A stretch of DNA of 64,000 nt from sequence record PZ445526.1, one strand, 5' to 3'. The position numbers were made by a program, and so were the translations under genes. The stretch comes from a phage. This document shows positions 1 through 64,000 of the stretch, in pieces (within the stretch, counting starts at the first letter, position 1; each line of letters begins with the position of its first letter). Below the pieces are notes generated by a model. The model made no database searches, had not been told where the DNA came from, and was given only the letters and a program-made list of their open reading frames with translations.

Positions 1-286
1 AATTCGAGTTAATTTCGCCTTTAGAAGATGCTACCTGCTGCCAAATCTTTGGTGTTTCACCTGGAATATCTTTAACAAACAAGCTCTTAGATTTATACCA
101 TTCAAGTTCGCGCTGAATGTATTCATCATTAAGAGCGCCAAAAATAAACGGTTCATCTGCTACAAATGATGCGCCAATAATTTCAATAGTTTTAACACCA
201 GTTTTATCAACTACGAAATCTTTTTCTTTTAATGCAAGCCCCAAATGAAGACGGATTTCTTCAACTGTCATAGAGTCACTAATCAT
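1..286 (-). CDS. 42: dCMP hydroxymethylase, N-terminal part (gene continues beyond window start)
   Basis: Minus-strand ATG at 284-286; translation MISDSMTVEEIRLHLGLALKEKDFVVDKTGVKTIEIIGASF... matches my recollection of the T4 gp42 N-terminus; partial. Confidence 0.8.
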   Translation of the reverse strand, partial: MISDSMTVEEIRLHLGLALKEKDFVVDKTGVKTIEIIGASFVADEPFIFGALNDEYIQRELEWYKSKSLFVKDIPGETPKIWQQVASSKGEINSN

Positions 287-439
287 TTAAACCTCAGTTG
301 ATACATTCATATTTAACTTGTAACAGTAATAAACCCCAACCTAAAATAATAGTTGGAATCATAAGAGGAACCGTTACACTATAGTATATACTTATTATAA
401 CCATCAAGATTAAAAGCAATGCTGCTATAATTTTGCTTT

Positions 440-691
440 TCATTCCTTCTCTCTGATGATAATTACCTGATTTGGCTGTGCAGACTTTTTAGTTTCACCT
501 GCAATTGACCAAATAAATGTAATAAACCAACCAATAATTGACCAGTTAAACAGTAAAGATGTGAAAAAGATTCCTACTGTCGATTTTGACCCACGCATCA
601 AGGCGATAAACCATGGAAGCATGTATATAATAATAGCCAACACGCCTGAAACTAAAACCATAAAAATTGAACCTGCTACTAAAGTTTCCAT
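440..691 (-). CDS. imm: Imm-like superinfection immunity membrane protein (83 aa)
   Basis: 83-aa ORF with two hydrophobic segments; size and position (between 42 and 43) as for T4 imm. Confidence 0.75.
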   Translation of the reverse strand: METLVAGSIFMVLVSGVLAIIIYMLPWFIALMRGSKSTVGIFFTSLLFNWSIIGWFITFIWSIAGETKKSAQPNQVIIIREKE

Positions 692-698
692 GTTTTCC

Positions 699-1079
699 TC
701 ACTTAGTCAAATTTTTTACACATGAATTATAAGAATTCACTACATACTCCATCGGAGCATTTTTACCGGTACGCCACTGGTAATTATTAGCCCAATTTGC
801 CCAAATTTCAGCGCAGTAGTTTTCAATTTTTTCTTCGCGTGTAATTACATCCGAATTACGATATGCTTGAGCAGATTCATCTGGACGAATAGCTTCGTCA
901 AAATTCGCCTGCATTTGTTCTACTGTCTGTTTTGGAGCTTCTTTATAACACTTTACATTAGGATTATAAAACTTGCTTGAACAGTTTACAATTTTTCCTA
1001 CATCAGACTGATTTACTACCGGTCCTTGAGCTACACAACCAGTAAGACCTAATGCAATAACCAAAATAGCGATTTTCAT
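699..1079 (-). CDS. small lipoprotein (signal peptide + lipobox LTGC), hypothetical
   Basis: ATG at 1077-1079 gives MKIAILVIALGLTGCVAQ...; the longer track ORF (to 1193) reads through the upstream promoter from a non-ATG start. Confidence 0.55.
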   Translation of the reverse strand: MKIAILVIALGLTGCVAQGPVVNQSDVGKIVNCSSKFYNPNVKCYKEAPKQTVEQMQANFDEAIRPDESAQAYRNSDVITREEKIENYCAEIWANWANNYQWRTGKNAPMEYVVNSYNSCVKNLTK

Positions 1080-1116
1080 TTCATTCTCCAAATCCGTATC
1101 AGTAGTTGATAGTTGT

Positions 1117-1146
1117 ATAGTACCATAGAAGAACAGGGATGTAAAC
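1117..1146 (-). promoter_or_regulatory. T4-type early promoter (-35 GTTTAC, 18-bp spacer, -10 TACTAT)
   Basis: Sense strand GTTTACATCCCTGTTCTTCTATGGTACTAT followed by the conserved leader ACAACTATCAACTACTGATACGGATTTGGAGAAT and the ATG at 1079. Confidence 0.6.
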
Positions 1147-1234
1147 AGTTTTGTGAAAAAAATTTTTAGGGAATCCAAAGGGTCCAGAATCATCTCTTTT
1201 TCATAAGTATAGATTTATATTACTTGTATGAAAA

Positions 1235-1252
1235 AGGGACCTGGAGGTCCCT
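1235..1252 (-). terminator. rho-independent terminator hairpin downstream of gene 43
   Basis: Inverted repeat AGGGACCUCCAGGUCCCU followed by a U-run in the minus-sense RNA, just after the gene 43 stop at 1265. Confidence 0.6.
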
Positions 1253-1264
1253 AGATTTATTCTA

Positions 1265-3961
1265 TCAGCCAAACAGGAAGTCTAACGAAGCTTTTTCTTC
1301 ATAGTCCATGCCAGCCGATTCACACATACCCGCAAGCGGTTTAACAAACGATTTTTGGAACAAAGTTGAGTGGTCAATCCAAGATAGCACATCAGAACGA
1401 ATTTCTTTTGGAAGTTCTGTACCCGATGGCCAAGCAATGCACTTGTCACCAAATGGATTTCCTTCACGTAATGGAAGAACCATTACTTTATTTCCATCCA
1501 AAATTGGAGCTACACCCAGACCACTAACAGCTCGACGATAAGTTAGCACACCGCGAATATGGAACGGGCATTTAAATCCTGGCCAACCTTTATCATCATA
1601 TTTCGCTATATCGTTCGCAGTTTTTACTTCAGCAATAACTTTATAGTCAAGTTGACGATATTCTTTCTCGAAGTTCTTGTAATATTCTTGGACAGACTCT
1701 TCACCTTCCTGAAGAATACGACGAATACTTTCTTCGAGAGCTTCTTGGACCGCTTTAGGCGTTGAACTCTGCTGAGTTTCCATACCCATGATTTTTAGAT
1801 GCGGTTCAGCAAATCGCTTATCTTCCATATCATATACGTTCAGAGCATAACGCTTTTTCGCTTTCCAAAATCCACCAACGCCCTTTGAACCAAGTGGAGG
1901 GCAAGAAATAGCTTCACGGTCCATATGCATCAGATGCTCGCGGTTATTCATATAATCACATAACTCACGATATGCAACATCAATCATAGGTTCCATCTTT
2001 TTCTTACCGAACTGATTCATGAATTCAACTAAATCGTTCTGCTCTTTGAATCGGTCAAGACCAACTTTTTCAATAACTTTATCTACACAAACATATACCG
2101 AATCAGTATCACCTGCTGCAATGAAATCTTCGCCATTAGTTCCGCATACTTTATTCAGATATTCATTAATTTTACGAGCAATCCACTGAATACCAACTTG
2201 GCCGAAAATTGTGATAGCAGTAGCATTTCGCAAATCATAGTAACGGAAATGAATATTACCAAGAGCACCATAAAGACTGTTAATAAGAATTTTACGGTTC
2301 AGCTGATTTGTATTAGCAAGTGTAGCCGCTTTTTCACATTCTTCAATCAAACTATTGAGAACAGATTCAGTATAATTCGATAGTTCATTTAAGAAATCAT
2401 CACTGAACTTAACATATCGTTCAACTTCAGGTTTAGTTGAACAAGACCCTGCGCCTTTCATAATAATCTTTTTAATAGCTTCGGCATTCATTTCTTCAGC
2501 GAACATTTTCTTTTTCCAATCTTTACGCTGGAAAAATACTTTAGCGATTTCCTTTGGAATGATACCTTCTTGATGCTTATCATACATCCATCCATTAGGA
2601 GAACAAGAATATTCATCACTCGGTTTAGGAGCTGTTCCTGCGATATATTCATGAATTGGATGAACTTTAAACTGACCACGAATAGTTTCAGGACTAATGT
2701 TAACCTGACGAATAATGCTCGGATACAGAGACGTCAAGTCAAAACTCATAATGTATCGACGTGCAATTGGTTTAGGTTCAAATACAAATGCACCCGGAAA
2801 ACTCTGTTTAACGTGCGAACCTTGTTGAGGAATAACCTTATGTTCACCTTTCAATGAGTTAAAAATAATAGCATCCCAAGTTTTAATAGGACTCATTACA
2901 CCAGAAAAAGGCATTTTAGCGTAATAAGACATACTTAAAACTAGATCGATAAACCCGCGAATTTTATCAATTGCTTGAACTGATTCTACGTCAATGATGT
3001 TATAACTAATGTATCGTTGATGATTAGTCTCACGAAGTTTATTAATAGGACCGTCGTATGGTAATTTACCTTTTTTGGTTTCATGTTGAGCAACTGATTC
3101 CAAAGAGAATGACGGCAAATTAGTAAAAGCAAATTTCTTGTACAAATCTAAATAATCAAGAATAGATACGCCATCAATAGAATAAATTTCTTTGCTGCCG
3201 TACATATTTTGAATTAGTTTAGATTTTACCCGACCGATTGGAGAGAAACGTTTCATACTGCGTTCGCCCAGAATCATTTTAACACGATTCATGATATACG
3301 GAACGTCAAACCCCTCAATATTCCAACCAGTAAAAATAGCAGGTCGTTTCTGTTCCCAGAGATTGATATATTCCATGAGCATATCACGCTCATTATCGAA
3401 TGGCATATAAATTACTCGGTCAAGAATTTCTTGAGGAACTTCATCACCACCTTCACAGTCAAGCTTAGCAGCTAACTTTGCATCCCATTTTGATACTGAA
3501 CCGTACATTGAATTCAAAAGGTCGAAAACATAAAAACGATCGTCAATTGAATCGTAATGAGTGATAGCATCAATTTCATATTCAGCTTTCATTGGGTCAG
3601 GAAATTTATCACCAGTAACCTCAATGTCACAGTTAGCTACACGAACAAATTTTCGGTCATAAACAATTTCTGAACCATATGTATCACTGATATAAGCGAG
3701 TTTAAAATCGTTCATACCGAGAGCTTCGAGACCGATGTCTTCCATTCGCTTCATCCAATCTCGAGCATCTTTCATTGATGGAAATTTTTGAGGAGCGCAG
3801 TTTTTACCATAGATGTCTTTGTATTTTGACTCTTCCTTACAATGCCTAAACATAGTTGGAAGATATTCTACTTCACGAGTACGTTCCTTTCCGTTTTCAT
3901 CAATATAACGTTCAACAATGTTATTTCCGACTGTTTCGATAGAGATATAAAATTCTTTCAT
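1265..3961 (-). CDS. 43: DNA polymerase (family B, with 3'-5' exonuclease)
   Basis: 898-aa ORF; exonuclease motif (ANCDIEVTG), polymerase motifs (SLYPSII, YGDTDS-like DTDSVYV); matches T4 gp43 in length and sequence as I recall it. Confidence 0.97.
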   Translation of the reverse strand: MKEFYISIETVGNNIVERYIDENGKERTREVEYLPTMFRHCKEESKYKDIYGKNCAPQKFPSMKDARDWMKRMEDIGLEALGMNDFKLAYISDTYGSEIVYDRKFVRVANCDIEVTGDKFPDPMKAEYEIDAITHYDSIDDRFYVFDLLNSMYGSVSKWDAKLAAKLDCEGGDEVPQEILDRVIYMPFDNERDMLMEYINLWEQKRPAIFTGWNIEGFDVPYIMNRVKMILGERSMKRFSPIGRVKSKLIQNMYGSKEIYSIDGVSILDYLDLYKKFAFTNLPSFSLESVAQHETKKGKLPYDGPINKLRETNHQRYISYNIIDVESVQAIDKIRGFIDLVLSMSYYAKMPFSGVMSPIKTWDAIIFNSLKGEHKVIPQQGSHVKQSFPGAFVFEPKPIARRYIMSFDLTSLYPSIIRQVNISPETIRGQFKVHPIHEYIAGTAPKPSDEYSCSPNGWMYDKHQEGIIPKEIAKVFFQRKDWKKKMFAEEMNAEAIKKIIMKGAGSCSTKPEVERYVKFSDDFLNELSNYTESVLNSLIEECEKAATLANTNQLNRKILINSLYGALGNIHFRYYDLRNATAITIFGQVGIQWIARKINEYLNKVCGTNGEDFIAAGDTDSVYVCVDKVIEKVGLDRFKEQNDLVEFMNQFGKKKMEPMIDVAYRELCDYMNNREHLMHMDREAISCPPLGSKGVGGFWKAKKRYALNVYDMEDKRFAEPHLKIMGMETQQSSTPKAVQEALEESIRRILQEGEESVQEYYKNFEKEYRQLDYKVIAEVKTANDIAKYDDKGWPGFKCPFHIRGVLTYRRAVSGLGVAPILDGNKVMVLPLREGNPFGDKCIAWPSGTELPKEIRSDVLSWIDHSTLFQKSFVKPLAGMCESAGMDYEEKASLDFLFG

Positions 3962-3998
3962 AGATATTCCTTAGTTTATAGCCCGAGTTATTAGGCTC
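3962..3998 (-). promoter_or_regulatory. gene 43 translational operator (hairpin plus Shine-Dalgarno) for autogenous repression
   Basis: Sense RNA GAGCCUAAUAACUCGGGCUAUAAACUAAGGAAUAUCUAUG directly 5' of the gene 43 ATG; identical to the T4 operator as I recall it. Confidence 0.7.
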
Positions 3999-4019
3999 TT
4001 GATATATTATACTCCAAAT

Positions 4020-4037
4020 AAGGGGCCGAAGCCCCTT
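4020..4037 (-). terminator. UUCG-tetraloop hairpin (terminator or RNA-stability element) upstream of gene 43 leader
   Basis: Minus-sense RNA AAGGGGCUUCGGCCCCUU; GC stem with UUCG loop followed by a U-rich tract. Confidence 0.55.
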
Positions 4038-4039
4038 GC

Positions 4040-4261
4040 TTAAATTAGTACTATTTGTCGGTGAAAAATTGTCATTCCATCTGCATTAATTGACTTAACG
4101 ACTGCGGTAAAGTGTTTTTGTTCTGGATGAATTAATTTTTGAAATTCTACCTGAAATTTTAGTTGAAGGTTTTCTGGTAAATCAAAAAGTGTTTCTGTTG
4201 CAGAAAGATTATATTTTTCTTTAAGAGACGCCATGTATTCTTGTGGAGTTATAGCAGTCAT
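4040..4261 (-). CDS. hypothetical small protein between regA and 43
   Basis: Track ORF 4040..4303; likely ATG start at 4261 (MTAITPQEYMASLK...) overlapping the regA stop; ends just before the hairpin at 4020. Confidence 0.35.
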   Translation of the reverse strand: MTAITPQEYMASLKEKYNLSATETLFDLPENLQLKFQVEFQKLIHPEQKHFTAVVKSINADGMTIFHRQIVLI

Positions 4262-4262
4262 A

Positions 4263-4631
4263 TTAATTACCAATCGTATATTTAGGAACGAGTTTCCATT
4301 CATGTTTTTGTTTAAAAGAGATAACTCGGAAGTTATTAGTTAAATCTTTCATAAAAGTTCTTTGACCGGGAACGATTTCAATCAGTCCCCAATCTTCTAA
4401 CAACCATGCAATCGAATCACGACGAACTTCATCTTCTTCTGTCATTTCAACTTGGCGACCATCCATACGAAGCATTTCTTTAAAATGAACGATATAGTAT
4501 AGTCCTTTTTTCTGAAGAATATGACAGGACTGATACAGAACTTTATCTTTATTATTAGCAATTCCCATACGAGTCAAAGTTTCTTTTACTTTCAGAAAAT
4601 CTTCAGGTTTTTTAAGAGTAATTTCAATCAT
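4263..4631 (-). CDS. regA: RegA translational repressor
   Basis: 122-aa ORF MIEITLKKPEDFLKVKETLTRMGIANN...; size, sequence and position (between 62 and 43) as for T4 RegA. Confidence 0.9.
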   Translation of the reverse strand: MIEITLKKPEDFLKVKETLTRMGIANNKDKVLYQSCHILQKKGLYYIVHFKEMLRMDGRQVEMTEEDEVRRDSIAWLLEDWGLIEIVPGQRTFMKDLTNNFRVISFKQKHEWKLVPKYTIGN

Positions 4632-4632
4632 T

Positions 4633-5196
4633 TTACCATTCCAATGCTAGTTTTTTGAGTTGTTTCTGTTCTTTTACGTTCTTAGTCACTTCTTTTAAAA
4701 AATCATCCGTGACTAAACCTTTTAGTTCTTTTAATACTAAAGGAAGTTTTCCATTTTTAGTAAGAATTGATTTATAGTTAATTGCATCATTTGTATTAAC
4801 TTGATACCGCTTAGCAAGTAACTTAATAATCAATACTTCGGTGGAATCTTCAACCAGTTTTGCCCATTTACCATATCTTTTACCACGAGGAACTGCAGCC
4901 ATCAGATAATTAAAATGAGCTTCATCACTTAAACCTGATCCAATTAAATTCATAGCATATACAGCTGGCATGCACTCTGGAAATTGTGATAATGCATTCT
5001 CAACCATGTATTTTGAATAATCTTTTTGAGCAATAGAGCATTTAGTTTTATTATTAATAGCTCCAATTATTTCAAAAAATTCATTTTCAGCTTTTTCTTT
5101 AAAAGAATCAGCAGCGGATTGGACAGCTGTCCAATCTTTTGAATACCAAGCAACTTGATGCTCGTTTAATTGAATATCATCTTCAAATAAGCTCAT
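4633..5196 (-). CDS. 62: clamp-loader small subunit
   Basis: Start at internal ATG ([18 protein letters not shown]...), 187 aa; overlaps gene 44 stop; T4 gp62-like. Confidence 0.85.
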
Positions 5197-5197
5197 A

Positions 5198-6157
5198 TCA
5201 CTTCCACTGCATTTCACATGCCAATTGAATGAAAAGATATGCTAAATGTAATTCAGTATTAGCTGCAATACCATGATACTGATTATTTTCACCAACAATT
5301 TCATACATACGAATAATACTTTGCGGAGTTACACGTGAATAGATTTCTTCGGCAAGTTTACCCACGAACCACGAATAATCAGCTGCATATTTTGGTGCTA
5401 AAGCTCTGAGTTGTTTAACATCTTTATTTTTGAGAGACTCAAGAACATCATCAATAGCACCACGATCGTTAGTAACCAGTGATAAAATACCAGCATCCAA
5501 AACACCTTTAGATGAATAACTATCGAGTTCGCCAATAGTTTTACGAAAATCAGGAAAATTCTTTTTAACCAAAGCTGCTACAACTTTCATATCAGCTATA
5601 GCAATTCCTTCATGCTTACAGATTTCAGTCAATCGACGAATCATCTGCTTCATCATTTCAATTTTATCTTCATCGGTCGGTTGACCGAATGTAATAACTC
5701 GGCAGCGTGACTGAAGAGGTTTAATAATACCATCAATATTGTTAGCAGTAATAATAATACTACAGTTTGAACTATAAGCTTCCATAAAGGAACGAAGATG
5801 TCGCTGAGACTCTGCTAATCCTGAACGGTCAAATTCATCAATAACGATTACTTTTTGACGACCATCAAATGAAGCTGCACTGGCAAAATTAGTCAAAGGA
5901 CCACGAACGAAATCAATTTTACAGTCTGATCCATTCACAAACATCATATCAGCATTTACATCATGACACAATGCTTTCGCTACAGTTGTTTTACCTGTTC
6001 CTGGAGAAGGAGAATGAAGAATAATATGTGGAATCTTACCTTTACTTGTAATAGATTTAAAGGTTTCTTTATCAAAGGCGGGAAGAATACATTCATCGAT
6101 AGTAGATGGACGATATTTCTGTTCAAGAATGTGTTCTTTTTCATTTACGGTAATCAT
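5198..6157 (-). CDS. 44: clamp-loader ATPase (AAA+)
   Basis: Start at internal ATG ([17 protein letters not shown]...), 319 aa; Walker A SPGTGKTT, Walker [12 protein letters not shown] motif; T4 gp44-like. Confidence 0.92.
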
Positions 6158-6190
6158 AATTTCCTCATTCAAGTTTTAGTGTAAATTATA

Positions 6191-6207
6191 AAGGGCCGAA
6201 GCCCTTT
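6191..6207 (-). terminator. UUCG-tetraloop hairpin between genes 45 and 44
   Basis: Minus-sense AAAGGGCUUCGGCCCUUU followed by a U/A-rich tract, immediately after the gene 45 stop. Confidence 0.55.
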
Positions 6208-6208
6208 A

Positions 6209-6895
6209 TTAAAAATCGTGGGTAGAATCAGCTTCAAGAGCTACTACATAATTCGCATGTTCACCTTCAAATTTAGCAGCACCTTGTTTACCTTTTGCCC
6301 AGAGCAGAAGTTTATAATTTCCTGGTTGCATTTTCATATTTGCCATATTGATAATGAAATTAAATGTATTTTCACCATCATAATCACCAAGAGTCAAAGA
6401 ATATTTAACACGGGTCAGAGCAGAATCTTCTACTTTATTAAAACCGTTAATTACGATTTTACCTTCTTTTACCGTGATAGCAATTGTATCAATTTGCAGA
6501 CCACGAGATACACGCAACAGTTGTTGAAGGTCTTCAGCTTTAATTTCAGTAACAACAGATGCTACCGGGAATGGAATTGGTTTATTAGGAGCAACTACTG
6601 TGCTCGGATCGGCTGCTGGCCAAAAAATTGTTGAGCGGGCATCAGCAATTTTAATATTTCCATCTTCTGACTGGGAAATTTCTGCATCATCATTAACTAG
6701 AGACAGAATACCGAGAAAACCGTTCAAATCGTAAATTGCTACATCAAAATCAATAACGTCAGAAATATTTGCTTCCGCATAAGTTGTACCATTAACTGCG
6801 CGAGTCATAATAAATTGACCGGATTTAAGCATAATACCGGAGTTAATAGTAGCGAAATTTTTAAGCAGAGCAGTAGTATCTTTAGACAGTTTCAT
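6209..6895 (-). CDS. 45: sliding clamp (processivity factor)
   Basis: 228-aa ORF MKLSKDTTALLKNFATINSGIMLKSGQFIMTRAVNGTTY...; T4 gp45-like in size, sequence and position. Confidence 0.92.
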   Translation of the reverse strand: MKLSKDTTALLKNFATINSGIMLKSGQFIMTRAVNGTTYAEANISDVIDFDVAIYDLNGFLGILSLVNDDAEISQSEDGNIKIADARSTIFWPAADPSTVVAPNKPIPFPVASVVTEIKAEDLQQLLRVSRGLQIDTIAITVKEGKIVINGFNKVEDSALTRVKYSLTLGDYDGENTFNFIINMANMKMQPGNYKLLLWAKGKQGAAKFEGEHANYVVALEADSTHDF

Positions 6896-6924
6896 GTAAT
6901 TTCCTTCAATTCAAATGAGATTTA

Positions 6925-6950
6925 ATTTTATAACTAATTTAATAAAGCAA
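6925..6950 (-). promoter_or_regulatory. middle (MotA-dependent) promoter for gene 45
   Basis: Sense TTGCTTTA (MotA box) about 20 bp upstream of a TAAAAT -10, about 30 bp before the gene 45 ATG. Confidence 0.5.
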
Positions 6951-7340
6951 TTAACGATTAAAATCAGCCGCAATTGTTTCCGCAACAATTTGAGCAGCAA
7001 CAATTAAACGTTCATCTGCATTACCGCAATAATCATCTTCAAGGCGTTCACCACATGAAGTCATAATAAATTTAGCACCGGCGTTTAGGGATTCTGCAGT
7101 ATGTTTGCGCATTAGTTCAATCCATTTATTACTTACTTCACGATCGATAGCTTCATAATACGCATGACGAGCAGGTGCAGATTTAATTTTATTCTGAATA
7201 ACTTCCATTGCGTTATCAGAAAGAGACAAAACCCATGCTCGACGAATTTTATTTTGGTTTTGTGGATTTGATTCAGAACGCACGTGTTTTGGCTGAATAT
7301 CTTTTACATCAACAGTATAATTCACAGTAATTTTAGTCAT
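6951..7340 (-). CDS. rpbA: RNA polymerase-binding protein RpbA-like
   Basis: 129-aa ORF in the position of T4 rpbA, between 45 and 46. Confidence 0.65.
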
Positions 7341-7349
7341 AATACACCT

Positions 7350-7538
7350 TTAGTCATAATAATCAGTAACAGTCCAAGCTTCATTTCTATTGGACATTAT
7401 TTTTGTATATTCTGCTTTAAATGCATTCCTAAGCATAGATTCAGTAACTATATGCTCTTCATTAGAAAAATTATTTCTCAGAATATATCGTTTTATTTCA
7501 GGAATGGTTAATAGATGCTGTCCGGTTGAATATTCCAT
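7350..7538 (-). CDS. hypothetical small protein (45.2-like)
   Basis: 62-aa ORF tightly packed between rpbA and 46; a MotA-box-like TGCTTTA plus TATAAT lies just upstream. Confidence 0.5.
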   Translation of the reverse strand: MEYSTGQHLLTIPEIKRYILRNNFSNEEHIVTESMLRNAFKAEYTKIMSNRNEAWTVTDYYD

Positions 7539-7593
7539 GTTTTTCCTCCATAGAGATTATACTCTAATAAATTAAAGCATAATCTCTTATAAA

Positions 7594-9276
7594 TTAAACC
7601 ATTACAGTAAATCGACCAACTTTCTTCATTTGAAGATGCTGACCGTATGCTTGTGGGTCATGGTCTCTATGCGAAATAACAAAAACATTAGTATTTTTTA
7701 AACTATCTAAAATAGTTGAAATAGCTTTTACACCTTCAACGTCGGTCGCTGAATCAAAAACTTCATCAAGAATCAGTGTGTTTATTTTAACACCTGAAAC
7801 TTTTTCAGCAATATCACGCCAAGTAAATAAAAGAGCAATATCAATTCGCGCTTTTTCACCTTGACTAAATGAAGCATAACTAAAATCTTCACGACCACGG
7901 GATTTAATTGTCTCATTAAATTCTTCATCTAATGTAAACACATAATCCGCTTCCATTATTTTAAGATAATGGTTAATCTGCTTATTAAATAATGGAATGT
8001 ACTTTTTAATAATAGCACCTTTAATACCAGAATCTTTGAGCATATCAGTCAAAATTCCTCGGTGGTATTTTTCCATTACTAAATTAGTTTTTGTCTTAAC
8101 AATTTTATCAAGTTCTTCTTGAAGCAGTGCTATTTCATCAGCATGGTCAATAAACTCAGAAGATGCTTTTTCTATAGCTGCTTTAACTTTTTTAGCTTTA
8201 TCTACCGTCGTGATTAGAGATTGCTTTTTATTGCGAATATCATTTGCCAACGACTGTTGGGTTTTAATATTATCTCGGTATTCATCAACAAGAACTTTTA
8301 AATTATCACGATGTGTTGAAAGCTGTTCAAACGAATGCGTACATTCAGAAACTTTATCTTTAATTTTAGAAACAACTTTATCACCGGAACTTAATTGTGA
8401 CAAACAGGTTGGACATAATCCACCTTCGTGATACATATTAATGACTTTATTATACGAGTCAATTTTTGATTTAATTAAAACTGCTTCTTGACCGATTTTA
8501 TTAAATGCATCAGTCGGGTCTTCATCCAAAACAATATTAACTAATCTTTCATTAGCTTCTTCTATTTCCGATTTTAGCGTTCTAGCTTCCTTTGCCAAAT
8601 CGTCATACATATTCTGCAGACGAGTAAGGTTGTCACCAGACAATTTTTTCTGGCGTTCAACGTTATCATTATATATTTTAATTTGTTGGATAATACTATC
8701 TTTTTTAACATCAAGCACTTGGTTCTGCGAATTTAATTCACGTATTAGTGCTTTATTAAGCTTATCCATTTCAGCTAATGTTCCTACCTCGAGCAGGTCT
8801 TCCACAAGCTTTCTTCGCGCAGGGGTCGACAAACCCATGAAAGGGGTATACCCTGCTGTACCAAGGACAACAATCTGCTTGAAACTGGCATATGACATTC
8901 CGATAAGCTGTTCAAATTCTGCTTGGAAATCTTTACTGCTGGCAGATTCATTAAGACGTGTACCGTTAACGGTGATTTCGAAAACGTTTGGTTTTTGTCC
9001 TCTTTTGATATAGTACTTTTTCTCATCATATTCCATCCACAGTTCAACTAAAAGTTCTTTCTTATTTGTGCTGTTTATTAATTGACCTTTCTTTACATCA
9101 CGGAATGGCTTGCCAAAAAGCCCAAATGTGATGGCTTCTAACATAGTAGACTTACCACCGCCATTTCGTCCAGTAATAAGAGTTTTTTGAACCTTATCTA
9201 ATTGAATGTCAATAGGATTTCCACCTACTGACATTATATTTTGATACCTAACTCGGTTTAGTTTAAAATTCTTCAC
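7594..9276 (-). CDS. 46: recombination/repair nuclease subunit, Rad50/SbcC-like ATPase
   Basis: 560-aa ORF; N-terminal Walker A GRNGGGKST, central coiled coil with CxxC hook (CPTC), C-terminal signature/Walker B (LILDEVFD). Confidence 0.92.
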   Translation of the reverse strand: MKNFKLNRVRYQNIMSVGGNPIDIQLDKVQKTLITGRNGGGKSTMLEAITFGLFGKPFRDVKKGQLINSTNKKELLVELWMEYDEKKYYIKRGQKPNVFEITVNGTRLNESASSKDFQAEFEQLIGMSYASFKQIVVLGTAGYTPFMGLSTPARRKLVEDLLEVGTLAEMDKLNKALIRELNSQNQVLDVKKDSIIQQIKIYNDNVERQKKLSGDNLTRLQNMYDDLAKEARTLKSEIEEANERLVNIVLDEDPTDAFNKIGQEAVLIKSKIDSYNKVINMYHEGGLCPTCLSQLSSGDKVVSKIKDKVSECTHSFEQLSTHRDNLKVLVDEYRDNIKTQQSLANDIRNKKQSLITTVDKAKKVKAAIEKASSEFIDHADEIALLQEELDKIVKTKTNLVMEKYHRGILTDMLKDSGIKGAIIKKYIPLFNKQINHYLKIMEADYVFTLDEEFNETIKSRGREDFSYASFSQGEKARIDIALLFTWRDIAEKVSGVKINTLILDEVFDSATDVEGVKAISTILDSLKNTNVFVISHRDHDPQAYGQHLQMKKVGRFTVMV

Positions 9277-9488
9277 AAAAGATTCCTTTTAATGTATCTT
9301 TTAGACCATTCTATCATATCATCATAATCTAAAAAGTATTCATCAAATTCAGCCATGCAAACAACACCTTGTGCTGTTTTTGATGTAATATAAATTATTC
9401 CAACATATCTAGAATCTTCTTCGGTATAATCAATGTTTGCTATGAATTCATCATTAATGTCAAATGTCGAAAACTTCACAGTATGCAT
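9273..9488 (-). CDS. hypothetical small protein (46.1-like)
   Basis: Track ORF 9273..9536; probable ATG start at 9488 (MHTVKFSTFDINDEF...); overlaps the gene 46 start. Confidence 0.45.
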   Translation of the reverse strand: MHTVKFSTFDINDEFIANIDYTEEDSRYVGIIYITSKTAQGVVCMAEFDEYFLDYDDMIEWSKRYIKRNLL

Positions 9489-9723
9489 CCTTAATACAAG
9501 ATACAGCCATATCTCGTAATGATTTAGGTGTGTCATTATCTAAAATGTTGAAGTTAAAAGATACAGCCCAGTCAGTGCAGACCGTGACCTTTTTAATACA
9601 ATTATCTTCAACCTCTAACGGTTCAAACCAATATTCAATAATTTCTTTATGTCCAATATCATCTTTTACTTCGCATTCAAAATGCTGACTCATCATAACA
9701 TTTTTAAATTCATCAAAAGTCAT
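9460..9723 (-). CDS. hypothetical small protein (46.2-like)
   Basis: 87-aa ORF, ATGA-type overlap with the gene 47 stop. Confidence 0.5.
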   Translation of the reverse strand: MTFDEFKNVMMSQHFECEVKDDIGHKEIIEYWFEPLEVEDNCIKKVTVCTDWAVSFNFNILDNDTPKSLRDMAVSCIKDAYCEVFDI

Positions 9724-10739
9724 TGTGTTGCCTCTACATATAACTGATTTGCATATTGAATAAGTGCTTCGCGATCAGAATCAGTGATGTCTGGAATTGC
9801 ATTAATGTATTCTTCCATCAATGTCTGAAGAGATTGAACTTCAACTTCTTCACTGTCATCTGACTCGACAGAGTTATCAATCTTTGACACAACTCGTAAC
9901 GAATGCACAACTTTTTCTAGTTCAGATTCGAACTTCGTCAGATTTTTGTCTACTTCAGTTACTATAACACGTACTGATAGATTTGTAAAATCTTTATAGT
10001 CAATTTTTCCTTTAAATGGATAATGAATTCTACGATGCCAGGTAGTATTGTTTGGAATAAATTCCATTCGTTCTGTTTCTGTATCAAACACCCAGAACCC
10101 ACGAGGGTCATTCTCGTCACCTGCAGTTAGTGTCCATGGTGTCCCAATATATCTGACGTTTGCAGCCTCAGAGATAGTATGGAAGTGACCAGACCACACT
10201 TCTTTATAAGTCTTAAGGAAATCAGGTTCAAGACCGTGAGATTTCATTCCTTTATAAAAATAAAATCCATTCAGTTCCCAGTGACCAACACAAAAAGAAG
10301 CAGATGAAGTTTTGATGTGCTCAAGAATTTCACCAGTATTTTCTTCACACATCCAAGGAATTAAATCAATTAAACATCCGTCAAAATCTACCGTAGTAGG
10401 CTTATCATATACTTTAACATTAGGATATTTAGCCAAAAGCTCAGTAGAGGCATTTGGATGCATTACATTTTTGTAGTGGAGATCGTGATTTCCTACAACA
10501 GTATGTAGGGTAATACCAGCATCATCAAGCATTTGAACTATTTCACGGGCGAACTCCATAGTTTTATGCGTGATTGCTTTTCGCACATCAAAAATATCAC
10601 CGTATTGAATCCATACCGTAATTCCATTTTTCTTAGAATATTCTATCGCTTGCTTAATTCCATCAATTTGAATACCGCGAATCCACTCATCATCAGCTTT
10701 AACGCCTAAATGCCAATCACCTAAATTTAAAATTTTCAT
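9720..10739 (-). CDS. 47: recombination/repair nuclease subunit, Mre11/SbcD-like phosphoesterase
   Basis: 339-aa ORF; calcineurin-like phosphoesterase motifs (GDWH, GDIFD, GNHD); T4 gp47-like. Confidence 0.9.
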   Translation of the reverse strand: MKILNLGDWHLGVKADDEWIRGIQIDGIKQAIEYSKKNGITVWIQYGDIFDVRKAITHKTMEFAREIVQMLDDAGITLHTVVGNHDLHYKNVMHPNASTELLAKYPNVKVYDKPTTVDFDGCLIDLIPWMCEENTGEILEHIKTSSASFCVGHWELNGFYFYKGMKSHGLEPDFLKTYKEVWSGHFHTISEAANVRYIGTPWTLTAGDENDPRGFWVFDTETERMEFIPNNTTWHRRIHYPFKGKIDYKDFTNLSVRVIVTEVDKNLTKFESELEKVVHSLRVVSKIDNSVESDDSEEVEVQSLQTLMEEYINAIPDITDSDREALIQYANQLYVEATQ

Positions 10740-10876
10740 ATATCAAGAACCGTCATTGAAATGCAAAATAAAATTATTGAAATAAATCCATCTAGAGTGC
10801 TAAAGAACCCAATCCAACATGCTCTAGTGAATAGATAAAATGCAAGAAAAAGTATCACATATCCAAGAAATATCAT
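10736..10876 (-). CDS. possible small hydrophobic peptide (46 aa)
   Basis: Minus-strand ATG at 10876 to TGA overlapping the gene 47 ATG; MIFLGYVILFLAFYLFTRACWIGFF...; below the ORF-track threshold. Confidence 0.3.
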   Translation of the reverse strand: MIFLGYVILFLAFYLFTRACWIGFFSTLDGFISIILFCISMTVLDI

Positions 10877-10900
10877 TATATCAAACTCCGTATAAAGCTA

Positions 10901-10917
10901 AAGGGCCGAAGCCCTTT
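10901..10917 (-). terminator. UUCG-tetraloop hairpin at the a-gt stop codon
   Basis: Minus-sense AAAGGGCUUCGGCCCUUU overlapping the a-gt stop, followed by a U-rich tract. Confidence 0.55.
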
Positions 10918-12118
10918 ATTTTGTAATAATGTCAAACTGTTCTTTAAAGCAGAAGCTTGAATCTTGGTGCTGATACAAAAATTCATATGCTTTTTCTCGC
11001 TCACGGTCATAAAGAGCTCGGTCAGATGACAGTTCTTTAATACGCTCGAGTGTTGATTCCATATCATTTTCATCAAACCAAATGATACCGCTATCATGCG
11101 AGGTCAAAGGAGTATTATCAACACGGAATTTTAAATTTTCGCCAGTAGATTTCCAAAATACCGGAATTGTTCCACATGCACCAAGCTCGAGATGAGTATA
11201 TTCTAAAGAACGTTGTAGATATTTTTTGTCCAACTTACTCAGCTGATAACCAAATCCGGATTTACTCATGCGTTCAAGCATTTCGCTATTTACATAACGG
11301 TCAAGAATTTGCGTTGGCAAATTAGGAGCAATTTTAATTTGGTCTACTTGATGAAGACGATAATACTCGTATGGAATTCCTTTTTCTTTAATAGGAATGA
11401 ACGCTGGAGAACGTTCCAGACCTTCCATAATAGTACTTAGTCCTGCAGGTTTAAGATGTTTTTCGTGAAAATCAAACATCTGGTAAAAACCTTTCCATGT
11501 AGTCGTACGACCAATCCAACGGTTGATATTCATGTTAATTTCAGAAACATCTTTCCAGTAGGTTGATCGAACCTTCGCAATATCCATAGGAGGCTGAAAG
11601 TTGTATACGGTCGGTGCTTCTTCAATATCATCAAACAGAGAAACTGTTTCTGGATACCATTCTTTCATCAAAACTTTATTAAAGTCACCATTATCAGAAT
11701 GGCTAAAAATAACATCAGCTCGACGAACAGTTTCTTCTAATCCCAAATTTCGACGCAAAGAAAGAGAAGAATGGTCATGTTGATAAACTACAACACGAAC
11801 CGAAGGTTTAATGTTATCAATAATTTTTTTATAGTTATTAATAGTGTCTTCTTCAACTGAAGTAGCAGGAACTGAATTGATAATTAGAATATCACAATCA
11901 TTTACCAGCTTAAGTGTTTTATCGTATTCTTTTGCCAATAAAACCGGAATTGAAAATGATTTATAATCATGTGCACAGTTACGAGTAAATGATTTATCTT
12001 TAGCATAAACCAAAGTTACTTCATGACCATTTTTAATAAACCAATCACGTTGCTCAAGAGAAAATTTAGTTACACCGCAACCTTCAAGACCTCGAGCCAT
12101 AAAAATACATACTTTCAT
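10916..12118 (-). CDS. a-gt: DNA alpha-glucosyltransferase
   Basis: 400-aa ORF MKVCIFMARGLEGCGVTKFSLEQRDWFIKNGHEVTLVYA...; closely resembles T4 alpha-glucosyltransferase as I recall it, same size and position after gene 47. Confidence 0.85.
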   Translation of the reverse strand: MKVCIFMARGLEGCGVTKFSLEQRDWFIKNGHEVTLVYAKDKSFTRNCAHDYKSFSIPVLLAKEYDKTLKLVNDCDILIINSVPATSVEEDTINNYKKIIDNIKPSVRVVVYQHDHSSLSLRRNLGLEETVRRADVIFSHSDNGDFNKVLMKEWYPETVSLFDDIEEAPTVYNFQPPMDIAKVRSTYWKDVSEINMNINRWIGRTTTWKGFYQMFDFHEKHLKPAGLSTIMEGLERSPAFIPIKEKGIPYEYYRLHQVDQIKIAPNLPTQILDRYVNSEMLERMSKSGFGYQLSKLDKKYLQRSLEYTHLELGACGTIPVFWKSTGENLKFRVDNTPLTSHDSGIIWFDENDMESTLERIKELSSDRALYDREREKAYEFLYQHQDSSFCFKEQFDIITK

Positions 12119-12142
12119 TTAATATCCTCTTTGTTTTGGTTT

Positions 12143-12167
12143 ATTTTACCAAAAATTTATAAAGCAA
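12143..12167 (-). promoter_or_regulatory. candidate middle promoter for a-gt
   Basis: Sense TTGCTTTA about 18 bp upstream of TAAAAT, about 25 bp before the a-gt ATG. Confidence 0.4.
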
Positions 12168-12169
12168 TA

Positions 12170-12187
12170 TAGGAGCCGAAGCTCCTA
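12170..12187 (-). terminator. UUCG-tetraloop hairpin
   Basis: Minus-sense UAGGAGCUUCGGCUCCUA immediately after the stop of the small ORF 12185..12358. Confidence 0.5.
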
Positions 12188-12358
12188 TCCACATAATACG
12201 CCATACAGAGGCTCGTTAGAACTTCTAAATTTTCTGCGCTTATATGTTATAGTTCCTTCTGCTTTAGCTTTATCATGAGACTCTTTAAAGCGTCTCATCA
12301 TTTCCTCTTTAGAGGAACTAATTTTATTATAATCTATTTCAGAAGTCTGGGTGTTCAT
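12185..12358 (-). CDS. possible small protein (57 aa)
   Basis: ATG at 12356-12358 (MNTQTSEIDYNKISSSKEEMMRRFKESHDK...); below the ORF-track threshold; followed by the hairpin. Confidence 0.35.
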   Translation of the reverse strand: MNTQTSEIDYNKISSSKEEMMRRFKESHDKAKAEGTITYKRRKFRSSNEPLYGVLCG

Positions 12359-12361
12359 CTT

Positions 12362-12568
12362 TCATAACTGCCACCATTTTTTAACTTGATAAGAATCAAC
12401 CCACACTTTCATATTAGGGTCTGCTCTTACAATAGGAGGATTAACTTCTTTAATTGAACTATCACGGTATTCTTTTTCAGAAATTTTCACACAAAGATGA
12501 CCATTCAAAGATTCAGTAAATCCTGCATTAATTTTAAGACGCTTGAATTTTACGTGTGTAAGCATCAA
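12362..12568 (-). CDS. hypothetical protein
   Basis: 68-aa track ORF in the operon-like packing between 55 and a-gt. Confidence 0.5.
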   Translation of the reverse strand: MMLTHVKFKRLKINAGFTESLNGHLCVKISEKEYRDSSIKEVNPPIVRADPNMKVWVDSYQVKKWWQL

Positions 12569-12851
12569 TCATATCCTCAATCTGCGATCTAGTAGTCTTC
12601 CAAAGAATACTAATGAGTTCATCGTTATATGGCTGTTTTAGAATATCCCGACTTTTCTTGATAGCATATTCGTATTGAGCAAAATTATTATTTTCAGCTG
12701 CAATCTGAGCGTGCTTATAAAGACGATTCAGTTCGCGTTTGTTTTTAGACAATAACTTATTTGCTTTTCTTTCTGCTTCAAGACGGTTCTTTTCTTCAAT
12801 AGAAGAAATAAGCTTTTCCACTTCATCATTAATTTCGGGTTTATCAGTCAT
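12534..12851 (-). CDS. hypothetical protein, predicted coiled coil
   Basis: 105-aa ORF, charged heptad-like sequence (EVEKLISSIEEKNRLEAERKANKLL...). Confidence 0.55.
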   Translation of the reverse strand: MTDKPEINDEVEKLISSIEEKNRLEAERKANKLLSKNKRELNRLYKHAQIAAENNNFAQYEYAIKKSRDILKQPYNDELISILWKTTRSQIEDMIDAYTRKIQAS

Positions 12852-12852
12852 A

Positions 12853-13071
12853 TTATTTCTCTAATATAAAATAAAAATCATCATCTGTTAAATGATACCG
12901 ATAGTTTAATTCTACACCATTAGATTTAAAAGCGGTATCATACGGATTTTCTGGATCAATATCAATGTCAAGAGCTAAAACTTCCCTGAGATACATTTTA
13001 AGTAAATAGGGAATAGCTTCAACTTCAGGTATTTCTTCCAAGAATCCGGAGAGGTTAATCGTTAGCCTCAT
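12853..13071 (-). CDS. hypothetical protein
   Basis: 72-aa ORF, start overlaps the gene 55 stop region. Confidence 0.5.
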
Positions 13072-13612
13072 ATAAAAAATCCAAACTAGGAGAATCGTCT
13101 ACAACACTTTTCTTTTCAGCCCCCGGTGTTCTATAGGTTGATTCTTCGTAATGCGTCATTTTATCGTAGATGTCTTGAATAAAAGTTTCATCTACTAACG
13201 CAACCATATCGTCGTCACGGCTGTCATAGACATTGTGAACGAAGTAACTATATTTCTTTGCAACTTCCTTACGTTCTTTTTTAATACGTTGGACGAATGC
13301 ATTAAAACAAGCTTGAGTTATATACGCATGTGGATTTTTATATTTCGTTTCATCAAAATTATGAAGCCCCTTAATAGAAGCTTCTATACCATCTGCAATC
13401 ATTTCTTGTTTCCAAGACTGGGTGTATCCTGAAAAGTTGAAACGTTTAGATAAGCCTTCTGCAATAAGCATAATGGCTAATCCGATAGTATCATTCTGAC
13501 GAACTACTTTATTTGGGTCTTTATTATTTGCTAATTCTGTTTTCCAATCAATAATAGCTTGTAAAAGCTCTTTATTGTTTACGTAATTATATTTAGGCTT
13601 AGTTTCTGACAT
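13055..13612 (-). CDS. 55: late-transcription sigma factor
   Basis: Start at internal ATG ([30 protein letters not shown]...), 185 aa; matches T4 gp55 as I recall it. Confidence 0.92.
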
Positions 13613-13690
13613 TTTCACCTCTTAGCTTAATTCATAGATCTATTATATCATAATATTTGAAGATCTATCTTAAAGCATAGAGGATATCAG

Positions 13691-13960
13691 TTATCTAAGT
13701 AAACAGTATGCTTGGAATACTTTTTCCATCATCTTTTTAAATTCATGAATATCTATATAATGACTAGTTAAATCAGCATGATATAAAAAGTCTAAAAACT
13801 TTTCATGTGTATTAACATATTCGCTTTCATTTAATTCAGAAACATGGCTTTCCCAATATCCAACACCAGTCTTATTTGGGAAAAATGAAATTTTCATGTA
13901 TTGGTCAACATAGAAAATGCCATAATTTTCAATAGTAATAGAAATATTAATAAATTTCAT
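13691..13960 (-). CDS. hypothetical protein
   Basis: 89-aa track ORF. Confidence 0.5.
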   Translation of the reverse strand: MKFINISITIENYGIFYVDQYMKISFFPNKTGVGYWESHVSELNESEYVNTHEKFLDFLYHADLTSHYIDIHEFKKMMEKVFQAYCLLR

Positions 13961-14172
13961 ACATTCATCAACTTAGCCGCTCCAAGAGCTGTATCTAGTG
14001 AATCAAATTGATCAACATATTCAATCAATTCGCCGTAATTGGCATATAACCACCATTGGCTAAATTCATACTCAAGGATGAATCCATTTCCTTCAATTTG
14101 AGTTAAACCATTGCCGTTTGTATTTACTTCATATCCGGCAAGACGCAAATCGTTAATAAGAGTTTCGTTCAT
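13957..14172 (-). CDS. hypothetical protein
   Basis: 71-aa track ORF, ATGA-type overlap with the downstream gene. Confidence 0.5.
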   Translation of the reverse strand: MNETLINDLRLAGYEVNTNGNGLTQIEGNGFILEYEFSQWWLYANYGELIEYVDQFDSLDTALGAAKLMNV

Positions 14173-14174
14173 AA

Positions 14175-14501
14175 TTATACCTTAGTAATTTTCAGGTCTG
14201 CAAATTTTTTCTTGCGTTGATTTTTCATGCGACGAATAGTTTTATCGGAAATTTCATGCTTTTGATAAGCTTTAGATTCTACACCAAAAGCTTTAACATC
14301 AAATTCTGACAAGATATATTGAACCATCAATTCGCGGACAGTGTTGCGTCCAATTTTCTGATCATTCTGTTTCATCGTCTGATGAAGCTCTTTTTCCCAT
14401 TTATCCAAAATTTGAGGAGTTACAATATCGCCTTTTTCTAGCAAAGAAACTACTTTATCATATGCGTAAGAATTGATGGCGTTTTTAATTTGAATAGTCA
14501 T
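14175..14501 (-). CDS. hypothetical protein
   Basis: 108-aa track ORF. Confidence 0.55.
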   Translation of the reverse strand: MTIQIKNAINSYAYDKVVSLLEKGDIVTPQILDKWEKELHQTMKQNDQKIGRNTVRELMVQYILSEFDVKAFGVESKAYQKHEISDKTIRRMKNQRKKKFADLKITKV

Positions 14502-14539
14502 ACATTATCCCCAATTACGTTAAAATTTTATTATCCAAA

Positions 14540-14555
14540 AAGGGCCGAAGCCCTT
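14540..14555 (-). terminator. UUCG-tetraloop hairpin
   Basis: Minus-sense AAGGGCUUCGGCCCUU just downstream of the stop of ORF 14554..14754. Confidence 0.5.
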
Positions 14556-14754
14556 AGCTAAACTTTTTTGCACCCTTCCAGCCTTCGTACATCATTGCGA
14601 CTGACAATGACAAAGCTCCTTCACATGCTGCATACTTATTATTCCAGAACCAATTTAGAAAAACTTCATCCTCAATACCATTGTGTTTCATGTTCTGGAA
14701 AAATTTGGCGCGTTCTTCAGCAATTCGCTGCGATAATTTAGATTCAGGATTCAT
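14554..14754 (-). CDS. hypothetical protein
   Basis: 66-aa track ORF. Confidence 0.5.
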   Translation of the reverse strand: MNPESKLSQRIAEERAKFFQNMKHNGIEDEVFLNWFWNNKYAACEGALSLSVAMMYEGWKGAKKFS

Positions 14755-14886
14755 TTAAATTTCCCAATTGCCATTTTCATCAATAAATTTAATCCAGTCA
14801 TTTACTGACCACTTAGTTGTATCGCCTTTTGGAGTAACATTTAAAGTATATAGCCCTTGCTTAAAAAGCATTCGTTTGATATTCAT
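14755..14886 (-). CDS. possible small protein
   Basis: Track ORF 14755..14970 overlaps the next gene; the internal ATG at 14886 (MNIKRMLFKQGLYTL...) fits the packing. Confidence 0.3.
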   Translation of the reverse strand: MNIKRMLFKQGLYTLNVTPKGDTTKWSVNDWIKFIDENGNWEI

Positions 14887-14893
14887 ATTTTCC

Positions 14894-15187
14894 TCAGCTG
14901 TAACGATAACACTCGTTTGATTTACGTTTAGCAACTCGTTGAGAAGTATTATAATCAAAATCATCATCAATGTAAACTGATTTTTTCAACTTTCTTACTT
15001 CACCGCGTAATTGACGATTTAACTCATCTTTAACTTCTGAATCAATACCTTTCATTCTACGCCATTTATCTGAGCGAAAAATGTTTTCAACCATATCTTT
15101 ATGACTTACACCATCAGGAGCTTTACGCTTTCCGAAATAGTCATAATCACGCACTTTTAAGTCTTTACGACGATACGTTTTACCCAT
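14894..15187 (-). CDS. hypothetical basic protein
   Basis: Track ORF 14894..15226; ATG at 15187 (MGKTYRRKDLKVRDYDYFGKRK...) overlaps the stop of the upstream ORF. Confidence 0.5.
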   Translation of the reverse strand: MGKTYRRKDLKVRDYDYFGKRKAPDGVSHKDMVENIFRSDKWRRMKGIDSEVKDELNRQLRGEVRKLKKSVYIDDDFDYNTSQRVAKRKSNECYRYS

Positions 15188-15362
15188 GGAGTTTAATTTC
15201 CTTAGCAACTGAACTAAATGCAGCACGATCGCAAATCATGCGTTTATGTAACTTGAGTATAATATAGCAAACTTCAAAACTATTTACATGAGTAACACGA
15301 ACAGCATTACCATTAATGAGATAATACTGTCCCTTTTTAATTTCTTTATCAACCATAACCAT
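15180..15362 (-). CDS. hypothetical protein
   Basis: 60-aa track ORF preceded by an early promoter (GTTTAC ... TATTAT) at about 15385-15415. Confidence 0.5.
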   Translation of the reverse strand: MVMVDKEIKKGQYYLINGNAVRVTHVNSFEVCYIILKLHKRMICDRAAFSSVAKEIKLHG

Positions 15363-15384
15363 ATCAATTCCTCAAAGGTAATTC

Positions 15385-15415
15385 ATATGTTAATAATACC
15401 ATAGTTTGAACTTGT
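15385..15415 (-). promoter_or_regulatory. T4-type early promoter
   Basis: Sense GTTTACAACAAGTTCAAACTATGGTATTAT upstream of the ATG at 15362; coordinates approximate. Confidence 0.5.
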
Positions 15416-15503
15416 TGTAAACAACTTTGTGAAAAATATTTTAGGGAATGATAAGAAAGGAACGATAGCTTAGAATGGTAATATACAGAATGTGAGAAAG
15501 AAA

Positions 15504-15517
15504 GGCCCAGAGGGCCC
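15504..15517 (-). terminator. terminator hairpin downstream of nrdH
   Basis: GGGCCC-UCU-GGGCC stem-loop followed by a U-rich tract in the minus-sense RNA, right after the nrdH stop. Confidence 0.5.
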
Positions 15518-15520
15518 GTC

Positions 15521-15829
15521 TTAATCTTCTATGATATCTCTATCATATCCAAGTGAAATGAGAGTTTCTTTGAAGTGTTTAATGTTCTTTTGTCTAGAAT
15601 CATTAATGAAAATGACTGGATAACGAATGTTAAGAGATGTGAATCCAGCGCGTTTAGCAAGAGATACAATCAGCGGACGATCATACTCAATCTTACCATT
15701 ATTTGTAAGAACTTTATAGAAAGTAAAAGGAGCATTGAGCTCCTTTAGAAGTTTTGTAACTGATTGACATCCAGGACAACGACCTACTTCATCTGGAATT
15801 CCATAGACTTCAATCTTATTTTGTTTCAC
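15521..15829 (-). CDS. nrdH: glutaredoxin/NrdH-like redoxin
   Basis: 102-aa ORF with CPGC active-site motif in a thioredoxin-fold context; sits next to nrdG/nrdD. Confidence 0.7.
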   Translation of the reverse strand: MKQNKIEVYGIPDEVGRCPGCQSVTKLLKELNAPFTFYKVLTNNGKIEYDRPLIVSLAKRAGFTSLNIRYPVIFINDSRQKNIKHFKETLISLGYDRDIIED

Positions 15830-15831
15830 AA

Positions 15832-16044
15832 CTATTCCTTACTAAGAGCAGCATTCAGCTTGTTAGTAATTTTATCCAGACGCTCACTGAACTCACTTGA
15901 AGATAAGCCCTTTTCTGGAGAAATTAAACTAATCACGAAAAATATAGCAATAAAAGGAATAAGGAAAATAGCTCCAACTGCCATAAACAGAAAGAATGTT
16001 ACAGTTGTAAGAAAATCAGCTAAACCTTTACGAAATTTATACAT
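15832..16044 (-). CDS. small membrane protein
   Basis: 70-aa ORF with a long hydrophobic segment (VTFFLFMAVGAIFLIPFIAIFFVISLI). Confidence 0.5.
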   Translation of the reverse strand: MYKFRKGLADFLTTVTFFLFMAVGAIFLIPFIAIFFVISLISPEKGLSSSEFSERLDKITNKLNAALSKE

Positions 16045-16162
16045 TTACCTTTACCTTTAATTGATTAACCAAGCATTAATAAGCACTAAACTATATTGTG
16101 AATAAAATTCTGGACCAAAATGAAAAATCATATCATTTATAGTATCCATAATATAATTCAAT

Positions 16163-16633
16163 TTAATCATGTTTCCACACCCCATCGGTATTTGACCAAA
16201 GTCGCTGATTATCTGATCCTCGCCACAGCTTTTTAGTCGGAAGATTTTTCTCATACTTCCCATCAATAATAACATCAACATATTTAAGCATTTCTAGTTG
16301 TTTAATATCTTCAAACTTATATCCTGTCCACAACCAAATGCTTTTATTGGGATAAAGATTTTTTACTGTTTGAACAATGCAATGAACAACATCTCGATTG
16401 TCAGGATAGAGAGGGTCTCCTCCAGTTATAGTTAATCCTTCTATATAATCATTATTCAAACATTCAATCAATTGTTCTAGTGTTTCACCAGTGAATGGAA
16501 TACCATTTCTAGCATTCCATGTTGATTTATTATAACACCCTTCGCATTTATGCAAACAACCTGTAACGAAAAGAACGACCCTGCATCCAGGGCCATTCAC
16601 AAAATCACAAGGATAAAATCTATCATAATTCAT
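16163..16633 (-). CDS. nrdG: anaerobic ribonucleotide reductase activating protein (radical SAM)
   Basis: 156-aa ORF; radical SAM cysteine motif CLHKCEGCYN; overlaps the nrdD stop. Confidence 0.9.
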   Translation of the reverse strand: MNYDRFYPCDFVNGPGCRVVLFVTGCLHKCEGCYNKSTWNARNGIPFTGETLEQLIECLNNDYIEGLTITGGDPLYPDNRDVVHCIVQTVKNLYPNKSIWLWTGYKFEDIKQLEMLKYVDVIIDGKYEKNLPTKKLWRGSDNQRLWSNTDGVWKHD

Positions 16634-18447
16634 TGGTGTTTAACCCTATGCATGATTTCTTTATTTTTACCGAGATTAAATCCGCGTTCGTTCGGATTTC
16701 CCAAATAACCACATGTTCTTCTTATTGTGTTCATCTTTTTAGGATCAGTTTCTCCACAAATAGAACAAACAAATCCGTTTTCAGTAGGAGTCATTTCATG
16801 GGTACTTCCACATGTAAAACATTTATCTACTGGCATATTAACACCAAAATAATCTAAATGTTGTGCAGCATAATCCCATACGGCCTCAAGACCCTTTAAG
16901 TTATTTTTCATATCAGGAAGTTCAACATAAGAAATGTGACCACCTGTCGCAATGAAATGATATGGTGCTTCACGAGAAATCTTTTCAAACGGAGTAATAT
17001 TTTCTTCTACTGAAACATGGAAACTGTTAGTGTACCAGCCTTTATCGGTAACATCTTTTACGCTTCCATATTTTTCTGTATCGAGTTTACAGAAGCGATA
17101 ACAAAGGTTTTCAGCAGGAGTCGAATATAAACTAAAAGCAAATCCAGTTCTTTCAGTCCACTGTTTAAGATGAGCATTCATTTTAGTTAAAATTTCCTGT
17201 CCAATATCACGACCGACAAGAATATTCAATTCATGAATACCAATGTATCCTAGGGACACTGAACTTCTACCGTTTTTAAATAACTCAATTACGTCGTCAT
17301 CAGGTTTAAGACGAACCCCGAATGCACCTTCTTGGTAAAGAATAGGAGCAACAGTCGCTTTAACTCCTTTTAAGGAACTAATTCTACACATCAAAGCTTC
17401 AAAACACAAATCCATTCGTTCATTGAATAATTCAACAAATTTATGTTCATTGAACTGTGTTCCAATATAAGAATCTAACGCGATGCGAGGAAGATTCAGT
17501 GTTACAACACCAAGATTATTACGTCCATCAAGAATTTCATTACCAGTCGAATCTTTCCATACGCTCAAGAAACTACGGCAACCCATTGGAGAAACAGGAA
17601 CAGATGAACCAGTGATAGCTTTATTATTCTTAGCTGAAATAATATCAGGATACATCCTTTTGCTTGCGCACTCTAGAGCAAGCTGCTTAATATCATAGTT
17701 CGGATCGTCTTTATAAAGATTAACGCCTTCTTCGACGAACATAACAAGCTTAGGAAAAATAGGAGTTATCCCATCACGACCGAGACCTTTAATACGATTT
17801 TTCAGAATTGCTTTCTGAATCATTCGTTCAGTCCAGTCAGTTCCCGTACCAAATGTAATTGTTACAAAAGGAGTCTGTCCGTTTGAACTAAAGAGAGTAT
17901 TTACTTCATATTCATAAGCTTGGAATGCATCGTATACGTCTTTTTCTGTTTTAGATTGAGCATAATTCAACGCATCAGCGATTTGCCATTTTTCTGCATC
18001 CTCAATATGTTTTGCATAGGTGCGTTTAACATAAGGAGAAAGTACTTTATCTACATTCGCAAAAGTCGTTCCGCCGTATTGGTGAGAAGCAACCTGTGCA
18101 GTAATTTGTGCCATAATTGCAGTAGCAACACCGATTGATTTAGGAGTTTCAATCTGTGCATTACCAAGCTTAAATCCATTCTCAAGCATTCCTTTTAAAT
18201 CTACTAAACAACAATTAGTAAATGGAAGAGCAGGGGAATAATCAATATCGTGGAAATGGATAATTCCGCTTTCATGCGCTTTCATAATAAAAGACGGGAC
18301 CATATTTTTGGCAATGTGTTTAGACACAATACCAGCCATAAGGTCCCGTTGAGTTGGAAAAACACGAGAATCTTTATTAGCATTCTCGTTTAAAAGGTCT
18401 TTATTAGTTTTATGAATCAATCCTTCAATTTCTTTTTCAATTGTCAT
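16630..18447 (-). CDS. nrdD: anaerobic ribonucleoside-triphosphate reductase (glycyl radical enzyme), uninterrupted
   Basis: 605-aa continuous ORF; C-terminal glycyl radical motif RTCGYLGNP and Zn-ribbon cysteines (CFTCGSTHEMTP...CSICG); no intron-sized interruption. Confidence 0.93.
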   Translation of the reverse strand: MTIEKEIEGLIHKTNKDLLNENANKDSRVFPTQRDLMAGIVSKHIAKNMVPSFIMKAHESGIIHFHDIDYSPALPFTNCCLVDLKGMLENGFKLGNAQIETPKSIGVATAIMAQITAQVASHQYGGTTFANVDKVLSPYVKRTYAKHIEDAEKWQIADALNYAQSKTEKDVYDAFQAYEYEVNTLFSSNGQTPFVTITFGTGTDWTERMIQKAILKNRIKGLGRDGITPIFPKLVMFVEEGVNLYKDDPNYDIKQLALECASKRMYPDIISAKNNKAITGSSVPVSPMGCRSFLSVWKDSTGNEILDGRNNLGVVTLNLPRIALDSYIGTQFNEHKFVELFNERMDLCFEALMCRISSLKGVKATVAPILYQEGAFGVRLKPDDDVIELFKNGRSSVSLGYIGIHELNILVGRDIGQEILTKMNAHLKQWTERTGFAFSLYSTPAENLCYRFCKLDTEKYGSVKDVTDKGWYTNSFHVSVEENITPFEKISREAPYHFIATGGHISYVELPDMKNNLKGLEAVWDYAAQHLDYFGVNMPVDKCFTCGSTHEMTPTENGFVCSICGETDPKKMNTIRRTCGYLGNPNERGFNLGKNKEIMHRVKHQ

Positions 18448-18917
18448 TTTAAACTCTTTCTAAGCTGCTTCTTGAATGAAGCTATTAATTGTGTTTTGGT
18501 GTCAGATTCATTATATTCAAATCCTCTTTGAAGCATCTCAGCCATCATTTCCTCTTTTCCTAAACGAGAAAATTCCTTTGATTTATCTCCAACGAAGTTA
18601 GGGTGAATATTATTTTGGGTGTAATCGGATTTTAAATAAGTAAGTAAATTTTCTAACCATTCAAGATAATCAACACCTTGTCCCTTTAAGCCAGAACGAT
18701 TAAATTTATGCTTCATTTGACCTTCTGCGGCATTGCAGAGATTACAAAGCAATCCACGTACCTTTCCTGCTTTTGGTCCATTTAATTCATGGTCATGGTC
18801 GAGGTGATTAGCTTGAACGTCAGGATTTAGTTCTCGTTGGCAAATTAAGCATTTACCGTTTTGTGCATCATAAAATTTCTGTTTTTCTTCTTTATATAAT
18901 TTGCCAGTCAATAACAT
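18444..18917 (-). CDS. 49: endonuclease VII (Holliday junction resolvase)
   Basis: 157-aa ORF MLLTGKLYKEEKQKFYDAQNGKCLICQREL... with Zn-binding cysteines and an HNH-like core; matches T4 gp49. Confidence 0.92.
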   Translation of the reverse strand: MLLTGKLYKEEKQKFYDAQNGKCLICQRELNPDVQANHLDHDHELNGPKAGKVRGLLCNLCNAAEGQMKHKFNRSGLKGQGVDYLEWLENLLTYLKSDYTQNNIHPNFVGDKSKEFSRLGKEEMMAEMLQRGFEYNESDTKTQLIASFKKQLRKSLK

Positions 18918-18958
18918 AATAAACCCTTACCTTAAATAGATAAGGGTATTTATTATTT

Positions 18959-19444
18959 TCAAGTATTGTAAAACATTTGATGCAATCGCTTATATTGCCG
19001 AATCTTTTGGTCAGAAAAAGAAATTTGAGTTTCAAGCCATTCAATGTACTCTGCGGCAGCTTGCATTAAATTTCCTTCATAACCATCGTTATTTTCTTGT
19101 GCAGCTAATTTAGCTAATGCATATGAAATGCGTTCACCTTGAAAAGCGGCTTTAGGTTTATGAATAGCTTGATCAACTCGTTCTACGACTTCTTCAATTT
19201 CGCCATTTTCTACTGATTCAGTATTCCACAAACACCAATACGTAATTGGCTTATCGTAGATGTTAATAATCTTTCCATCAGAAAGTTCAATTTCAATAAT
19301 TCCAGTATCAGGTTCTATATCATCTTCACATTCTTTTGCAAGTTCACGAACTTTAAAGACAGTACCTGCACTAAGTTCCGGCCAGTAATTACATAGCCCT
19401 GTATCAGCACGATTAATTCTAAACCACTTATCTACTGTAATCAT
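18959..19444 (-). CDS. pin: Pin-like protein (possible protease inhibitor)
   Basis: Track ORF 18959..19462; ATG at 19444 (MITVDKWFRINRADTG...) gives 161 aa, the size I recall for T4 Pin; assignment by position and size only. Confidence 0.45.
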   Translation of the reverse strand: MITVDKWFRINRADTGLCNYWPELSAGTVFKVRELAKECEDDIEPDTGIIEIELSDGKIINIYDKPITYWCLWNTESVENGEIEEVVERVDQAIHKPKAAFQGERISYALAKLAAQENNDGYEGNLMQAAAEYIEWLETQISFSDQKIRQYKRLHQMFYNT

Positions 19445-19583
19445 GTCCCATCTCCATATCAATTAAGTCATTTATCGTTGGTTCATTATATACTGTTTCT
19501 TCATCAGTGTAAACCGGTTCTTCCGGCTCTGGCTCTACAGTTTCCCATCTAGCCGCCCACCAAGGTTTTATAGCGTAATCCAT
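19428..19583 (-). CDS. possible small acidic protein (51 aa)
   Basis: ATG at 19581-19583 (MDYAIKPWWAARWETVEPEPEEPVYTDEE...); overlaps both neighbours; below the ORF-track threshold. Confidence 0.3.
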   Translation of the reverse strand: MDYAIKPWWAARWETVEPEPEEPVYTDEETVYNEPTINDLIDMEMGHDYSR

Positions 19584-19888
19584 TCTCGTACTGTCTGAAT
19601 TACTACACGTTCTCGAAGCTCAACCAGTTCAACAGTAGGAACTGCATAATACCAGTCAGAATGGTAAGAACCTGAGCGAGATTCATTTACGGAAACATAT
19701 ACGTGGTGTTTTGAGCTAAAGTAAATTACTCGACGATATTGGCATTTGCCTTGTTGAGTCCATTCTTCGGATTCAATCGGAATAAGATAGTCGGAAAAAT
19801 CGAAATCATAGTTTTCCGAAAATGCATCATGGTCTTCGATGATTTCACTCAGAATTGCATCAACATCTAATTTATTTTCAATAGTCAT
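19568..19888 (-). CDS. hypothetical protein
   Basis: 106-aa track ORF. Confidence 0.5.
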   Translation of the reverse strand: MTIENKLDVDAILSEIIEDHDAFSENYDFDFSDYLIPIESEEWTQQGKCQYRRVIYFSSKHHVYVSVNESRSGSYHSDWYYAVPTVELVELRERVVIQTVREWITL

Positions 19889-19899
19889 TTTTTCACCAA

Positions 19900-20109
19900 T
19901 TAATTTCGCAATTTATTAAGTTCTTCATAATCAATCCAGGATTCTAATCCTGATGGCAAATCAGATTCAATTTCCCAAAGAAGCTCTTCAATTTTCTGAA
20001 GACGATCTAGTTCTTCAGCTGGAATAGTAACCATTGATGGAGTTCTTGATACACTAATATCGTAAATCATATTTACCCCAGTTTGACCATGCAATCGCCG
20101 TATTTCCAC
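19900..20109 (-). CDS. hypothetical protein
   Basis: 69-aa track ORF. Confidence 0.5.
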   Translation of the reverse strand: MEIRRLHGQTGVNMIYDISVSRTPSMVTIPAEELDRLQKIEELLWEIESDLPSGLESWIDYEELNKLRN

Positions 20110-20288
20110 TTAGAAATAGACTTTTCACCATTAGAATAATAAACTTCGAGTTTAGCACGATTATTTTTAATTTGAATAACCTTGGCTGTCATCAAAGTTC
20201 CATACCCATAGTAAACTGCAACTTCATCACCTACATATACCGCGCTTCCGCGGTAATCATGGATATAATCAGTTCCTTCAAGCATCAT
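20073..20288 (-). CDS. hypothetical protein
   Basis: 71-aa track ORF, ATGA-type overlap with the nrdC start region. Confidence 0.5.
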   Translation of the reverse strand: MMLEGTDYIHDYRGSAVYVGDEVAVYYGYGTLMTAKVIQIKNNRAKLEVYYSNGEKSISKWKYGDCMVKLG

Positions 20289-20548
20289 TTAAAGTATTCC
20301 CGCAATTGGTCAAATCCACCAATATGACTTCCATCAGGAGCAAATACCTGAGGCATCGTCAGTCCAATTTGAGTATCACGACCTAGTTTAGTCAGAAGCT
20401 CAGCGATTTTCTCATCATCAAAAACACCTTTTTCCGGCATAATGTTGATAAATTCAAATGGCTGTTTCTTCACGGTCAAAAGACGTTTTGCATTATCGCA
20501 ATACACACATTTATGGATGTTGCTATCATAACCATATACTTTAAACAT
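20285..20548 (-). CDS. nrdC: thioredoxin (glutaredoxin-like)
   Basis: 87-aa ORF MFKVYGYDSNIHKCVYCDNAKRLL... with CVYC active site; matches T4 thioredoxin. Confidence 0.85.
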   Translation of the reverse strand: MFKVYGYDSNIHKCVYCDNAKRLLTVKKQPFEFINIMPEKGVFDDEKIAELLTKLGRDTQIGLTMPQVFAPDGSHIGGFDQLREYFK

Positions 20549-20549
20549 A

Positions 20550-20792
20550 TTATTCCTTAATTCCTAGTACTTGTTTAAAAGTCTCGTCGTAATCAAGACT
20601 TTGGCCCGTTTGTTCTTTATGTTTGTATATAATATCACTTACTTCTGATAGCATATTTTTATATGAACGAGTTAAAGCAGATTTAAGCACGCTGTATCTA
20701 TCAGGAAATTTACCATGTTCATTATAATAAGCTATTGCTAATTCACGGACTGCCTTTTCAGCAGTCTCCATATATTCTTTACGCTTGGTCAT
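20550..20792 (-). CDS. hypothetical protein
   Basis: Track ORF 20550..20933; internal ATG at 20792 ([29 protein letters not shown]...) fits a small overlap with the upstream gene. Confidence 0.45.
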
Positions 20793-21093
20793 TTTCTTCT
20801 CGGTCAAATCGGTGTTTACAATGGCGACATTTATAACGAAGATTATTAGTCTGCCAATGGACCAATTGCACCTGTTCAGTTCCACATTCAGGGCAATTAG
20901 GAACGTTTTTAGAAGCCCTTTCGCGACGTTCAACCATGACCATTACAGAATCCCAATTAATAGGGCTGCTATAATCATCACAACCGTGAATCTTTCCACG
21001 CATTTCCAGATCGTCTTCTTCACCAGCCATAATAATTTTAATTAGACTAGAATTACTTGAAGCTGCAATGTCTTCTAATAGACGCTTTTTCAT
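20779..21093 (-). CDS. zinc-ribbon protein, hypothetical
   Basis: 104-aa ORF with CPECG...C..C four-cysteine cluster ([28 protein letters not shown]). Confidence 0.5.
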
Positions 21094-22016
21094 TTCAATA
21101 CCTCAATAGCATTACGTAAACCATTTGCTTTTGCATTAAGAGCTTTTAACAATTTGGTGTGTTCTGCAATTTGGGCTTCAACTTCAATCAAACGAGCATT
21201 GAGATATTCGCGTTCTTCTTTCATAGTATCATTCCCATGATTGGATTTTGGTGTAGGTTTAAATTCACTAGGGTCCTTTAATTTAATAACAAATTTAGTT
21301 TCAAACAGTGAAAGACCATAATTCGTATTATCATCAAAGGATTTGACTACATCCATATCAGATAATAACACGCGTAAATTATAAGCCAAAGAACTAATAG
21401 TTTCATTGTGTTTATTAGCTTCGCGTGGTTTCATATACGGAAGATTTTTATATATCTCGTGCGGAGCACAAATGATAATTGACAATTCAAATTGCCCATT
21501 CTGGGACGATGGAGTGAATTTAGCCGTAACCCAGTCTTTTACATTCACATTAATAGTACGGTTATCACCATGACAAAACAGTCTACGAGAATGCTTAAAA
21601 AGCATATTCACGTTATTATTGAATTCGTGTGAAAATTCACTAGCAAATTTTTCTTTACTATCTTTAGAAAACCATTCTTCTAAATAAGTTCTTTTCACGT
21701 CGTTAATAATATTAAATGTAACAACACTAGCATTTGATACATTAGTCTCAATGTAGCTTGGATACATAAATTTTTTAACATTATTAACAGCTATCACAGA
21801 AGATAGTAATCGGGAACGTTTGAACCACTCGAGCAAAGAACCAAGAGAATGTGAATACGCATTTTGTGTATCTTTACAAATATGGTTTTCCCATCCAATA
21901 TAGTCTAAAAAATCACGAAGAATATTATTGATTACTGCTCTGTGTCCTATCTGATAATTACGATGTTTAGTAATAAGACTGTCAAAATAATCAATATAAT
22001 GTTTACGAGTTTTCAT
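21090..22016 (-). CDS. hypothetical protein with C-terminal coiled coil (308 aa)
   Basis: Globular N-terminal region plus C-terminal heptad-like tail ([42 protein letters not shown]). Confidence 0.6.
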   Translation of the reverse strand: MKTRKHYIDYFDSLITKHRNYQIGHRAVINNILRDFLDYIGWENHICKDTQNAYSHSLGSLLEWFKRSRLLSSVIAVNNVKKFMYPSYIETNVSNASVVTFNIINDVKRTYLEEWFSKDSKEKFASEFSHEFNNNVNMLFKHSRRLFCHGDNRTINVNVKDWVTAKFTPSSQNGQFELSIIICAPHEIYKNLPYMKPREANKHNETISSLAYNLRVLLSDMDVVKSFDDNTNYGLSLFETKFVIKLKDPSEFKPTPKSNHGNDTMKEEREYLNARLIEVEAQIAEHTKLLKALNAKANGLRNAIEVLK

Positions 22017-22070
22017 GTTCTTCTCACTTGGTTAATGATTTATACTCCGAGCCATCCTTGGCTTTAAATT

Positions 22071-23072
22071 TTACTTAATTAACTGTAAAGCTTGTTCCAG
22101 ACGATCAAGACGATTAACAGATTCTTCCCAAATCCTTTTAGCCTGCTCATATTCTTTCTGCGCTTTATTAGAAATTTCTAGAACTTCTTTATAAGCTTTT
22201 TCTAATGCAATAACTTCTGGACGAATTTCTATCGGTTCAGGTGAATCATCAAGACATTCCATTAGTTCCTCAAGGGTAGTTTCTTCTTTAGGAGTATTCA
22301 CAATTTCATCACATTTTTGTTGGTAAATTTCTTTATCAGTAGGTGAGTACGCGCACTTTACTTCACGAAGACTAATTACAATTTTATATCCTTCCCAACC
22401 GCATATATTCTTAAAAGGATAAGTATGAATATTTTCTACTGTTTCCATACAAAGTAATGCGGTCTCTAATTGACGAGTTATAGTGCTAGCAATTGAGAAA
22501 AATTTATTAATATTCTTTTGGTTAGTTTCTGGTGTAAAAAATCCATAATTCACAAAAATAGATACTTTATTTTTATCAAGTTCATATTCTTTTATGATAA
22601 TCATATCAGAAGCCAAAGGATGAATTTGACGATAATCGCCATAACATAATTTAGAAGCTGATTTTAGAATCTGTCCTTTGAAAAGTCTGAAATTACTAAT
22701 CCAACGACGAGTAAAAATATTCTCAGGGTCTTCTTTATTATTAAGATGATAAGAATTAACATCACCGAACCAATTATATCCTACTACATCTTTGGTTCGT
22801 TTAATTTCTTTCCCAAAATTACCAAGAATATCCCGATTAACCAAATATGAAAGAAGACGAGACTCTTTAAAGGTTTTCTTGATAACATCTTTATCTACAC
22901 GGCTAGAAATTTTACGAATTTCATGAATAAATTTAGTAGAAGAAACAATACTTGCATCAACACTATTGAGCCATTGATTGATAATAGAAAGAACGCTATT
23001 TTGGCCAAACATCGGTATAGCTTTATCATCAATAACGCTATTGAATGATTTGATATATTCGTTACGAGTCAT
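22071..23072 (-). CDS. hypothetical protein with C-terminal coiled coil (333 aa)
   Basis: ATG at 23072 (MTRNEYIKSF...); the track ORF extends into the promoter from a non-ATG start; C-terminal tail KEYEQAKRIWEESVNRLDRLEQALQLIK. Confidence 0.6.
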   Translation of the reverse strand: MTRNEYIKSFNSVIDDKAIPMFGQNSVLSIINQWLNSVDASIVSSTKFIHEIRKISSRVDKDVIKKTFKESRLLSYLVNRDILGNFGKEIKRTKDVVGYNWFGDVNSYHLNNKEDPENIFTRRWISNFRLFKGQILKSASKLCYGDYRQIHPLASDMIIIKEYELDKNKVSIFVNYGFFTPETNQKNINKFFSIASTITRQLETALLCMETVENIHTYPFKNICGWEGYKIVISLREVKCAYSPTDKEIYQQKCDEIVNTPKEETTLEELMECLDDSPEPIEIRPEVIALEKAYKEVLEISNKAQKEYEQAKRIWEESVNRLDRLEQALQLIK

Positions 23073-23129
23073 ATTAATCTCCTCAGTAGAAAGTAAGAAC
23101 ATTATACCACATCCTTGTGGCAAAGTAAA

Positions 23130-24158
23130 CTAGTTCAGTGCATTTAGTGCATTGTTCAGTTTAGAACGTTGCTTTGTCAGATTTTGAACCCTTGACTGAG
23201 CTTGTTTTAACACCTTTTCAGCTTCTAACACTTCATTAGTTGCTTTAACGAGTTCAGCATCTACTGCTTTAAGAGACTTCTCAATCGCATCTGCATGCCA
23301 TTTTTCAACAGGTTTAAGACTCGGATTTTCAATAGGAAGAAAATTCACTTTATTGAATTTCCATGCATCCTTATTACCTGAACTATACATCCAAAATTTA
23401 GGATCGTTTGATAAGTAATTGGATAAATTTAAATTTAAGTTATCTTGTACTTCTTGCTTTTTCTCTTGTGTAACTTCGTCCTTTCTCAAAAAATCATATT
23501 TAAATGAAACAATCATATCAAGTTCATATGATGTTGTATCTAACTTAAATCGTTCAAAACGAGGTAAAATCTTAGATTGAACAGCAGCAACAACATCCAT
23601 ATACTTAAATGCTTCTGTCAACTGTGATTTAAGGCATTCACAAATTGAAAGAGAATTTTTTGTATTAGGTTTAAAGCTAATTCGTGCAGTTCTATTATTT
23701 TCTTTTAACGGTCTTACTTCCATCTGAAGAGTATAACCATCAAATTTCAGGTTCTTTAAGTTAATATCAGAACCTTTTAATCGACTTGCTGTGGACAAAA
23801 TTTGCTTTAATTGTTTACGGAATAGAGCAATAAATCTCCATTCAAGACGATAATGATTTGGATTAAAAAATCCTGTTGATAAATCGACCTTACTTTGACC
23901 AACGCCTTGAACAAATAGAGGATTTTTATAATCAATAGTTTTACAGAAATCGGTGAGCTGTTCACGAGCAGTCATTTGCGTAATATACCCTGCTTTACTA
24001 AAATTACGCACCCATTCACTGCTATTCGTATACTTAAAGTGATGAATAACACGATTAACTTTATCAGGGTCTAAATTATTTTCACACAAAAATGTCATAA
24101 CATCACGAGTATAGCTGGCATTACGAACCATATCTTCAATTTGAGAACGAGTTTTCAT
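23130..24158 (-). CDS. hypothetical protein with C-terminal coiled coil (342 aa)
   Basis: C-terminal tail AELVKATNEVLEAEKVLKQAQSRVQNLTKQRSKLNNALNALN. Confidence 0.6.
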   Translation of the reverse strand: MKTRSQIEDMVRNASYTRDVMTFLCENNLDPDKVNRVIHHFKYTNSSEWVRNFSKAGYITQMTAREQLTDFCKTIDYKNPLFVQGVGQSKVDLSTGFFNPNHYRLEWRFIALFRKQLKQILSTASRLKGSDINLKNLKFDGYTLQMEVRPLKENNRTARISFKPNTKNSLSICECLKSQLTEAFKYMDVVAAVQSKILPRFERFKLDTTSYELDMIVSFKYDFLRKDEVTQEKKQEVQDNLNLNLSNYLSNDPKFWMYSSGNKDAWKFNKVNFLPIENPSLKPVEKWHADAIEKSLKAVDAELVKATNEVLEAEKVLKQAQSRVQNLTKQRSKLNNALNALN

Positions 24159-24166
24159 GGTGTTCC

Positions 24167-25072
24167 TTAAGATTTAAGTAAATCAACAATTTTAATTAAT
24201 TTTTCACGTTCAGATTTAGCTTTACTACTCAATCCGGATAGTCTAAAGATTTCATCGTCATATTGTTGAATAGAAATATTCAGCTCTTCAATTTGCTTAT
24301 TAAAATAATCAATTTGTTCAGAATGTTTTTCGTTACTACGAACTGGTACATGGTTTGTAGGCAATTTAGTTAAACTGGATTCATCCGGGCGATAAATTAA
24401 AATACAACTTGAACCAATCGGACATTTAGCACCAGACACATATTCTAATGTTCCAGCTTCTTTTAAAATTTCAAAAGCTAAACAGAGATGATGACCCATA
24501 TTGGCATAATCTGTAGAGTGAGCTCTGACGTAATAATCATCTCCACGAGTGCTAAATTTAAAGCATTTAAGGTCTTCTGTATTATTAGTTTTAAAAATCA
24601 TTTGTTTATCTAGACCTTTAGCCAATCGAGCGCCTAATGCTAATAATCGTCGTTGATTTTCCCACAAATCCGCAATCATTTGATCGAATGATAATTTCGG
24701 CATTAGTCGGCCATAAAGGTCATATCCTTTATTATAATTGCGAAGGATTTCACTCGCATTAATGCGAGACAACGCTCCAATTTTATTAAGGGCTTTCATG
24801 ATGCGATTAGATAAACTCATTCCAGACCCGTTTGTTCGCTGTAAATGTTTTTCTAATCCAAATCCAATATCAACTTTAAATTTATCTAAAATTTTGGCAT
24901 GAACGTCTCTGTCAATAACATTCAAATCCAAAGTTGGGTTAAATCTATGAAAAAATTTATCTGGCTCTCCACGACGAAATACAGTCCATTCATTCATCAT
25001 TTTTTTATTAACTAAAGATTTAATTACTGCATTGACATTATTAATTACTACTGACATATTTTCCTCACTCAA
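24167..25072 (-). CDS. hypothetical protein with C-terminal coiled coil (301 aa)
   Basis: C-terminal tail QIEELNISIQQYDDEIFRLSGLSSKAKSEREKLIKIVDLLKS. Confidence 0.6.
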   Translation of the reverse strand: MSEENMSVVINNVNAVIKSLVNKKMMNEWTVFRRGEPDKFFHRFNPTLDLNVIDRDVHAKILDKFKVDIGFGLEKHLQRTNGSGMSLSNRIMKALNKIGALSRINASEILRNYNKGYDLYGRLMPKLSFDQMIADLWENQRRLLALGARLAKGLDKQMIFKTNNTEDLKCFKFSTRGDDYYVRAHSTDYANMGHHLCLAFEILKEAGTLEYVSGAKCPIGSSCILIYRPDESSLTKLPTNHVPVRSNEKHSEQIDYFNKQIEELNISIQQYDDEIFRLSGLSSKAKSEREKLIKIVDLLKS

Positions 25073-25466
25073 TTTTACTAATTACGCGGAATAAGATTGA
25101 ACAGACTATATAAGTACCACATATAGATTGAACTAATGCCATTCCAAAGAACCAAACAATATTATCAAACCATGTCTGTTTTACGTCGAAAGGACGTAAA
25201 CTTACAGTAATATTATCACCTTTTTCTATTGAAGAATACATCTCTGGTGAAATATATTCACTAAATCTATAACCGTCTTTGAGTTCATATACAGCAATAA
25301 ACGATAAACTAGACCCCTTTCCTTGAGTTCCTGTAAGGGTATTAACTACAGTAACATCATAATCTTTATAATGCATATAATCATTAATTGCGTAATAACC
25401 ATATGCAATTACTATACATAAACAACATATCAATAAATTCAATCTTTTAATTATCAACTGTTTCAT
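25065..25466 (-). CDS. membrane protein (N- and C-terminal hydrophobic segments flanking a soluble domain)
   Basis: 133-aa ORF: hydrophobic segment LLICCLCIVIAYGYYAI, then a soluble region, then WFFGMALVQSICGTYIVCSILF. Confidence 0.5.
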   Translation of the reverse strand: MKQLIIKRLNLLICCLCIVIAYGYYAINDYMHYKDYDVTVVNTLTGTQGKGSSLSFIAVYELKDGYRFSEYISPEMYSSIEKGDNITVSLRPFDVKQTWFDNIVWFFGMALVQSICGTYIVCSILFRVISKIE

Positions 25467-25521
25467 AATAATCTCAATTAAAAGGGCTTAGAACCATTAT
25501 ACCATCCTTGGTATAAAGCGG

Positions 25522-26049
25522 TTATGCGAGTACCGTCTTTAACCGTTCTTCAAACTTCCGAAGAGTATTTTGGCGTTCAGCTCTTTGCTTTTTGTAAGTT
25601 TCAATACGCTCTGAAATGAGAGTGTATCGTTCATTTACTGATTCTTTCATAAAATCAGGAATTTCACGAGAAGCTTTAATCTCGTCAAATTTATCAATAA
25701 CAGCTTGCTCTTCAGCAATTAAGTTATCATACATCAAAATATCTTTCTTGATGAACTCAATATCTTCTTGAGTTACGCGAGATAATTTAGATGCTTTATC
25801 CTTTTTGTACTGTTCGTTAGTATCACGAGACCAGTGTAATGTACGATTTTTATTCGTATTCTTGTAAATTTCTACAATACCAATCTCATCAATAATAACG
25901 ATCCAATTCCAACGGGATTTGTAAATTTGTCCTCCGTCAACCGTGATTTCACCTCCGATTGAGATGTCATTAAAGAACTTGCTTTGTGCTTCAGATTTAA
26001 ATTTACCATCATTGTAGTTTACCAAGTTGAAAATATCTTTAGCATTCAT
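25522..26049 (-). CDS. hypothetical protein
   Basis: ATG at 26049 (MNAKDIFNLVNYNDGKF...); the track ORF extends through the upstream early promoter. Confidence 0.55.
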   Translation of the reverse strand: MNAKDIFNLVNYNDGKFKSEAQSKFFNDISIGGEITVDGGQIYKSRWNWIVIIDEIGIVEIYKNTNKNRTLHWSRDTNEQYKKDKASKLSRVTQEDIEFIKKDILMYDNLIAEEQAVIDKFDEIKASREIPDFMKESVNERYTLISERIETYKKQRAERQNTLRKFEERLKTVLA

Positions 26050-26077
26050 TTTCTGTTCCTCCGTAGTTGATAGTTGT

Positions 26078-26107
26078 ATAGTACCACAGAGGAACGGTCT
26101 TGTAAAC
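26078..26107 (-). promoter_or_regulatory. T4-type early promoter
   Basis: Sense GTTTACAAGACCGTTCCTCTGTGGTACTAT plus the conserved leader ACAACTATCAACTAC. Confidence 0.6.
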
Positions 26108-26109
26108 AA

Positions 26110-26424
26110 CTAAAAGAAACTTCTTTCACAATTTTTTCCACTAAACCATGCGCTAACCGCTTTCTTAGTCTCAGGAGCAGTGTTATCCATAAACCATTCA
26201 AAAGCAGCCTTTTTATGATTCTGGAGGGCTTCTCGGGCTTTAATCTGCTCACGGTCTATTAACACTAACATATGAGCCTTTCTTGTCACCAGGGGCTTCT
26301 TATGATTTTTTGAATATTCCCAATCATTTGTCCATCGCATCGTTGTTGCGAATTGAAGTACAGCTTCTTTAATCTTAGTTTCGTAAATTTCACGAGCCTT
26401 TGAGTATAACATCATTACCTCCAT
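26110..26424 (-). CDS. hypothetical protein
   Basis: 104-aa track ORF. Confidence 0.5.
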   Translation of the reverse strand: MEVMMLYSKAREIYETKIKEAVLQFATTMRWTNDWEYSKNHKKPLVTRKAHMLVLIDREQIKAREALQNHKKAAFEWFMDNTAPETKKAVSAWFSGKNCERSFF

Positions 26425-26513
26425 TTACTAGTTTAATTCTAGTCATCTTTTTGATGGCAGTCCATATAATCTATTTCTGAACTGCCTTTTTGTCATAGAA
26501 GTCCTCTTATGAA

Positions 26514-27482
26514 TTATTTCAGAAGAGTAACCTCAGCGATTTCTTCCCAACCGTTTTTGTCGGTCATAATAAAGTCAGCAAGATAAAGAGCAGTACGCAG
26601 TGAAACATTGCGTAAACGATTAACATTGACTTTCATCCATGATAATGCTTTATAAGTTTCTTCATCAGAAAGACCGCGCTTTTGCATCATGTCGGTTGAA
26701 AGAATAACATCTTCAACCCTGACCATAATTTCTTCATTAGTGTGAACACCCAAATCCAAATAAACTGAGCGGGACACTAATGCTTGTAAATGTGGAGCAA
26801 GTTTAGTACCACGGTCTAATTCGCGGTCAATGTCAACGTTTGTGATAAAAACAATCGTTCCTTTAAATTCAAACTCACGCTCAATGCCTTTTTCTTCTAA
26901 GTAAGAAGATGCAGTGCTCCAGCAGACTTTACGGGTCTCTCCAGTGTCCAGAGCAGCTTTCAGAAGATTAAGAATGTCCATATCAGAGAAAACATCCACA
27001 TCATCAATCAAAAGGACAGAATTCTCTTCACGATTATTCCAAAGCTGTTCATAAAGACCAATACCAGAGATTTTACCATTAATGCTTTTATATTCAATGT
27101 ATCCAATATCATTTGCTTTATTTAAAGCTTTATCTAAAGAATACGTTTTACCAATACCCGCCGCACCAGAGATAATTAATGAACGAATGTTTCCGTTAAT
27201 AATACCATTCGTCATCATTCCCATAACATTAAATCTTTTATTAATGCGGGTTTTCATATCTTCATATGATTCTTTAACTTCTTCAACTTTTACACCATCA
27301 TATGAAATGTCTGATTTGTAAACCCAAACACCGCGACGTTTACCGTCAATTTCAACAAAAACTTTACCATCTCCTTGTGCATCTACCGGAGCATTATCTG
27401 GGAACCATTCACCTAAGAGCTCAAAAGTTCCAGAGATTTCTTTACCGAAGTAGATACCCTTATTGATAGTTACAGTTTTCAT
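26514..27482 (-). CDS. P-loop NTPase (AAA-like), hypothetical
   Basis: ATG at 27482 (MKTVTINKGIYFG...); Walker A GAAGIGKT and Walker B LLIDDVD after an N-terminal domain of about 120 aa. Confidence 0.6.
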   Translation of the reverse strand: MKTVTINKGIYFGKEISGTFELLGEWFPDNAPVDAQGDGKVFVEIDGKRRGVWVYKSDISYDGVKVEEVKESYEDMKTRINKRFNVMGMMTNGIINGNIRSLIISGAAGIGKTYSLDKALNKANDIGYIEYKSINGKISGIGLYEQLWNNREENSVLLIDDVDVFSDMDILNLLKAALDTGETRKVCWSTASSYLEEKGIEREFEFKGTIVFITNVDIDRELDRGTKLAPHLQALVSRSVYLDLGVHTNEEIMVRVEDVILSTDMMQKRGLSDEETYKALSWMKVNVNRLRNVSLRTALYLADFIMTDKNGWEEIAEVTLLK

Positions 27483-27516
27483 TTTATTCTCCAAATCCGT
27501 ATCAGTTGATAGTTGT

Positions 27517-27546
27517 ATAGTACCATAAAGCTTTATGCTTGTAAAC
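27517..27546 (-). promoter_or_regulatory. T4-type early promoter
   Basis: Sense GTTTACAAGCATAAAGCTTTATGGTACTAT plus conserved leader ACAACTATCAACTGATACGGATTTGGAGAAT before the ATG at 27482. Confidence 0.6.
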
Positions 27547-27574
27547 CGTTTTGTGAAAAAATTTTGAAATAAAA

Positions 27575-27594
27575 AGGGAGCCCGAAGGCTCCCT
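27575..27594 (-). terminator. terminator hairpin (UUCG-type loop) downstream of ORF 27596..28609
   Basis: Minus-sense AGGGAGCCUUCGGGCUCCCU followed by UUUUUAUUU; an early promoter follows directly. Confidence 0.6.
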
Positions 27595-27595
27595 A

Positions 27596-28609
27596 TCATT
27601 TATAATAACTTCGGTGGTTTTCAAGATAGACCTTCTCAAGGAAGTCATCCCAGAAACCCATGTCTACTTTTTGCTGCATACCGTTCTTAGAAGCTTCAGT
27701 AGATGCTGCTTCTACTTGATCGACCACATCTTCCAAAAACTCTTGAACTGTTTTAAATGGATGTTTACCCAACTTCACGTCGAGAATAAATGGAGCATCT
27801 TGGAGTGGATAAACCAAGTCACCAGTTTTGTAAATTTCCAATAGTTGAAGTCCACCACGACAAGCATGGCTCAGAGCTTTCCAGTCAATACCTTCATTGG
27901 CTTCGGCCTTACGAGCACGTTCACCGTATTCAGCATCTAATTTGTTCAGTGACTGCTTAAGCTCAATAAGAGAAAGCGTTGTCTGATATTTACGACCCAA
28001 CACAGTGTAGAACGTTTGTGGGCCTGTTTTCTCATGATTATGGAACACCCATTCACAGAATTCGTTTTCTGGAAGACGATGCTTAATATCTTCAACTTTA
28101 GTACGACGCTGCTTAATGGAACCGTCTTCTTGGTAATCAACCCATTGCTCAGGGATTTGATTAACTACTTTCAATACATCGCGTAATGCAGCCAAACGAG
28201 AACCCTTGACACCGTATTTAGAAGCTTGCTTGCGAACATATCCTAAATAGGATTTCATGTTAGTCGTATAAAAACGAGAACGGTTGTCTTGAATAAACTT
28301 CCACACATCAGGCAAATCAGATTTAACCACTAGTTCAGGTGGAGTGTGAAGCATATCCAATGCTACAGTTTCACCATCTGCTGCTAATTTAAAGAAATAT
28401 TTAAGACTGTATAGTTCATGGTCAATATCATCTTTAGTGTTTTTAGATGATGTGTTGTTAGTGTTTTTACTCATGTGCTCTTTAACATTTCCAATAAGAA
28501 TATCACGAGCAGGAGGAACAAAGATTTCTTTAAAATCTACATCAGATTCTAGAGTAGAAGTTCCATAAAGATGACTACCAAAATAGCTTTTCATTACTGT
28601 TTTCATCAT
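27596..28609 (-). CDS. nucleotidyltransferase-fold protein (Pol-beta-like), hypothetical
   Basis: 337-aa ORF; N-terminal hG[GS]-x10-DxD pattern (FGSHLYGTSTLESDVDF) typical of minimal nucleotidyltransferases; the rest is uncharacterized. Confidence 0.55.
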   Translation of the reverse strand: MMKTVMKSYFGSHLYGTSTLESDVDFKEIFVPPARDILIGNVKEHMSKNTNNTSSKNTKDDIDHELYSLKYFFKLAADGETVALDMLHTPPELVVKSDLPDVWKFIQDNRSRFYTTNMKSYLGYVRKQASKYGVKGSRLAALRDVLKVVNQIPEQWVDYQEDGSIKQRRTKVEDIKHRLPENEFCEWVFHNHEKTGPQTFYTVLGRKYQTTLSLIELKQSLNKLDAEYGERARKAEANEGIDWKALSHACRGGLQLLEIYKTGDLVYPLQDAPFILDVKLGKHPFKTVQEFLEDVVDQVEAASTEASKNGMQQKVDMGFWDDFLEKVYLENHRSYYK

Positions 28610-29067
28610 TCAGCCTTATATTCAATAACAGGACATACTTTAGCTTTACGAGCTTTTAAAAATTCAACGATAACCGATTTCTTGGGTTGAATAGGAGGTA
28701 AACCTTTATACGCCCTATCAATATTTTCTACGTGTAAAGCATAATCCTTTTTCCATTTATAATCTTTATATTTTTCACGCAAATGTGCAGGAATAACAAA
28801 TGAACCGATAATAAGTAAAACAACCAAAAGCGCAAGTATAAATGCTGATGGAAGCAAAGTCCATAAACTACCAAAAATAATCCAACGCTGTAGGCTTTCT
28901 GCACAAATAATTGTTAGCCCTACGAGTATAGCACATCCAAAAATAGAAACGAAAAATGTAGGAATGGCAATAGACCAAAAATATGCGCATAGTGTCTTAG
29001 GTCGTTGCCATTCATCGTTAAACAATTTGAATAATTTATAGTGCCAAGAGTTTTCATTAATAATCAT
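28606..29067 (-). CDS. membrane protein, hypothetical
   Basis: 153-aa ORF with three predicted hydrophobic segments. Confidence 0.55.
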   Translation of the reverse strand: MIINENSWHYKLFKLFNDEWQRPKTLCAYFWSIAIPTFFVSIFGCAILVGLTIICAESLQRWIIFGSLWTLLPSAFILALLVVLLIIGSFVIPAHLREKYKDYKWKKDYALHVENIDRAYKGLPPIQPKKSVIVEFLKARKAKVCPVIEYKAE

Positions 29068-29069
29068 AA

Positions 29070-29591
29070 TTATCCTTTCATTGAAGGCGTAACGGTTGTT
29101 AAATACTTAATCATAGCTTCAGCTTCTGATTTTGATAATGAAATTTCTCCATTGTTTTGACGAATAGAAATAAAATCCGGATGACGGTCACCACCAGCTT
29201 TTAAAACACACATATAAGTATCAACTTCGCCTTCAATATTTGAAATGATTGAAGCAGTTCCACATGAATGCGGTTTTTGATAAATCAATACAGCTTTTCT
29301 TCCGCCATTTGACTGCTCATAGGCTTTTAATACATCAAACAAATCAGTTCTTTTATCAATAGCTAAAATGTTATTTTCATCTTCAATGTTAAATCCTTCG
29401 GATACTTCATAAAGCGTTACCCATAAATCACCAATGTCAATAACAGCATTTACTTTTCCACGGCTTTCAAGGGTATGACAAATTTTCTTGATTTCGTCAT
29501 AACTCATTTTAATAATATCATCTCCTTGAATAAGGAAGATGTCATTTTTAAATTCAACACGAATTAAACCGCTTCCACTTGAAATAAACAT
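29070..29591 (-). CDS. hypothetical protein (paralog of the next gene)
   Basis: 173 aa; shares GFNIE(D/S)E and the C-terminal ...EAxAxIKYLxxVxPxM motif with ORF 29598..30143. Confidence 0.55.
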   Translation of the reverse strand: MFISSGSGLIRVEFKNDIFLIQGDDIIKMSYDEIKKICHTLESRGKVNAVIDIGDLWVTLYEVSEGFNIEDENNILAIDKRTDLFDVLKAYEQSNGGRKAVLIYQKPHSCGTASIISNIEGEVDTYMCVLKAGGDRHPDFISIRQNNGEISLSKSEAEAMIKYLTTVTPSMKG

Positions 29592-29597
29592 ATTTCC

Positions 29598-30143
29598 TCA
29601 CTTTGAAATCATAGTTGGAATAACAGAATCAAGATAAGTCTTTAGCGCAATAGCTTCGTCTTTGGTAAATGTGACAATATGTGCTCGAAAATCATCAATT
29701 TGACGAATAGTTAAGACATCTCCATCTTCATAACATTTTGATACGTTTAAAACAGTTTCATCATTCTGATCGCAAGCGTTAGTAATAATAGCATTGCAAT
29801 TTTTAAGCCATTTTAAACTATGTTTTCTTTCATTAGAATAATAAAAATATTTAATCTTAGTTATAAAATTATCCCAATTATTAATTGATAAGCATATTGA
29901 CTCGCTTTCAATATTAAATCCTGGGCATAAAGAATAAAAATGAATTTTATGCTCATCATTAATGCTTACAATTTTATCAGTATAAGAATTTTCAATTTGG
30001 GTTAAATGAATAATTTCGTTAGGCGTAAAATATAACATATCGTCTTCTTGTGTCAAACGATACATATTATTTACTTTTTCTATAGCCAATTCACCAAAAA
30101 GTGAACTAACTTCTAATACTAATCGTTTCGCCTCGCCCATCAT
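29598..30143 (-). CDS. hypothetical protein (paralog of the previous gene)
   Basis: 181 aa; same shared motifs; tandem duplication. Confidence 0.55.
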   Translation of the reverse strand: MMGEAKRLVLEVSSLFGELAIEKVNNMYRLTQEDDMLYFTPNEIIHLTQIENSYTDKIVSINDEHKIHFYSLCPGFNIESESICLSINNWDNFITKIKYFYYSNERKHSLKWLKNCNAIITNACDQNDETVLNVSKCYEDGDVLTIRQIDDFRAHIVTFTKDEAIALKTYLDSVIPTMISK

Positions 30144-30307
30144 TACATACTCCTCTGAATCATATCAATAATGTTGTTCACCAGATTATAAGTAAACATT
30201 GGGTAATTATATTGAATCATCACATACACAACAAACAAAACTTTCATTCTCTTCTCCTTGGCAGTTGACAAGATTACTATACCATAACCTTGCCAACTTG
30301 TAAACCA

Positions 30308-30481
30308 TTAAATGACGTTTTCGATAAAATTCTGAAGCTTTGTGTGAGCATCAACCATGATTTTCATTTCTTCTTTGGCGAAAGCTATACCTCTTTCCCG
30401 AGAAGAACATTCATAGTCAGAAACTGCATTAGCATATTCTTCAATTAGCTTCATTAAAAACATCTGCTTTTCAGTTTTCAT
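30308..30481 (-). CDS. possible small protein (57 aa)
   Basis: ATG at 30479-30481 (MKTEKQMFLMKLIEEYANAVSDYECSSRERG...); below the ORF-track threshold. Confidence 0.3.
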   Translation of the reverse strand: MKTEKQMFLMKLIEEYANAVSDYECSSRERGIAFAKEEMKIMVDAHTKLQNFIENVI

Positions 30482-30665
30482 TATTCCACCTAATCATTTC
30501 AAGATATTGAACTAACTTAGCTTTAGATTTATCCAAATCCTTTTTAGCTGCTTCTATACCGTCGTATGAATATCCTTCACAATGCTCAACTGCTAATTGA
30601 TATGAATCTATTTCAATATCACGTGCTAATTTAATGATTTTTTCAAACTGTTCACGTGTTAGCAT
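30471..30665 (-). CDS. hypothetical protein
   Basis: 64-aa track ORF. Confidence 0.45.
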   Translation of the reverse strand: MLTREQFEKIIKLARDIEIDSYQLAVEHCEGYSYDGIEAAKKDLDKSKAKLVQYLEMIRWNNEN

Positions 30666-30667
30666 AA

Positions 30668-30850
30668 TTAAACTCTCGTATTATGATCGATAATTTCATC
30701 AAGAAACATATCTAACGCTTCTAAAGCATTATCAACTTTAGCTTCAAATTCTTCAATACCTGATAAGGCAAAGTTAATGCGTTCCTCATCTGCTTTACGA
30801 ATTAAAGCTACCAATTCCTTAATTTTATCCGCTTGTTCGATACTAATCAT
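30668..30850 (-). CDS. hypothetical protein
   Basis: Track ORF 30668..30886; probable ATG at 30850 ([16 protein letters not shown]...). Confidence 0.4.
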   Translation of the reverse strand: MISIEQADKIKELVALIRKADEERINFALSGIEEFEAKVDNALEALDMFLDEIIDHNTRV

Positions 30851-31038
30851 TATTCCACCACATATGAAAGAGAGAATATTGCACACGCCATGTGAGTTGC
30901 AACTTCATCACACATATTATAACGTTTCTTGAGAAGTTCTACAAGTTCTTCACTAGTAACTTCATCCATGTCGACGAAAAAATCACCATTAATGATGACG
31001 TAGATATTTCCTTCTTGATTGAGTGCTTCAATTTTCAT
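30850..31038 (-). CDS. hypothetical protein
   Basis: ATG at 31036-31038 ([21 protein letters not shown]...); the track ORF starts at a non-ATG codon inside the promoter. Confidence 0.45.
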
Positions 31039-31066
31039 GATGTTCTCCTCTTTATCCGATAGTTGT

Positions 31067-31096
31067 ATAGTACCACAGCTCAAACGGAAAGTAAAC
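31067..31096 (-). promoter_or_regulatory. T4-type early promoter
   Basis: Sense GTTTACTTTCCGTTTGAGCTGTGGTACTAT, immediately downstream of the terminator at 31112-31129. Confidence 0.6.
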
Positions 31097-31111
31097 CGGT
31101 AAAATGAAAAA

Positions 31112-31129
31112 AGTCTCCCGAAGGAGACT
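31112..31129 (-). terminator. terminator hairpin (UUCG-type loop)
   Basis: Minus-sense AGUCUCCUUCGGGAGACU followed by UUUUUUCAUUUU. Confidence 0.6.
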
Positions 31130-31133
31130 AATG

Positions 31134-31520
31134 TTATTCGAGGGAAAGAAGATACTTACTCTGGTAAAACATTCCAGTAATATCATCTATCGTGCTTTGG
31201 ATGGCTGGAGGCATTTCTTTATAAATGCTGTTAGATTGGTCTAGTATGTGATCAATCATTTTAATTGTGTCGGTAGGAAGTTTACTGGCATCTGGAATTG
31301 AAGGCGTGTATTTTCTACCAGAATACCCCAAATATTGCTCACCAAATTTATCAATCAAATCTGGCAACTCGGAGAAAATAAAATCGTATGCTTTGTGTCT
31401 AGCATAACTTTTAGTTTCAAAATGCGCAGAATGAAAATAAGCTTGTGCAGCCATTAATAAACCTAAGTATTCATCTGCCTTTGAAGGTTTTCCACTTTGT
31501 GAAAAGTCGCTGAATTTCAT
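31134..31520 (-). CDS. hypothetical protein (rI.-1 position)
   Basis: 128-aa track ORF immediately downstream of rI. Confidence 0.5.
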
Positions 31521-31810
31521 TCAGTCTCCAATTTAATTTTCATAATTCTAGCGTATGATTGTGCCATCTCCGCGCCTCGCTCTATACATTCAAAATCAGA
31601 AGAGCACGGGTCATTTTTATAGGTCGTTCTCATAAAACTATAGAATTGTTCAGACGATTCTACGCTTTTATTTTCAAAAAGCATATAAACGTGCCTAATA
31701 CCAGATTCCATAAATTTATCAAAATGAGGATCGACATTCGCTTCAATCGATGGAGATAAAACAAATGACAATCCTAGCATGGCAAATAGTGCCGTTGCTT
31801 TTAAGGCCAT
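31517..31810 (-). CDS. rI: lysis-inhibition regulator RI (periplasmic antiholin)
   Basis: 97-aa ORF MALKATALFAMLGLSFVLSPSIEANVDPHFDKFMESGIRHVYMLF... with N-terminal signal-anchor; matches T4 RI. Confidence 0.85.
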   Translation of the reverse strand: MALKATALFAMLGLSFVLSPSIEANVDPHFDKFMESGIRHVYMLFENKSVESSEQFYSFMRTTYKNDPCSSDFECIERGAEMAQSYARIMKIKLETE

Positions 31811-31822
31811 AAAGGCCTCCTA

Positions 31823-32035
31823 TCATTTTTGTCCTGTATTTACTTTATGCCGATGCACGGCCTTAACTTTATCAAGGTATTTTTCAAAATTTCGCAATCT
31901 AGTATAGTCTGCCGGAGATTGGTTGAGTGATACTTCTCGACGCAAAGCTGAAATGATATTTCCAACTTCCCTACGAATTTCATCTAATTGAAGCACAGTA
32001 AGATTGCGAAGTTGCTTTTCAGTTAATTGTAGCAT
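31823..32035 (-). CDS. hypothetical protein (rI.1 position)
   Basis: 70-aa track ORF. Confidence 0.5.
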
Positions 32036-32077
32036 ATATACCCCTTTAGTTAGATAAACCTATTTATAACTTTTGCA

Positions 32078-32659
32078 CTAACCGAGCTTTTTAGTTAATT
32101 CATTCCAATGTTTTCTACACAAAGAAACATAAATTTCATCACCAATACAGATTTGATTACCTTCTTTAACTGGTGTTCCATCTTCCATTAATCGAGCTGT
32201 CATAATCGCTTTTTTGCCGCAATGACAAACTGCCTTTAGTTCAATAAGTTTATCTGCAATCGCTAAAAGTTCTTTAGAACCTTCAAATAATTTTCCAGCG
32301 AAATCAGTCCTTAATCCATAAGCCATAACAGGAACATTATATGTATCAACAATTCGACTTAATTGATGCACCTGTTCAGTTTTTAAAAATTGGGCTTCAT
32401 CTACAAATACGCAATGAATATCTTTTTGTGCTTCAGCCCATTTATAGAACTCGAAAATATCCATATCATCTGTGATAATATTCGCTTCCTGCTTAATTCC
32501 AATGCGAGAAACGACTTCACAGACAGAATCGCGAGTATCAATAGCAGGCTTAAGAACTAATACACTCATTCCGCGTTCTTTATAATTATGTGCAGCAGTC
32601 AAAAGAGAAGCAGATTTTCCAGCATTCATTGCTGCATAAGTAAAAATTAAACTCGCCAT
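32078..32659 (-). CDS. tk: thymidine kinase
   Basis: 193-aa ORF; P-loop AAMNAGKS, Zn-binding cysteines (CHCG...C..C); T4 Tk-like. Confidence 0.9.
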   Translation of the reverse strand: MASLIFTYAAMNAGKSASLLTAAHNYKERGMSVLVLKPAIDTRDSVCEVVSRIGIKQEANIITDDMDIFEFYKWAEAQKDIHCVFVDEAQFLKTEQVHQLSRIVDTYNVPVMAYGLRTDFAGKLFEGSKELLAIADKLIELKAVCHCGKKAIMTARLMEDGTPVKEGNQICIGDEIYVSLCRKHWNELTKKLG

Positions 32660-32660
32660 C

Positions 32661-32849
32661 TTAGTCCTTAGTTAAATTTTCTAAATATGTTTCTAAATCA
32701 TTTTCAGCTTTATCGATAGATTTTACTAATTCGTAATATGTTTCGGCATCTCCATAATCAGAAGATAATTCAAAAGACAAATCCTTTTCTAAACTAATAA
32801 TTTCACCAACTAAAAATAATATTTCGTTCTTTTGTTCGCGAGTAATCAT
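32661..32849 (-). CDS. hypothetical small acidic protein
   Basis: 62-aa track ORF. Confidence 0.45.
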   Translation of the reverse strand: MITREQKNEILFLVGEIISLEKDLSFELSSDYGDAETYYELVKSIDKAENDLETYLENLTKD

Positions 32850-33031
32850 AATGAATTTATATAATCAATGAGTTCTTGTTCTTTATTATCAAATTCTTTA
32901 GAAAGTTCTTCGTATTCATTTGCGCTAAAAGGACCGCATTCATTACAAACTTTTTCCAATTCACTATTTTTATCCATAACTTCGTGGATAAGAGAAAAGA
33001 GTTTGTCTTTTTGTTCTTTGCTTAGGCTCAT
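32846..33031 (-). CDS. hypothetical small protein
   Basis: 61-aa track ORF. Confidence 0.45.
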   Translation of the reverse strand: MSLSKEQKDKLFSLIHEVMDKNSELEKVCNECGPFSANEYEELSKEFDNKEQELIDYINSL

Positions 33032-33197
33032 ATATTAATTTCCAGAAGTTTTAAAATAATTCGTTTTTGCTTAAATATTTCCATAGTTAAATGATCAGTA
33101 TCTTTTTGACCAATTCCAATGGCAAAACCTTTATTAGCAGCGAGTTCAATTAAATTATCAAGTTCGCGTAACACTTCGTACTGTAACTCAGAACTAT

Positions 33198-33410
33198 TCA
33201 TTTCGGTTTACCTTCTTTAACGAAATCTGGATAAGGATAAAATCCCGAATAAAATCCTTCACCTTTATGATTGATGCATCCTTTATTAGAACAATAGCAC
33301 CAATAATCAAAATCACAAGCCATTTCATCGTTGCATAAAGCAAAAACAACCGGCCATTTACACTTTTCACAATGAGCATTTTTAAGAATACTAGTTTGGC
33401 TCATAACCAT
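33198..33410 (-). CDS. hypothetical Cys-rich small protein
   Basis: 70-aa ORF with multiple cysteines (CEKCKWP...CNDEMACDFDYWCYCSNKGCINH); possible Zn-binding. Confidence 0.45.
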   Translation of the reverse strand: MVMSQTSILKNAHCEKCKWPVVFALCNDEMACDFDYWCYCSNKGCINHKGEGFYSGFYPYPDFVKEGKPK

Positions 33411-33628
33411 GTCACCTTTAAGCAGTATTCTTCTACATGCTGTTTACGACCTTTCTTATCAATAAAGGTATATTCAACGAATGTTCCAATGTAGTCTTTA
33501 TCGACATCATGTGGACTATTAATTGGACATTTAGTACGGCAAATGCGTTCCCATTGACGAATAATTACTGCCTTATTCTTTGGGTCATATGGATGTGGAT
33601 AATGTATATTCATAATAATGGTTCCCAA
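33401..33628 (-). CDS. hypothetical small protein
   Basis: 75-aa track ORF. Confidence 0.45.
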   Translation of the reverse strand: MGTIIMNIHYPHPYDPKNKAVIIRQWERICRTKCPINSPHDVDKDYIGTFVEYTFIDKKGRKQHVEEYCLKVTWL

Positions 33629-34077
33629 TCAACAATCACAATTTCTAATTTAGAGGAATATGTATCTAAAATCCCCTCAATAATATCCCAGTTCCCTTTA
33701 CCTATGCCTGCACCAATCCTAGGCATATAGATTGTAGGTTTAGTCAGTTTATTTTCACCAAACTCATTTAATTCTAACATACAATTCATTAAAGCGGAAT
33801 ACTCAAAATTTGGCCCTGGTTGAAATTGAGTATAAAGGTTGAAGCAATACGCTTTATGAGTCCTAAAGTATTTTTCATAGACTGAATAAGAACCAAGTTT
33901 AGTTACATCACCCCATTCAGTCTGTAATTTATCAGCTTCCAAAATTTTAGGGAAAGCTTTGGTTAATTGACCTGCGACTCCAGCTTTCATCGCGTGAAAA
34001 CAATTACATCCATGCGCAATATTTTTACCTTCAGCGAAAAGGGCGACAATATCGCCCTTGATATATTTTACAATCAT
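33610..34077 (-). CDS. macro-domain-like protein (candidate ADP-ribose binding/hydrolase)
   Basis: 155 aa; motif pattern resembling macro domains: YIKGDIV..., ...NIAHGCNCFHAMKAGVAGQL..., ...MPRIGAGIGKGNW...; assignment from motifs only. Confidence 0.5.
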   Translation of the reverse strand: MIVKYIKGDIVALFAEGKNIAHGCNCFHAMKAGVAGQLTKAFPKILEADKLQTEWGDVTKLGSYSVYEKYFRTHKAYCFNLYTQFQPGPNFEYSALMNCMLELNEFGENKLTKPTIYMPRIGAGIGKGNWDIIEGILDTYSSKLEIVIVDWEPLL

Positions 34078-34421
34078 CTAGTACTCAATCCTCGATTATA
34101 AGAATCTACCAAACGGTCAACCATTGAATGACAAGCGGCTTTATCTTTCTCCTCCGCAACTGAACATTCTAAAGTATTCCACTTTTTAGCATATCGTTTT
34201 AACAATGTATAGTTTTTGTATCTGCTTGATTTATCCCTTTCTCCGTCTTTATATGCATATATTAATTTCTGTGCAAATTCAGCTTGGCATGCTTTATTTT
34301 TCCCACAATAATCTGCCGCAGTGCGGTTTACATATTCTCTAATTTCAGTATATGATGTATCTGCTGACGCAGAAGCAGAAAATGAAATTAATCCTATACA
34401 TAAAACCAAAATTTTAGTCAT
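34074..34421 (-). CDS. secreted protein, hypothetical
   Basis: 115-aa ORF with N-terminal signal peptide (MTKILVLCIGLISFSASASA) and four cysteines. Confidence 0.5.
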   Translation of the reverse strand: MTKILVLCIGLISFSASASADTSYTEIREYVNRTAADYCGKNKACQAEFAQKLIYAYKDGERDKSSRYKNYTLLKRYAKKWNTLECSVAEEKDKAACHSMVDRLVDSYNRGLSTR

Positions 34422-34959
34422 TTACTATTTCCAAAAGTTTATTATTTTTAAGGTAATTAGCCTTTTCTAGGACTTCAGAAGCATATTTAGAACCTGCTTT
34501 AACATTCCATCCCGAATTATAAGAGGATATTGCTTTTCTTATATCGCCCTTATGTATATTTAACCAATAAGAAAGTTCAATGTACGCCCAGGAAGCTGAA
34601 TTGGATCGTTTATTCAACATTCTTTTTATTTCAGCATCGGTCATATTATAACCAAGTTCCTTAACTCTTGCTCTCATAGTAGGCAAATAATTTTGGAACA
34701 TTCCGTAGGCGTGATGCTTTGGTTTAGATTTTAAATTAACTCCGCCAGAGCTTTCTTGCCATAAAATGGCTGCCATTATATGACCTAATCCGCTCTTGTG
34801 GATGTTTTTGTGTGTTTTATATTTTCCATCCTTAGAAAATTGTTCCCCGAATTGATACGCGTAACGCATGTTATCGAGTTGGACATTACTGAAAGTATGC
34901 TCGGAGCTATGTGCCATCATTGAAATGGCCAATAGACCAGCGAGTAGTGCTTTTCTCAT
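34414..34959 (-). CDS. secreted lytic-transglycosylase-like protein (SLT-like)
   Basis: 181 aa; signal peptide; motifs ILWQESSGG, YGMFQ and SYNSGWN resemble the SLT catalytic-domain E-S, GLMQ and YNxG motifs. Confidence 0.5.
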   Translation of the reverse strand: MRKALLAGLLAISMMAHSSEHTFSNVQLDNMRYAYQFGEQFSKDGKYKTHKNIHKSGLGHIMAAILWQESSGGVNLKSKPKHHAYGMFQNYLPTMRARVKELGYNMTDAEIKRMLNKRSNSASWAYIELSYWLNIHKGDIRKAISSYNSGWNVKAGSKYASEVLEKANYLKNNKLLEIVND

Positions 34960-34966
34960 GCTTACC

Positions 34967-35428
34967 TCATTGAGTTTTAATTACTGCTTTAGAAGCCTTT
35001 CCTGGTAAACGACGACTGTTAATAATTGCCATCCTACATTGAAGTGACGGGTCTTTGAACTTTGCATTAGGTTTACAAACTGTAAATCCAAGCCAAAGAT
35101 TTCCATCTGTGATTTCTAAACGTCCAGGACGATATTCAACCCCATCAATAAAATCCTCGTCAATGTCAGGACGCGGTGGCATACTCAAGAATTCATTAAC
35201 TTCTAAAACATGGTCTTTTATTTTATGGAATAATTCAAAAACATATGTCTCATCAATCTCTCGTTGAATTGCGCGATCAAGAAGATGTTGAGAATATTTT
35301 AGATGAAACGATGAGACTCCTGCTGCTTTTGATGCCTCACGAATCTCATTGTTAATTTGACGAAACTCCGACTCAAAGTGACGACGAAGCTTATTTCGAC
35401 GGATAAAAACTTCTGTATTGATAGTCAT
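34967..35428 (-). CDS. regB: RegB endoribonuclease
   Basis: 153-aa ORF MTINTEVFIRRNKLRRHFESEFRQINNEIREASKAAG...; matches T4 RegB as I recall it. Confidence 0.9.
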   Translation of the reverse strand: MTINTEVFIRRNKLRRHFESEFRQINNEIREASKAAGVSSFHLKYSQHLLDRAIQREIDETYVFELFHKIKDHVLEVNEFLSMPPRPDIDEDFIDGVEYRPGRLEITDGNLWLGFTVCKPNAKFKDPSLQCRMAIINSRRLPGKASKAVIKTQ

Positions 35429-35455
35429 GTTATTCTCCTCTTAACTGATAGAAAA

Positions 35456-35485
35456 ATTATACCACAGTCAAGAGGAAAAGTAAAC
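35456..35485 (-). promoter_or_regulatory. T4-type early promoter upstream of regB
   Basis: Sense GTTTAC, 18 bp, TATAAT, about 28 bp before the regB ATG. Confidence 0.6.
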
Positions 35486-35487
35486 AG

Positions 35488-35808
35488 TTATTCTTTAAAT
35501 CTAATCAATTTATTCATAGACTTTGAAACTTCTGCACGAACCTCATGTAGATTTTTGAGTTGTTCAAGACGCTGCGCATAGTAAGCAATTTCATCTTCTT
35601 CGAGACAGTCCTGCGAATCTTCTTTAAGATAACGTGCATAGTCCTGGAAAGCGTTACGGACTACTTCCTGGAAGTCATCAAGACTTTGAATTTTCTTAGG
35701 AGCAACAGACACACGACGAGGGGCAGTATAATACTCATAACCAAACCCTGCGCTTAATTGAGCCATTAGTATTTTTCCTCTGGTTGGAACACTGCGCGAC
35801 AAGCCCAC
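35488..35808 (-). CDS. hypothetical protein
   Basis: 106-aa track ORF. Confidence 0.5.
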
Positions 35809-36068
35809 ATACTGGCTTCTTTGAGTTTCGTTTTAGCAATAGTTAACTGATCGAGGCTTTCGGCATAATTCTTCGCGAATTCACAATCTTCACAATTATC
35901 TAGTGCTTCCCAGAATTCGTCATATAAAGCATCAAAGATAAGTCCTAAACGAACTTCAGCGTCTTTGATAGCATTCACTTTACCGATTTTCTCTTCAGTA
36001 TGTGGCTTATAACCCTTAATATCTTCAATCATATTTGACTTCCTCACCAGTGCATAAATCGTATTCAA
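35766..36068 (-). CDS. hypothetical protein
   Basis: 100-aa track ORF overlapping its neighbours at both ends. Confidence 0.5.
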
Positions 36069-36246
36069 CTAAACGAATAGGTTCATGAATGCCATATCCC
36101 TGAACAGAAATTTCTGTCGTAGGATAAATTCCATCAATATCACCCATATTCAACGCTTCATTAAATTGCTGTTCGCCTGAATTACTAAACCACTCGGCGA
36201 AAGCATTTAGCACATCTTCAGAACCTTCAATAATTATCTTTGCCAT
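36025..36246 (-). CDS. hypothetical protein
   Basis: 73-aa track ORF. Confidence 0.45.
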   Translation of the reverse strand: MAKIIIEGSEDVLNAFAEWFSNSGEQQFNEALNMGDIDGIYPTTEISVQGYGIHEPIRLVEYDLCTGEEVKYD

Positions 36247-36608
36247 TACAAACTTTCAGTAAAGGTACGAGCGATAACGTCGCGCTGCTGTTCCGGAGTC
36301 AGAGAGTTAAAGCGAACTGCATAACCGGATACACGGATGGTCAGCTGCGGATATTTTTCCGGATGCTTAACTGCATCTTCCAGAGTTTCGCGACGCAGAA
36401 CGTTAACGTTCAGGTGTTGACCACCTTCAATTTTAACTGTAGGTTGTGGCTCAATTTCAATTTCACGGGCATGCAAACCGTAGAAAATTTCTGGGTCTAC
36501 AAAAGAGTCCTCTTTAAAGGTTTTAGAGACAATAATTCGTGCTTGAATACCATCTTCAAAATAAATAGTACCTTTATGTGTGCCTTCAAGAATTTGATAT
36601 GCTTTCAT
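36246..36608 (-). CDS. autonomous glycyl radical cofactor (GrcA/YfiD-like)
   Basis: 120 aa; C-terminal half ([63 protein letters not shown]) matches E. coli YfiD/GrcA including the glycyl-radical motif RVSGYAV; the DNA in this half is visibly GC-richer than flanking phage DNA. Confidence 0.8.
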
Positions 36609-36615
36609 ATAAACC

Positions 36616-36945
36616 TCAATTAGAAAATAAATTTATCCAAGATTGTTCTTTAATTAAAAATGGCTCAGAATCATATGCCATTAAACTTTGCGTAATTAAT
36701 CCTTTAAAAGGTCCATCAATAAATTCCATGGTAAAATATGGAATTTTATTCATTAGCCGTGCATTAGGAGCAGTGCACAAAACTCTGCATCCTTTGAATA
36801 CGCCTTTTTGTAATTTGTATTGCTTGGGATAAAATTCGCTTAAAATGTTATTTTTTGCCAAAATTTCAAAATGATTCACCAATTTATTTTTAATAGTTTT
36901 TGGCGAAAAATAAAGATATTCGAAAAGCTGAGTGTCTGTCATCAT
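36616..36945 (-). CDS. hypothetical protein
   Basis: Track ORF 36616..36996; probable ATG at 36945 ([13 protein letters not shown]...). Confidence 0.45.
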
Positions 36946-37481
36946 TGCATTCCGATTACGAAAAACTGTGGACGAGTAATACCACCAATACAACATTTAA
37001 TATTACAGCAGCAGTGTACAGTGTCAATATGGACACTATAAATCTTATCCATATCAGGAGATTTGACAGGCTCATCAATTATATACAAAATTCGCGAAAG
37101 CGATAAACCTCTGAACTTGCTTCCTTTATTACCAATAAAACTGCGTACAGAATCAGTAAATAAACGAAAACGTATATCATCATTAGAATAACGCGAAAAT
37201 TCCTTTTTGATGTTATTTGCAGAAATTTTAGCGTAAGCTGAAGTATTAGAAAGAACAATAACTGTTCCGCCATCATACAACCAATTAGCAGCGAAGTTAG
37301 TCACAGCAATTGATTTACCAGATTGACGTCCACCATCTAGTCGAAGTGTACAATACTGTTTAAGTAAGTCTTCAAATGGCGGGATATATTCGTTTTTACA
37401 AATTTCTTCTACTCTAGCATCAGAATGGTGTGTAAAAGCATTCATCAGGGATAGATAAGGACCAGTTAAAAATGTTCTCAT
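36942..37481 (-). CDS. P-loop protein, hypothetical
   Basis: Track ORF 36942..37529; probable ATG at 37481 (MRTFLTGPY...); Walker A-like GGRQSGKS and Walker B-like ILYIIDEP. Confidence 0.45.
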   Translation of the reverse strand: MRTFLTGPYLSLMNAFTHHSDARVEEICKNEYIPPFEDLLKQYCTLRLDGGRQSGKSIAVTNFAANWLYDGGTVIVLSNTSAYAKISANNIKKEFSRYSNDDIRFRLFTDSVRSFIGNKGSKFRGLSLSRILYIIDEPVKSPDMDKIYSVHIDTVHCCCNIKCCIGGITRPQFFVIGMQ

Positions 37482-37622
37482 TTTGTTCTCTCTAGGTTTG
37501 GGCCATTCCATGGCGCATGAATTGTCCATTTCTCTATTTACCCATTACCGCACTTGGGCTCGACCTTATTACAGGTTGGCGGGAATCCCTCACAGAATCA
37601 TGAGGTCCAGGTTGTTCCCATG

Positions 37623-38096
37623 TTATTTGAACGATTTAACGTACTGAATAGAACCTTTACTATTCACAAAGGCAATTTTACCATTTTTGTTATACATGGT
37701 AGCAGTACGTTGATAACCGTAAGTTTGTTTACCAGATTGATAACCAACTAATGCGAAATTATCTTCACCCATTTTATTCTGCTTAGCACGAATGCGTTCA
37801 TGACCATGTGCCATAAGAACCTTAGCATCACCAGTTGCAATGGATCGACGAGTTTTTTCATCTTCAACTGTATTAACAAAGTCGTCAAATGAATCAAATT
37901 TAGCATGAGATTTATTATACAGTTTTCCATCTACTGCATAATTATATCCTTGTACATCCATCTCAACTTCTGTACCATCATCCAATACAGCAGTGATTTT
38001 TTGACCTTTTTTAAATTTCAAAAGATCAGTAAAAGATTCAGCAATAATTTGAGAATTAATAGCTGCTTCAGTAATAAATTCTTGATATGTTTTCAT
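37623..38096 (-). CDS. internal-protein-like gene with capsid targeting sequence (157 aa)
   Basis: N-terminus MKTYQEFITEA matches the T4 internal-protein capsid targeting sequence (prohead protease site after I/LxE); the payload is unlike T4 IPII as I recall it. Confidence 0.65.
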   Translation of the reverse strand: MKTYQEFITEAAINSQIIAESFTDLLKFKKGQKITAVLDDGTEVEMDVQGYNYAVDGKLYNKSHAKFDSFDDFVNTVEDEKTRRSIATGDAKVLMAHGHERIRAKQNKMGEDNFALVGYQSGKQTYGYQRTATMYNKNGKIAFVNSKGSIQYVKSFK

Positions 38097-38149
38097 GTGT
38101 TTCCTTTAAATGTAAATATTTTTATTATTCTATCCAAGTAATTGTGAAT

Positions 38150-38178
38150 ATATTATCACAATTCTAGGAGCTGTAAAC
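38150..38178 (-). promoter_or_regulatory. T4-type early promoter
   Basis: Sense GTTTACAGCTCCTAGAATTGTGATAATAT upstream of the ATG at 38096. Confidence 0.5.
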
Positions 38179-38214
38179 TGCTTTTATTTATAAGCGTCCC
38201 AAGTATAAGCTTTA

Positions 38215-38796
38215 TTAAGAATTACCACGGGCTGCATTAGCAACGGCGTAAGCGTACTGAATATTAGCGTCTTTAAACTTACCTTTAGAGGTATCTATTT
38301 CTGCCTTAAAGCCGCCTTTAGTCATAACATCGGCAAATTCTTTACGGAAAGCCATTGCATCAAGACCTTTCCATGATGATTTATGCTTGGCAAATTCAAG
38401 ACCGGCAAAGTTAACAGCCTTAGCTAATTTATTATCAATAACCCATTTACCGGCTTTAGGCACAAACTTCGGACCTTTCTGTTTAGAGAACAGTTTTAAA
38501 TTCCAGCGGCGAAGGTCTGCATCAGCTTTAACAAATTCTGAGTCTAAGTTACTAGCAACAACATCTTCAATATGAGCAAATTTAAGTCCGTCAACTTCAA
38601 TATTTAAATCGGTACGCCAGCGAAGTCCTTCCCAAGCGAAGGCTTTAAAGTCGGAAGCCTTTGTAGCTAAGTACCGTTCAATAGGAGCTGTTTTAGGGTC
38701 AAAGCCGTTTCCCGATCGGTAGGTCCACTCATCTTTATTAATGCCTTTGGCCTTTACTACAGAAGCTTCAGCAATAAATTCTTGATAGGTTTTCAT
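38215..38796 (-). CDS. ipIII: internal protein III-like
   Basis: 193-aa ORF starting MKTYQEFIAEA (capsid targeting sequence); size and position as for T4 IPIII. Confidence 0.75.
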   Translation of the reverse strand: MKTYQEFIAEASVVKAKGINKDEWTYRSGNGFDPKTAPIERYLATKASDFKAFAWEGLRWRTDLNIEVDGLKFAHIEDVVASNLDSEFVKADADLRRWNLKLFSKQKGPKFVPKAGKWVIDNKLAKAVNFAGLEFAKHKSSWKGLDAMAFRKEFADVMTKGGFKAEIDTSKGKFKDANIQYAYAVANAARGNS

Positions 38797-38850
38797 GTGT
38801 TTCCTTTAAATATTTTAATTAGTAATCTATCTATTCAAGTAACTGTGAAT

Positions 38851-38880
38851 ATACTATCACAATTCCAAGAGAAAGTAAAC
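38851..38880 (-). promoter_or_regulatory. T4-type early promoter
   Basis: Sense GTTTAC, 18 bp, TAGTAT upstream of the ipIII ATG. Confidence 0.55.
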
Positions 38881-38884
38881 AACT

Positions 38885-39853
<969 letters not shown>

Positions 39854-39872
<19 letters not shown>

Positions 39873-40342
39873 TCAGTGATAAAGTTATTTAAATTTTGAG
39901 CATATTTCTTTTCATCAAAAATCTTTTGTTGTCTGCGTAAACGCCATGGCATTTCAATGAACATGCGCCATATTCCTGATAATACTGCTGCTGTAAAAAT
40001 ATTAACAAGTATAGTTAAAAGAATCCAATCTCCTATTCTGTCCATTGGATTTTTTATAAAAAAGTAAAATACGAATGATGATATAGGAAGACTAATGATA
40101 TACCACAGAAGAACCTTCTTATCTGTGAACCAATCAGCATTCGTTAACTTAGCACGACCATTTTGAATACACACGAATTTATCATCTGTTACAGTAAATG
40201 GCTTAGCTGCTTGATATCCCATTCTAAACTCCCTAATTAATCGTTTCTTTGTATCTTCGGAACAACCATTCCAGTCAACTCTATCAACTGGAATGCCATC
40301 ATCCCCATCATCTAAATCATACCAGCGAGTTTTTAAAATCAT
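39854..40342 (-). CDS. membrane protein, hypothetical
   Basis: 162-aa ORF with several hydrophobic segments. Confidence 0.5.
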
Positions 40343-40701
40343 CTAATTTTCCTGCAATCACTCACAAACTCTTTCATTGCTTCATTTTCAATATAAGAAA
40401 TGTAGCTATTATATTCTTTTAATTGTATTTTGTAATCCTTTTTTCTTTGCCAATTTATTTTAAAATTATCATAATGAAAATATAAAATGATACCAAAGAA
40501 TGAAAACAATGAAATAATTTTAGTATAACAAAGCTCGCTCCAAACTTCTATTATATCTACTGTACCACTGATTTTTAAAATAAAACAGTCAATTAATAGT
40601 CCAATAAGACTACCTGTAAGAGCTGCAGCCAACGCCACAGCAAAAATTAAAAATGACTCGGAAAACGAATATTTGACTTTATTTAGTTTTGGCTTTTGCA
40701 T
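40339..40701 (-). CDS. membrane protein, hypothetical
   Basis: 120-aa ORF with several hydrophobic segments. Confidence 0.5.
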   Translation of the reverse strand: MQKPKLNKVKYSFSESFLIFAVALAAALTGSLIGLLIDCFILKISGTVDIIEVWSELCYTKIISLFSFFGIILYFHYDNFKINWQRKKDYKIQLKEYNSYISYIENEAMKEFVSDCRKIR

Positions 40702-41096
40702 CGTGATTCCTTAACAAATTTCATAATTTCATTAAATTCATACTCAGCAAGTTTAAGCTGGTGTTCCTTTTTAATCTTTTTGCATTGCACTTTCCAATCA
40801 CGCACGCGTTTACGATAGTGTCTTTCTTGATACCAGTATCCTATCCAATTTACGGGTACTAATAAAAATGGAACTACCAATGGAAGAGTTAGCATTAACA
40901 TAATTATTACGCCAGATTCAATATCAGTCATAACATCTAAAACACCTCCAATAATCAATAGAATTACAAATGATATGAGTATCACAGGACCTATTAATAC
41001 GTCAGTAGGAATTAGCTGGCGCTTTAATTCATACTTCAAAGGTTTACTTGGAAGGTATAGTGATGGCTTTGACATATTCTCTACATTCCTTAACAA
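40683..41096 (-). CDS. membrane protein, hypothetical
   Basis: 137-aa ORF with several hydrophobic segments. Confidence 0.5.
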   Translation of the reverse strand: MLRNVENMSKPSLYLPSKPLKYELKRQLIPTDVLIGPVILISFVILLIIGGVLDVMTDIESGVIIMLMLTLPLVVPFLLVPVNWIGYWYQERHYRKRVRDWKVQCKKIKKEHQLKLAEYEFNEIMKFVKESRCKSQN

Positions 41097-41655
41097 ATTT
41101 TTCTAGTAATAAATCACTTTCAAAATTAGGATTTTCCACTAATTTATCAAAAAGATCATCAACAATATTCAAGATATTTCTTTTACTAAGAATACGTTTA
41201 TTTTCATGCTTCGTTTCAGAATCAACTATAAGAGTAAAGAAATATTTCTTTCCCTGAAATTTTACTGTAGTATCAATATAGAATAAATTTGACTTTTGTA
41301 AGTTACGTTTAAACCATGCGTCACTTAAACTATAAACACCGAGATAATCAAAATCGTCGTTTAAATAACATACTGTCCATTCAGGAGAAATGAAATCAGT
41401 AAATTCAACATCAAAATCACACGTCAATGAATGAATTGATTCAATACTGTTAATAAGTATTCCAGGACGTATTAAAGACTTTTTACCTCTAGAAAATCTT
41501 CCAGAAAGACTTTCATCAGTTTCATATGAAGAACCCCAATAATAATTACGTCCTTCTGCCATACGTTTAAGAGCATTTAATAATTGGTCTGGAACATCAA
41601 CTTGTCTTTGGAATTCTTCAAACATTGAATTGAAATCAATTTGCATTCTTCTCAT
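41044..41655 (-). CDS. hypothetical protein
   Basis: 203-aa track ORF. Confidence 0.5.
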   Translation of the reverse strand: MRRMQIDFNSMFEEFQRQVDVPDQLLNALKRMAEGRNYYWGSSYETDESLSGRFSRGKKSLIRPGILINSIESIHSLTCDFDVEFTDFISPEWTVCYLNDDFDYLGVYSLSDAWFKRNLQKSNLFYIDTTVKFQGKKYFFTLIVDSETKHENKRILSKRNILNIVDDLFDKLVENPNFESDLLLEKFVKECREYVKAITIPSK

Positions 41656-41676
41656 TCCTATTTACTCCAAGTAATA

Positions 41677-41690
41677 GGGGCCGAAGCCCC
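41677..41690 (-). terminator. UUCG-tetraloop hairpin
   Basis: Minus-sense GGGGCUUCGGCCCC with A/U flanks, right after the stop of ORF 41697..42290. Confidence 0.55.
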
Positions 41691-41696
41691 TTATCG

Positions 41697-42290
41697 TTAT
41701 TTCAGAGAATTAATGTATTCCTGAACATCGGCAGAGGTAGTTTCAACCCCAGAAATATTACCATTAAAGGTTTCAACTCGAGCGAGAGTGTCTTCAATAT
41801 CAACCTTAGTCAGTGCTGCAATTTCAACTACATCATCGGCAGTACTAATTCCAAGTGCATTCGCTGCTCGAGTTTCACGGATATATTCCAATTTAACTGC
41901 AAGTTCTTGGCGAGCATCATCCAATTCAACTACTTTCTTGGCGATTTCAATTCGCATTTCAGCATACCCATCAGCTTTAGTAGTTAACTGTTCAGCTGTT
42001 CGACGATATAGCAAGCCGAGTTTAGCATGCATTGTTACATCTTGACCTTCAGAAAGAAGCTTGCGAATTTCACGCTCTTTTGATTCGGCCTGTCGATTCT
42101 TTTCGACAATAAGTTCACGAATACGTTTTTCTTCATTAATAGATTTAACAGAAGCAGTTTTTAGGTCTTTAATTTTATCAAGCAGTTTTGCTGCTGCGGC
42201 AGTATACTGTTCTTCAACAGATAGATTTTTAGCCATAGCAGAACCAAGTTTAGTGCGAATAAACTCAACAATTTTCTTCAGTGTGTTCAT
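41697..42290 (-). CDS. coiled-coil protein, PspA/IM30-like (tentative)
   Basis: 197 aa, predicted largely alpha-helical coiled coil, architecture reminiscent of phage shock protein A; similarity not verified. Confidence 0.45.
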
Positions 42291-42333
42291 AGTATTTCCT
42301 TAGGTTAATTAAGATTTAAAATCCATGAGAGTA

Positions 42334-42510
42334 TTATACTCCGGATAGTTTGTAAACTATTTCAACATCGCCTTTTGCTGCTTTATAACCTTCAGCCCAA
42401 GATACAACCGAGTTTTTATCTGAAGATTCAAATTCTGGCATTGGGCTTTCGCCAATGTTCACGCAGTATGTTTCTTCATTTTCGTCGAACCAAATAATTA
42501 AAGTAGTCAT
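42334..42510 (-). CDS. possible small acidic protein (58 aa)
   Basis: ATG at 42508-42510 (MTTLIIWFDENEETYCVNIGESPMPEF...); below the ORF-track threshold. Confidence 0.3.
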   Translation of the reverse strand: MTTLIIWFDENEETYCVNIGESPMPEFESSDKNSVVSWAEGYKAAKGDVEIVYKLSGV

Positions 42511-42578
42511 TTATTTCTCCGTTTCTGTATTTGTTTTGATAAGTCTATAATAACACCGTCCTTGGTGTTTGTACACAA

Positions 42579-42854
42579 TTATTTCATATTATTGAAATAT
42601 TCTTCTGCAATTTCGTCGTTATCATGGTAAACTTTAGAAGACAGTTTAACATAACCTTCAGCAGTGAACATGTTAATCACAACCTTTACAGTATACCACT
42701 GACCATCTTCATTACCCATTACTGCATAGGTTTCAAACATCGGATGGTCAGGACCGATAACTTTAATATCATTCACTGTACGACCAAAATCTTCTGAAAC
42801 ACATTTCATAAAGAAGTTGAACAGTTCGCCGTAATTATCCATTTTATTCTCCAA
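42579..42854 (-). CDS. hypothetical protein
   Basis: 91-aa ORF with its own early promoter and conserved leader. Confidence 0.5.
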   Translation of the reverse strand: MENKMDNYGELFNFFMKCVSEDFGRTVNDIKVIGPDHPMFETYAVMGNEDGQWYTVKVVINMFTAEGYVKLSSKVYHDNDEIAEEYFNNMK

Positions 42855-42885
42855 GTTGTTTTCTGTATCAGTAGTTGATATTGAT

Positions 42886-42915
42886 ATAGTACCATGGAAG
42901 AACAGGGATGTAAAC
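42886..42915 (-). promoter_or_regulatory. T4-type early promoter
   Basis: Sense GTTTACATCCCTGTTCTTCCATGGTACTAT; near-identical to the promoter at 1117-1146. Confidence 0.6.
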
Positions 42916-43046
42916 AGTTTTGTGAAAAATTTTTTAAAAAGTTTTGGGGAATTCTAGGGCAGGGAGGGGCAATTAAAGGATAGGATAATATATTATAAAG
43001 GATAGAAACTAAATGATGCCTAGAGAGGCCCAGAAAGGTCTAGATG

Positions 43047-43073
43047 CCAAAAAGCCCTATCATTTAGATAGGG
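43047..43073 (-). terminator. rho-independent terminator downstream of ORF 43082..43648
   Basis: Minus-sense CCCUAUCUAAAUGAUAGGG followed by CUUUUUGG. Confidence 0.55.
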
Positions 43074-43081
43074 ATTTAAAA

Positions 43082-43648
43082 TTATTTGCTTAGTTTAGTT
43101 ATTATAGCTTCTGCGGCAGCTTTTAGCTTAGATGCGGTGTTAATACGATTTTTAATTTCAGTATACGCATCGCCAAGAACATCAAGGCTATCAGAATAAA
43201 CACTTACACTATTGCGTTCGCTATTTGAAATAGAACCTTTAGTTTTACGATCAAAATCGGTGTATACGTCTTGAAGATCGCGTGCTGCCTTCTTTGCATC
43301 ATCCAATGCATCAAGAGCTTTATTCAAAGCATTAACGTATTTTTTAGTATCGAACATATTCTTAGAAATTTTAACAGGCGCACGTTCAGGAGTAGCTAAG
43401 GCAGATTTAGGAAGAACCTGTTTGCCAGATGCCAGTTTCTTAGAAATTTTGAAAAACGCTTTATTGAAATTATTTTCTTGACTCATCGTAAAAGAACTAT
43501 TATCAATGTTATACATTTCAATAGCTTTAGCTTTCCACTTAAGAAAATCGCCACGGTCTTTTGGGTCCAAGTGGAAGAATACTTTAGTAAGATCTGCTTC
43601 AGATGGTAATTTTGCTGCTTCGGTTAAAAATTCGGCATAGGTTTTCAT
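43082..43648 (-). CDS. internal-protein-like gene with capsid targeting sequence (188 aa)
   Basis: N-terminus MKTYAEFLTEA (capsid-targeting-like, LxE cleavage context); the payload is not recognized. Confidence 0.6.
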   Translation of the reverse strand: MKTYAEFLTEAAKLPSEADLTKVFFHLDPKDRGDFLKWKAKAIEMYNIDNSSFTMSQENNFNKAFFKISKKLASGKQVLPKSALATPERAPVKISKNMFDTKKYVNALNKALDALDDAKKAARDLQDVYTDFDRKTKGSISNSERNSVSVYSDSLDVLGDAYTEIKNRINTASKLKAAAEAIITKLSK

Positions 43649-43723
43649 TTAAAATCCTTGAAATAATTTATTGGTTATTAATTATTTATTATCCGTAACA
43701 GCATTCTCTGAGTGATTCAAACT

Positions 43724-43749
43724 AAAAAGCCCCAACCTTTCGGTCAGGG
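43724..43749 (-). terminator. GNRA-loop terminator hairpin at the 3' end of the structured RNA region
   Basis: Minus-sense CCCUGACC-GAAA-GGUUGGGG followed by CUUUUUAGUUUG. Confidence 0.55.
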
Positions 43750-44055
43750 CTAAGCCTTGCGGCAACCTTGTCGGGGTTCCACCTGCTAAGGCAAGTGTTT
43801 GTACGAAACGCCGGGACTTGAACCCGGTTATTAAGTAGTTGACGCTACTCAATATTTTTAAAAGGCCATATCTCGACCATATCCGAACGTTCCGTCAAAA
43901 ACGCTACTCGGCTTACGGCAAAGATATTTCCTCGAATCGATAATTCGGTGCGCCGTTTCTGCTGTGATGTAAGGGGATATTAACAAATCGTAAAGATTTA
44001 TTAAGACCAGTCCTTACTCAGGGAACATCAGTCCGACGACTTACCGGTAGCGACC
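43724..44055 (-). ncRNA. candidate stable small RNA(s), possibly homologous to T4 species 1/2 RNAs (rnaC/rnaD)
   Basis: About 330 bp without a convincing ORF, GC-richer than surroundings, with a tRNA-like T-arm (ACCGGGUUCAAGUCCCGGC) and a 3' terminator hairpin, adjacent to the tRNA cluster; boundaries uncertain. Confidence 0.4.
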
Positions 44056-44062
44056 CGGTTTC

Positions 44063-44413
44063 TTAATATTCTTTTAAAGCATCAATCTGTTCACGGCGTT
44101 TACGCCATAAATCAATTGCTTCATACGCGGATTCAGCATTTCGAATTGGTCGGCATTTATGTAAAGACTTGTGATTTTGATATTTTGTAGATAATGGAAT
44201 TTTATCTAAAAGGTCTTTACGTTCAAAGTATTCGTAACCATCTAAACCAAATGAACGATTTTTGAGAAATTGCCAATGACCATATTCGTTTTGGATGTAA
44301 ATATAATCCGCGTGTTGATAAAGCAAATTAGTTTCACGAGATGAGATATGGTTTTCATATTCATTGAAGTAAAATGTTAAATCATGAACTACTAAATAAA
44401 CATTACCTTTCAT
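44063..44413 (-). CDS. hypothetical protein
   Basis: 116-aa ORF with Shine-Dalgarno GAGGAA 7 nt upstream of the ATG; lies between tRNA-Arg and the RNA region. Confidence 0.5.
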   Translation of the reverse strand: MKGNVYLVVHDLTFYFNEYENHISSRETNLLYQHADYIYIQNEYGHWQFLKNRSFGLDGYEYFERKDLLDKIPLSTKYQNHKSLHKCRPIRNAESAYEAIDLWRKRREQIDALKEY

Positions 44414-44431
44414 ATTTTCCTCACTTATAAT

Positions 44432-44507
44432 TGGTCGAGGCAGTAGGGATCGAACCTACGACCCAGGACTTAGAAGGTCCTTGCTCTTCCTTCTGAGCTA
44501 TGCCTCG
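44432..44507 (-). tRNA. tRNA-Arg (UCU)
   Basis: Cloverleaf by hand: acceptor CGAGGCA/UGCCUCG, T-loop GUUCGAUCC, anticodon loop CUUCUAA, encoded CCA. Confidence 0.8.
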
Positions 44508-44511
44508 GATT

Positions 44512-44586
44512 TGGCGGACGTGATAGGATTCGAACCTATAACCAATCGCTTAACAGGCGATCGCTCTGCCATTGAGCTACACATCC
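44512..44586 (-). tRNA. tRNA-Asn (GUU)
   Basis: Acceptor GGAUGUG/CACGUCC (one G-U pair), D-loop with GG, anticodon stem AUCGC/GCGAU, loop CUGUUAA, T-loop UUCGAAU, encoded CCA; not part of the canonical eight T4 tRNAs as I recall them. Confidence 0.65.
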
Positions 44587-44590
44587 AAAT

Positions 44591-44677
44591 TGGTGGGGAG
44601 TGATGGAGTCGAACCACCCGAGTCGCAATGACAATGGATTTACAGTCCACACCGCTACCTCTACGGGATAACTCCCC
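44591..44677 (-). tRNA. tRNA-Tyr (GUA), long variable arm
   Basis: Acceptor GGGGAGU/ACUCCCC, anticodon loop CUGUAAA, 15-nt variable arm with its own stem, T-loop UUCGACU, encoded CCA; not part of the canonical T4 set as I recall it. Confidence 0.65.
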
Positions 44678-44687
44678 CAAATTAATT

Positions 44688-44762
44688 TGGTGGCCCTGGG
44701 TGGAATTGAACCACCATCTGGCGATTATGAGTCGCTTGCTTGAACCTTCCAGCTACAGGGCC
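44688..44762 (-). tRNA. tRNA-Ile (CAU; Met-type anticodon, likely lysidine-modified as in T4)
   Basis: Acceptor GGCCCUG/CAGGGCC, anticodon loop CUCAUAA, T-loop UUCAAUU, encoded CCA. Confidence 0.75.
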
Positions 44763-44763
44763 T

Positions 44764-44840
44764 TGGTGCTGATTGACGGAATCGAACCGCCGACCTTCTC
44801 ATTACAAGTGAGTTGCTCTACCTACTGAGCTAAATCAGCA
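44764..44840 (-). tRNA. tRNA-Thr (UGU)
   Basis: Acceptor UGCUGAU/AUCAGCA, anticodon loop CUUGUAA, T-loop UUCGAUU, encoded CCA. Confidence 0.75.
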
Positions 44841-44844
44841 AAAC

Positions 44845-44934
44845 TGGCGGAGGCGATAGGATTTGAACCTATGAGTCGCCGGAGCGACTGCCGGTTTTCA
44901 AGACCGGTGCATTAAACCACTCTGCCACGCCTCC
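44845..44934 (-). tRNA. tRNA-Ser (UGA), long variable arm
   Basis: Acceptor GGAGGCG/CGCCUCC, anticodon stem CCGGU/ACCGG with loop CUUGAAA, long variable arm, T-loop UUCAAAU, encoded CCA. Confidence 0.8.
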
Positions 44935-44936
44935 AG

Positions 44937-45010
44937 TCTCCGTGGCAGGATTTGAACCTACGACATTCTGCTCCCAAAGCAGACGCTCTACCAAACTGAG
45001 CTACACGGAG
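44937..45010 (-). tRNA. tRNA-Pro (UGG), CCA not encoded
   Basis: Acceptor CUCCGUG/CACGGAG, anticodon loop UUUGGGA, T-loop UUCAAAU; 3' end abuts tRNA-Ser (Pro-Ser dimer arrangement known from T4). Confidence 0.8.
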
Positions 45011-45020
45011 TAAATTAAAT

Positions 45021-45094
<74 letters not shown>

Positions 45095-45099
45095 AAATT

Positions 45100-45186
45100 T
45101 GGTGCGAGAAGTGGGACTCGAACCCACAAGGAAATCATTCCGCAGCATTTTAAGTGCTGTGCCTTTACCAATTTGACCATTCTCGC
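45100..45186 (-). tRNA. tRNA-Leu (UAA), long variable arm
   Basis: Sequence GCGAGAAUGGUCAAAUUGGUAAAGGCACAGCACUUAAAAUGCUGCGG...GGGUUCGAGUCCCACUUCUCGCACCA matches T4 tRNA-Leu as I recall it. Confidence 0.85.
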
Positions 45187-45187
45187 G

Positions 45188-45260
45188 CTGGGAATAAAGG
45201 ACTCGAACCTTTGCATCCTGGAATCAAAATCCAGTGCCTTACCAACTTGGCTAATTCCCA
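45188..45260 (-). tRNA. tRNA-Gln (UUG), CCA not fully encoded
   Basis: Acceptor UGGGAAU/AUUCCCA, anticodon loop UUUUGAU, T-loop UUCGAGU; directly abuts tRNA-Leu (Gln-Leu dimer arrangement). Confidence 0.8.
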
Positions 45261-45357
45261 ATTATTAACAAAGGCTCTCTAACAAGAACCCTTGATGATA
45301 GAGGGTATTAATCAGTGCGGTATGAGTTAATAATAACAAATAATTCTTAAAGCATAT

Positions 45358-45645
45358 TTACCATTTATGATGATACATACTTACGATGCATTCAAGACCC
45401 AAAGGATTCTTGAAAATATCATATTCAAGAGGACCTTTTTCTGTTTCAATAAAGAAATCAAAATTTACTGTATTAAATTTACGGTCTTCCTTTACTAATT
45501 TAACTTGAGAAGATGAACGGTCAATGTAAACCCTTTCAACTTCAAAACATGTTAAAATGCCATAATCATCAATCAAGGCTTTAGCCGCGGATTGATCATA
45601 TTTATATCCATTTTCAATGGATGATACTTTAGCATAAAGAATCAT
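45358..45645 (-). CDS. hypothetical protein
   Basis: 95-aa track ORF downstream of the tRNA array; no capsid targeting sequence. Confidence 0.5.
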   Translation of the reverse strand: MILYAKVSSIENGYKYDQSAAKALIDDYGILTCFEVERVYIDRSSSQVKLVKEDRKFNTVNFDFFIETEKGPLEYDIFKNPLGLECIVSMYHHKW

Positions 45646-45647
45646 TA

Positions 45648-46058
45648 TCAGCCTCTATCAACGATAGTATGAGTATGGGCATTTACGATTTGCCACCAGT
45701 CGAAACGATTGGAACCATAATCTGGTTTATTTTCATTTTCTTTAATGATATCACGCAGCTTATCTTCTGTTTCAGCATACGCAATTAAATCATCATATCC
45801 ACCACAAGGATAATAATTATCACCTGCGAATAAAAGAAAATTTACCTTAGATGGATTTACGTAATAATGGTCTTTAGGATATTTAGTTCCTCTCCAATCA
45901 GTTACTTCAACATAACGGTAAGAAAATCCATTTTTACTTTCAATCCAACTCCACGCTTCAAAAGGAGTATTAAAAACTTTATCAGGTATTAAATTACCTT
46001 CAAAATGAGAAGGATTTGCATAATCCCCGGCATAAACATAATATTCGTTAATACTCAT
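45648..46058 (-). CDS. hypothetical protein
   Basis: 136-aa track ORF rich in Tyr/Trp/Asp. Confidence 0.5.
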   Translation of the reverse strand: MSINEYYVYAGDYANPSHFEGNLIPDKVFNTPFEAWSWIESKNGFSYRYVEVTDWRGTKYPKDHYYVNPSKVNFLLFAGDNYYPCGGYDDLIAYAETEDKLRDIIKENENKPDYGSNRFDWWQIVNAHTHTIVDRG

Positions 46059-46244
46059 TTATTCACCTTTAGAAATTTTATCCATAACGATAGCGATTAA
46101 ACCAATTAAAAATGCTACTACAAGTGAAAACACATTTTCTGCTGTAGTTAATAATCCGCATATAAATCCAGCAAACATTGAAAAACTAAAAGCGGAAGCA
46201 GAAATTGCAATAGCAACATTTCGAATTAATTCACAGCGTTTCAT
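46059..46244 (-). CDS. small membrane protein
   Basis: ATG at 46244 (MKRCELIRNVAIAISASAFSFSMFAGFICGLL...); the track ORF extends into the promoter from a non-ATG start. Confidence 0.45.
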   Translation of the reverse strand: MKRCELIRNVAIAISASAFSFSMFAGFICGLLTTAENVFSLVVAFLIGLIAIVMDKISKGE

Positions 46245-46273
46245 TTTATTCTCCTCAGTAGTTGATAGTGTAA

Positions 46274-46302
46274 TAGTATCACAACTAAAACCGCATGTAA
46301 AC
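46274..46302 (-). promoter_or_regulatory. T4-type early promoter (cassette copy)
   Basis: Sense GTTTACATGCGGTTTTAGTTGTGATACTAT plus leader ACACTATCAACTACTGAGGAGAATAAAATG. Confidence 0.55.
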
Positions 46303-46305
46303 AAT

Positions 46306-46530
46306 TTATTCAACACCAGCGGCTTTCAAAAGTTTCTTAAGATTGGCAACACCTTGAGCAGAAAATGTGACCTTGCCACCTTTTTCACTGATAGAACCAA
46401 CCAATTTAGCAAGTTTATCATTAGGAATTTTTTTAAAATCAGCCAATGTTCCATCAAAGGTTTTTGAAACAAAAGGCAGTTCATCTTCATGTCTTTTAGC
46501 TTCTACAATAAATTTTTGATATGTTTTCAT
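46306..46530 (-). CDS. internal-protein-like gene with capsid targeting sequence (74 aa)
   Basis: ATG at 46530: MKTYQKFIVEAKRHEDELPF...; capsid-targeting-like N-terminus. Confidence 0.55.
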   Translation of the reverse strand: MKTYQKFIVEAKRHEDELPFVSKTFDGTLADFKKIPNDKLAKLVGSISEKGGKVTFSAQGVANLKKLLKAAGVE

Positions 46531-46566
46531 TTTATTCTCCAATTTCACATTTGTTTTGATAGGGTA

Positions 46567-46596
46567 ATAGTATCACTACCCCATCTAAAAGTAAAC
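46567..46596 (-). promoter_or_regulatory. T4-type early promoter (cassette copy)
   Basis: Sense GTTTACTTTTAGATGGGGTAGTGATACTAT plus leader ACCCTATCAAAAC...GGAGAATAAAATG. Confidence 0.55.
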
Positions 46597-46606
46597 AGTT
46601 TATAAA

Positions 46607-46915
46607 CTATTTTATTCCGCGTGATGCAATTGTGTTCTGTCGTTTAACACCAGTTTGTTTAAAGTCATGATTGTCGATTTGATCGGTACGAGCAACTCCG
46701 AATGATGATTTGATCTTAGCTTTAGATCCTTTAGTTATAGAAATAAACATCTCAGAAGCCCCTTTCTTAAAGTCCGAGGCGATTACTTCAACGCCGTTCT
46801 TAGCAAGTGACTTCAGAATTGCCTCCGCGTATTCATCGTCAAGACTTGCCTGAGTATTAATAACGAATGTCTTTGGCGCAGCCGCTTCATTGATAAATTC
46901 TTTAAATGTTTTCAT
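46607..46915 (-). CDS. internal-protein-like gene with capsid targeting sequence (102 aa)
   Basis: N-terminus MKTFKEFINEA; basic, Lys-rich payload. Confidence 0.55.
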   Translation of the reverse strand: MKTFKEFINEAAAPKTFVINTQASLDDEYAEAILKSLAKNGVEVIASDFKKGASEMFISITKGSKAKIKSSFGVARTDQIDNHDFKQTGVKRQNTIASRGIK

Positions 46916-46945
46916 TTTATTTTCCTAATTAATTTTGATAGGGTA

Positions 46946-46975
46946 ATAGTATCACTACCCTATTTAAAAGTAAAC
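46946..46975 (-). promoter_or_regulatory. T4-type early promoter (cassette copy)
   Basis: Sense GTTTACTTTTAAATAGGGTAGTGATACTAT plus leader ACCCTATCAAAATTAATTAGGAAAATAAAATG. Confidence 0.55.
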
Positions 46976-47248
46976 TCATTTTAAATAAATTGCGTATTTT
47001 TTATAACCCGCTGACTCATGACGAAGACCCTTATCATTAGCAAAACGCTCAATGTTGTTAATTTGATTCTGATCAAGTTCAGAGATGTCAAACACGAAAA
47101 AGTTACGTTTGTTACCAACTGTTATATAGTCAGTTAAATCAATATCATATAGGTAATTGATGTCAGCAATCAAAGTCTTGACAGCTTTGCTAATTTTTAC
47201 TTTTTCGTTAAAAGCAGCTTCAGCAATAAATTCTTGATACGTTTTCAT
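46976..47248 (-). CDS. internal-protein-like gene with capsid targeting sequence (90 aa)
   Basis: ATG at 47248: MKTYQEFIAEAAFNEKVKISKAV...; identical first 11 residues to the ipIII-like gene. Confidence 0.55.
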   Translation of the reverse strand: MKTYQEFIAEAAFNEKVKISKAVKTLIADINYLYDIDLTDYITVGNKRNFFVFDISELDQNQINNIERFANDKGLRHESAGYKKYAIYLK

Positions 47249-47276
47249 TTTATTCTCCTCAGTAGTTGATAGGGTA

Positions 47277-47306
47277 ATAGTATCACTACTAAAACCCAGT
47301 GTAAAC
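47277..47306 (-). promoter_or_regulatory. T4-type early promoter (cassette copy)
   Basis: Sense GTTTACACTGGGTTTTAGTAGTGATACTAT plus leader ACCCTATCAACTACTGAGGAGAATAAAATG. Confidence 0.55.
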
Positions 47307-47318
47307 AACTTTGTGAAA

Positions 47319-48015
<697 letters not shown>

Positions 48016-48016
<1 letters not shown>

Positions 48017-48741
48017 TATAGTACCTTTAGTGTATTTTTAATTTTAGAAAAAAGTTCTTCAAGAGAACCATCGTTTGTAATTACTAAATCGCCATCACGA
48101 ATTGGCAATCCAGCTTCTGTAATATGTGTATCATTGGATTTTTGACCAGGACGAACTACATGAATTACTGTAGCACCCATCGCCCTAGCCGCATCCATTT
48201 CATGATCTTGACGGGTATCAGGAACGATATAATAATCATAACCTGAGTTAAATTTATCAAGATAATCTAAAGCAAATAATTTTACCCAGTACATGCGGTC
48301 GAAGTTATTAACAATCAAATCCGTACCTAGGGCTTGCATCAGACGACGGACTGACCATTGATCTTCAATATTATTTATAACGTCAATAATCTTGTTAAAT
48401 GCTACGGAATTAACTGATTCTTGTCCTTCGTCATCAAAAACAAACACACCCTTAATTGGGCTTTTACCATTAAGATAGCAAAATGCTTGTTCCATAATCG
48501 TGATTACTTCTAATTTAGTCAGATTTAAATTAGTCTCACGATCATAGTCAATTCCTTCAAACTCTTTACGAGTTAAGCAAGGATAGTCAGTGTTTGCTGC
48601 AAATACTCCCCATGCATAAGCCAATGCATCCTTAATAGGACCAGCAAGTTGGTATTTAACTGCAGAATAATTGCTCATGATAAAATCAGCAGTAGTATCT
48701 TTTCCACTACGCTTTACACCGCTTAAAAAGATTAGTTTCAT
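48016..48741 (-). CDS. 1: deoxynucleoside monophosphate kinase
   Basis: ATG at 48741 (MKLIFLSGVKRSGKDTTADF...), 241 aa; P-loop GVKRSGKDT; T4 gp1-like. Confidence 0.9.
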
Positions 48742-48790
48742 GTGTTTCTCCTCAAATTTAATTAAGATTATAACACACAAAACTGAAGCA

Positions 48791-49321
48791 TTAAACTTCT
48801 GCTATAATTTTACCATCTTTTTCTACTTGAAAATAGGTGTAAGGAATCGTTGCAGTACATACTAAAGCCGGGTCTGAATCTTCTGTGTAGCTAAATTCTA
48901 CTTCAGATAGGTCAGAAACCCAAGGCTTATAAAAATTTATTGACATCACGATTTCAGTTTTGCTATTATCTAAGATGTAAAGCGTAATGTACTCAGGACC
49001 TGTTTTTTGGGCAGTATTTTCACCTGTAAGATAGTTGCTAGTTCCTAGCATCCATTCATACATTCCTATCCACGACTTAAGTTCTTCATCAACTATAAAT
49101 CTCACAATGAGTGGATCATACTCAAATGTAACACCTGGACGTTGTGCTCGGCCTAGTCCAAACGGCCCAGTCACGGTATCAGTAACAGGTATTCTAATTC
49201 CTGGAATAGGAACTGACTGAGCATTTAAAGTAAAAGCAGATGTAGTATTACTGTGCGGTATTGATACTACAAAGTTAGTTGTATTTGCTTGGTTAAAAAT
49301 TTGTTGCAGAGCTTGCGACAT
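48791..49321 (-). CDS. 3: tail completion / sheath stabilizer protein
   Basis: ATG at 49321 (MSQALQQIFNQANTTNFVVSIPHSN...), 176 aa; T4 gp3-like. Confidence 0.8.
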   Translation of the reverse strand: MSQALQQIFNQANTTNFVVSIPHSNTTSAFTLNAQSVPIPGIRIPVTDTVTGPFGLGRAQRPGVTFEYDPLIVRFIVDEELKSWIGMYEWMLGTSNYLTGENTAQKTGPEYITLYILDNSKTEIVMSINFYKPWVSDLSEVEFSYTEDSDPALVCTATIPYTYFQVEKDGKIIAEV

Positions 49322-49427
49322 ATATTCCTCATAATGCTTTATAACTGTTGGTGGTATAATGGGTCTAAGTCCCTTCCATTCAATTCCATTTAGAACAAAC
49401 AACAGAAAAGAATGGAAGATAATAGAA

Positions 49428-50252
49428 TTAGATATTTGACCAGACTTTGTTTGCAGAGAAACGTTTTCCTTTTGAAACGAACTGCTGAAGTGGCATTAAC
49501 ACAACGTTCGCCCAGTCTTTCGGGGCGATTTCAACAAGGCTACCCATAATATTACCGGGTATATATGCCTTAATCATTTGGTCTGCACCCCTAAATCCTT
49601 TCACTTGACTCCAATCAATTTTTAATTTCGTTTTATTAGTAATAGTAGGTGTATTTGCATATTGCTTTAAAAGCTCTTCTAGAAATTGCTGACGAGCTTT
49701 AGGTGGAATATAGTGCAAGTTTAATCCGTACATTAAATTATGCTTGCCTAAACCAAGGTAAATTATCAAAGGAAATTTATCCCAGTAAGGAAGAGTTTCC
49801 TTGTGTTTAGCATCATAAGCAAAAGCATATATTCGTCCCGGCTGCGGGCGAACAACTTTATGTCCTTTTACTTGCTTAATAGTTTCAGCAAACCACTTTC
49901 TGGTTTTATTATTAATTGCTGCACCTTCATTACGAATTTTATCACGCAATGTTTGTCTGAATGAATTTATCATAAGCAGTTGTCTTTCTTGCTTATTGAG
50001 TTTATTCATTGGTTTTGATTCAAGCTTTTGAATCTTTTCAGCCGTTTTAATTCCTGAAGCATATTTTGACATTGCTGAAGTAAACGTAGAGTATTTGATT
50101 CCTCTTTCTTCAGCAAATTGCTTTCCTGTCATTCCTTTTGCTTTGGCCTTTTTATATTCAAGACCTATCTGAATCCATTTCTTTTCGTTTAATGATTGCT
50201 TAACCTTTGGAACTTGGGGAGTGCTTTCATTAATTATTTGAAAAATAGCCAT
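49428..50252 (-). CDS. 2: DNA end protector protein
   Basis: 274-aa ORF in the gene 2 position, size as T4 gp2; overlaps the gene 4 stop. Confidence 0.8.
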
Positions 50253-50704
50253 TATGCCCCCTTAAAGCCAAGAGCTCGTAATCCATCTTCTGTTAGAATT
50301 CTAAATTTTATTCCACGCTTTTCAGCTAAAGATTGTGCTGCTTTCCATTTGTCGGTATTAACAGAATATGTATAAATTTCATTCATAAATCTTTTCTTCG
50401 CTGCAGTTGTTAGATGTGCTGGTTTAACTGGTGGTTGTGTTTCTTTTTTAGGTTTTATTTCAATAAAAAATTCTTGTCCAGAAGAATCTTTCATCCAAAT
50501 ATCCATGAAGTATCTACGTTTTTTCCCTTCTGCATTACAAAAATAAGGAATTACTGCTGTTTCACTACCCCATGCAATAATTTCTGGATTTTTATCTAAC
50601 CATTCAAAAAAGAATTTTTCCCAATTTGATCTATACGTAATTTTTTTAGGGTCACCTCTATACTTTGATATATTTTTAGGAACCCATTTTCCAGAATATG
50701 CCAT
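50252..50704 (-). CDS. 4: head completion protein
   Basis: 150-aa ORF, size and position as T4 gp4; preceded by a late promoter. Confidence 0.8.
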
Positions 50705-50715
50705 TGGATTCTCCT

Positions 50716-50723
50716 TATAAATA
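50716..50723 (+). promoter_or_regulatory. late promoter (TATAAATA) for gene 53 and the downstream baseplate operon
   Basis: Plus-strand TATAAATA about 29 bp upstream of the gene 53 ATG. Confidence 0.65.
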
Positions 50724-50730
50724 GATAATA

Positions 50731-50738
50731 TATTTATA
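50731..50738 (-). promoter_or_regulatory. late promoter (TATAAATA) for genes 4-2-3, divergent from the gene 53 promoter
   Basis: Plus-strand TATTTATA = minus-sense TATAAATA about 27 bp upstream of the gene 4 ATG. Confidence 0.6.
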
Positions 50739-50751
50739 AACAGGAGGGCCC

Positions 50752-51342
50752 ATGCTCTTTACATTTTTTGATCCGATTGAATATGCGGCCAAAACGGTGA
50801 ATAAAAACGCGCCGACTATTCCTATTACAGATATTTTTAGAAACTATAAAGACTATTTTAAACGCGCTCTTGCGGGATACCGTTTACGTACTTATTATAT
50901 TAAAGGTTCACCACGCCCGGAAGAATTAGCAAATACTATATATGGAAATCCACAGTTGTATTGGGTTTTATTGATGTGTAATGATAATTATGATCCGTAT
51001 TATGGATGGATTACTTCACAAGAAGCTGCTTATCAAGCATCTATACAAAAATACAAAAATGTAGGTGGAGACCAAATAGTATATCATGTGAATGAGAATG
51101 GTGAAAAATTTTATAATTTAATATCATACGATGATAATCCATATGTTTGGTATGACAAAGGTGATAAAGCTAGAAAATATCCTCAATATGAAGGAGCACT
51201 TGCTGCGGTCGATACGTATGAAGCTGCTGTTCTTGAAAATGAAAAACTTCGTCAAATAAAAATAATAGCAAAATCAGACATCAATTCATTTATGAACGAC
51301 CTTATACGTATAATGGAGAAATCTTATGGAAATGATAAGTAA
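50752..51342 (+). CDS. 53: baseplate wedge protein
   Basis: 196-aa ORF in the gene 53 position (divergent from gene 4, upstream of gene 5). Confidence 0.8.
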   Translation: MLFTFFDPIEYAAKTVNKNAPTIPITDIFRNYKDYFKRALAGYRLRTYYIKGSPRPEELANTIYGNPQLYWVLLMCNDNYDPYYGWITSQEAAYQASIQKYKNVGGDQIVYHVNENGEKFYNLISYDDNPYVWYDKGDKARKYPQYEGALAAVDTYEAAVLENEKLRQIKIIAKSDINSFMNDLIRIMEKSYGNDK

Positions 51343-53053
51343 TAACCTTAATTGGTTTGTTGGTGTTGTTGAAGATAGAATGGACCCATTAAAATTAGGT
51401 CGTGTTCGTGTTCGTGTGGTTGGTTTGCATCCACCTCAAAGAGCACAAGGTGATGTAATGGGTATTCCAACTGAAAAATTACCATGGATGTCAGTTATTC
51501 AACCTATAACTTCTGCAGCGATGTCAGGAATTGGAGGTTCTGTTACAGGGCCAGTAGAAGGAACTAGAGTTTATGGTCATTTTTTAGACAAATGGAAAAC
51601 TAACGGAATTGTCCTTGGCACGTATGGTGGAATAGTTCGCGAAAAACCGAATAGACTTGAAGGATTTTCTGACCCAACTGGGCAGTATCCTAGACGTTTA
51701 GGAAATGATACGAACGTATTAAACCAAGGCGGAGAAGTAGGATATGATTCCTCTTCTAACGTTATTCAAGATAGTAACTTAGACACCGCAATAAATCCCG
51801 ATGATAGACCACTATCAGAGATTCCAACCGATGATAATCCAAATATGTCAATGGCTGAAATGCTTCGCCGTGATGAAGGATTAAGACTAAAAGTTTATTG
51901 GGATACCGAAGGATATCCGACAATTGGTATTGGTCATCTTATCATGAAGCAGCCAGTTCGTGATATGGCTCAAATTAATAAAGTTTTATCAAAACAAGTT
52001 GGTCGTGAAATTACTGGAAACCCAGGTTCTATTACAATGGAAGAAGCGACGACTTTATTTGAACGTGATTTGGCTGATATGCAACGGGACATTAAATCAC
52101 ATTCTAAAGTAGGACCGGTCTGGCAAGCTGTCAACCGTTCTCGTCAAATGGCGTTAGAAAATATGGCATTTCAGATGGGTGTTGGTGGTGTAGCTAAATT
52201 TAACACAATGTTAACTGCTATGTTAGCAGGAGATTGGGAAAAAGCATATAAAGCTGGTCGTGATTCATTGTGGTATCAACAAACAAAAGGCCGTGCATCC
52301 CGTGTTACTATGATTATTCTTACGGGAAATTTGGAATCATATGGTGTTGAAGTGAAAACCCCAGCTAGGTCTCTATCAGCAATGGCTGCTACTGTAGCTA
52401 AATCTTCTGACCCTGCTGACCCTCCTATTCCAAATGACTCGAGAATTTTATTCAAAGAACCAGTTTCTTCATATAAAGGTGAATATCCTTATGTGCATAC
52501 AATGGAAACTGAAAGCGGACATATTCAGGAATTTGATGATACCCCTGGGCAAGAACGATATAGATTAGTTCATCCAACTGGAACTTATGAAGAAGTATCA
52601 CCATCAGGAAGAAGAACAAGAAAAACTGTTGATAATTTGTATGATATAACCAATGCTGATGGTAATTTTTTGGTAGCCGGTGATAAAAAGACTAACGTCG
52701 GTGGATCAGAAATTTATTACAACATGGATAATCGTCTTCACCAGATAGATGGAAGCAATACAATATTTGTGCGTGGCGATGAAACTAAGACGGTTGAAGG
52801 TAATGGAACTATCCTAGTCAAAGGTAATGTTACTATTGTAGTTGAAGGCAATGCTGACATTACAGTTAAAGGAGATGCTACCACTTTAGTTGAAGGAAAT
52901 CAAACTAATACAGTAAATGGAAATCTTTCTTGGAAAGTTGCTGGGACAGTTGATTGGGACGTTGGTGGTGATTGGACAGAAAAAATGGCATCTATGAGTT
53001 CTATTTCATCTGGTCAATATACAATTGATGGATCGAGGATTGACATTGGCTAA
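51326..53053 (+). CDS. 5: baseplate hub / tail lysozyme (cell-puncturing device)
   Basis: 575-aa ORF; central lysozyme domain (MAEMLRRDEGLRLKVYWDTEGYPTIGIGHLI, paralogous to e); C-terminal VxGxxxxx beta-helix repeats. Confidence 0.93.
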   Translation: MEMISNNLNWFVGVVEDRMDPLKLGRVRVRVVGLHPPQRAQGDVMGIPTEKLPWMSVIQPITSAAMSGIGGSVTGPVEGTRVYGHFLDKWKTNGIVLGTYGGIVREKPNRLEGFSDPTGQYPRRLGNDTNVLNQGGEVGYDSSSNVIQDSNLDTAINPDDRPLSEIPTDDNPNMSMAEMLRRDEGLRLKVYWDTEGYPTIGIGHLIMKQPVRDMAQINKVLSKQVGREITGNPGSITMEEATTLFERDLADMQRDIKSHSKVGPVWQAVNRSRQMALENMAFQMGVGGVAKFNTMLTAMLAGDWEKAYKAGRDSLWYQQTKGRASRVTMIILTGNLESYGVEVKTPARSLSAMAATVAKSSDPADPPIPNDSRILFKEPVSSYKGEYPYVHTMETESGHIQEFDDTPGQERYRLVHPTGTYEEVSPSGRRTRKTVDNLYDITNADGNFLVAGDKKTNVGGSEIYYNMDNRLHQIDGSNTIFVRGDETKTVEGNGTILVKGNVTIVVEGNADITVKGDATTLVEGNQTNTVNGNLSWKVAGTVDWDVGGDWTEKMASMSSISSGQYTIDGSRIDIG

Positions 53054-53582
53054 TATACTTCCAATGAGCGCTGATTTAGGAGAATCCATGGAAGGTTCTT
53101 CTATCGACGTCACCTTTACCGCTCAATTAGAAACAGGTGAAACGTTAGTATCTATAAATATAACTAGTTACGAAGAAACTCCTGGAGTTTTAGTAGAAGA
53201 AAATCGCTTATATGGAACATATGAATCTGTATTTGGTTTCGGAAATGACGCGTTGAAATATCGTTTAGGCGATGAATTTAAAACTGCTGCTTCATGGGAA
53301 GAACTTCCTACTGATTCTGATACTCAGTTGTATTTGTGGAAAGCTCCTCAAAACCTCCAGAAGACATTCACTTACGAAGTAACATTAATATATGACTACC
53401 AAGAACAAAGTGAATCTGGATGTTCTGGCAGTAATTCTAGGTCATCTTCTGATACTACTGAACCGACAGATCCTCCTGCTCCAGTAAGAAAAACTCTAGT
53501 TAAAAATTATACTAAAACTATAGTTGGAAATTGGAGTCGTTGGGCTAATAAATTGAGAAGCTATGTGTATGAGAGGCCATAA
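53025..53582 (+). CDS. hypothetical protein (5.1 position), start uncertain
   Basis: 185-aa track ORF overlapping the gene 5 end; an internal ATG at 53064 is an alternative start. Confidence 0.55.
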   Translation: MMDRGLTLANILPMSADLGESMEGSSIDVTFTAQLETGETLVSINITSYEETPGVLVEENRLYGTYESVFGFGNDALKYRLGDEFKTAASWEELPTDSDTQLYLWKAPQNLQKTFTYEVTLIYDYQEQSESGCSGSNSRSSSDTTEPTDPPAPVRKTLVKNYTKTIVGNWSRWANKLRSYVYERP

Positions 53583-53876
53583 ATGTCAGGATTAAGTTAT
53601 GATAAGTGTGTTACTGCTGGCCATGAAGCGTGGCCTCCAACAGTTGTGAATGCTACACAAAGTAAAGTATTCACTGGAGGAATTGCTGTTCTCGTAGAAG
53701 GCGATCCAATTACAGAACATACAGAAATTAAAAAGCCGTATGAAACACATGGCGGAGTGACACAACCTAGAACTTCTAAGGTATATGTCACTGGAAAGAA
53801 AGCTGTTCAAATGGCTGATCCAATATCATGCGGTGATACTGTGGCTCAGGCATCATCTAAAGTATTCATTAAATAG
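53583..53876 (+). CDS. 5.4: PAAR-repeat spike-tip protein
   Basis: 97-aa [49 protein letters not shown]...; PAAR-like fold known to cap the gp5 spike in T4. Confidence 0.8.
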
Positions 53877-53884
53877 GATTTAAA

Positions 53885-55867
53885 ATGGCAAATACCCCTG
53901 TAAATTATCAATTAACAAGAACAGCAAATGCTATTCCCGAGATATTCGTCGGGGGTACGTTTGCTGAAATAAAACAAAACCTCATTGAATGGCTTAATGG
54001 CCAAAATGAATTTTTGGATTATGATTTTGAAGGCTCAAGATTAAACGTTCTGTGCGACCTTTTGGCTTATAATACGCTGTACATTCAACAGTTTGGTAAT
54101 GCTGCTGTGTATGAAAGCTTTATGCGTACTGCTAACTTACGAAGTTCAGTTGTTCAAGCTGCACAAGATAACGGATATTTACCTACTTCAAAATCCGCTG
54201 CGCAGACCGAAATTATGTTAACATGCACTGACGCATTGAATAGGAATTACATTACAATTCCTCGCGGAACTCGCTTTTTAGCATATGCAAAAGATACTTC
54301 TGTTAATCCATATAACTTCGTTTCTACCGAAGACGTTATTGCTATTCGTGATAAAAATAACCAATATTTTCCGCGTTTAAAATTGGCTCAGGGACGTATA
54401 GTAAGAACTGAAATCATTTATGATAAATTAACACCTATTATCATTTATGATAAAAATATTGATAGAAACCAGGTTAAATTATACGTTGATGGAGCGGAAT
54501 GGATTAACTGGACGAGAAAGTCAATGGTTCATGCTGGTTCAACATCAACGATTTACTATATGCGTGAAACTATTGATGGAAACACTGAATTCTATTTTGG
54601 TGAAGGTGAAATTTCTGTTAATGCTTCTGAAGGAGCTTTGACCGCTAATTATATCGGAGGTCTTAAACCTACTCAGAACTCTACGATTGTCATTGAGTAC
54701 ATCAGTACTAACGGCGCTGACGCGAACGGAGCAGTCGGATTTTCATACGCAGATACATTAACGAATATAACTGTCATCAATATTAATGAAAATCCAAACG
54801 ATGACCCAGATTTTGTTGGGGCAGATGGTGGCGGTGATCCAGAAGATATTGAGCGTATTCGCGAATTGGGTACTATTAAACGCGAAACTCAGCAACGATG
54901 CGTAACTGCGACTGACTACGATACATTCGTTTCAGAGAGATTTGGTTCTATTATTCAAGCTGTTCAAACTTTCACTGATTCTACTAAACCTGGGTATGCA
55001 TTTATTGCTGCTAAACCTAAATCAGGATTGTATTTAACTACTGTACAACGTGAAGATATTAAAAATTATCTCAAAGACTATAATTTAGCTCCTATTACAC
55101 CTTCAATTATTTCTCCTAATTATCTTTTTATTAAGACTAATTTAAAAGTTACATATGCTTTAAATAAACTGCAAGAATCCGAGCAGTGGCTTGAAGGTCA
55201 AATAATTGATAAAATTGATCGCTATTATACCGAAGATGTAGAAATTTTTAACTCATCTTTCGCTAAATCTAAGATGTTGACATATGTAGATGATGCAGAT
55301 CATTCTGTCATTGGTTCATCAGCGACTATTCAAATGGTTCGTGAAGTACAAAACTTCTATAAAACACCTGAAGCAGGTATTAAATACAATAATCAAATAA
55401 AAGATCGTTCTATGGAATCTAATACGTTTTCATTTAATTCTGGACGAAAGGTTGTAAATCCTGATACTGGTTTAGAAGAAGATGTATTATATGACGTTCG
55501 TATAGTATCAACAGACCGAGATTCTAAAGGAATTGGTAAAGTTATTATTGGTCCATTTGCTTCTGGCGATGTTACAGAAAATGAAAACATTCAGCCGTAT
55601 ACAGGCAACGATTTTAACAAATTAGCAAATTCTGATGGACGTGACAAATACTATGTTATCGGTGAAATAAATTATCCAGCTGATGTGATTTATTGGAATA
55701 TCGCTAAAATTAATTTAACATCTGAAAAATTTGAAGTTCAGACTATTGAATTATATTCTGACCCAACCGATGATGTTATCTTTACTCGCGATGGTTCATT
55801 GATTGTATTTGAAAATGACTTACGTCCACAATACTTAACTATCGATTTGGAGCCTATATCACAATGA
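53885..55867 (+). CDS. 6: baseplate wedge protein
   Basis: 660-aa ORF, size and order as T4 gp6. Confidence 0.9.
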   Translation: MANTPVNYQLTRTANAIPEIFVGGTFAEIKQNLIEWLNGQNEFLDYDFEGSRLNVLCDLLAYNTLYIQQFGNAAVYESFMRTANLRSSVVQAAQDNGYLPTSKSAAQTEIMLTCTDALNRNYITIPRGTRFLAYAKDTSVNPYNFVSTEDVIAIRDKNNQYFPRLKLAQGRIVRTEIIYDKLTPIIIYDKNIDRNQVKLYVDGAEWINWTRKSMVHAGSTSTIYYMRETIDGNTEFYFGEGEISVNASEGALTANYIGGLKPTQNSTIVIEYISTNGADANGAVGFSYADTLTNITVININENPNDDPDFVGADGGGDPEDIERIRELGTIKRETQQRCVTATDYDTFVSERFGSIIQAVQTFTDSTKPGYAFIAAKPKSGLYLTTVQREDIKNYLKDYNLAPITPSIISPNYLFIKTNLKVTYALNKLQESEQWLEGQIIDKIDRYYTEDVEIFNSSFAKSKMLTYVDDADHSVIGSSATIQMVREVQNFYKTPEAGIKYNNQIKDRSMESNTFSFNSGRKVVNPDTGLEEDVLYDVRIVSTDRDSKGIGKVIIGPFASGDVTENENIQPYTGNDFNKLANSDGRDKYYVIGEINYPADVIYWNIAKINLTSEKFEVQTIELYSDPTDDVIFTRDGSLIVFENDLRPQYLTIDLEPISQ

Positions 55868-58800
55868 CAGTAAAAGCACCTTCAGTCACTAGTCTCAGAA
55901 TTTCCAAGTTATCCGCAAATCAGGTGCAAGTACGCTGGGATGACGTTGGTGCTAATTTCTACTATTTTGTAGAAATCGCTGAGACAAAAACAAACTCGGG
56001 GGAAAAACTCCCGAGTAATCAATATAAATGGATTAATTTAGGATATACAGCAAATAATAGTTTCTTTTTTGATGATGCTGATCCATTAACAACATACATT
56101 ATTAGAGTAGCCACAGCTGCGCAAGATTTTGAGCAGTCTGACTGGATTTATACAGAAGAGTTTGAAACTTTTGCTACAAATGCTTATACATTTCAAAACA
56201 TGATTGAAATGCAATTAGCCAATAAATTCATTCAGGAAAAATTTACTCTTAATAATTCTGATTATGTTAATTTTAATAATGACACTATAATGGCTGCATT
56301 GATGAATGAATCGTTCCAATTCAGCCCATCATATGTTGATGTTTCATCAATAAGTAATTTTATTATTGGTGAAAATGAGTATCATGAAATACAAGGTTCT
56401 ATTCAGCAAGTATGTAAGGATATTAACCGTGTTTATTTGATGGAATCAGAAGGGATTCTATATCTTTTTGAGCGTTATCAACCTGTAGTTAAAGTATCTA
56501 ATGATAAAGGACAAACCTGGAAAGCTGTAAAGCTCTTCAATGACCGTGTAGGATATCCTTTATCTAAGACAGTATATTACCAATCTGCGAACACTACATA
56601 CGTTCTAGGATACGACAAGATTTTCTACGGCCGTAAATCTACTGATGTTAGATGGTCAGCTGATGATGTCAGATTTAGTTCGCAGGATATAACATTCGCT
56701 AAACTTGGCGACCAATTACACCTAGGATTTGATGTAGAAATTTTTGCCACTTATGCGACTTTACCAGCGAATGTATATCGCATTGCAGAAGCTATTACTT
56801 GCACCGATGATTACATTTACGTTGTCGCTAGAGACAAAGTTAGATACATAAAAACGAGTAATGCACCTATAGATTCTGATCCATTATCTCCAACATATTC
56901 GGAAAGACTTTTTGAACCTGATACTATGACTATAACCGGAAATCCTAAAGCAGTATGCTATAAAATGGATTCTATCGGTGATAAAGTTTTTGCTCTTATT
57001 ATTGGAGAAGTTGAAACATTAAATGCCAATCCGAGAACTTCAAAAATAATTGATTCTGCTGATAAAGGAATATATGTTTTAAATCATGACGAAAAAACAT
57101 GGAAAAGAGTTTTCGGTAATACCGAAGAAGAAAGAAGACGTATTCAACCCGGATATGCGAATATGTCAACTGACGGTAAATTAGTTTCTCTGTCTTCGAG
57201 TAATTTTAAATTTTTAAGTGATAATGTTGTTAATGACCCTGAAACTGCAGCAAAATATCAGTTAATCGGTGCTGTTAAATATGAATTTCCTCGTGAATGG
57301 TTAGCTGATAAGCATTATCATATGATGGCATTTATAGCGGATGAAACAACTGATTGGGAGACTTTTACTCCTCAACCAATGAAATACTACGCAGAACCAT
57401 TCTTTAACTGGTCTAAAAAATCTAACACACGCTGTTGGATAAACAACTCTGATAGAGCTGTAGTAGTTTATGCTGATTTAAAATACACTAAAGTTATAGA
57501 AAATATTCCGGAAACATCACCAGATAGATTAGTTCATGAATACTGGGATGATGGTGATTGCACTATAGTAATGCCAAATGTTAAATTCACTGGATTTAAA
57601 AAATACGCATCAGGAATGCTTTTCTACAAAGCCTCCGGTGAAATAATTTCTTACTATGATTTTAACTATCGTGTGAGAGATACGGTAGAAATTATTTGGA
57701 AGCCAACTGAAGTATTTTTAAAAGCATTTTTACAAAACCAAGAGCATGAGACTCCTTGGTCACCAGAAGAAGAGCGTGGATTAGCTGACCCCGATTTAAG
57801 ACCATTAATTGGCACAATGATGCCTGATTCTTATTTGTTACAGGATTCGAATTTTGAGGCATTTTGCGAAGCATATATTCAGTATCTTTCCGATGGATAT
57901 GGAACTCAGTATAATAATTTACGAAATTTAATTCGTAACAAATATCCACGAGAAGAGCATGCATGGGAATATTTGTGGTCAGAGATATATAAAAGAAACA
58001 TTTATTTAAACGCTGACAAACGCGATGCTGTTGCAAGATTTTTTGAATCACGTAGCTATGATTTTTATTCTACTAAAGGAATTGAAGCATCATACAAATT
58101 TCTTTTTAAAGTTCTTTATAATGAAGAAGTTGAAATTGAAATTGAATCTGGGGCTGGTACTGAATATGACATAATCGTTCAATCTGATTCTTTGACTGAA
58201 GACTTAGTAGGACAAACGATTTATACGCCAACAGGAAGATGTAATGTTACTTATATAGAAAGAAGCTATTCTAATGGTAAATTGCAATGGACCGTAACTA
58301 TTCATAATCTTTTAGGGCGATTAATTGCTGGTCAAGAAGTTAAAGCAGAAAGACTCCCTAGTTTTGAAGGCGAAATTATTCGTGGGGTTAAAGGAAAGGA
58401 TTTGCTTCAAAACAATATAGACTATATTAATAGAAGTAGATCATACTACGTAATGAAAATTAAATCCAATTTACCTTCTTCTCGCTGGAAATCTGATGTT
58501 ATTCGTTTTGTTCATCCAGTAGGATTTGGATTTATAGCAATTACCCTTTTAACAATGTTTATTAATGTTGGTTTAACTCTTAAACATACAGAGACTATAA
58601 TTAATAAATACAAAAACTATAAATGGGATTCTGGATTGCCTACTGAATATGCTGATAGAATAGCTAAATTAACTCCAACTGGTGAAATTGAGCATGATTC
58701 AGTAACAGGCGAAGCAATTTATGAGCCTGGCCCAATGGCTGGTGTAGAATATCCTCTTCCTGATGACTATAATGCTGAAAATAATAATTCAATATTTCAA

Positions 58801-58962
58801 GGTCAATTGCCGTCTGAACGACGTAAATTAATGAGTCCTTTATTTGATGCATCTGGAACAACATTTGCACAATTTAGGGATTTAGTTAATAAACGTCTAA
58901 AAGATAATATAGGAAATCCAAGAGACCCTGAAAATCCAACACAGGTTAAAATAGATGAATGA
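55864..58962 (+). CDS. 7: baseplate wedge protein
   Basis: 1032-aa ORF, size and order as T4 gp7. Confidence 0.9.
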   Translation: MTVKAPSVTSLRISKLSANQVQVRWDDVGANFYYFVEIAETKTNSGEKLPSNQYKWINLGYTANNSFFFDDADPLTTYIIRVATAAQDFEQSDWIYTEEFETFATNAYTFQNMIEMQLANKFIQEKFTLNNSDYVNFNNDTIMAALMNESFQFSPSYVDVSSISNFIIGENEYHEIQGSIQQVCKDINRVYLMESEGILYLFERYQPVVKVSNDKGQTWKAVKLFNDRVGYPLSKTVYYQSANTTYVLGYDKIFYGRKSTDVRWSADDVRFSSQDITFAKLGDQLHLGFDVEIFATYATLPANVYRIAEAITCTDDYIYVVARDKVRYIKTSNAPIDSDPLSPTYSERLFEPDTMTITGNPKAVCYKMDSIGDKVFALIIGEVETLNANPRTSKIIDSADKGIYVLNHDEKTWKRVFGNTEEERRRIQPGYANMSTDGKLVSLSSSNFKFLSDNVVNDPETAAKYQLIGAVKYEFPREWLADKHYHMMAFIADETTDWETFTPQPMKYYAEPFFNWSKKSNTRCWINNSDRAVVVYADLKYTKVIENIPETSPDRLVHEYWDDGDCTIVMPNVKFTGFKKYASGMLFYKASGEIISYYDFNYRVRDTVEIIWKPTEVFLKAFLQNQEHETPWSPEEERGLADPDLRPLIGTMMPDSYLLQDSNFEAFCEAYIQYLSDGYGTQYNNLRNLIRNKYPREEHAWEYLWSEIYKRNIYLNADKRDAVARFFESRSYDFYSTKGIEASYKFLFKVLYNEEVEIEIESGAGTEYDIIVQSDSLTEDLVGQTIYTPTGRCNVTYIERSYSNGKLQWTVTIHNLLGRLIAGQEVKAERLPSFEGEIIRGVKGKDLLQNNIDYINRSRSYYVMKIKSNLPSSRWKSDVIRFVHPVGFGFIAITLLTMFINVGLTLKHTETIINKYKNYKWDSGLPTEYADRIAKLTPTGEIEHDSVTGEAIYEPGPMAGVEYPLPDDYNAENNNSIFQGQLPSERRKLMSPLFDASGTTFAQFRDLVNKRLKDNIGNPRDPENPTQVKIDE

Positions 58963-59959
58963 TTCAAGTGTTATCTATCGTGCGATAGTTACTTCAAAAT
59001 TTAGAACAGAAAAAATGTTGAATTTTTATAATTCAATTGGAAGTGGTCCGGATAAAAACACTATCTTTATCACATTTGGAAGATCAGAACCGTGGTCATC
59101 AAATGAAAATGAGGTGGGCTTTGCCCCACCTTATCCAACCGATTCTGTATTAGGCGTAACTGACATGTGGACACATATGATGGGAACAGTAAAGGTTCTT
59201 CCATCAATGCTTGATGCTGTTATTCCTCGCAGAGATTGGGGAGATACTAGATATCCGGATCCATACACATTTAGAATTAACGATATTGTAGTGTGTAACT
59301 CAGCTCCTTACAACGCTACTGAATCAGGCGCAGGCTGGTTAGTATATCGTTGTTTAGATGTTCCTGATACCGGAATGTGTTCAATAACATCTTTAACTGA
59401 TAAGGATGAATGCCTCAAATTAGGTGGAAAATGGACTCCTTCTGTTAGGTCAATGACTCCGCCTGAAGGCCGAGGAGATGCTGAAGGAACAATTGAACCT
59501 GGAGACGGATATGTTTGGGAATATTTATTTGAGATTCCGCCCGATGTATCTATAAATAGATGCACGAATGAATATATCGTGGTTCCTTGGCCTGAGGAAT
59601 TAAAAGAAGACCCGACTAGATGGGGATATGAAGATAATCTCACTTGGCAACAAGATGATTTTGGATTAATTTACCGTGTTAAGGCAAATACTATCCGTTT
59701 TAAAGCATATTTAGATTCAGTTTATTTTCCTGAAGCTGCATTGCCAGGAAATAAAGGATTTAGACAAATATCAATAATCACGAATCCTCTTGAAGCTAAA
59801 GCTCATCCAAATGACCCAAACGTTAAAGCTGAAAGGGATTATTATGACCCAGAAGATTTAATGAGGCATTCGGGTGAAATGATTTATATGGAAAATAGGC
59901 CACCTATTATTATGGCAATGGATCAGACAGAAGAAATCAATATTCTGTTTACATTTTAA
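58955..59959 (+). CDS. 8: baseplate wedge protein
   Basis: 334-aa ORF, size and order as T4 gp8. Confidence 0.9.
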   Translation: MNDSSVIYRAIVTSKFRTEKMLNFYNSIGSGPDKNTIFITFGRSEPWSSNENEVGFAPPYPTDSVLGVTDMWTHMMGTVKVLPSMLDAVIPRRDWGDTRYPDPYTFRINDIVVCNSAPYNATESGAGWLVYRCLDVPDTGMCSITSLTDKDECLKLGGKWTPSVRSMTPPEGRGDAEGTIEPGDGYVWEYLFEIPPDVSINRCTNEYIVVPWPEELKEDPTRWGYEDNLTWQQDDFGLIYRVKANTIRFKAYLDSVYFPEAALPGNKGFRQISIITNPLEAKAHPNDPNVKAERDYYDPEDLMRHSGEMIYMENRPPIIMAMDQTEEINILFTF

Positions 59960-59964
59960 ATTAA

Positions 59965-59982
59965 GGGAGCCCATGGGCTCCC
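59965..59982 (+). terminator. rho-independent terminator after gene 8
   Basis: Plus-strand GGGAGCCCAUGGGCUCCC followed by UUUUUC. Confidence 0.6.
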
Positions 59983-59990
59983 TTTTTCTT

Positions 59991-59998
59991 TATAAATA
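59991..59998 (+). promoter_or_regulatory. late promoter (TATAAATA) for gene 9
   Basis: Plus-strand TATAAATA about 25 bp upstream of the gene 9 ATG. Confidence 0.65.
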
Positions 59999-60022
59999 CT
60001 ATAAACTCATAAGGAAACCGCT

Positions 60023-60889
60023 ATGTTCATTCAAGAACCAAAGAAATTGATTGATACCGGCGAAATTGGTAACGCTTCTACTGGTGATATCTTATTCGAC
60101 GGTGGTAATAAAATTAATAGTGATTTTAACGCAATTTATAATGCGTTTGGCGATCAACGCAAAATGGCAGTAGCAAATGGCACTGGAGCAGATGGTCAAA
60201 TTATCCATGCTACTGGATATTATCAAAAACACTCTATTACAGAGTACGCAACTCCAGTGAAAGTTGGCACTAGACATGATATTGATACCTCTACTGTAGG
60301 TGTTAAAGTTATCATTGAAAGAGGCGAACTCGGCGATTGTGTTGAATTCATTAACTCAAATGGATCAATATCAGTTACTAATCCTTTAACAATTCAAGCT
60401 ATTGATTCAATTAAAGGTGTTTCGGGTAATTTAGTAGTAACTAGCCCATATAGTAAAGTTACTTTACGCTGTATTTCATCTGATAATTCTACTTCGGTTT
60501 GGAATTATTCTATTGAAAGTATGTTTGGACAAAAGGAATCACCAGCTGAAGGTACATGGAATATTTCTACATCCGGATCAGTTGACATTCCATTATTTCA
60601 TCGTACTGAATACAATATGGCTAAATTGCTAGTTACGTGCCAATCGGTAGATGGAAGAAAAATTAAAACAGCAGAAATAAATATTCTTGTGGATACTGTT
60701 AATTCAGAGGTCATTTCTTCTGAATATGCTGTCATGCGAGTTGGGAATGAAACCGAAGAAGACGAAATCGCTAATATTGCATTTAGTATTAAAGAAAATT
60801 ATGTAACGGCGACTATAAGTTCTTCAACTGTCGGTATGAGAGCAGCAGTTAAAGTTATCGCTACGCAGAAAATCGGGGTGGCTCAATAA
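60023..60889 (+). CDS. 9: baseplate protein, long tail fibre attachment
   Basis: 288-aa ORF, size and order as T4 gp9. Confidence 0.9.
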   Translation: MFIQEPKKLIDTGEIGNASTGDILFDGGNKINSDFNAIYNAFGDQRKMAVANGTGADGQIIHATGYYQKHSITEYATPVKVGTRHDIDTSTVGVKVIIERGELGDCVEFINSNGSISVTNPLTIQAIDSIKGVSGNLVVTSPYSKVTLRCISSDNSTSVWNYSIESMFGQKESPAEGTWNISTSGSVDIPLFHRTEYNMAKLLVTCQSVDGRKIKTAEINILVDTVNSEVISSEYAVMRVGNETEEDEIANIAFSIKENYVTATISSSTVGMRAAVKVIATQKIGVAQ

Positions 60890-62697
60890 TGAAACAAAAT
60901 ATTAATATCGGTAATGTTGTAGATGATGGTACCGGTGACTACCTGCGTAAAGGTGGTATAAAAATAAATGAAAACTTTGATGAGCTTTATTATGAACTCG
61001 GTGATGGTGATGTTCCATATTCAGCCGGTGCCTGGAAAACTTATAATGCTTCATCAGGACAAACATTAACAGCAGAATGGGGAAAATCATACGCTATTAA
61101 TACATCTTCTGGAAGAGTGACTATAAATCTTCCAAAGGGTACAGTTAATGATTACAACAAGGTAATTAGAGCTAGAGACGTATTTGCTACATGGAACGTC
61201 AACCCAGTTACACTAGTAGCTGCTTCCGGTGATACGATTAAAGGGTCTGCAGTACCAGTTGAAATTAACGTTCAATTCAGCGATTTAGAATTAGTGTATT
61301 GTGCCCCAGGACGTTGGGAATATGTCAAAAATAAACAAATTGACAAAATTACCAGTTCAGACATTAGTAATGTAGCTCGTAAAGAATTTTTAGTCGAAGT
61401 CCAAGGACAAACAGACTTTTTAGATGTTTTCCGTGGAACTAGTTATAATGTAAATAACATCAGAGTAAAACATCGCGGTAACGAATTATATTATGGCGAT
61501 GTATTTAGCGAAAACAGTGATTTTGGCTCTCCAGGTGAAAATGAAGGAGAACTGGTTCCTCTTGATGGATTTAATATTCGATTAAGACAGCCTTGTAATA
61601 TTGGTGACACTGTTCAAATTGAAACATTTATGGATGGTGTATCGCAGTGGAGAAGTTCATATACAAGACGTCAAATTAGATTGTTAGATTCAAAATTAAC
61701 GTCAAAAACTTCTCTAGAAGGAAGTATTTACGTTACTGATTTATCAACAATGAAATCAATTCCATTTTCTGCTTTTGGATTAATTCCAGGAGAACCTATT
61801 AATCCTAACTCTCTTGAGGTTCGTTTTAATGGGATTTTACAGGAATTGGCTGGCACAGTTGGAATGCCATTATTTCATTGTGTTGGTGCCGATTCAGACG
61901 ATGAAGTAGAATGCTCTGTTTTAGGTGGAACTTGGGAACAATCTCATACCGATTATTCAGTTGAAACTGATGAAAACGGCATACCGGAAATTTTACATTT
62001 CGATAGAGTATTTGAGCATGGTGACATTATCAATATCACCTGGTTTAATAATGATTTGGGTACATTATTAACAAAAGATGAGATTATTGATGAAACTGAT
62101 AATCTCTATGTATCGCAAGGACCGGGAGTAGATATTTCTGGTGATGTAAATTTAACAGACTTCGATAAAATTGGTTGGCCAAATGTAGAAGCAGTTCAAT
62201 CTTATCAACGCGAATTTAATGCTGTTTCAAATATCTTTGATACGATTTATCCTATTGGAACTATATATGAAAACGCTGTTAATCCAAACAACCCTGTTAC
62301 ATATATGGGATTCGGCTCATGGAAATTATTTGGGCAAGGAAAAGTTTTAGTTGGATGGAATGAAGATATTTCGGATCCGAATTTTGCTCTAAATAACAAC
62401 GATTTAGATTCTGGTGGAAATCCTTCGCATACTGCAGGTGGAACAGGTGGTTCTACTTCGGTTACATTGGAAAATGCTAATCTTCCTGCAACTGAAACAG
62501 ATGAAGAAGTTCTAATAGTTGATGAAAATGGATCAGTCATTGTTGGTGGGTGTCAATACGATCCAGATGAATCCGGTCCAATTTACACTAAATACCGTGA
62601 AGCTAAAGCATCTACTAACTCTACTCACACTCCGCCAACATCAATAACTAACATTCAACCATATATTACAGTTTATCGTTGGATAAGGATTGCATAA
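60889..62697 (+). CDS. 10: baseplate wedge / short tail fibre attachment protein
   Basis: 602-aa ORF, size and order as T4 gp10. Confidence 0.9.
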
Positions 62698-63356
62698 TGA
62701 GTTTACTTAATAATAAAGCGGGAGTTATTTCCCGCTTAGCCGATTTTCTTGGTTTTAGACCTAAAGCTGGTAATATAGATGTAATGAATCGTCAATCAGT
62801 TGGGTCAGTGACAATTTCTCAATTAGCGAAAGGATTTTATGAACCAAACGTAGAATCAGCTATTAATGACGTTCATAATTTTTCTATAAAAGACGTTGGT
62901 ACAATTATTACTAATAAAACTGGTGTTTCTCCTGAGGGTGTTTCTCAAACTGATTATTGGGCATTTTCTGGAACTGTAACAGACGATTCTCTTCCTCCGG
63001 GTTCTCCTGTTACGGTATTAGTATTTGGTCTTCCAGTTTCAGCAACAACTGGAATGACGGCAATTGAGTTTGTTGCAAAAGTTCGTGTTGCCCTTCAAGA
63101 AGCTATTGCGTCATTTACTGCTATCAACTCATATAAAGACCATCCAACAGATGGTAGTAAATTAGAAGTTACTTATTTAGATAATCAAAAACATGTATTA
63201 AGCACATATTCTACATATGGAATAACTATTTCGCAGGAAATTATTTCTGAGTCTAAACCTGGCTATGGTACATGGAATTTATTAGGCGCACAAACTGTAA
63301 CTTTAGATAATCAGCAGACTCCTACAGTATTTTATCATTTTGAGAGAACAGCATGA
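62697..63356 (+). CDS. 11: baseplate wedge / short tail fibre attachment protein
   Basis: ATG at 62697 ([20 protein letters not shown]...), 219 aa; overlaps the gene 10 stop and gene 12 start. Confidence 0.9.
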
Positions 63357-64000
63357 GTAATAATACATATCAACACGTTTCTAATGAATCTCGTTATGTA
63401 AAATTTGATCCTACCGATACGAATTTTCCACCAGAGATTACTGATGTTCAGGCTGCTATAGCAGCCATTTCTCCTGCTGGCGTAAATGGAGTTCCTGATG
63501 CATCGTCAACAACAAAGGGAATTTTATTTCTTGCCACTGAACAGGAAGTTATAGATGGAACTAATAATACCAAAGCAGTTACACCAGCAACGTTGGCAAC
63601 AAGATTATCATATCCAAACGCAACTGAAACTGTTTACGGATTAACAAGATATTCAACCAATGATGAAGCCATTGCCGGAGTTAATAATGAATCTTCTATA
63701 ACTCCAGCTAAATTTACTGTTGCTCTTAATAATGCGTTTGAAACACGAGTTTCAACTGAATCCTCGAATGGTGTTATTAAAATTTCATCTCTACCGCAAG
63801 CATTAGCTGGTGCAGATGATACTACTGCAATGACTCCATTAAAAACACAGCAGTTAGCTATTAAATTAATTGCGCAAATTGCTCCTTCTGAAACCACAGC
63901 TACTGAATCGGACCAAGGTGTTGTTCAATTAGCAACAGTAGCGCAGGTTCGTCAGGGAACTTTAAGAGAAGGCTATGCAATTTCTCCTTATACGTTTATG
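63353..64000 (+). CDS. 12: short tail fibre protein, N-terminal part (continues beyond window end)
   Basis: ATG at 63353 overlapping the gene 11 stop; open frame to the window end ([43 protein letters not shown]...); partial. Confidence 0.85.

Follow-up and report, generated by a model that had tools for sequence, protein, structure and literature searches.

The rnaD-rnaC locus of a T4-like phage: two non-coding RNAs, a covariation-supported fold for rnaC, and a proposed loop-loop contact

What does a phage encode where the DNA next to its tRNA genes holds no convincing open reading frame (ORF)? Such a region was noticed in the 64,000-nt stretch of phage DNA analyzed here (record PZ445526.1; the whole stretch is called the window), and the original prediction, made from the letters alone, was that it specifies stable small RNAs, possibly at the homologous locus of T4 species 1 and 2. 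These two T4 RNAs (genes rnaC and rnaD) have been known for about 50 years and were sequenced in the 1970s, and they belong to the oldest “orphan” RNAs known to molecular biology. Processing of T4 species 1 by RNase P and RNase III was described in work of the 1970s-80s. RNAC and RNAD of T4 have been seen by RNA-seq, validated by northern blotting, and classed as late RNAs (PMC9697503), and the T4 cluster is transcribed as one precursor that terminates after the species I gene (PMC2330249). A T4-like phage that was adapting to a semi-permissive E. coli host has been reported to acquire a convergent point mutation in rnaD (PMC12685909). No function is given for rnaC or rnaD in PMC3014915, PMC9697503, or PMC12685909.

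Identity and layout of the locus

On the minus strand, positions 44062-43724 of the window are about 95% identical to the annotated rnaD-rnaC locus of RB9 and T4, and blastn found the same sequence in about 800 records of T4-like phages. The annotated features under the matches are the ncRNAs rnaC and rnaD (RB9 KM606998, T4 GT7 KJ477686, T4T, RB6, and Kha5h). A three-way alignment of the window with RB9 and T4 was colinear and near-invariant from rnaD through the terminator. On this identity and on the architecture of the region, we assign it with high confidence to the rnaD-rnaC locus of a T4-like (Tequatrovirus-type) phage, comprising two ncRNAs, a trailer hairpin, and a terminator. The locus is thus one already known, recognized here correctly, and no new kind of element.

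The order on the minus strand is rnaD, a 5-nt spacer, rnaC, the trailer hairpin, and the GNRA-loop terminator (Table 1). The tRNA array is on the same strand, with the two RNAs distal to it, and the terminator comes last and is the end of the tRNA-cluster transcription unit. A 116-aa ORF shares this transcription unit with the RNAs without being part of them, and it is absent from this place in T4 and RB9. The trailer is retained beside rnaD in phages that have no rnaC (L006 and related), and its hairpin carries one compensatory G-C to A-U change in L135. Trailer and terminator together have a folding z-score of -3.56 relative to dinucleotide shuffles.

Homology to the T4 species 1 and 2 locus, the main guess of the original prediction, was borne out by this identity and by the ncRNA annotations under the matches, and the alignment with T4 rnaC and rnaD that had been suggested as a check is colinear over both RNAs. 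The GNRA hairpin with its U-run had been placed at 43724-43749, which is essentially right (stem-loop and U-run as in Table 1), and the higher GC content than in the flanks also stands, with 47.0% at 43724-44055 versus 34.9% over the whole window, 34.3% on the left flank, and 30.8% in the right-hand ORF. The location beside the tRNA genes holds as far as the common strand and the upstream position of the array are concerned; the two are not immediately adjacent, as the 116-aa ORF intervenes. Two points needed correction: the region holds not one RNA but two, with a conserved trailer, and the right boundary had been set at 44055 whereas the element reaches 44062, directly after the stop codon of the upstream ORF.

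A search of the whole window at Rfam gathering thresholds returned ten tRNAs and nothing at the locus, which fits no Rfam family. At E ≤ 10, a search of 43600-44450 gave sub-threshold noise (SNORD102, U12, and a mascRNA T-arm fragment) and no tRNA model match at the locus. In the proposed Infernal/Rfam check, no family, tRNA, or tmRNA model matched the region, and the identity came from the annotated T4 and RB9 homologues. ARAGORN with default settings found no cloverleaf and no tmRNA in 43700-44430. A “permuted tmRNA” (with an unidentified 33-aa tag) and a “tRNA-Leu with intron” were called only at lowered thresholds with introns allowed and were discarded as artefacts.

Table 1. Features of the rnaD-rnaC locus and its surroundings (positions in the window)
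Feature	Position	Strand	Basis or remark
tRNA array, 10 genes (Gln, Leu, Gly, Pro, Ser, Thr, Met, Tyr, Asn, Arg)	44432..45260	-	Order same as in RB9
116-aa ORF, phrog_3355 (no function assigned)	44063..44413	-	Between tRNA-Arg and rnaD
rnaD (T4 “species 2”) homologue, ~117 nt	43946..44062	-	Colinear with RB9 rnaD (L001 2499-2619)
rnaD 5' hairpin, 5 bp, loop GUCGCUA	44059-44043	-	A-U <-> G-C change seen
rnaD rod, basal stem and variable apical hairpin	44040-44034 with ~43955-43948 (basal stem)	-	Fold
Spacer AAUUA, 5 nt, between rnaD and rnaC	43941..43945	-	Alignment against RB9 and T4 annotations
rnaC (T4 “species 1”) homologue, 139 nt by T4 annotation (UCGAUUCG...CGUUUCGUA)	43802..43940	-	Colinear with T4 GT7 (L002 2622-2760) and RB9 rnaC
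rnaC acceptor-like stem, CGAUUCG with CGUUUCG, 7 positions, central tandem U.U	43933..43939 + 43810-43804	-	Helix 1
rnaC closing 3-bp stem of long arm	43932-43930 with 43865-43863	-	Helix 2
rnaC long arm, helices and internal loops, sequence-variable between genera	43870..43925	-	Helices 3-5
rnaC hexaloop L1 UUGACG, tip of long arm	43893..43898	-	Exact reverse complement of L2
rnaC hexaloop L2 CGUCAA, tip of 10-bp arm, proposed kissing partner of L1	43839..43844	-	Helix 6, 100% paired
rnaC 10-bp hairpin, “anticodon-arm-like / variable-arm-like”, 1 nt from T arm	43829..43854	-	Helix 7
rnaC T arm CCGGG-UUCAAGU-CCCGG, continuing into acceptor 3' strand as in tRNA	43811..43827	-	Helix 8
Conserved trailer including hairpin CACUUGC-CUUA-GCAGGUG (43797-43780)	43752..43801	-	Near-invariant in T4-type phages
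Intrinsic terminator, 10-bp stem, GAAA (GNRA) loop (43751-43728), UUUUU	43723..43751	-	Conserved with T4 and RB9

Distribution and predicted folds of rnaC and rnaD

Homologues of rnaC amounted to 34 distinct sequences from at least 10 Tevenvirinae-type genera, often between tRNA genes. The window's own rnaC scored E = 3e-42 in nhmmer with a profile of homologues that included this very sequence. In other genera, rnaC is placed between tRNA genes exactly like another tRNA, and the equivalent spacer, about 5-8 nt long (AAUUAU or AAUAAU type), comes after the CCA with which the upstream tRNA ends. VR7 and Kosakonia phage 305 retain rnaC with no tRNA gene within 400 nt. Some relatives keep rnaD without rnaC, and most genera with rnaC lack rnaD; thus neither RNA is essential and joint action is not required. 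A strict pattern for the 3' half of rnaC matched 13 metagenome contigs, all T4-like, and was absent from 185,579 species genomes of bacteria or archaea. A pattern of the T arm and acceptor only picked up no member whose body differed, and about 90 loci from a loose two-anchor pattern were chance matches that nhmmer removed.

The covariation analysis across T4-like phages, another check named in the original prediction, covered 24 distinct aligned rnaC sequences and 45 proposed pairs. Compensatory changes on both sides were found in 25 of the 45 pairs. Standard pairs filled 98% of cells versus 36-51% in slid controls, and none of 500 shuffles reached the observed pairing values. The helices were recovered independently by RNAalifold, and all consensus helices form in the window sequence, with a folding z-score of -4.41 relative to dinucleotide shuffles. 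The predicted fold supported by this covariation is an acceptor/T-arm minihelix with a long arm and a 10-bp arm.

The five standard pairs of the acceptor-like stem are paired in 100% of the sequences, with A-U in 10 and G-C in 14 at pair 3 (n = 24), and the tandem U.U pairs are invariant. The 3-bp stem closing the long arm is likewise invariant and is therefore untouched by the covariation test. Both sides changed in 15 of 17 pairs of the long arm (helices 3-5) and in 7 of 9 pairs of the 10-bp hairpin (helix 7), where 97% of cells are paired. The middle pair of the T stem is G-C (n = 12), U-A (n = 10), A-U (n = 1), or U-G (n = 1) in the 24 sequences, and the T loop is mostly UUCRARU, with UGCAUGC or UGCAUCC in members of Kanagawavirus and Winklervirus. 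The tail reads U-ACAA in most sequences and U-CCAA in the Marfavirus clade only; CCA is not conserved. The tRNA-like T arm without a full cloverleaf that had first drawn attention to the region (43827-43811, minus strand) belongs to rnaC, as part of an acceptor/T-arm minihelix without a tRNA body.

The two hexaloops of rnaC, L1 and L2, are perfectly complementary in all 34 distinct homologues, as UUGACG/CGUCAA in 28 and as UUGGCG/CGCCAA in 6. The latter are the six Marfavirus-clade sequences, in which both loops switched together; in the 24-sequence alignment, the loop-loop pair 46-102 is A-U in 20 and G-C in 4. The joint switch in this clade argues for a 6-bp loop-loop contact. The reading of L1 and L2 as a kissing contact, which would lock the rnaC body, rests on perfect conservation and a single double-change event, in one clade. 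The contact could instead be intermolecular, giving dimers or multimers, and sequence analysis alone cannot tell these arrangements apart.

The alignment of rnaD took in 19 distinct variants, in which the 5' 46 nt are invariant and the 3' 23 nt mostly so, while the tip has been replaced outright among variants, with three unrelated apical sequences that each fold as a hairpin. The folding z-score is -2.99 relative to dinucleotide shuffles. rnaD is thus a rod-like hairpin whose basal parts do not vary and whose tip is exchangeable, together with a small 5' hairpin. The idea that rnaD is a tRNA-like RNA with a CCA end was rejected, as the end is CCA in T4 and RB9 but CCG, CAG, or CCU elsewhere and the overhang of the basal stem is 2 nt only.

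Possible roles of the two RNAs

rnaC is not a decoder, since it has neither an anticodon loop nor a conserved CCA, and it is probably not an antisense RNA, as its conserved loops are occupied by each other. We tentatively suggest, with low confidence, that rnaC may be a trans-acting mimic of tRNA and bind a protein that recognizes the acceptor/T-arm half, as a decoy, sponge, or adaptor. The non-canonical T loop in Kanagawavirus and Winklervirus weakens a strict reading as tRNA mimic. In the proposed pathway, host enzymes of tRNA processing would excise rnaC and rnaD from the polycistronic tRNA precursor, with RNase P recognizing the rnaC minihelix and 3' trimming coming next, and both RNAs would accumulate as stable RNAs.

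A more specific form of the tRNA-mimic proposal, which we put forward as doubtful, is that rnaC, locked by the kissing contact and released by processing, might be a decoy or sponge for a host factor that recognizes the acceptor/T-arm half of tRNA (such as a tRNA-targeting defense toxin or a tRNA-end-modifying enzyme), with rnaD, given its invariant base and swappable tip, as a second, host-specific effector. Such a role of rnaD would fit the report of the convergent rnaD mutation (PMC12685909). If true, this would provide a function for two RNAs that have been without one since the 1970s. The comparative set offers testable handles, namely the rnaC fold, the loop-loop contact with its natural double change, rnaC as an independent tRNA-like module in at least 10 genera, and rnaD with its invariant base and exchangeable tip.

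The locus may also serve the tRNA precursor in cis only, through nuclease entry, 3' protection, and termination, with the stable RNAs as by-products. A role in cis would agree with the position of the region at the 3' end of the polycistronic precursor (PMC2330249), with the conservation of both terminator and trailer hairpin, and with a pairing that the full-length fold allows between GAAACG of rnaD and CGUUUC in the 3' strand of rnaC. We nevertheless consider it rather unlikely that this is the only role, because several genera have rnaC inside the array, with a tRNA on either side and not at the 3' end, and because it also occurs in phages that lack any tRNA gene within 400 nt. An elaborate covarying 140-nt fold with loop-loop complementarity would be left unexplained, and discrete late RNA species accumulate in T4 (PMC9697503).

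It is improbable that L1 and L2 pair between molecules, so that rnaC would form dimers or rings and be an assembly or scaffold RNA like the phi29 prohead RNA (pRNA). rnaC does have two hairpin loops that are exact complements and change in concert, it is a late RNA in T4, and the multimerization of pRNA was defined by the same kind of loop-complementarity evidence. However, T4 head assembly and DNA packaging (gp17/gp20) have been reconstituted without any RNA, close relatives with the same virion genes lack rnaC, and pRNA has no counterpart of the tRNA-like minihelix.

Decay of former tRNA genes would account for the acceptor/T-arm minihelix of rnaC and for the tRNA-like slots that it fills in arrays; rnaC and rnaD would then be processed for their tRNA-like ends and be functionless in themselves. 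The 3' 95 nt of the L078 rnaC homologue are called “tRNA-Met” by ARAGORN, and both RNAs are dispensable in some relatives. This origin would leave little reason for 25 covarying pairs retained over at least 10 genera in a body unlike that of tRNA, for hexaloops that stay complementary in 34 of 34 variants through a coordinated double change, or for the almost wholly invariant 46-nt and 23-nt blocks of an rnaD whose tip is replaced, and rnaC is kept by VR7 and Kosakonia phage 305 with no tRNA gene closer than 400 nt. When rnaC was aligned locally with the ten resident tRNAs one by one, no score stood clearly above those of shuffled controls and no significant similarity extended beyond the T loop, and the parent tRNA of rnaC therefore cannot be named. 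Derivation of rnaC from a class II tRNA, with the 10-bp hairpin as the long variable arm, is speculation. Signs of purifying selection on structure are already present and speak against such decay. Taken as decayed tRNA genes without a function, the two RNAs are very poorly explained, and we give this little credence.

The interval from the stop codon that closes the 116-aa ORF (44063-44065) to the ATG opening the following ORF (43648) contains no ORFs except three that begin with TTG, which are 56, 42, and 34 aa long. In Kagamiyamavirus, Gelderlandvirus, Karamvirus, and Winklervirus, rnaC homologues lie a few nucleotides from tRNA genes on both sides, so that these short ORFs cannot be conserved, in agreement with the earlier judgment that no ORF is convincing. 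That the minus-strand ORFs of 56 aa (43682-43852) and 42 aa (43858-43986) are real small genes is scarcely credible: such frames, with the 34-aa one, are present, “hypothetical protein” features lie beneath the match in many deposited genomes, and the F48 annotation puts CDS vBKpnF48_274 across its rnaC homologue, but none of the three TTG-started ORFs has an obvious preceding gene context, the 56-aa ORF passes through the terminator hairpin, the homologous 140 nt are bounded by tRNAs in other genera so that neither ORF is conservable, substitutions are compensatory in helices and not codon-periodic, and curated records annotate ncRNA here. A point for annotation is that neither RNA has an Rfam family and that many T4-like genomes list “hypothetical proteins” over them.

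Comparison with known RNAs

The rnaC of T4 (139-140 nt) is about 97% identical to that of the window over 139 nt and has the same strand and the same place between rnaD and the trailer and terminator. There are few substitutions overall, and the T loop is UUCAAGU in the window versus UUCGAAU in T4. The rnaD of T4 and RB9 (~120 nt) is identical to that of the window over the 5' 46 nt and nearly so over the 3' 23 nt, and the rod fold and the type of apical hairpin are alike; the apical hairpin differs at several positions, and the 3' end is CCG in the window versus CCA in T4 and RB9. In RB9, rnaD starts 2 nt after tRNA-Arg, and the homologous sequence in T4 does likewise, whereas rnaD of the window follows the stop codon of an ORF. 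T4 GT7 has no rnaD annotated, yet the homologous sequence directly follows tRNA-Arg. Compared with T4, the transcription unit of the window has the extra 116-aa ORF between tRNA-Arg and rnaD and no segB.

Known loop-loop (kissing) RNAs include phi29 prohead RNA, the L2-L3 contact of the lysine riboswitch, and TAR-TAR*. Like these, rnaC has two loops that are fully complementary over 6 nt, as in 6-nt TAR-TAR* kissing complexes, but it has no sequence or architectural homology to them, and the likeness is one of principle only. With phi29-type prohead RNA in particular, loop complementarity is the sole feature in common, and the Rfam search gave no match.

The 7-position acceptor stem of rnaC, which runs on into a T stem of 5 bp with a T loop of 7 nt, resembles that of tRNA (RF00005) and of tRNA-like minihelix domains such as the one in tmRNA, and rnaC also occupies tRNA slots in arrays. 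rnaC differs from tRNA in having no D arm and no 7-nt anticodon loop, a “variable region” of 1 nt, a tandem U.U in the acceptor, and an unconserved CCA. It differs from tmRNA in having no tag reading frame and in the acceptor pair 3-70, which is A-U or G-C and not G.U. The bacterial Y-RNA-like YrlA is, like rnaC, an ncRNA that joins a T-arm/acceptor mimic to a non-tRNA helix. YrlA carries its tRNA-like module internally and uses its two ends for the stem that binds Ro/Rsr, whereas the ends of rnaC make up the acceptor.

Identity and coding content of the locus

Region 43724-44055, whose relevant strand is the minus strand as for the ten tRNA genes at 44432-45260, was matched by blastn in about 800 T4-like phage records of the phage collection (hosts Escherichia, Shigella, Yersinia, Salmonella, and others). 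Curated records, including RB9 (KM606998) and T4 GT7 (KJ477686) as well as T4T, RB6, and Kha5h, label the locus as the ncRNAs rnaD ("species II RNA") and rnaC ("small, stable RNA; species 1 RNA"). A three-way alignment was colinear and almost invariant from rnaD through the terminator, and window coordinates were obtained by annotation transfer through it. The annotated homologues and the colinear alignment thus support the original prediction of a locus homologous to T4 species 1 and 2, and on homology we identify it as the already known rnaD-rnaC locus. The predicted region itself stood; its upper limit did not, as the element reaches 44062.

Elements of the rnaD-rnaC locus, parts of rnaC, and adjacent ORFs
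Feature	Coordinates	Strand	Description
116-aa ORF	44063-44413	minus	phrog_3355 (unknown function), between tRNA-Arg and rnaD
rnaD	44062-43946	minus	annotation transfer
Spacer AAUUA	43945-43941	minus	annotation transfer
rnaC	43940-43802	minus	UCGAUUCG...CGUUUCGUA, 139 nt; annotation transfer
(i) Acceptor-like stem			7 positions: C-G, G-C, A-U (or G-C), U.U, U.U, C-G, G-C
(ii) T arm			5-bp T stem, 7-nt loop
(iii) Long arm			borne on invariant 3-bp stem directly after acceptor; tip is hexaloop L1 (43898-43893)
(iv) Linker			9 nt, A-rich
(v) Second hairpin			10 bp; tip is hexaloop L2 (43844-43839); 1 nt before T stem
Conserved trailer	43801-43752	minus	annotation transfer
Terminator	43751-43723	minus	annotation transfer
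188-aa ORF	43082-43648	minus	phrog_2280, downstream of terminator

The rnaD-rnaC region is non-coding. The interval from the 116-aa ORF stop codon (44063-44065) to 43648, where the next ORF starts, holds only TTG-started ORFs of 56, 42, and 34 aa, which bears out the description of the region as ORF-free and leaves these short frames to the rival reading as small ORFs. GC content is 47.0% versus 34.9% in the window and 31-34% in the flanks, again as predicted, and folding z-scores against dinucleotide shuffles are -2.99, -4.41, and -3.56 for three sub-regions, each of which beats its own shuffles. The T-arm-like element lies at 43827-43811, and the GNRA hairpin of the terminator at 43751-43728, followed by the U run. 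ARAGORN at default settings called neither a tRNA nor a tmRNA in the rnaD-rnaC region, in line with a tRNA-like element without a full cloverleaf. Folding, ORF content, GC content, and the located elements together confirm the initial observation.

No Rfam family matched the whole window at gathering thresholds or the region at E<=10; Rfam holds no family for rnaC and none for rnaD. Most deposited T4-like genomes have nothing annotated across the two RNAs, or "hypothetical protein" CDSs such as vBKpnF48_274, XRA41194.1, and Ursula_CDS0182, the last also overlapping tRNA-Trp.

Architecture and distribution of rnaC

RNAalifold recovered the rnaC helices on a 24-sequence alignment. On this alignment the explicit structure gave standard pairs in 98% of cells versus 36-51% with partners slid, 25 of the 45 pairs had changed on both sides, and none of 500 shuffles matched any observed measure, so covariation across T4-like phages supports the fold. 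The acceptor-like stem runs into the T arm without a spacer, and pairing of the long arm is maintained though its sequence is wholly different between genera. The T loop is UUCRARU in most members and UGCAUGC or UGCAUCC in Kanagawavirus and Winklervirus. These non-canonical loops (canonical UUCRANN) occur at Kanagawavirus loci L004, L015, and L016 and in Winklervirus LC53 (L020) with the T stem kept, and the T-loop consensus is thus dispensable for the role of rnaC.

The tail after the acceptor is U-ACAA, with U-ACAG in one clade and U-CCAA, an encoded CCA, in the Marfavirus/F48 clade (loci L019, L024, L036, L038, L124, and L134). Given the U-ACAA tail outside the Marfavirus clade, a CCA end is not conserved in rnaC; the encoded CCA prompts the question of whether such an end is ever present on rnaC. 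The reading of rnaC and rnaD as tRNA relics would draw on the acceptor-like stem and T arm; rnaC does not significantly resemble any of the ten tRNAs in the window. At locus L078 of another record (8491-8585, minus), default ARAGORN calls the 3' 95 nt of the rnaC homologue a 95-nt "tRNA-Met(cat)", almost certainly falsely: the acceptor/T arm would have prompted the call, with the 10-bp hairpin taken for a long variable arm. Deposited genomes may contain similar misannotations.

With further blastn and pattern scans of IMG/VR and metagenomes, the set of rnaC homologues came to 34 distinct sequences. In all 34, hexaloop L1 is the exact reverse complement of hexaloop L2; the pair is UUGACG and CGUCAA except in the six Marfavirus-clade sequences, which have UUGGCG and CGCCAA, a coordinated A to G and U to C change. 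Since the stems of both hairpins covary, both hairpins form, and we therefore read the complementarity as a probable 6-bp loop-loop contact, intra- or intermolecular, on the basis of one evolutionary event and perfect conservation. The intermolecular form would correspond to the rival view of rnaC as a pRNA-like multimer. The most conserved rnaC loops would be occupied by each other and not free for antisense pairing.

In other genera, weaker blastn matches found the rnaC part alone, inside tRNA arrays: between tRNA-Phe and tRNA-Trp (Kagamiyamavirus EcS1, Winklervirus LC53), between tRNA-Trp and tRNA-Gly (Gelderlandvirus CF-SP2, Karamvirus VPA32 and Pet-CM3-4), and after tRNA-Met (Kanagawavirus IME523). 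Gaprivervirus VR7 and Kosakonia phage 305 carry it with no tRNA gene within 400 nt. In CUA3 (L006, PP410321, 1498-1700), MX01, and IME540, rnaD is retained together with the trailer hairpin and terminator but rnaC is lacking, the CUA3-type joint coinciding with the rnaC boundaries (…GGCGCACNGA/ACACUUGCC…). Occurrence alone in other genera and precise absence in CUA3 relatives mark rnaC as an independent module, behaving as a discrete unit of gain and loss. A scan of 185,579 species genomes of bacteria and archaea with the strict rnaC pattern gave no copy.

Structure of rnaD and the trailer

We obtained 19 distinct versions of rnaD, from phages of Tequatrovirus, Gaprivervirus, and the CUA3 type, the last possibly Mosigvirus. 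The 46-nt 5' block is invariant among them and the 23-nt 3' block largely so, with variation at a single internal position and in the final two bases; the 5' hairpin shows an A-U to G-C change, and the apex has three unrelated sequences, each folding as a hairpin. Thus, rnaD is rod-shaped, its base under constraint and its tip exchangeable. The basal helices are invariant, which places the base outside the reach of covariation. A tRNA-like end for rnaD was ruled out, as the CCA 3' end occurs only in T4 and RB9. Conservation extends to the trailer hairpin (43797-43780), in which a single compensatory change was seen; the hairpin adjoins rnaD even where rnaC is missing.

In T4-type sequences, rnaD GAAACG (43957-43952) is a perfect complement of the rnaC 3' acceptor strand CGUUUC (43810-43805), and the MFE structure of the full 347-nt precursor has this pairing in place of the U.U-containing acceptor. 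It may be a precursor-specific alternative structure; the segments are invariant in the T4 group, beyond the reach of covariation. The trailer also carries CCCCGAC (43775-43769, minus), some 20 nt before the terminator. The terminator 5' strand (43748-43742) is CCCUGAC here versus CCCCGAC in T4 and RB9. Either copy is a potential partner for the terminator 3' strand GGUUGGGG, which makes an anti-terminator-like alternative possible. In other phages the terminator 5' strand varies without a matching change in the upstream copy.

Possible roles and genomic setting

The rnaD-rnaC pair lies in the tRNA transcription unit. In T4, RNase P acts on species 1 precursors, and RNase III cleaves the mature RNA in vitro. 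Judging from placement and the minihelix, tRNA-processing enzymes would release both RNAs from the polycistronic precursor, to persist as stable species. Having no anticodon loop, rnaC cannot decode; tentatively, it might bind protein by mimicking the acceptor/T-arm half of tRNA. A single T4 tRNA-cluster precursor of ~1.75 kb, ending after the species I gene, has been reported (PMC2330249), a setting that the rival reading of both RNAs as cis-only processing elements would share. RNA-seq of T4-infected cells detected both RNAs, northern blotting validated them, and they were assigned to the late RNA class (PMC9697503); their function is described as unknown (PMC3014915). When a T4-like phage was evolved experimentally in a 2025 study, every line adapted to host ECOR34 shared one convergent SNP, located inside rnaD (PMC12685909). 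What is added here is comparative structure, above all the co-varying complementary loops, by which a 50-year-old orphan RNA becomes directly testable.

Within the cluster, the Rfam tRNA model gives tRNA-Tyr (44591-44677, minus) a score of only 30.2 bits, for a threshold of 29, and the other nine tRNAs 59-74 bits. G50, ime09, and many other relatives carry an extra 157-aa ORF and a second terminator copy downstream of the rnaC trailer (L012 1143-1616, minus), which explains two-piece blastn matches. The N-terminus of this ORF, MKSYAQFLNEA..., resembles MKTYAEFLTEA... of the 188-aa ORF.

The 116-aa ORF, which has no Pfam match, ends in a stop codon immediately adjacent to the first conserved rnaD base. 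In RB9, by contrast, rnaD starts 2 nt past tRNA-Arg, and the homologous T4 sequence does likewise, so the ORF appears to have been inserted into the tRNA/stable-RNA transcription unit. T4 has segB elsewhere in its tRNA cluster, and the position of the 116-aa ORF is analogous to that of segB, or to the "two ORFs" of the T2L tRNA region (PMC2330249).

What the first reader, a model, noticed from the sequence alone, without database searches (positions are those of the whole stretch)
46250..47320. Cluster of three internal-protein-like cassettes, each with its own promoter and a capsid targeting sequence
Three small genes (46306..46530, 46607..46915, 46976..47248) begin with MKTYQKFIVEA, MKTFKEFINEA and MKTYQEFIAEA, the T4 capsid targeting sequence ending in an (I/L)xE prohead-protease site, followed by unrelated payloads. 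Each is preceded by a near-identical early promoter plus leader. In T4 this locus holds ipI, whose product is injected with the DNA and blocks a host restriction system, so these payloads are candidate injected anti-defence proteins different from T4 IPI.
Basis: partly seen in the sequence, partly recalled or inferred. Interest (0 to 1): 0.65.

Follow-up and report, generated by a model that had tools for sequence, protein, structure and literature searches.

The report
Known T-even internal-protein genes ip9, ip7, ip8
The three small genes are real, but they are the internal-protein genes ip9, ip7 and ip8 of T4-like phages, first described in 1994; their head-targeting tag and shuffling cassette layout are textbook, and only their targets in the host remain unknown.

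Summary
On the minus strand lie three ORFs: 46976..47248, 46607..46915 and 46306..46530. Each starts with an 11-residue T4 capsid targeting sequence followed by an unrelated payload, and each has its own T4-early-type promoter. The cluster sits where T4 has ipI, between 57B (Acb1) and tRNA.4.

A survey of 40 related loci found 0 to at least 4 tagged cassettes at this site and at least 21 payload families. Junction comparison with RB32 places the ip5 and ip8 gain/loss breakpoints inside the repeated promoter.

Function is still open. T4 Ip1-3 each block one GmrSD type IV restriction enzyme, and a different cassette at this locus in phage Bas37 blocks McrBC. ip4-10 gave no reproducible inhibition of the GmrSD variants tested. 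Predicted folds for Ip7 and Ip9 are generic small alpha/beta domains.

Verdict: correct reading, already known, low novelty.

The parts
47319..47777 (-). Gene 57B (Acb1, anti-CBASS phosphodiesterase). It is the conserved upstream boundary of the ipI locus.
   Evidence: Pfam PF23474 Acb1, 202.7 bits. Same position as T4 57B.
47249..47318 (-). 57B/ip9 intergenic region with a T4-early-type promoter and leader. The -35 TTTACA is at 47305..47300 and the -10 TACTAT at 47282..47277, preceded by TG. The leader carries the SD GAGGAG.
   Evidence: Promoter scan. Repeat families D1/D3. 95% identical to the copy in front of tRNA.4. Aligns with the T4 ipI promoter.
46976..47248 (-). ip9: 90 aa, CTS MKTYQEFIAE|A. 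The mature product is predicted at about 80 aa with pI 8.2.
   Evidence: 87/90 identical to RB15 Ip9. phrog_7673 'internal head protein', E 3.6e-55. AF2 pLDDT 78, alpha/beta sandwich.
46916..46975 (-). ip9/ip7 intergenic promoter: -35 TTTACT at 46974..46969 and -10 TACTAT at 46951..46946. An 11-bp hairpin (46963..46938) overlaps the -10.
   Evidence: Alignment. RNA fold -12.7 kcal/mol, z -2.36. 90% identical to the ip8 upstream copy.
46607..46915 (-). ip7: 102 aa, CTS MKTFKEFINE|A. The mature product is predicted at about 92 aa with pI 9.65.
   Evidence: 102/102 identical to RB15 Ip7. phrog_2667, E 2.2e-41. AF2 pLDDT 68: ferredoxin-like core at residues 15-72 plus a conserved basic low-confidence tail.
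46531..46606 (-). ip7/ip8 intergenic promoter: -35 TTTACT at 46595..46590 and -10 TACTAT at 46572..46567. A 12-bp hairpin (about 46585..46558) overlaps the -10.
   Evidence: Alignment. RNA fold -16.8 kcal/mol, z -2.92.
46306..46530 (-). ip8: 74 aa, CTS MKTYQKFIVE|A. The mature product is predicted at about 64 aa with pI 9.6.
   Evidence: 74/74 identical to RB15 Ip8. phrog_8765 'internal virion protein', E 3.4e-25.
46245..46305 (-). Fourth copy of the promoter/leader repeat, in front of tRNA.4. It is the downstream recombination partner that bounds the cassette array.
   Evidence: Promoter scan 46301..46273. 95% identical to the copy in front of ip9. Junction analysis.
46059..46244 (-). tRNA.4: a 61-aa hydrophobic protein without a CTS. 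It is the conserved downstream boundary of the locus.
   Evidence: phrog_1692, E 5.4e-35. Same position in T4 and RB32.

Best explanation
The cluster is the ipI-locus cassette array of a Tequatrovirus (T4-like phage), carrying the previously named genes ip9, ip7 and ip8.

Shown here:
- The proteins are 97-100% identical to RB15 Ip9, Ip7 and Ip8.
- Each begins with a complete T4 capsid targeting sequence.
- Each has its own copy of the promoter and leader that T4 uses for ipI and tRNA.4.
- Related phages differ by whole cassettes, and the ip5 and ip8 breakpoints fall inside the repeated promoter core.

Inferred from established T4 biology (Mullaney & Black 1996; Bair et al. 2007; Silas et al. 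2025):
- The CTS takes each protein into the scaffolding core of the prohead.
- The prohead protease gp21 cuts after Glu10 (I-x-E).
- The small, basic mature proteins (about 64-92 aa) stay with the packaged DNA and are ejected into the next host with it. They are therefore present before any phage gene is expressed.

Most likely role, also an inference: each is a stoichiometric protein inhibitor of one specific host defence that acts on incoming DNA. The likeliest target is a modification-dependent (type IV) restriction enzyme, because this phage encodes a DNA alpha-glucosyltransferase.

The repeated promoter, leader and CTS DNA also serves as the homology that lets cassettes be gained, lost and reordered by recombination between co-infecting phages.
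For: Identity and synteny:
- 57B upstream and tRNA.4 downstream in RB32, G4498, 310Ecol104PP and T4. The RB32 annotation of Ip5 at this site reads 'replaces ipI'.

CTS: the critical residues 4, 7, 8 and 10 are present in all three (roles from PMC9026906).

Families: the PHROGs matched are annotated internal head/virion protein.

Promoter:
- GTTTAC(A/T)-N17-TACTAT with TG.
- The same core precedes T4 ipI and tRNA.4.

Cassette behaviour:
- 0 to at least 4 tagged cassettes and at least 21 payload families in 40 related loci, with variable order.
- L036 has an identical 57B but a different cassette.
- The RB32 ip7/tRNA.4 junction equals the window's ip7/ip8 upstream half joined to its ip8/tRNA.4 downstream half, switching within GTGATACTATTACCCTATC. 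The window's 57B/ip9 junction equals the RB32 57B/ip5 upstream half joined to the ip5/ip9 downstream half.
- Near-identical Ip9 payloads carry three different CTS variants.

Anti-defence inference:
- Ip1, Ip2 and Ip3 each inhibit a distinct GmrSD enzyme (PMC12373910).
- bas37_0260, a cassette at the same locus in phage Bas37, inhibits McrBC (bioRxiv 10.1101/2025.11.20.689424).
- The window encodes DNA alpha-glucosyltransferase (PF11440, 785 bits).
- The neighbouring gene is the anti-CBASS gene Acb1.
Against: - No experiment on Ip7, Ip8 or Ip9 was found that shows packaging, cleavage or injection. The original paper is not in the held library.
- ip4-10 gave no reproducible inhibition of the GmrSD variants tested. 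The apparent ip7/CLS_011 and ip8/CLS_018-019 effects failed to reproduce.
- There is no T4 late promoter (TATAAATA) inside the cluster. How enough protein is present during head assembly is therefore not explained by the sequence. Read-through from upstream late promoters, or persistence of protein made early, has to be assumed.
- Predicted folds are generic and suggest no target.
Confidence: 0.8

Rival explanations
1. The proteins are mainly structural. They would be small basic DNA-associated head proteins that neutralise charge and help DNA packaging or ejection, with no specific host target.
For: - Mature forms are basic: pI 9.6, 9.65 and 8.2, with 12-15 Lys+Arg each.
- T4 heads hold about 1000 internal protein molecules, and their lysines contact DNA phosphates (PMC3012670).
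- ip4-10 showed no reproducible anti-GmrSD activity.
Against: - A generic counter-ion role does not explain at least 21 unrelated payload families, presence/absence variation from 0 to at least 4 cassettes, or loci with none at all (L009, L010).
- Every internal protein with a known function is a specific restriction inhibitor.
- Ip9 is only weakly basic, and its payload also exists without a CTS in unrelated phages.
Confidence: 0.1
2. The proteins act mainly as ordinary early cytoplasmic proteins made from their early promoters after infection. Under this view the CTS is incidental, kept because its DNA is part of the recombination repeat.
For: - Only early-type promoters and no late promoter lie in the cluster.
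- The CTS DNA is contiguous with the repeated leader and is 25-29/33 identical between cassettes.
- Ip9-payload homologues lacking any CTS exist in other phages.
Against: - The four functionally critical CTS residues are kept in all six CTS ORFs of the window, while other positions vary.
- A 10-residue CTS alone is sufficient to package foreign proteins in T4 (PMC9026906). A protein carrying it will therefore be packaged if it is present during head assembly.
- tRNA.4 uses the same promoter and leader without any CTS, so the repeat does not force a CTS.
Confidence: 0.07
3. They are selfish or neutral cassettes that persist only because the promoter repeats make them mobile. They would have no current benefit to the phage.
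For: The patchy distribution and frequent gain and loss by repeat recombination. One truncated Ip7::Ip9 chimera exists (P0014).
Against: - Payloads are well conserved across genera. Ip7 has 44 invariant columns across 12 clusters down to 67% identity, and Ip9 has 45 invariant columns.
- They are found in 108-284 phage records each.
Confidence: 0.03

Closest known systems
[not shown]
   Same: - Proteins 97%, 100% and 100% identical.
- Same relative order ip9-ip7-ip8.
- Same locus between 57B and tRNA.4.
- Same promoter repeats.
   Different: RB15 and RB32 carry an additional ip5 cassette between 57B and ip9, and RB32 lacks ip8. The window's exact three-cassette arrangement is itself already present in vB_EcoM_G4498 and 310Ecol104PP.
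T4 IPI/IPI* (Ip1), the injected inhibitor of the GmrSD type IV restriction enzyme of E. coli CT596
   Same: - Same genomic site.
- Same promoter core.
- N-terminal prohead-targeting propeptide removed at an (I/L)xE site.
- Small mature protein (PMC3012670).
   Different: - No sequence similarity of the payloads (best E 1.2 in a three-sequence database).
- T4 IPI has a 19-residue propeptide (MKTFKEFTSTTTPVSTITE|A), whereas these three have the 10-residue IPII/IPIII-type CTS.
- No target is known for Ip7, Ip8 or Ip9.
T4 Ip2 and Ip3, and Bas37_0260 (injected inhibitors of other GmrSD variants and of McrBC)
   Same: CTS-tagged small proteins of Tequatrovirus. bas37_0260 sits in the very same 57B-tRNA.4 interval.
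   Different: Unrelated payloads. bas37_0260 belongs to the 68-81 aa family 'F2' of my survey, which is absent from this window.
PeSL (promoter-early stem-loop) mobile regulatory cassettes of RB49/phi1 (Arbiol et al. 2010, PMC2839356)
   Same: A repeated early promoter plus a hairpin flanking small accessory ORFs. Recombination between copies adds and removes ORFs.
   Different: By the authors' own statement, the T-even IP-associated elements are analogues, not homologues. They are built on T4-type early promoters, with weaker AT-rich hairpins that lack polyG/polyC stems.

Membership tests
T4-type internal proteins (CTS-tagged, prohead-packaged, gp21-processed, ejected with the DNA) | N-terminal ~10-residue capsid targeting sequence: aromatic residue at position 4 and Phe at 7 (targeting), Ile/Leu at 8 and Glu at 10 (gp21 processing) | tested here: met
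   Ip9 has Y4 F7 I8 E10; Ip7 has F4 F7 I8 E10; Ip8 has Y4 F7 I8 E10. Residue roles are as summarised in PMC9026906.
T4-type internal proteins (CTS-tagged, prohead-packaged, gp21-processed, ejected with the DNA) | Gene lies in one of the variable IP loci of T-even genomes (here the ipI site between 57B and tRNA.4) | tested here: met
   57B/Acb1 lies upstream and tRNA.4/3/2 plus the tRNA cluster downstream, as in T4 and RB32.
T4-type internal proteins (CTS-tagged, prohead-packaged, gp21-processed, ejected with the DNA) | Sequence identity with a named Ip protein | tested here: met
   87/90, 102/102 and 74/74 identical residues to RB15 Ip9, Ip7 and Ip8. PHROGs 7673, 2667 and 8765.
T4-type internal proteins (CTS-tagged, prohead-packaged, gp21-processed, ejected with the DNA) | Protein physically present in mature heads, with the propeptide removed by gp21 | not testable with these tools
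   Needs virion proteomics. No such data for Ip7, Ip8 or Ip9 were found in the held literature. Gene 21 itself was not looked for in the window.
T4-type internal proteins (CTS-tagged, prohead-packaged, gp21-processed, ejected with the DNA) | Protein is ejected into the host cell with the DNA | not testable with these tools
   Inferred by analogy with IPI-III and CTS fusions (PMC9026906).
IPI* (Ip1) family of GmrSD inhibitors | Sequence homology of the mature protein to T4 IPI* | tested here: not met
   blastp of T4 IPI* against the three payloads gave a best E of 1.2 over 9 residues.
Injected type IV restriction inhibitors (functional class: Ip1, Ip2, Ip3, Bas37_0260) | Demonstrated inhibition of a modification-dependent restriction enzyme | not testable with these tools
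   The literature is negative so far. ip4-10 were tested against GmrSD variants with no reproducible effect (PMC12373910 Supplementary Fig. 9). McrBC and other systems are not reported for Ip7, Ip8 or Ip9.
PeSL-like promoter/stem-loop shuffling cassettes | Repeated early promoter flanking each accessory ORF | tested here: met
   Four copies of GTTTAC(A/T)-N17-TACTAT, 74-95% identical over 58-68 aligned nt. This is a consensus match only; transcription was not measured.
PeSL-like promoter/stem-loop shuffling cassettes | Stem-loop associated with the promoter | tested here: inconclusive
   There are clear 11-12 bp hairpins over the -10 of the ip7 and ip8 copies (z -2.4 and -2.9). The ip9 copy is weaker (z -1.8) and the tRNA.4 copy has none (z -0.1).
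PeSL-like promoter/stem-loop shuffling cassettes | Cassette gain/loss breakpoints fall within the repeats | tested here: met
   Hybrid junctions in the window versus RB32 for ip8 and ip5. CTS variants are exchanged among near-identical Ip9 payloads.

The most novel reading that the evidence does not exclude
Ip7, Ip8 and Ip9 may be injected inhibitors of host defences outside the GmrSD variants already tested, for example McrBC-like or other early-acting systems.

The Ip9 payload is a small domain that also occurs without the head-targeting tag. The profile search found CTS-less forms, one of which I placed in a 44.5-kb phage (SHAK7858). It also occurs inside a large (755-861 aa) protein of Kuttervirus-type phages. 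That would make it a portable anti-defence module which T4-like phages converted to pre-loaded delivery by adding a 10-residue tag.
Probability: 0.4. Interest if true: 0.45.

Novelty: already known. Interest (0 to 1): 0.15.

Why it matters
As a discovery it adds little. The genes, the tag, the cassette layout and the anti-defence hypothesis have all been in the literature since 1994-2010.

The practical value is as a reminder that Ip7, Ip8 and Ip9 still have no known target, even though their payloads occur in 108-284 of the 50,697 sequenced phage records. All four internal proteins whose function is known block type IV restriction enzymes. These three are therefore good, cheap candidates for target hunting, which is relevant to the host range of therapeutic T4-like phages.

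The CTS-less relatives of Ip9 offer one small new handle on that question.

Tried and rejected
- Pfam gave no significant family for any of the three. PDB sequence searches gave nothing below E 0.01.
- I looked for a T4 late promoter (TATAAATA, up to 1 mismatch) in the cluster and found no conserved one.
- I asked whether the McrBC inhibitor bas37_0260 is one of these three. It is not; it is a different cassette family.
- The genomic context of CTS-less Ip9 relatives from metagenomes consisted of short contigs of small unannotated ORFs and was uninformative.
- The first paper search on 'Ip7/Ip8/Ip9' returned only unrelated uses of the abbreviations.

Full report
**1. What is there**

The window is part of a Tequatrovirus (T4-like) genome read against the direction of most of its genes. 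On the minus strand, from high to low coordinates, lie:
- gene 1 (dNMP kinase);
- 57A;
- 57B (47319..47777, Pfam Acb1);
- three small ORFs at 46976..47248 (90 aa), 46607..46915 (102 aa) and 46306..46530 (74 aa);
- tRNA.4 (46059..46244), then tRNA.3 and tRNA.2;
- a block of ten tRNA genes.

T4 has the single gene ipI in the same interval between 57B and tRNA.4. The three ORFs begin MKTYQEFIAEA, MKTFKEFINEA and MKTYQKFIVEA. Beyond residue 11 they have no detectable similarity to each other, to T4 IPI*, to Ip5 or to bas37_0260.

**2. The tag**

Work on T4 IPIII is summarised in PMC9026906. It showed that the first 10 residues are sufficient for packaging into the prohead. Residues 4 and 7 matter for targeting, and residues 8 and 10 for cleavage by the prohead protease. 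All three ORFs have an aromatic residue at 4, Phe at 7, Ile at 8 and Glu at 10.

The same motif heads three more ORFs elsewhere in the window: 43082..43648, 38215..38796 and 37623..38096. It occurs nowhere else among 2594 Met positions in six frames. Chance is therefore excluded.

**3. The promoters**

Each ORF, and also tRNA.4, is preceded by GTTTAC(A/T), a 17-nt spacer, TACTAT with an upstream TG, and a Shine-Dalgarno leader.
- The core GTAGTGATACTATTACCCTATC is identical for the three ip genes.
- Whole upstream regions are 74-95% identical and fall into two classes: ip7 with ip8 (90%), and ip9 with tRNA.4 (95%).
- T4's own ipI and tRNA.4 promoters align with them.
- The ip7 and ip8 copies contain an 11-12 bp hairpin across the -10 (z -2.4 and -2.9). 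The ip9 copy is weaker and the tRNA.4 copy has none.

This fits the description by Arbiol et al. 2010 of 'PeSL-like', AT-rich stem-loop/promoter elements at the T-even IP loci. These are consensus matches and folds; no transcription data were available. No T4 late promoter lies inside the cluster.

**4. Identity**

- The window proteins are 87/90, 102/102 and 74/74 identical to RB15 Ip9, Ip7 and Ip8.
- The exact ip9-ip7-ip8 arrangement without ip5 is present in vB_EcoM_G4498 (96.6% DNA identity) and 310Ecol104PP (97.2%).
- All three fall in PHROGs labelled internal head/virion protein.
- By tblastn the payloads alone occur in 194 (Ip9), 284 (Ip7) and 108 (Ip8) phage records. These include phages of Escherichia, Shigella, Salmonella, Klebsiella, Enterobacter and Citrobacter.

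The finding is therefore a correct rediscovery of genes named in 1994.

**5. How the locus behaves**

I fetched 36 IMG/VR loci through 57B and added four GenBank loci.
- Between 57B and tRNA.4 there are from zero (L009, L010) to at least four (RB15) CTS-tagged cassettes.
- In all, 80 CTS ORFs fall into at least 21 unrelated payload families.
- Order varies: Ip8-Ip9, Ip7-Ip9, Ip9-Ip7 and Ip9-Ip7-Ip8 all occur.
- L036 has a 57B protein identical to the window's but a different single cassette.

Aligning junctions shows where exchange happens:
- The RB32 ip7/tRNA.4 junction follows the window's ip7/ip8 junction up to the promoter core GTGATACTATTACCCTATC. It then follows the window's ip8/tRNA.4 junction.
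- The window's 57B/ip9 junction is likewise RB32's 57B/ip5 upstream half joined to its ip5/ip9 downstream half.
- Near-identical Ip9 payloads carry the Ip9-, Ip7- or Ip8-type CTS in different phages (P0019, P0025, P0029). Exchange therefore also occurs within or next to the CTS.

This is the modular shuffling proposed by Repoila et al. and Arbiol et al., here seen directly for this window.

**6. Function**

Known facts:
- T4 Ip1 inhibits the GmrSD enzyme of strain CT596.
- Silas et al. 2025 showed that Ip2 and Ip3 inhibit two other GmrSD variants with no cross-protection.
- The same authors tested ip4-10 against further GmrSD classes. They found no reproducible effect; apparent ip7/CLS_011 and ip8/CLS_018-019 signals did not repeat.
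- A 2025 preprint shows that bas37_0260, a CTS-tagged gene at this same locus in phage Bas37, inhibits McrBC. I located that gene in MZ501089.1. It belongs to a different cassette family that is absent from this window.

The window encodes a DNA alpha-glucosyltransferase. Its DNA is therefore very probably glucosyl-hmC, the substrate class of such enzymes.

My best reading is that Ip9, Ip7 and Ip8 are packaged, cleaved after Glu10 and injected. Each probably neutralises one specific defence that acts on incoming DNA, with the target still unknown. Packaging, cleavage, injection and the anti-defence role are all inferences for these three proteins.

**7. Attempts to get at the targets**

- There were no Pfam or PDB sequence matches.
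- Homologue sets are narrow: 14 and 17 clusters in 5.8 billion proteins. Every cluster that carries a source name is from a T4-like phage; most carry no name.
- The AF2 model of Ip9 (pLDDT 78) is a two-layer alpha/beta sandwich.
- The AF2 model of Ip7 (pLDDT 68) has a ferredoxin-like core and a conserved, basic, low-confidence C-terminal tail.

An exhaustive profile search with Ip9 found only 14 representative clusters among 1.84 billion proteins. They include forms with no CTS and a domain inside an 861-aa protein. tblastn had already shown two such cases:
- a 72-aa CTS-less homologue (48.6% identity) in the 44.5-kb phage SHAK7858;
- a C-terminal domain (36.5% identity) of a 755-aa protein in the Kuttervirus phage aagejoakim.

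This suggests that the Ip9 payload is a module older than its T4-type tag. It does not reveal the module's activity.

**8. Verdict**

Interest is low. The remaining open question is which host systems Ip7, Ip8 and Ip9 act on.

Noticed in passing
window 43082..43648 (-): A 188-aa ORF with a full CTS (MKTYAEFLTEA) lies beyond the tRNA cluster, outside the ipI interval. PHROGs calls its family 'unknown function' (phrog_2280). Its payload is found in 165 phage records at 80% identity or more (164 of them at 95% or more). Every annotated record among the 14 listed calls it 'hypothetical protein'. It is probably an unannotated internal protein. Its upstream region lacks the promoter repeat.
   Followed up: partly
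window 38215..38796 (-) and 37623..38096 (-): This is a second internal-protein locus. It holds a 193-aa ORF (phrog_5341) and a 157-aa ORF (Pfam DUF7412, phrog_3155), both with a CTS. A canonical late promoter TATAAATA at 38185..38192 (-) precedes the 157-aa ORF, unlike the ipI-locus cassettes.
   Followed up: partly
L043 2507..2725 (OR594183.1 36600..36818); L044 467..2734 (MT074474.1 aagejoakim_85); P0033-P0043: Ip9-payload homologues occur outside T4-like phages. A 72-aa CTS-less protein sits in a 44.5-kb phage next to an excisionase/regulator gene. The domain also occurs within 755-861 aa proteins of Kuttervirus-type phages, next to structural genes. Only 14 representative clusters exist in 1.84 billion proteins.
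   Followed up: partly
P0014 (Escherichia phage OLB35, 77 aa): This is a chimeric protein made of an N-terminally truncated Ip7 fused in frame to the C-terminal 32 residues of Ip9. It is apparently a deletion between adjacent ip7 and ip9 cassettes.
   Followed up: no
alignment A3 rows P0019, P0025, P0029: Near-identical Ip9 payloads carry different CTS variants (MKTYQKFIVEA, and MKTFKEFINEA twice). These are the variants found on Ip8 and Ip7 in this window. The tag and payload have therefore been recombined.
   Followed up: partly
window 47084..47092 (-) in ip9 and 46384..46392 (-) in ip8: Both Ip9 (residues 55-57) and Ip8 (residues 47-49) contain an internal I-S-E, which fits the (I/L)xE prohead-protease site. 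Whether it is cut is unknown.
   Followed up: no
window 47319..47777 (-) and 10916..12118 (-): The ip cluster directly follows 57B, which is Acb1 (anti-CBASS). The window also encodes a DNA alpha-glucosyltransferase, implying glucosyl-hmC DNA.
   Followed up: yes
L036 (IMGVR_UViG_2974787500_000001) 5001..5843: A phage whose 57B protein is 100% identical to the window's carries a single, different cassette (family F2, the family of the McrBC inhibitor bas37_0260) instead of ip9-ip7-ip8.
   Followed up: partly
window 44432..45260 (-): The window has ten tRNA genes in one block, including Asn, Tyr and Met, where T4 has eight. There is no segB homing endonuclease ORF inside the cluster, unlike T4 and Bas37.
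   Followed up: no
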